Of a stretch of 10,135 bases of DNA, positions 1 to 10,135 are shown piece after piece. Source of the DNA: an uncultured archaeon (lineage in GTDB: Archaea > Iainarchaeota > Iainarchaeia > Iainarchaeales > CSSED10-239); the NCBI GenBank assembly GCA_964463155.1, contig CAYXAY010000023.1, positions 1,166 through 11,300 on the forward strand, read 5' to 3'. A model generated the notes under the pieces. That model searched no databases, had not been told where the DNA came from, and saw only the letters and a list, made by a program, of their open reading frames with translations. The position numbers were made by a program, and so were the translations under genes. Every line of letters begins with the position of its first letter. Within the stretch, counting starts at the first letter, position 1.

Positions 1-592
1 TTAAAAACATATCAATCAATATTAAAATATTTATCTTATATCTTTTTGTAAAAAGCTTCATGATTTCTTCAATAATCTCTGATTTTTCTTCTTCATTTTC
101 AACTTCTGACATAAGTTTGTTAATGTTTATTTTTTCGATTTCTTTTTTTGGAATGAATAGCCCTCCAAAAACAATCTTTATCTTTTCTTTAACTGTTAGT
201 CTTTTTAGAATCTTTTGAAGAGTGATATTGATATCTCTATCAACAAGATAAACCCTTGCACCAACTTCTTTAGCGGCCTCAATTGCAGAAAGCATCTCTT
301 GTCCAGGGGAAATATTGAATTTTTTTGCAATATTTTTCTGCAAGCCTCCAAGAATGTAATTTAGAAGAAAAACGGACTTATGTTTGGACTTGAAGATATC
401 AGAAAATTTTGCTTTTTTAAGCTTATCAGGATGTAATAATGCCTCTAGTCTTTTAGGATCAAGTTCAACACACACAGCAGCTGGTCTTTTATCTAAGATT
501 ATCTCTTTTACTTGGTCTCTATTTTTTGCAGAAACATGTGCGGTTCCAACAATTGTTATGTGTTTATTTCTAAAATACAGTTCTTTAATCAT
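1..592 (-). CDS. TraB/PrgY-family protein, N-terminal ~197 codons; the ORF continues beyond the left edge of the window
   Basis: Manual reverse-complement translation from the ATG at 592..590 gives MIKELYFRNKHITIVGTAHVSAKNRDQVKEIILDKRPAAVCVELDPKRLEALLHPDKLKKAKFSDIFKSKHKSVFLLNYILGGLQKNIAKKFNISPGQEMLSAIEAAKEVGARVYLVDRDINITLQKILKRL... with no stop down to position 1. The ORF track omits it because no stop lies in the window. 'VGTAHVS', then 'V.VELD..R', then 'L.DRDI.IT..R' is the N-terminal signature of the TraB/PrgY family as I know it. Confidence 0.75.
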   Translation of the reverse strand, partial: MIKELYFRNKHITIVGTAHVSAKNRDQVKEIILDKRPAAVCVELDPKRLEALLHPDKLKKAKFSDIFKSKHKSVFLLNYILGGLQKNIAKKFNISPGQEMLSAIEAAKEVGARVYLVDRDINITLQKILKRLTVKEKIKIVFGGLFIPKKEIEKININKLMSEVENEEEKSEIIEEIMKLFTKRYKINILILIDMFL

Positions 593-602
593 AACCAAAA
601 CA

Positions 603-650
603 TTTTAAATATATAATATATAATATTATTGTACAATAAACCATTTAAAC
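603..650. promoter_or_regulatory. Divergent AT-rich promoter region between the TraB-like gene and the surface-protein gene; contains tandem TATATAA heptamers
   Basis: This 69-nt intergenic spacer separates divergent starts at 592 (-) and 662 (+). TATATAA occurs in tandem at 610-616 and 617-623, and TTTAAA elements lie at 604-609 and 644-649. The heptamers sit ~18-31 nt upstream of the minus-strand ATG, which fits an archaeal TATA box driving a leaderless or short-leader mRNA. Which element serves the plus-strand gene is unclear. Confidence 0.35.
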
Positions 651-661
651 TGTGTTAATTT

Positions 662-3600
662 ATGCGTTTGTCAAAAATATTATTAACTCTAATAATTTTA
701 ATAGGAATAAGTTCCCCAATCTTTGCATACACAATAAACACCCTCGCATTTTCGGATAATTACATCAATTCAACAAAGAGAGTTTATTTTAATGGAACAG
801 CAACAGGCGATGGCCCATTAGAATTGAATATTTATTCTCAAAAGGATGTGACCGGAATAGATTTTAATGTAGATGTGGCAAGCGGTAATTTCTCAGGAAG
901 TTTTAATGTTTCACTTACAGCAACACAGTCAAGTCTAAATGGCACAGTACCAACAATTGTTTCAAATACAGCAGACACAATAACCATAAAAGACAAATTA
1001 TTCCCAAGCACCTGGTCAATGAAAATGGACTCTATCTCCCCAGTAAGTTCTCCAAATGTCACAGTCAGCGCATTATCGCAAAATCATCAGTATTTCTATT
1101 CCAAAGATATTAATGTATCTTATGGCGCAATAACAGATGCTGATAATTATATTGATAAATACATAACATATCTAGTAACAGTTTCCAATCTAAGCAATTA
1201 CAGAACAAACTATACAAAAAGATATATTGATTCAAACACAACATTTTCAAGAACAATAAATTCTATTTCTGAAAATATTTCTGATGGCAACTATTATGTT
1301 TTGGTTGATGCAAATGATGTGGCTGGGAATTTCTGTAATTTATCAGAAGTGACACAAAAAAAACAATTGGTTTATTTTGATAATTCTAAACCAGGCAACC
1401 TTAATGTAAATCTTGGAACACTAACAAATAACAGAATATATGTAAAAACAAGAACATTTAACTTGAATGTTACTTTGACGGACGCCTCTGGAATAAAGTC
1501 TGAATCAACATTAGTATTGACACTCCCAAATTCCACACCAATAATTAAAAATTATATAAGTGGTTTTGCAATAACGTCAGGAGAATTAGGTAGTTGGGAA
1601 GATGGAAATATTTTCAGAATATCAATTGATGCAAATGATAATCTCAATAACAATTACACATATGATTTTAATATAATTGTTGATGCAACAGCTCCAACAA
1701 AACCAAACAGAAATACTCTAGCAATAGAAGATGTTGACAAAAATGTGACAATCACTTGGCAAGCAGGAGCATCACTCGATTCAGCATCTGGTCTTGCAGA
1801 ATACAGGGTATACAAAAGCGCATCAAACTTTACAACAATAACTAACCAAGAATTAGTATGTACTGTAGGCACAACAACCTACACCTGTAAAGACTCTGAT
1901 GACAAGGAGTTAGATAATAGAATATATTATGGTCTTGTTGGTATAGATTATGCAGAAAACATAAGTGATGCAAACACCCAATCTGTCTGGACAGGTCCTG
2001 ATTGTGATTTAACAATTAATGATGATGATGATGATTATACAAGTTTAGCAAATGTTCTTTTAGAAATTGATTATTCAGATGATGTTAATGAGATGGCTAT
2101 AAGTTGTAACACAAGTTTTCCAGCCTATCTAGAAGCAGACAACGATTATAATTTTAATATAACAACAGGAAGAGGCTGTAACACTAAAAACGAGAAAAAA
2201 ACAGTTTATGTAAAAGTTAAAAGCAAAAATGATACCACAAGAACAAGCATCTGTTCATCAGACATTTATTTTGATAGCCTTGCTCCAACAACCCCGACAA
2301 ACCTTGTAGCCACAACAATGGCTGATGGTTCTGTAAGATTAACATGGACTGCAAGCGAAGACATTAACACAGATTCAGACATCACTTACAGAATATATTA
2401 TTCCTATACCAACAACGTAACAACATCTTCAACTTACAAAGCATCGTCAACGAACAATCACACTTACCGTTCTAACAGATCTACAACACTTTACTTTAGA
2501 GTAAGCGCGCTTGATGAAAGGAACAACGAGTCAGGATTAAGTTCAACCGTTTCAGGCATACTGCGAAAAATAGGTCCAAGCTTTACAATAACTTTTGTGC
2601 CTTTAGTAAATGATGTGAATGGAACACATTATGTTGGCGCCGGATCTCGAACTATCAACTTTGAAAGTGATGAAAGTCTTTTAGGCAACCCTGTAGTTAG
2701 CCTAAAACAATCAACAAACAATTTTGTAAACCTTACTTCAACATATGACAATTCCACAAAGAAAGGTCAAGCTATATTTGAGTTTATAAAATCCGGAGAC
2801 GGAATAATAAAGATTATTGGAACTAACACAAAAAACGAACAATCAACAACAGAATATCTCTTTACAATTGATGTTGTTGGTCCAACAGATTTTAATTATG
2901 GTTATGTGATTCAAAACCCAACAACCTATAATCTTTGGGTATCAAACCTTCCAACAGATATCTTTAAAGTTGAATACATATTAAACAACACAACAGAAAT
3001 TTGTAAAAAACAACAAGTCACAGACTACAATTGTATATATGATGCAAATACGACACCAGATGGCAACCACACAATGAATATAAGAGTTTATGACAAAGCA
3101 TTAAACTTTAAAGAAAAAACATTTTCATTTGTCCTAGACAACATTGACGAAGATAAGGTGGCTTGTGATGATTTGAGAAAAGAAATATCCAAGAGACTAA
3201 ATTTAATATTAGTCAATCTTGATTTATACCGGGCAGTAGACATTTATAAGACAATGGACAAAACAATAAATGATAAAATTGCACTCGTCAATTCCAAAAG
3301 GACCACAGCTGACGAAAGATATGCTCAAGGAAGCTATGCCTCTGCAAAGGATGCCTATCAACTTGCAAAAAACGAAATAATCTTAATAGAGGACATGTTG
3401 CCGCCAATAACAATTGTAAAAACAGGAACAACCAGATTTGTCTTTGATGGCAACACCAGTGTAAGAACAGATGTTTTTCTGGACAAAAATTTTTCAGACA
3501 AAACAAAAGAACTATATTCCCAAAACATAATCACAGCTGACAGAAATTTTGAGGTCTTAAAAATAGGAAACCAAAACTTCTTTTCAGTAACTTTGTCAAT

Positions 3601-4186
3601 CAACAGCAATAGCGATAAGGAAAAAACTATCACAATAATTGAAGAAATTCCAAAACCTTTTGCAAACAATATTTCAAAGATTACTTTTGACAAGAAAATA
3701 GAGGTTTTACTAAAAAACCCAGTAGTCAAATACACAACAACAATTCCAGCAAACTCTTCTGAAACAATAACATATAGATCATTAACACCAATAACACTTG
3801 TTGACATGGTAACAAAATACAATGCAGTCAGTTTTTCTGCACCAATAATAATTGATGGTAATATTTCCAACATCTATTTAAACATAAAAAAGCCAGTCAA
3901 CACAACATTGCTTATTTATATTTTCTCAATAATCATTTTGGTCATCATAATTATAGTAATAATAAGTGCAATTACAAGTTATCAAAAACAAAGCACGGCA
4001 GTAAAACCTGACTCCAAAAAGATAATGTACGATTATCTGGGGGTTATGGAAAACAACGCGGCAGTTCAAGAAAAGCAAAAAGCAGAAGAGCAAAAAACAA
4101 AAACAGAGGCCGAAAAGAAAAAAGACAATGGCGATAAGTTCAATGAGGACTATCAGTATATTCTTTCTGCAATTAAAAAAAGATAA
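662..4186 (+). CDS. Large (1174 aa) type I membrane cell-surface protein with multiple Ig-like/fibronectin-III-like modules; candidate glycosylated S-layer-like protein or adhesin
   Basis: This is the longest uninterrupted ORF in the window. It has a signal peptide, MRLSKILLTLIILIGISSPIFA|YT. Two clear FN3-like modules start at APTKPN (nt ~1691) and APTTPTNL (nt ~2282), with the patterns VTITW...YRVY and VRLTW...YRIYY...FRVSALD. Recurrent Ig-module endings of the 'D.aGN' type occur (VLVDANDVAGNF, ISIDANDNLNNN, VGIDYAENIS, VSALDERNNES, IRVYDKALNF), each followed by an FD/ID..P linker, which suggests ~8 beta-sandwich modules. A helical segment spans aa ~830-912. An unassigned beta-rich domain spans aa ~913-1081. 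A single C-terminal TM helix, TLLIYIFSIIILVIIIIVIISAITS, lies at nt 3905-3979. A 68-aa K/E-rich tail follows. By hand I count ~37 N-x-S/T sequons in the ectodomain. Confidence 0.85.
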   Translation: MRLSKILLTLIILIGISSPIFAYTINTLAFSDNYINSTKRVYFNGTATGDGPLELNIYSQKDVTGIDFNVDVASGNFSGSFNVSLTATQSSLNGTVPTIVSNTADTITIKDKLFPSTWSMKMDSISPVSSPNVTVSALSQNHQYFYSKDINVSYGAITDADNYIDKYITYLVTVSNLSNYRTNYTKRYIDSNTTFSRTINSISENISDGNYYVLVDANDVAGNFCNLSEVTQKKQLVYFDNSKPGNLNVNLGTLTNNRIYVKTRTFNLNVTLTDASGIKSESTLVLTLPNSTPIIKNYISGFAITSGELGSWEDGNIFRISIDANDNLNNNYTYDFNIIVDATAPTKPNRNTLAIEDVDKNVTITWQAGASLDSASGLAEYRVYKSASNFTTITNQELVCTVGTTTYTCKDSDDKELDNRIYYGLVGIDYAENISDANTQSVWTGPDCDLTINDDDDDYTSLANVLLEIDYSDDVNEMAISCNTSFPAYLEADNDYNFNITTGRGCNTKNEKKTVYVKVKSKNDTTRTSICSSDIYFDSLAPTTPTNLVATTMADGSVRLTWTASEDINTDSDITYRIYYSYTNNVTTSSTYKASSTNNHTYRSNRSTTLYFRVSALDERNNESGLSSTVSGILRKIGPSFTITFVPLVNDVNGTHYVGAGSRTINFESDESLLGNPVVSLKQSTNNFVNLTSTYDNSTKKGQAIFEFIKSGDGIIKIIGTNTKNEQSTTEYLFTIDVVGPTDFNYGYVIQNPTTYNLWVSNLPTDIFKVEYILNNTTEICKKQQVTDYNCIYDANTTPDGNHTMNIRVYDKALNFKEKTFSFVLDNIDEDKVACDDLRKEISKRLNLILVNLDLYRAVDIYKTMDKTINDKIALVNSKRTTADERYAQGSYASAKDAYQLAKNEIILIEDMLPPITIVKTGTTRFVFDGNTSVRTDVFLDKNFSDKTKELYSQNIITADRNFEVLKIGNQNFFSVTLSINSNSDKEKTITIIEEIPKPFANNISKITFDKKIEVLLKNPVVKYTTTIPANSSETITYRSLTPITLVDMVTKYNAVSFSAPIIIDGNISNIYLNIKKPVNTTLLIYIFSIIILVIIIIVIISAITSYQKQSTAVKPDSKKIMYDYLGVMENNAAVQEKQKAEEQKTKTEAEKKKDNGDKFNEDYQYILSAIKKR

Positions 4187-4188
4187 AC

Positions 4189-5373
4189 ATGATAAAAGGA
4201 TTAGAAACTAGAATTGTTGTTGTTGGCGGAGGGCCAACAGGTTTATATTGCGCATATCTGATTAAAAGATTTAATCCAAATATTTTAGTTACATTAATAG
4301 AAAACGACAAAGAAATAGGCATTTCAGTATCCTGCGCAGGACATGTCTCAATTGTAGGCCTAAAAAAACTAAAGTTAACTCCTTTTCTTGATATTGATAG
4401 ATTAGTGGTTAATAGAATAAGAGGAGCAAGAATACATGGCCCAAACAAGGCAGAGCTTGAGTTTAGAACAAAAAGATTCCAAACAGTAGTTCTTAACAGA
4501 CACATATTTGACAAAGAAATTGAAAAGCTTGCAAGAAATGTGGGGGTAGAGATTCTTTTAGGTCACCAAGTAGTAAGTGTTCAAAATGATTCTGTTGCAG
4601 TAAACATAATTGATGAAAACAGACTAGTCTATATTGATTACACATACTTGATAGGAGCAGATGGTCCAAACTCAATAGTAAGAGCCAGCTTCTTTGAAAA
4701 ACTAGACAAAGAGGATTTCATAACAACCTATCAAGTGACAGCAAACGGCGATTTCACAAAGGATATGGTTGATTTGTATTTTGGCGATTTTTCAAAAAAC
4801 TTCTTTGCCTGGGTCGTTCCAGAATCATACACAATTGCAAGAATTGGAATTGGTGTGCCACTTGGCAAAAACCCTAAAGAGGCCTTTGATCAATTTTTGG
4901 GGAAATCAAACCTAAAACTCACAAACACAAAATTTTCAGCATCTGGAATAATTCCTGTTGCAAAGCCGTTGAAAAGTTATATAGATAAAAACAAGCTTTT
5001 GATAGGTGACGCCGCATGTTTTGTTAAGGCAACAAGCGGAGGCGGAATTATCTTTGGTCTATCTAGTGCAGAATGTGCAGCAAGAGCAATAACTGACAGA
5101 TTGAAAAAATTCAAAAAAGTTGATAACTACAATAAACATTTAAGAACTTTGTTGATGGAACTAAACATACATTACAAACTGCACAAATATATGAATAAAA
5201 AAACAAGTTCTGAATTCGACACATTACTTTTGAAACTAAAAGAAGCAGGCATAGAAAATTTCTTGAATAACAATGGCAACATAGATTATCCAAGCGAGTT
5301 TATACTAAAATTGATTTTATATCCTAAATTTTTATTATTCTATAAGGAAATAATCAAAATTATTAAATCTTAA
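4189..5373 (+). CDS. Geranylgeranyl reductase family FAD-dependent oxidoreductase (probable digeranylgeranylglycerophospholipid reductase)
   Basis: 394-aa ORF starting 2 nt after the upstream stop. It has an N-terminal Rossmann dinucleotide motif, RIVVVGGGPTGLYCAY. It also carries LIGADGPNSIVR (the GADG.nS.vR motif), FFAWVVPES (the counterpart of the GGR Y.W.FP motif) and LLIGDAACFVKATSGGGI (the GDAA....p..GGGI motif). This order and spacing is typical of archaeal GGR-family enzymes. Confidence 0.85.
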   Translation: MIKGLETRIVVVGGGPTGLYCAYLIKRFNPNILVTLIENDKEIGISVSCAGHVSIVGLKKLKLTPFLDIDRLVVNRIRGARIHGPNKAELEFRTKRFQTVVLNRHIFDKEIEKLARNVGVEILLGHQVVSVQNDSVAVNIIDENRLVYIDYTYLIGADGPNSIVRASFFEKLDKEDFITTYQVTANGDFTKDMVDLYFGDFSKNFFAWVVPESYTIARIGIGVPLGKNPKEAFDQFLGKSNLKLTNTKFSASGIIPVAKPLKSYIDKNKLLIGDAACFVKATSGGGIIFGLSSAECAARAITDRLKKFKKVDNYNKHLRTLLMELNIHYKLHKYMNKKTSSEFDTLLLKLKEAGIENFLNNNGNIDYPSEFILKLILYPKFLLFYKEIIKIIKS

Positions 5374-5376
5374 ACA

Positions 5377-5380
5377 GGAG
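5377..5380 (+). promoter_or_regulatory. Shine-Dalgarno-like GGAG, 9 nt upstream of the 5390 ATG
   Basis: The sequence is caGGAGaagataaatATG within a 16-nt intergenic gap. Confidence 0.5.
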
Positions 5381-5389
5381 AAGATAAAT

Positions 5390-7132
5390 ATGAATAAATT
5401 TACAATATTTTTTGTGTTTCTTTTGTGTTTAGGCACTTTAAATTTTATTAGCGCCCAAGAGAACATACAAGCCATGACTGGCCAAGCAAGCGTTACTGCC
5501 GCATCAACTAGTAACGCTAATCCACAGATAGTCTCCGAAAAAAAAGAATGTCAAGAAGAGGTAAATGCTATTGGAAGGCGAATAGTTGAAATAAGAAAAG
5601 CATATCTTGATGAATTGTTAGGTATGTATCCAACTTATTCTCTTGTAGCAAGAGAATATTTTACTGCATTAAAATCATACAAAGAATGTTTATCACAAAG
5701 AACCGCACAAAAGATAACAAGCTCAGGAATTACAGCAAATATTGTTGTTGCGGATGTGGCAATGACAAATAGTTGGGCAAGTAATAATTTGCCAGTTACA
5801 GAAAATGCAGGTAATGGAATAGTGCCAACAATAGACACTCCTGCAGAATATATTGCTGCCGAAAAAATGGCAAACAATATGGAAAGAGAGATTGAAGAAG
5901 TGCCCGAAACCAATCTAGAAATGTGTAAGGAACAAAGAATATTGGTAAAAACAAAGGTAGCTATTGTAAGACAGGAGATATCAAAGATAAAGGCACTTAA
6001 AGAAAAATATAAAGTAGATTTTGAAAAGGTAGAGAAATTAAGAGCACAAAGACAAGAAATAATAAAAAGATGTTACCCTCAATTGTCTGTAGTCATAAAA
6101 CCAGAATGTGCTGTTTCTGAAGAAATGCTTGCAAAACAAAAAGAACTTCAAAAAAAGATTGTTGCATTACAATCAGAATTTATAACCCCACAAGCCACTA
6201 GCAAAAAAGAGTTCATGGCAGAGTATAAAAAGGTAAAGGAAGAACACAGGCTAGTTACTGAAAAAATAAACACTATAAAAAATGAATGCCAACAAAGGTC
6301 ACAAATAATCTCCAATATAGATTATTGTTCAGAAAACGCAGAGCAATTAAAAATCATGGAACAATTAAAACAGAAACTAGTAAATGCAATAGATGAAACA
6401 GAGATATATGAGCTTAAGACAAAAATGGCATATTATCAGCAAAAAATCAATAATACAAAATGCATATCGCGGCCAACAACAGAGAAACCATTAACAGAAA
6501 TTGAAATGTATAAAAAACAAATACAGGAACTAAAAGCACAGATACATAAAAAGGATTTAGAAATAAGAAAATTAAAAGAATCAATCGAAGCAATAAGATT
6601 GGAACTTAAAAACGCAGGACAAGAAAGGAAGGCAGAGGTTTTAGCACAAAATGCAGATAAGATCCTTGAGCACACAAGAGAAATCCTTGAAAAAAGAATC
6701 GCGGAATTAAAGGAAAAGATCAGTTCAATTGAAGCATCAACAGAAATTACAACAGAAGAGAAAACCAAAATCATAGATAAAATAAACCAAAGAATTGCTG
6801 AACTTGAAATGATAAAATCAAAGCTTACAGAAGCATCAACCCCCCAGGAACTAAGACAAATAATAAACGCAGCAAGAAAAAGTGAAGAAAAGGCAATTAT
6901 TGAAAACAAGATTGCTACCTTAAAGAAAAGCATTTCAAAGCTAGCAAATATCATAGAAACGCACTTTGTAAATTCTGAAAATTATGAACGCTATAAAATT
7001 GAAATTGACAATATTTCAACAAAGACATCAGAATTAACTTCACAATCAAGCAAAAAAAAAATTGATACAATAGTTTATGAATACAAAGAGTTAAAGCAAA
7101 AAATAGTAAGCGAGGCGGAAAGCAATGAATAA
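5390..7132 (+). CDS. Secreted K/E-rich coiled-coil protein (580 aa) with eight regularly spaced cysteines in the N-terminal two-thirds; no family assignable
   Basis: Signal peptide MNKFTIFFVFLLCLGTLNFISA|QE, followed by no further hydrophobic segment. Long heptad-like K/E/I/L-rich stretches are present, for example KKQIQELKAQIHKKDLEIRKLKESIEAIRLELK. Cys residues are at aa 54, 100, 179, 228, 240, 300, 313 and 358, with none after 358. An SD-like GGAG lies upstream. Confidence 0.8.
   Translation: MNKFTIFFVFLLCLGTLNFISAQENIQAMTGQASVTAASTSNANPQIVSEKKECQEEVNAIGRRIVEIRKAYLDELLGMYPTYSLVAREYFTALKSYKECLSQRTAQKITSSGITANIVVADVAMTNSWASNNLPVTENAGNGIVPTIDTPAEYIAAEKMANNMEREIEEVPETNLEMCKEQRILVKTKVAIVRQEISKIKALKEKYKVDFEKVEKLRAQRQEIIKRCYPQLSVVIKPECAVSEEMLAKQKELQKKIVALQSEFITPQATSKKEFMAEYKKVKEEHRLVTEKINTIKNECQQRSQIISNIDYCSENAEQLKIMEQLKQKLVNAIDETEIYELKTKMAYYQQKINNTKCISRPTTEKPLTEIEMYKKQIQELKAQIHKKDLEIRKLKESIEAIRLELKNAGQERKAEVLAQNADKILEHTREILEKRIAELKEKISSIEASTEITTEEKTKIIDKINQRIAELEMIKSKLTEASTPQELRQIINAARKSEEKAIIENKIATLKKSISKLANIIETHFVNSENYERYKIEIDNISTKTSELTSQSSKKKIDTIVYEYKELKQKIVSEAESNE
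7112..7115 (+). promoter_or_regulatory. Shine-Dalgarno-like GAGG, 9 nt upstream of the 7125 ATG, inside the 3' end of the preceding gene
   Basis: The sequence is cGAGGcggaaagcaATGaaTAA. The 9-nt spacing matches that of the GGAG in front of 5390. Confidence 0.4.
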
Positions 7133-7331
7133 GAACACTCTTATAATAGGGATTATAATCATAATAGTGCTAGCTATTGTCGGTTTTTTGATATTTAACA
7201 ACAATAAAGTTGTTGACAATCAGACACAAATAGCAAACAGCCCAGAACTACAAACAGAATTAAATTCCCTAAATGAAACAGACAATCCGCTTACAACAGA
7301 GTATGAACCAGAGATAATAGATGTCCAGTAG
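7125..7331 (+). CDS. Small (68 aa) single-pass membrane protein with an acidic C-terminal segment, translationally coupled to the coiled-coil gene
   Basis: Its start overlaps the upstream stop by 8 nt (ATGAATAA). An SD-like GAGG lies 9 nt upstream. The N-terminal TM helix is TLIIGIIIIIVLAIVGFLIF, followed by a polar/acidic tail, ...ETDNPLTTEYEPEIIDVQ. An oligo-T tract follows directly. The ORF is short, so coding status is less certain. Confidence 0.55.
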   Translation: MNKNTLIIGIIIIIVLAIVGFLIFNNNKVVDNQTQIANSPELQTELNSLNETDNPLTTEYEPEIIDVQ

Positions 7332-7342
7332 GCATATTGGCA

Positions 7343-7368
7343 TTTATTTTCTTTTCTTTTTTCTTTTT
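7343..7368 (+). terminator. Oligo-T rich tract, candidate archaeal intrinsic terminator for the 662-7331 block
   Basis: The tract tttattttcttttcttttttcttttt begins 12 nt after the TAG at 7329-7331. It is the first long T-tract cluster after four closely packed genes. Archaeal RNA polymerase is known to terminate at oligo-T runs. Confidence 0.45.
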
Positions 7369-7395
7369 AAATTCCATTTATAAAAATTACTGTTC

Positions 7396-7403
7396 TATAA
7401 ATA
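7396..7403 (+). promoter_or_regulatory. TATA-box-like element (TATAAATA) upstream of tRNA-Gln
   Basis: It is centred ~24-25 nt upstream of tRNA position 1 (7424), which is the usual archaeal TATA-to-start distance. Confidence 0.4.
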
Positions 7404-7423
7404 TATATTAATCGACCGTTTGT

Positions 7424-7496
7424 AGCCCGATGGTGTAGTGGCCAAGCATGCAAGGCTTTGAACCTTGCGACAGGAGTTCGAATCTCTTTCGGGCTA
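7424..7496 (+). tRNA. tRNA-Gln (anticodon UUG), archaeal type, CCA not encoded
   Basis: Hand-folded cloverleaf. The acceptor stem AGCCCGA/TCGGGCT has 7 of 7 pairs, with discriminator A at 7496. The D arm is GTGT-agtggccaa-GCAT. The anticodon stem is CAAGG/CCTTG with loop CTTTGAA, and anticodon TTG lies at 7458-7460. The T arm is AGGAG-TTCGAAT-CTCTT. The 5' sequence AGCCCG.UGGUGUAGUGGCC and the A1:U72 pair match archaeal tRNA-Gln as I recall it from methanogens. Confidence 0.9.
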
Positions 7497-7539
7497 TTTC
7501 TTTAAATACATTTCTTTAAAGAAAATATATAGCGACAAA

Positions 7540-7614
7540 GGGAGTGTAGCTTAGCCTGGTTGGAGCACCCGACTGATAATCGGGCGGTCGCAGGTTCGAA
7601 TCCTGCCTCTCCCA
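7540..7614 (+). tRNA. tRNA-Ile (anticodon GAU), CCA not encoded
   Basis: Hand-folded cloverleaf. The acceptor stem GGGAGTG/CTCTCCC has 6 of 7 pairs, with a U6-U67 mismatch. The D arm is GCTT-agcctggttg-GAGC. The anticodon stem is CCCGA/TCGGG with loop CTGATAA, and anticodon GAT lies at 7575-7577. The variable loop is CGGTC. The T arm is GCAGG-TTCGAAT-CCTGC. The discriminator A is at 7614. Confidence 0.9.
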
Positions 7615-7628
7615 TTTTTAATCTTTTT
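7615..7628 (+). terminator. Oligo-T tracts (T5, then T5) immediately after tRNA-Ile
   Basis: TTTTTaatcTTTTT starts at the base after the discriminator. Confidence 0.35.
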
Positions 7629-7659
7629 CTTTCCATAAATATCTTTTGAGTGAAAAGAC

Positions 7660-8541
7660 ATGACTTCAGAACTTGAGATGTTATTAAACAAAGGATTCTC
7701 CATTGTTGGATGCCAGAAAAAAGAAACAGCAATACTAATGATACATGGTTTTGCATCTTCTCCAAAAGAGTTTGAACCATTATCTGAATATCTAAAGATT
7801 GAATATGATATTTATGCTCCAATACTTCCTGGGCATAAAACAAGCATTGCTGATTTCTGTAAAAAGAAACACACAGACTGGATAACCGCTGCAGAAAACA
7901 TCTATAATCATTTGCAAAAAAGCTATTCAAAAATAATACTTCTTGGCGTTTCTATGGGTGGAACAATCTGTCTTAACATCGCTTCAAGAAAAAACCCTTA
8001 CAAGATAATAACTGTGTCTTCGCCAATAGATTTCTTAGATTTCAACTTTGCGAAAGGAATATTAAGCGAATTACGTAACACAAAAATCACTGTTGCAACA
8101 ATTGTAAAAGGAATTAACGCATTGTCTGTTAAGGAAAAACAAGACAAGGAAAAGAAAAAGGAGGCAAGCATCGACAAGATAAAGATCGTTCTAAACAACA
8201 TATACAAAAAACTAAAAAAAGACATAATAAAAGTTGACAACGACATGTCTAGTTACATAGACACCTACGAAGACATATCCTACAATGCTGTTAAGGAAAT
8301 ATTTCTTCTAGTAAATAACACAAAACCAAAGCTTTCAAAAATCAAATGCGATATCTTGGTTATCCACAGTAGAGGCGACAAATTAATCCCAGTAAGCAAC
8401 TCCAGTGCAATAATTGCAGGAGTTACAAGCGATGATAGAGAACAGTTTGTTGTCACAAACTCCGCCCACAATGTCTTGATTGATGCAGAACACGAAAGGG
8501 TGTTTAAAAGAATTAAAGAGTTTATTCAAAGAACAAATTAA
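7660..8541 (+). CDS. Alpha/beta-hydrolase carboxylesterase (Est30/YvaK-like esterase / lysophospholipase family)
   Basis: 293-aa ORF. The oxyanion-hole region is AILMIHGFASSPKEF. The nucleophile elbow is LLGVSMGG, with Ser98 at nt 7951-7953. The acid residue is in VIHSRGDKLIP (Asp240). The catalytic His is in TNSAHNVLID (His270). A K/E-rich helical cap insert lies between them (aa ~155-215). Overall order and length resemble the Geobacillus Est30-type carboxylesterases as I recall them. Confidence 0.85.
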   Translation: MTSELEMLLNKGFSIVGCQKKETAILMIHGFASSPKEFEPLSEYLKIEYDIYAPILPGHKTSIADFCKKKHTDWITAAENIYNHLQKSYSKIILLGVSMGGTICLNIASRKNPYKIITVSSPIDFLDFNFAKGILSELRNTKITVATIVKGINALSVKEKQDKEKKKEASIDKIKIVLNNIYKKLKKDIIKVDNDMSSYIDTYEDISYNAVKEIFLLVNNTKPKLSKIKCDILVIHSRGDKLIPVSNSSAIIAGVTSDDREQFVVTNSAHNVLIDAEHERVFKRIKEFIQRTN

Positions 8542-8542
8542 T

Positions 8543-9028
8543 TTATTTTGTCTTTTCATTTACAAATGATAGGTTTGGAGTTATTATCTGTTTTTCATTG
8601 TCAAACCTTGCAGTTCCGATTACTTGATCTCCAAACACACAAGCAACAAAGCCACTAGAAAGAAGGCTTTTCTTTTTTATCTCAGAAACAGAAATGTTTT
8701 TTCCTGAAAAATAGTTTTTTGCTTGCTCCCTAGTAATCTCCACAGAATTTTGCTTTATCTTTTCTGCAGGAAAAAAGGAAAATCCAAGAGATGATGGCAC
8801 ATAGTTCTTGTAATTGGAGAATATCTCCAGTCCAAAGCTAACAACATAATTGGTGTTAAGTAATTTTTCAATAGTTCTTTTGTTTTCTTTTGAAAAAGAC
8901 AATATTGAAACAGACTGCCCAGAAATAGTAAAAAGATAATTATCAAAAAAATTCTTGTCAATGCCAAACCTTGATTCCAAGTAATTGACAAGCTTAGTCC
9001 TTGTCTTCTCATCTAATTTCTTTGTCAT
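8543..9028 (-). CDS. Stand-alone homologue of the C-terminal (PUA-like, RNA-binding) region of RsmF-type m5C methyltransferases; in frame with, and directly abutting, the upstream catalytic ORF
   Basis: 161-aa ORF whose ATG (9028..9026) immediately follows the TAA (9031..9029) of the methyltransferase ORF, in the same frame. EITREQAKNYFSGKNI and GFVACVFGDQVIGTARFDNEKQIITPNL resemble, from memory, the E. coli RsmF C-terminus (ELTPQEAEEWYRGRDV ... [25 protein letters not shown]). 316 + 161 aa is close to the ~480 aa of full-length RsmF. A weak AGGA lies 7 nt upstream of the ATG. Confidence 0.7.
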   Translation of the reverse strand: MTKKLDEKTRTKLVNYLESRFGIDKNFFDNYLFTISGQSVSILSFSKENKRTIEKLLNTNYVVSFGLEIFSNYKNYVPSSLGFSFFPAEKIKQNSVEITREQAKNYFSGKNISVSEIKKKSLLSSGFVACVFGDQVIGTARFDNEKQIITPNLSFVNEKTK

Positions 9029-9979
9029 TTATTGTTCCTTTTTTAGTTTGCATATGAAGAACCCTTCAATGTCTGCTTTGTGTGGCCATATCCTTAGTGC
9101 TTTTTTTAATTCCGGAGAGAAGTTTTTGTTTTTGTATTTGGTTAGGCCACTATCAGTTTTTAATCCAGAAATTGTAATTTCTTGGGAAAGAGCGGATTTT
9201 TCTTTTCTTAGAAGATAATCAACTACTTCTTCATTTTCTTCAGGCGACAATGTGCATGTTGAGTAAACCAAGACTCCTCCCGGCTTTAGTAAAGAAAATG
9301 CTTTTTCAAGTAATTTTTTTTGAAGCTCTGATTTTGAAGATACTTCGCGATTGCTCCAGTCCTTCAAGGAGTCAGGTTTCTTTCTTACTATTCCTTCACA
9401 AGAGCAAGGAGCGTCTAGAAGAATCTTATCAAATCTAATACCTAAGTCAAACCTAATGCCATCTTGGCAAGTGATTATGGTGTTTGTAACCCCTAGTCTT
9501 TTAATAGTAAACTTTAAAGTCTTAATTCTTTTCTTATCAACGTCGTTTGCCACAATCAGCCCTTTGTTGTTCATTATCTGTGCAAGTATTCCTGTCTTGT
9601 TACCAGGCGCAGCAGTCAAATCTAAAACAATGTCTTTTTCTTTTGGCTCAAGAACAAAAGCAGGAAGCATAGATGAAATTTCTTGTATCTGAAACAAACC
9701 AATATTCTGTTCAATGATGTTTCCAAGACCAGAAACAACCGATTTTACAAAATAGGCGTTTTCAAGATATTTTACTTTATCAATAACAATACCTTGTTCT
9801 TTTAGAAAAGAAATATCTATAGTCTTAAGAGTATTTACAATTAAAGACTTTGTTTGCCTTTTCTTACAGCACTCTAGAAACTCAGTTGCTTCCTTTTCAC
9901 CCAAGAGAGCAGTATATTTCTCAACAAACTCTTTTGGCAAATACACATTTCCCACACATAAATTAGATAATAAATACAT
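9029..9979 (-). CDS. rsmF: NOL1/NOP2/Sun-family RNA (cytosine-C5)-methyltransferase, RsmF-like N-terminal plus catalytic domains
   Basis: 316-aa ORF with the family motifs in order. These are VYLPKEFVEKY...SLIVNTLK (N-domain), LFQIQEISSMLP, the SAM motif I VLDLTAAPGNKT, motif IV ILLDAPCSCEGIVRKKPD with a catalytic Cys, motif VI LVYSTCTLSPEENEEVV with the second Cys, and the terminal IEGFFICKLKK. In an archaeon the true substrate could be tRNA (Trm4-like) rather than 16S rRNA, so the symbol denotes architecture only. Confidence 0.88.
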   Translation of the reverse strand: MYLLSNLCVGNVYLPKEFVEKYTALLGEKEATEFLECCKKRQTKSLIVNTLKTIDISFLKEQGIVIDKVKYLENAYFVKSVVSGLGNIIEQNIGLFQIQEISSMLPAFVLEPKEKDIVLDLTAAPGNKTGILAQIMNNKGLIVANDVDKKRIKTLKFTIKRLGVTNTIITCQDGIRFDLGIRFDKILLDAPCSCEGIVRKKPDSLKDWSNREVSSKSELQKKLLEKAFSLLKPGGVLVYSTCTLSPEENEEVVDYLLRKEKSALSQEITISGLKTDSGLTKYKNKNFSPELKKALRIWPHKADIEGFFICKLKKEQ

Positions 9980-10005
9980 TTAAAATAGCATACAAACCGA
10001 TAACA

Positions 10006-10013
10006 TATATAAA
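10006..10013 (-). promoter_or_regulatory. Consensus archaeal TATA box (TTTATATA on the minus strand) upstream of the methyltransferase gene
   Basis: Plus-strand tatataaa at 10006-10013 reads TTTATATA on the minus strand. It is centred ~30 nt upstream of the ATG at 9979. This predicts a transcript with a leader of only a few nt, and no SD is visible. Confidence 0.45.
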
Positions 10014-10068
10014 GTTTATGCCACCATAAGTTTTATTATAAACTTTTTTTTTTTAAATCTGATTTAAT

Positions 10069-10135
10069 ATGTTTGTATATCTGGTAGCAAAAAAGGAACA
10101 AGACTATGATCTTGATGACTTTGACTATGATGGAG
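10069..10135 (+). CDS. Possible 5' end (22 codons) of an unidentified gene running off the right edge
   Basis: The ATG at 10069 opens MFVYLVAKKEQDYDLDDFDYDG..., which stays open to the window end. A T11 run and TTTTAAAT lie just upstream, with TTATTATA ~32 nt upstream. The fragment is too short to assess coding potential or identity. Confidence 0.25.
   Translation, partial: MFVYLVAKKEQDYDLDDFDYDG

Follow-up and report, generated by a model that had tools for sequence, protein, structure and literature searches.

The 10,135-nt stretch of archaeal DNA analyzed here (the window) carries four densely packed plus-strand ORFs, designated BIG, GGR, CC, and TM, which appear to be a BIG-GGR pair followed by an optional CC-TM pair rather than an obligate four-part machine. 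The reading we lean toward, at somewhat better than even chances, is that of an old Iainarchaeota envelope-related cluster in which two translationally coupled pairs lie head to tail. The cluster proteins are so far uncharacterized. The archaeal origin suggested in the original prediction is borne out, the source being a DPANN lineage, Iainarchaeota/Diapherotrites, with related loci from Ca. Iainarchaeum, Diapherotrites, and Ca. ainarchaeum. The features of the locus are as follows.

1–592, minus strand: 5′ part of a TraB/PrgY-family gene (TIGR00261 TraB, E 4e-37), extending beyond the window
598–615, plus strand: BRE/TATA-like promoter motif AAACATTTTAAATATATA, conserved in relatives; putative cluster promoter
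662–4186, plus strand: BIG, 1174-aa type I membrane surface protein (ORF)
4127–4183, plus strand: BIG C-terminal cytoplasmic helix, aa 1156–1174, ending FNEDYQYILSAIKKR; most conserved BIG segment
4189–5373, plus strand: GGR, 394-aa geranylgeranyl-reductase-family flavoprotein (TIGR02032)
5377–5380, plus strand: GGAG Shine-Dalgarno-like motif, 9 nt before the CC ATG
5390–7132, plus strand: CC, 580-aa secreted all-alpha protein (ORF)
7112–7115, plus strand: GAGG Shine-Dalgarno-like motif, 9 nt before the TM ATG, within the CC 3′ end
7125–7331, plus strand: TM, 68-aa bitopic membrane micro-protein (ORF, alignments)
7332–7383, plus strand: T-dense non-coding stretch, 23 T in 30 nt, archaeal terminator-like; putative end of the transcription unit
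7423–7497, plus strand: tRNA-Gln(TTG) (ARAGORN, Rfam)
7540–7614, plus strand: tRNA-Ile(GAT) (ARAGORN, Rfam)

Across a comparison set of ~19 related genomes, BIG-GGR adjacency was found in 16 of 16 genomes plus L026, i.e., in every genome with sequence at that position. The spacer between the two genes measures 1–6 nt in 14 of the 16 and 14–24 nt in two; with the 6 nt observed in L026, 15 of 17 fall at 1–6 nt. This adjacency persists despite an altered upstream flank (L019) or altered downstream flanks (L016, L019, L026), and the 1–6-nt spacer is maintained while BIG identity between genomes drops to ~35–50%. A fixed coupling of this kind between a GGR and a large surface-protein gene was not found in a limited literature search. 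The CC-TM pair follows GGR in 10 genomes, both genes always occurring together; the four-gene order was scored in nine genomes plus L025, whose sequence begins inside GGR. The spacer between CC and TM ranges from −8 to +15 nt in eight main-clade genomes and is 3 nt in L026 and 31 nt in L025, and the GGR-CC junction is tight (−13 to +33 nt) in six lineages. L025 and L026 are distant relatives that keep GGR-CC-TM though their downstream flanks differ, and CC and TM at both loci were detected by independent HMMs, the main-clade TM HMM picking up the small gene after CC with E 1.3e-5 and 1.7e-4, respectively. The four-gene order is thus present in distant relatives with different flanks and in both deep GGR clades (L026 versus the main clade; clade bootstraps 100), which indicates that the order is old.

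Of 18 informative genomes, 7 lack CC and TM after GGR, corresponding to at least three independent losses. In L005 the two genes were co-deleted, leaving a scar ORF in which the signal peptide of CC runs into the C terminus of TM, and in L023 CC lies away from GGR (no GGR within 6 kb upstream of CC). Because the CC-TM pair is dispensable, the cluster is better viewed as two coupled pairs, and the dedicated four-part module of the original prediction does not hold as an obligate unit; the synteny it asked about is real in the nine genomes and L025 and breaks down in the seven genomes lacking the pair and in L023. A competing account is that the genes are mere neighbors: in a compact DPANN genome that rearranges slowly, a housekeeping lipid reductase, a surface protein specific to the lineage, and an accessory secreted-protein pair unrelated to them would have come to be adjacent by chance, the two pairs being unrelated in job and any co-transcription carrying no functional meaning. 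In the main clade ~23 kb is collinear, from ribosomal proteins and IF-2 through to the thermosome, so that much of the synteny reflects simple inheritance; more than 20 kb of functionally unrelated flanking genes is equally collinear. Spacers of 0–1 nt also separate unrelated genes in the window (8541/8543, convergent, 1 nt; 9028/9029, 0 nt). Close spacing by itself is nothing special here, co-directional tight packing being the norm in this genome, and the evidence for a non-random gene arrangement comes from comparative genomics instead. Repeated loss of CC-TM beside an unchanged BIG-GGR, the separate location of CC in L023, and the promoter-/terminator-like GGR-CC spacers of one clade, described below, likewise suit mere adjacency. 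However, breakpoints lie only after TM (L025, L026) or after GGR (L016, L019), never inside BIG-GGR or CC-TM; GGR-CC-TM is intact in two distant genomes with different downstream genes; and the short BIG-GGR spacer has outlasted the divergence of BIG itself. On this evidence we regard mere adjacency as unlikely, though a serious contender to the two-pair cluster.

The ORF coordinates, junctions, and Shine-Dalgarno-like motifs given in the original prediction were all read in the sequence. BIG ends with TAA at 4184–4186 and GGR starts with ATG at 4189 (2-nt gap); GGR ends with TAA at 5371–5373 and CC starts with ATG at 5390 (16-nt gap); CC and TM overlap by 8 nt (ATGAATAA at 7125–7132). Most of eight main-clade orthologues have GGAGG/GAGGTG-type motifs ahead of CC, none being evident in L004 and L017, and motifs akin to the GAGG of TM are found in most orthologues. 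As had been claimed, the divergent spacer between TraB and BIG (593–661) is AT/TATA-rich; its motif AAACATTTTAAATATATA is common to L002, L007, L008, and L015, with a variant form in L006. On the plus strand of the whole window, TTTAWATA occurs at 604 and 7501 only (ahead of BIG and in the interval separating the two tRNA genes, respectively). Runs of T5–6 exist within the coding span (3474, 3490, 3832, 4788, 4894, 5329, 5408, and 7184), and the statement that oligo-T clusters first appear after 7331 holds in substance, the first non-coding T-dense cluster of the locus being that at 7332–7383. The four genes here would most likely be transcribed from the TATA-like promoter at ~598–615 and terminated at 7332–7383. 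The proposed single transcription unit is favored by the restriction of TATA-like motifs to 604 and 7501 and by the mostly tight junctions; against it stands one clade (L008/L010/L017/L021) in which the GGR-CC spacer extends to 71–112 nt and contains T-runs and then TATA-like boxes, apparently terminator- and promoter-like signals. TraB, lying ahead of BIG and oriented away from it, was found in eight distinct related genomes by tblastn and likewise in L004, L005, L016, and L019 from gene tables or ORF lists; this divergent neighbor stays with BIG-GGR in most relatives having upstream sequence. The tRNA-Gln/tRNA-Ile pair is the downstream cluster boundary in the main clade and in relatives follows either the cluster or the empty site.

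BIG, the first gene of the invariant pair, exhibits a signal peptide (aa 1–22; N-terminal signal-like helix aa 3–25 by hydropathy), and hydropathy also places one transmembrane helix at aa ~1081–1106, followed by a cytoplasmic tail. The AF2 model (pLDDT 79) displays a layout of ~8 Ig/FN3-like beta-sandwich domains over aa 25–825, a three-helix bundle at aa 830–912, and a membrane-proximal beta domain at aa 916–1065. Two of ~10 domains are recognizable by sequence, namely a Big_13 match at aa 752–826 (27 bits, at the gathering threshold) and an FN3 match to 1k85 (E 1.2e-6). Foldseek matches are generic Ig/FN3 chains, and neither sequence searches nor Foldseek returned family matches beyond the Big_13/FN3 level or any known S-layer family. 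Homologues comprise 12 full-length proteins at 40–51% identity and 14 GTDB loci. BIG contains 38 N-x-S/T sequons as compared to 23.1 ± 4.2 in shuffles, every one in the ectodomain or at the ectodomain/transmembrane helix junction, and is probably N-glycosylated. The chain of Ig/FN3-like domains would thus be displayed at the cell surface. The protein ends in a highly conserved segment predicted to be a cytoplasmic amphipathic helix, with mean pairwise identity of 0.73 as compared to 0.34–0.58 in all other BIG segments and invariant columns F1160, Y1164, I1167, L1168, A1170, I1171, and K1172; aa 1160–1173 are helical in the AF2 prediction, and the coding region of this helix sits directly upstream of the GGR start codon. 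The domain content (Big_13 domain, FN3 match 1k85, Ig/FN3 Foldseek chains) is reminiscent of bacterial Big_13/FN3 multi-domain adhesins; unlike these, BIG is archaeal and is anchored by a C-terminal transmembrane helix. The attachment role and the episymbiotic lifestyle suggested in the original prediction are conjectural here. The Haloferax volcanii S-layer glycoprotein csg is an archaeal Ig-like surface glycoprotein with a C-terminal membrane anchor, and BIG shares with csg-type glycoproteins the signal peptide, Ig-like string, many sequons, single C-terminal transmembrane helix, and short cytoplasmic tail. It differs in having neither a sequence nor a specific fold match to known S-layer families, in its three-helix bundle and extra membrane-proximal beta domain, and in its terminal cytoplasmic helix being the most conserved part. 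In a preprint, the S-layer protein predicted for Iainarchaeota is A0A2G9N319, which at 1039 aa differs in length from BIG; that role is therefore probably not filled by BIG.

Among the four cluster products, only GGR exhibits a solid family match, and the geranylgeranyl reductase identity proposed from the sequence was upheld (TIGR02032 score of 179.2 bits, the cutoff being 158.8). Among solved structures the top match is 3oz2, a digeranylgeranylglycerophospholipid reductase from Thermoplasma (E 8.5e-20), to which GGR aligns over aa 4–306 with the GGGPxG, V(S/R)C Cys, W-V-x-P, and (L/V)GDAA motifs all conserved. Hydropathy detected no transmembrane helix or signal. GGR is a predicted cytoplasmic FAD enzyme, and members of its family saturate isoprenoid chains in membrane lipids and possibly also in dolichol, the sugar carrier. 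With its FAD/Cys motifs and a score above the curated family cutoff, GGR resembles archaeal geranylgeranyl reductases (TIGR02032/arCOG00570) such as the enzymes from Thermoplasma acidophilum (PDB 3oz2) and Sulfolobus acidocaldarius (PDB 3atq/4opc), but it falls below every substrate-specific equivalog cutoff, including the lipid-specific models NF041080 (87.5 against 580) and NF041160 (80.4 against 780). The equivalog models therefore do not assign a substrate, which could be a membrane lipid, dolichol, or another polyprenyl. In one alternative, GGR would be, or double as, a polyprenol/dolichol-phosphate reductase maturing the lipid carrier used in N-glycosylation; it would be co-translated with BIG, the major N-glycosylated substrate of the cell, and CC-TM would form a separate accessory unit. 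A Haloferax volcanii GGR homologue is described as saturating dolichol phosphate, a step for which it is required, as well as diether lipids (Naparstek et al. 2012, as summarized in PMC10821996); the sequon excess of BIG, the invariant BIG-GGR linkage, and the missed lipid-specific cutoffs are in line with such coupling. Yet the missed cutoffs are distant ones, which a divergent DPANN sequence would be expected to miss; 3oz2, the closest relative by structure, acts on membrane lipids; and no oligosaccharyltransferase or glycosyltransferase gene is present in any locus examined. We regard this alternative as improbable.

CC, the first gene of the optional pair, encodes a signal-like helix at aa 3–23 and no transmembrane anchor by hydropathy. 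With BIG and TM, it makes up the three of four products for which a signal peptide and/or transmembrane helix had been noted, as hydropathy confirmed. No Pfam, NCBIfam, PDB, PADLOC, or PHROG family matches CC, and its own family has ~25 representatives among 1.84 billion proteins. The AF2 model, of low confidence (pLDDT 63.5, pTM 0.29), contains 17 helices interrupted by loops, and heptad-like periodicity (~2.5 sd above shuffles) is confined to three short segments; together these lend weak support to the long extracellular coiled-coil rod first envisaged. Conservation across the family peaks at eight cysteines (C54, C100, C179, C228, C240, C300, C313, and C358): in a 17-sequence alignment, six of the cysteines, A495, and K569 are invariant, and C54 and C228 are ≥90% conserved. 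Three of the four cysteine pairs (179/228, 240/300, and 313/358) flank predicted helix-turn-helix units, and the eight would most likely form four disulfides bracing helical hairpins in the exported protein. The cysteine-stapled character originally proposed stands as to the conserved cysteines; C54 and C100, however, lie on one unbroken predicted helix, a poor fit to an intrachain staple.

TM consists of an MxKKxLII N terminus, a single transmembrane helix at aa ~6–25, and an acidic tail of ~42 aa that carries the motifs L-x-x-(D/E)-L-x-x-L-(D/N) and C-terminal EII(D/E)(V/I/L); tail net charges range from −8 to −23. Its 18 homologues are all 65–86 aa long. Searches for a known family, structure, defense, or phage match to TM returned none, and profile, PDB, and Foldseek searches agree with the earlier view that BIG, CC, and TM belong to no nameable family beyond generic Ig/FN3. 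TM appears to be a real, lineage-restricted micro-protein.

In the Sulfolobales SlaA/SlaB system and in Staphylothermus tetrabrachion, a surface protein is combined with a helical stalk, and SlaB and tetrabrachion are themselves membrane-anchored and contain long canonical coiled coils. The present locus is similar in that a large beta-rich BIG is encoded near a secreted, mostly helical CC needing membrane attachment. A SlaA/SlaB-like two-component surface lattice could be drawn from this, in which BIG forms the lattice or canopy, with TM-held CC below or alongside as a helical stalk or spacer layer; BIG also has the generic hallmarks by which archaeal S-layer proteins are nominated (signal peptide, multiple Ig-like domains, membrane anchor, many sequons). 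Unlike SlaB and tetrabrachion, to which no homology was detected, CC lacks a transmembrane helix, exhibits weak heptad character in three short segments together with its eight conserved cysteines, and would rely on a second protein of 68 aa. No known S-layer family is matched by BIG, its Foldseek matches are generic, the protein proposed as the Iainarchaeota S-layer protein is of different length, and CC-TM is absent from seven genomes retaining BIG. We consider a two-component lattice very unlikely. Under the preferred two-pair reading, CC-TM would instead be an accessory unit kept or lost whole by lineages, in which the TM tail most likely faces outward and TM would act as a partner in the membrane, or a tether, for CC, which has no anchor of its own. 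Such tethering, suggested originally, is not explained by simple charge pairing, since acidity is common to CC proteins (pI ~5 for the majority of orthologues) and to the TM tail.

The four plus-strand open reading frames of the proposed envelope module (662-7331) and their three junctions were recovered by ORF calling and direct reading as the original prediction had placed them. The window has a G+C content of ~32% and is organized as follows.

Upstream of BIG, minus strand: TraB/PrgY-family gene (TraB), divergent and running off the window, identified by translation and family match
662-4186, plus strand: BIG, ORF of 1174 aa, Ig/FN3-like surface protein
4189-5373, plus strand: GGR, ORF of 394 aa, geranylgeranyl-reductase-family protein
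5390-7132, plus strand: CC, ORF of 580 aa, cysteine-bearing helical protein with predicted export
7125-7331, plus strand: TM, ORF of 68 aa, membrane micro-protein
Downstream of the cluster: tRNA-Gln and tRNA-Ile
Further downstream: alpha/beta hydrolase, a 161-aa ORF and a NOL1/NOP2/RsmF-type methyltransferase

As read from the sequence, BIG and GGR are separated by 2 nt. GGR and CC are separated by 16 nt, with a GGAG ending 9 nt 5' of the ATG, and CC and TM overlap by 8 nt (ATGAATAA), with a GAGG ending 9 nt 5' of the ATG. Spacing alone is not special in this window because close packing is common there, unrelated neighbors at 8541/8543 and 9028/9029 being spaced 1 and 0 nt apart. Hydropathy agrees with the predicted presence of a signal peptide and/or transmembrane helix in three of the four products: BIG combines a signal-like N terminus with one C-terminal transmembrane helix, CC has a signal-like N terminus only, and TM has a single transmembrane helix, while no hydrophobic segment is present in GGR.

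Approximately 19 distinct related genomes were assembled, and the window proteins were mapped onto them by tblastn and HMMs. Flanking genes in these relatives are archaeal (eIF2-gamma, aIF-2, Spt4, Rpb7, and thermosome), and the lineage is the DPANN phylum Iainarchaeota/Diapherotrites. Gene order among relatives, on which the original four-gene proposal had been made to depend, is kept in full for the first two genes and in part for the others. BIG is followed by GGR in all 17 genomes with sequence at that position, with a spacer of 1-6 nt in 14 of 16 genomes, 14-24 nt in the other two of these, and 6 nt in the further genome L026, and this adjacency is kept despite a changed upstream flank (L019) or downstream flank (L016, L019, and L026). 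CC and TM follow GGR in 10 of 18 genomes (the window, L010, L004, L006, L008, L014, L017, L021, L025, and L026), but the pair is missing from seven and lies elsewhere in one. In L023, a CC homolog follows T2SSE/T2SSF-like, VTT, and DUF116 genes, and the 6 kb upstream of it contain no GGR. CC and TM always co-occur, spaced by -8 to +15 nt in eight main-clade genomes, 3 nt in L026, and 31 nt in L025. Much of this conservation of gene order is background, since the main clade is collinear for more than 20 kb on both sides of the cluster. Breakpoints and deletions are located after GGR or after TM, never within BIG-GGR or CC-TM.

The GGR-CC-TM order is still kept in the distant L025 and L026, in which CC is 21-23% identical to the window copy and the downstream genes differ (SRP54 and prepilin peptidase in L025; an unrelated minus-strand gene in L026). 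L026 also retains BIG, its GGR and CC overlap by 13 nt, and in the GGR tree it falls with L018 in the deep outgroup clade (bootstrap 100), so that the four-gene order predates the split of the sampled lineage. Some shallow nodes of this tree had low or erratic bootstraps, and only nodes at 99-100 were relied on. Absence of CC-TM after GGR (L002, L007, L012, L015, L005, L016, and L019) requires at least three independent losses. One of these left a trace: in L005, the 100%-supported sister of the CC-TM-bearing L004, a short ORF at 7709-7870 joins the CC signal peptide (MEAKNQKKIIFTILFLFIISSQIYA) to the TM C terminus (EELDSLDELLDANTDSEIIDIS). The CC HMM (E 0.003) and the TM HMM (E 4e-4) each recognize this ORF weakly, and its TM-derived part is an EELDSLDELL...SEIIDIS motif; by sequence, it is a clean deletion scar of CC-TM. 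A mobile cassette inserted beside the tRNA genes was considered and rejected, as both deep clades have the pair and its absence reflects deletion, evidenced by the L005 scar. The cluster is best described as two pairs, each apparently translationally coupled, that became neighbors early in the history of the phylum; BIG-GGR is universal, and CC-TM is accessory and lost as a unit.

The original prediction had also treated the four genes as a single transcription unit. Signals in the window fit that reading, beginning with an element in the TraB/BIG divergent spacer.

598-615, TraB/BIG divergent spacer: BRE/TATA-like motif AAACATTTTAAATATATAATATAT, near-identical in L002, L007, L008, and L015

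This motif may be an archaeal promoter element, either shared or bidirectional. No consensus TATA-like motif was found on the plus strand of the window between it and position 7501, and the first non-coding T-dense block spans 7332-7383; the predicted first long oligo-T cluster after 7331 is thus in place, though T5-6 runs do occur within the coding span of the cluster. Junctions in the window are short or overlapping, and internal promoter or terminator signals were not found, as expected of a single operon. The promoter motif, the TATA absence, and the T-block would together be consistent with one transcript covering all four window genes. Elsewhere the single unit is less secure. Six lineages have GGR and CC closely set (-13 to +33 nt), but the two genes are 71-112 nt apart in the clade L008/L010/L017/L021 (clade support 99%), where T-runs come right after GGR and are followed by TTTTTATAA/TTTTTAAAA-like boxes ~45-50 nt upstream of the CC start codon. 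Judged by sequence only, this spacer appears to carry terminator- and promoter-like signals. A sigma-70 promoter and intrinsic-terminator scan of the window is not applicable to archaea and was uninformative.

GGR is, by profile and alignment, a bona fide geranylgeranyl reductase family member, a new one in a known family. It scores 179.2 bits against TIGR02032 (cutoff 158.8) over profile positions 3-297 of 297 and matches FAD_binding_3 at E 1.3e-10, and its closest solved structure is the Thermoplasma digeranylgeranylglycerophospholipid reductase 3oz2 (E 8.5e-20). The GxGxxG motif of the FAD-binding Rossmann fold (VVVGGGPTG, aa 10-18) aligns with VVGGGPGG of 3oz2, and further aligned segments are VSCAG versus VRCGE, FAWVVP versus YIWVFP, and LIGDAA versus LVGDAA. 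These contain the conserved Cys near the flavin, W-x-x-P, and GDAA, which we take to be the catalytic and substrate motifs of solved archaeal GGRs. A score over the equivalog cutoffs for digeranylgeranylglycerophospholipid reductase would imply the same substrate; GGR falls below both (NF041080, 87.5 versus 580 bits; NF041160, 80.4 versus 780) and is therefore assigned at the family level only.

BIG is a lineage-specific Ig/FN3 surface protein whose folds are, as originally predicted, only generically Ig/FN3. Sequence matches are borderline (Big_13, 27.0 bits at a cutoff of 27; FN3 of chitinase A1, 1k85, E 1.2e-6), and no PDB sequence match beyond FN3 was found. An AF2 model from a 13-sequence alignment is usable (pLDDT 79) and predicts the following.

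aa 25-825: about eight beta-sandwich domains
aa 830-912: three-helix bundle
aa 916-1065: further beta domain
aa 1081-1106: transmembrane helix, followed by a disordered tail
aa 1160-1173: terminal helix

Foldseek returned 490 matches at E <= 1e-3 to Ig/FN3 chains, the top ones being eukaryotic Ig/FN3 chains and alpha-2-macroglobulins with TM-scores of ~0.1, a generic resemblance only. N-x-S/T sequons are enriched (38 versus 23.1 +/- 4.2). Signal peptide, cell anchor, multiple domains, and glycosylation sites are S-layer-type traits, generic and insufficient alone. Pfam and NCBIfam yielded no match of BIG to a known S-layer family (e.g., MSTP/DUF1608-like or the halobacterial csg type), and a preprint nominates a protein of different length, the 1039-aa A0A2G9N319, as the Iainarchaeota S-layer protein; BIG is therefore unlikely to be the phylum's canonical S-layer protein. 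Conservation within BIG is highest in its cytoplasmic terminal helix, ...FNEDYQYILSAIKKR (aa 1156-1174, window 4127-4183; consensus ...FxEDYxYILSAIKKR), with a mean pairwise identity of 0.73 versus 0.34-0.58 elsewhere in the protein. The constraint may act either on the peptide, as a partner-binding motif, or on the RNA, as a re-initiation signal for GGR. The codons of this helix directly precede the GGR start codon.

BIG would be a chain of Ig/FN3 domains on the cell surface, probably N-glycosylated, and GGR a cytoplasmic isoprenoid reductase. The fixed coupling of GGR to BIG may do no more than secure expression, or it may tie glycoprotein output to saturation of a membrane lipid or dolichol carrier. 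As summarized in PMC10821996, a Haloferax GGR homolog is needed for saturated dolichol phosphate and diether lipids (Naparstek 2012).

CC and TM belong to uncharacterized lineage-restricted families, with no relatives detected in solved structures or curated families. For CC, no family match was found in Pfam, NCBIfam, PDB, PADLOC, or PHROGs. An exhaustive search of 1.84 billion representatives yielded ~25 full-length relatives of 571-812 aa, and two metagenome scans for further contexts found none. Across a 17-sequence alignment at 19-41% identity, C100, C179, C240, C300, C313, and C358 are invariant together with A495 and K569, and the conservation of C54 and C228 is 90% or higher, bringing the conserved cysteines to eight. 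The AF2 model is all-helical and of low confidence (pLDDT 63.5), its loops dividing it into 17 helices of 10-64 aa; in three of the four pairs of consecutive cysteines, the two residues fall on either side of a predicted helix-turn-helix unit, and those of the remaining pair, C54 and C100, share a single long predicted helix. A crude a/d-position heptad scan gave 50 windows versus 18 +/- 13 in shuffles, a modest periodicity confined to segments 6-107, 151-217, and 368-412. The "cysteine-stapled secreted coiled coil" originally proposed is consequently borne out in its signal-like N terminus and its cysteines and more weakly in its coiled-coil character. The export signal, the even count of conserved cysteines, and the modeled helix pairs support a predicted disulfide-braced, secreted all-alpha protein, whereas the modest heptads leave a long coiled-coil rod not established. 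The prediction that CC has no nameable family was upheld by the profile and Foldseek checks it had proposed: a profile search of PDB sequences returned chance coiled-coil matches only (E >= 0.02), and Foldseek of the model, whose confidence is too low to rely on, returned nothing from the PDB at E <= 0.001. A mobile, defense, or viral origin was rejected, with PADLOC and PHROGs matches sub-threshold and driven by coiled-coil or transmembrane composition, and the family inherited vertically at a fixed site.

Seven main-clade CC orthologs (L010, L004, L006, L008, L014, L017, and L021), and not the window CC, bear a ~30-aa N-terminal Cys module, (V/M)C(T/A)xDxxxCPDGxxVxRxPxxNCEFxxCP. Four examples, each with the module at the N terminus, are given here.

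L010, 10776-12725: CC ortholog with Cys module
L004, 14761-16584: CC ortholog with Cys module
L006, 14750-16750: CC ortholog with Cys module
L008, 14746-16554: CC ortholog with Cys module

The module also occurs in 2-10 tandem copies in more than 80 other proteins of the representative library (e.g., P0063 and P0058). Pfam scans of the CC orthologs and of the module-bearing proteins gave no family, and no Pfam model matches the module itself.

TM is a real gene, with 18 homologs of 65-86 aa. Their alignments show conservation of an N-terminal MxKKxLII, the transmembrane helix, and an acidic tail that contains L-x-x-(D/E)-L-x-x-L-(D/N) and a C-terminal EII(D/E)(V/I/L). Like CC, it proved to lack a nameable family, as predicted. 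An archaeal type IV pilin-like identity was considered and not borne out: the window TM has no Pilin_N match, one ortholog alone shows a sub-threshold one (E 0.011, 17 bits versus 25.2), and a prepilin cleavage motif is not evident in the alignment. The L014 homolog (11092-11322) lacks an in-frame start codon of the ATG, GTG, or TTG type; shifting by one frame across an A7 run gives a GTG preceded by a Shine-Dalgarno-like motif. Misassembly, a frameshift, or a non-canonical start could explain this anomaly.

Being always co-encoded and co-deleted with CC, TM would be its obvious candidate membrane partner, as had been suggested. Opposite charges on CC and the TM tail were tested as the basis of such an interaction and rejected; both are acidic, so binding would need the conserved hydrophobic/acidic motifs or cations. 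The four-gene arrangement bears no more than a loose resemblance to archaeal surface-protein loci such as SlaA/SlaB. An attachment role for the cluster is no more than possible. The boldest reading, which we consider improbable, is an undescribed Iainarchaeota-specific envelope-building unit in which the end helix of BIG recruits GGR to the membrane and TM tethers CC outside. BIG insertion or glycosylation would then be coupled to local lipid or dolichol saturation via co-translated GGR, and the TM-tethered, four-disulfide CC would form an extra surface layer or host-contact element in CC/TM-bearing lineages only. For a joint function of the BIG-GGR and CC-TM pairs, the argument would be one of synteny.

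Uncharacterized secreted proteins are common in DPANN genomes; these archaea are mostly uncultured, and their envelope building and cell contact are poorly known. Three lineage-restricted families (BIG, CC, and TM) now have boundaries, conserved residues, and an evolutionary behavior, and a large sequon-rich surface protein is coupled at near-zero spacing to a geranylgeranyl-reductase-family enzyme phylum-wide. If this coupling is functional, linking dolichol or lipid saturation with a glycosylated surface protein, it provides a testable hypothesis of archaeal envelope biogenesis; if not, the cluster still serves as an Iainarchaeota synteny marker and a source of candidate surface antigens. 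The repeated clean losses of CC and TM are natural "knock-outs" for comparison.

Further observations concern the flanks. Between GGR and tRNA-Gln, L015 carries a different insert in place of CC-TM (10924-12382) with a basic 84-aa ORF and a 418-aa ORF, the latter with no Pfam match, and this site may be especially prone to gene turnover. In L007, the aIF-2/IF-2 gene, one ~571-aa ORF in other relatives, is present as two ORFs (1920-3790; 205 and 383 aa), which could reflect a frameshift, assembly error, or insertion. The 161-aa ORF of the window (8543-9028, minus strand) abuts the methyltransferase ORF (9029-9979, minus strand) with a spacer of 0 nt, weakly matches the RsmF C-terminal domain (NF008898 positions 383-455, E 0.0085), and resembles a C-terminal domain that has been split off; relatives also have it as an ORF of its own. 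Relative to the window and the remaining relatives, tRNA-Gln(TTG) is inverted to the minus strand in L004 (16840-16914), L005 (7881-7955), and L014 (11335-11409), and the orientation of tRNA-Ile(GAT) is unchanged in that clade.
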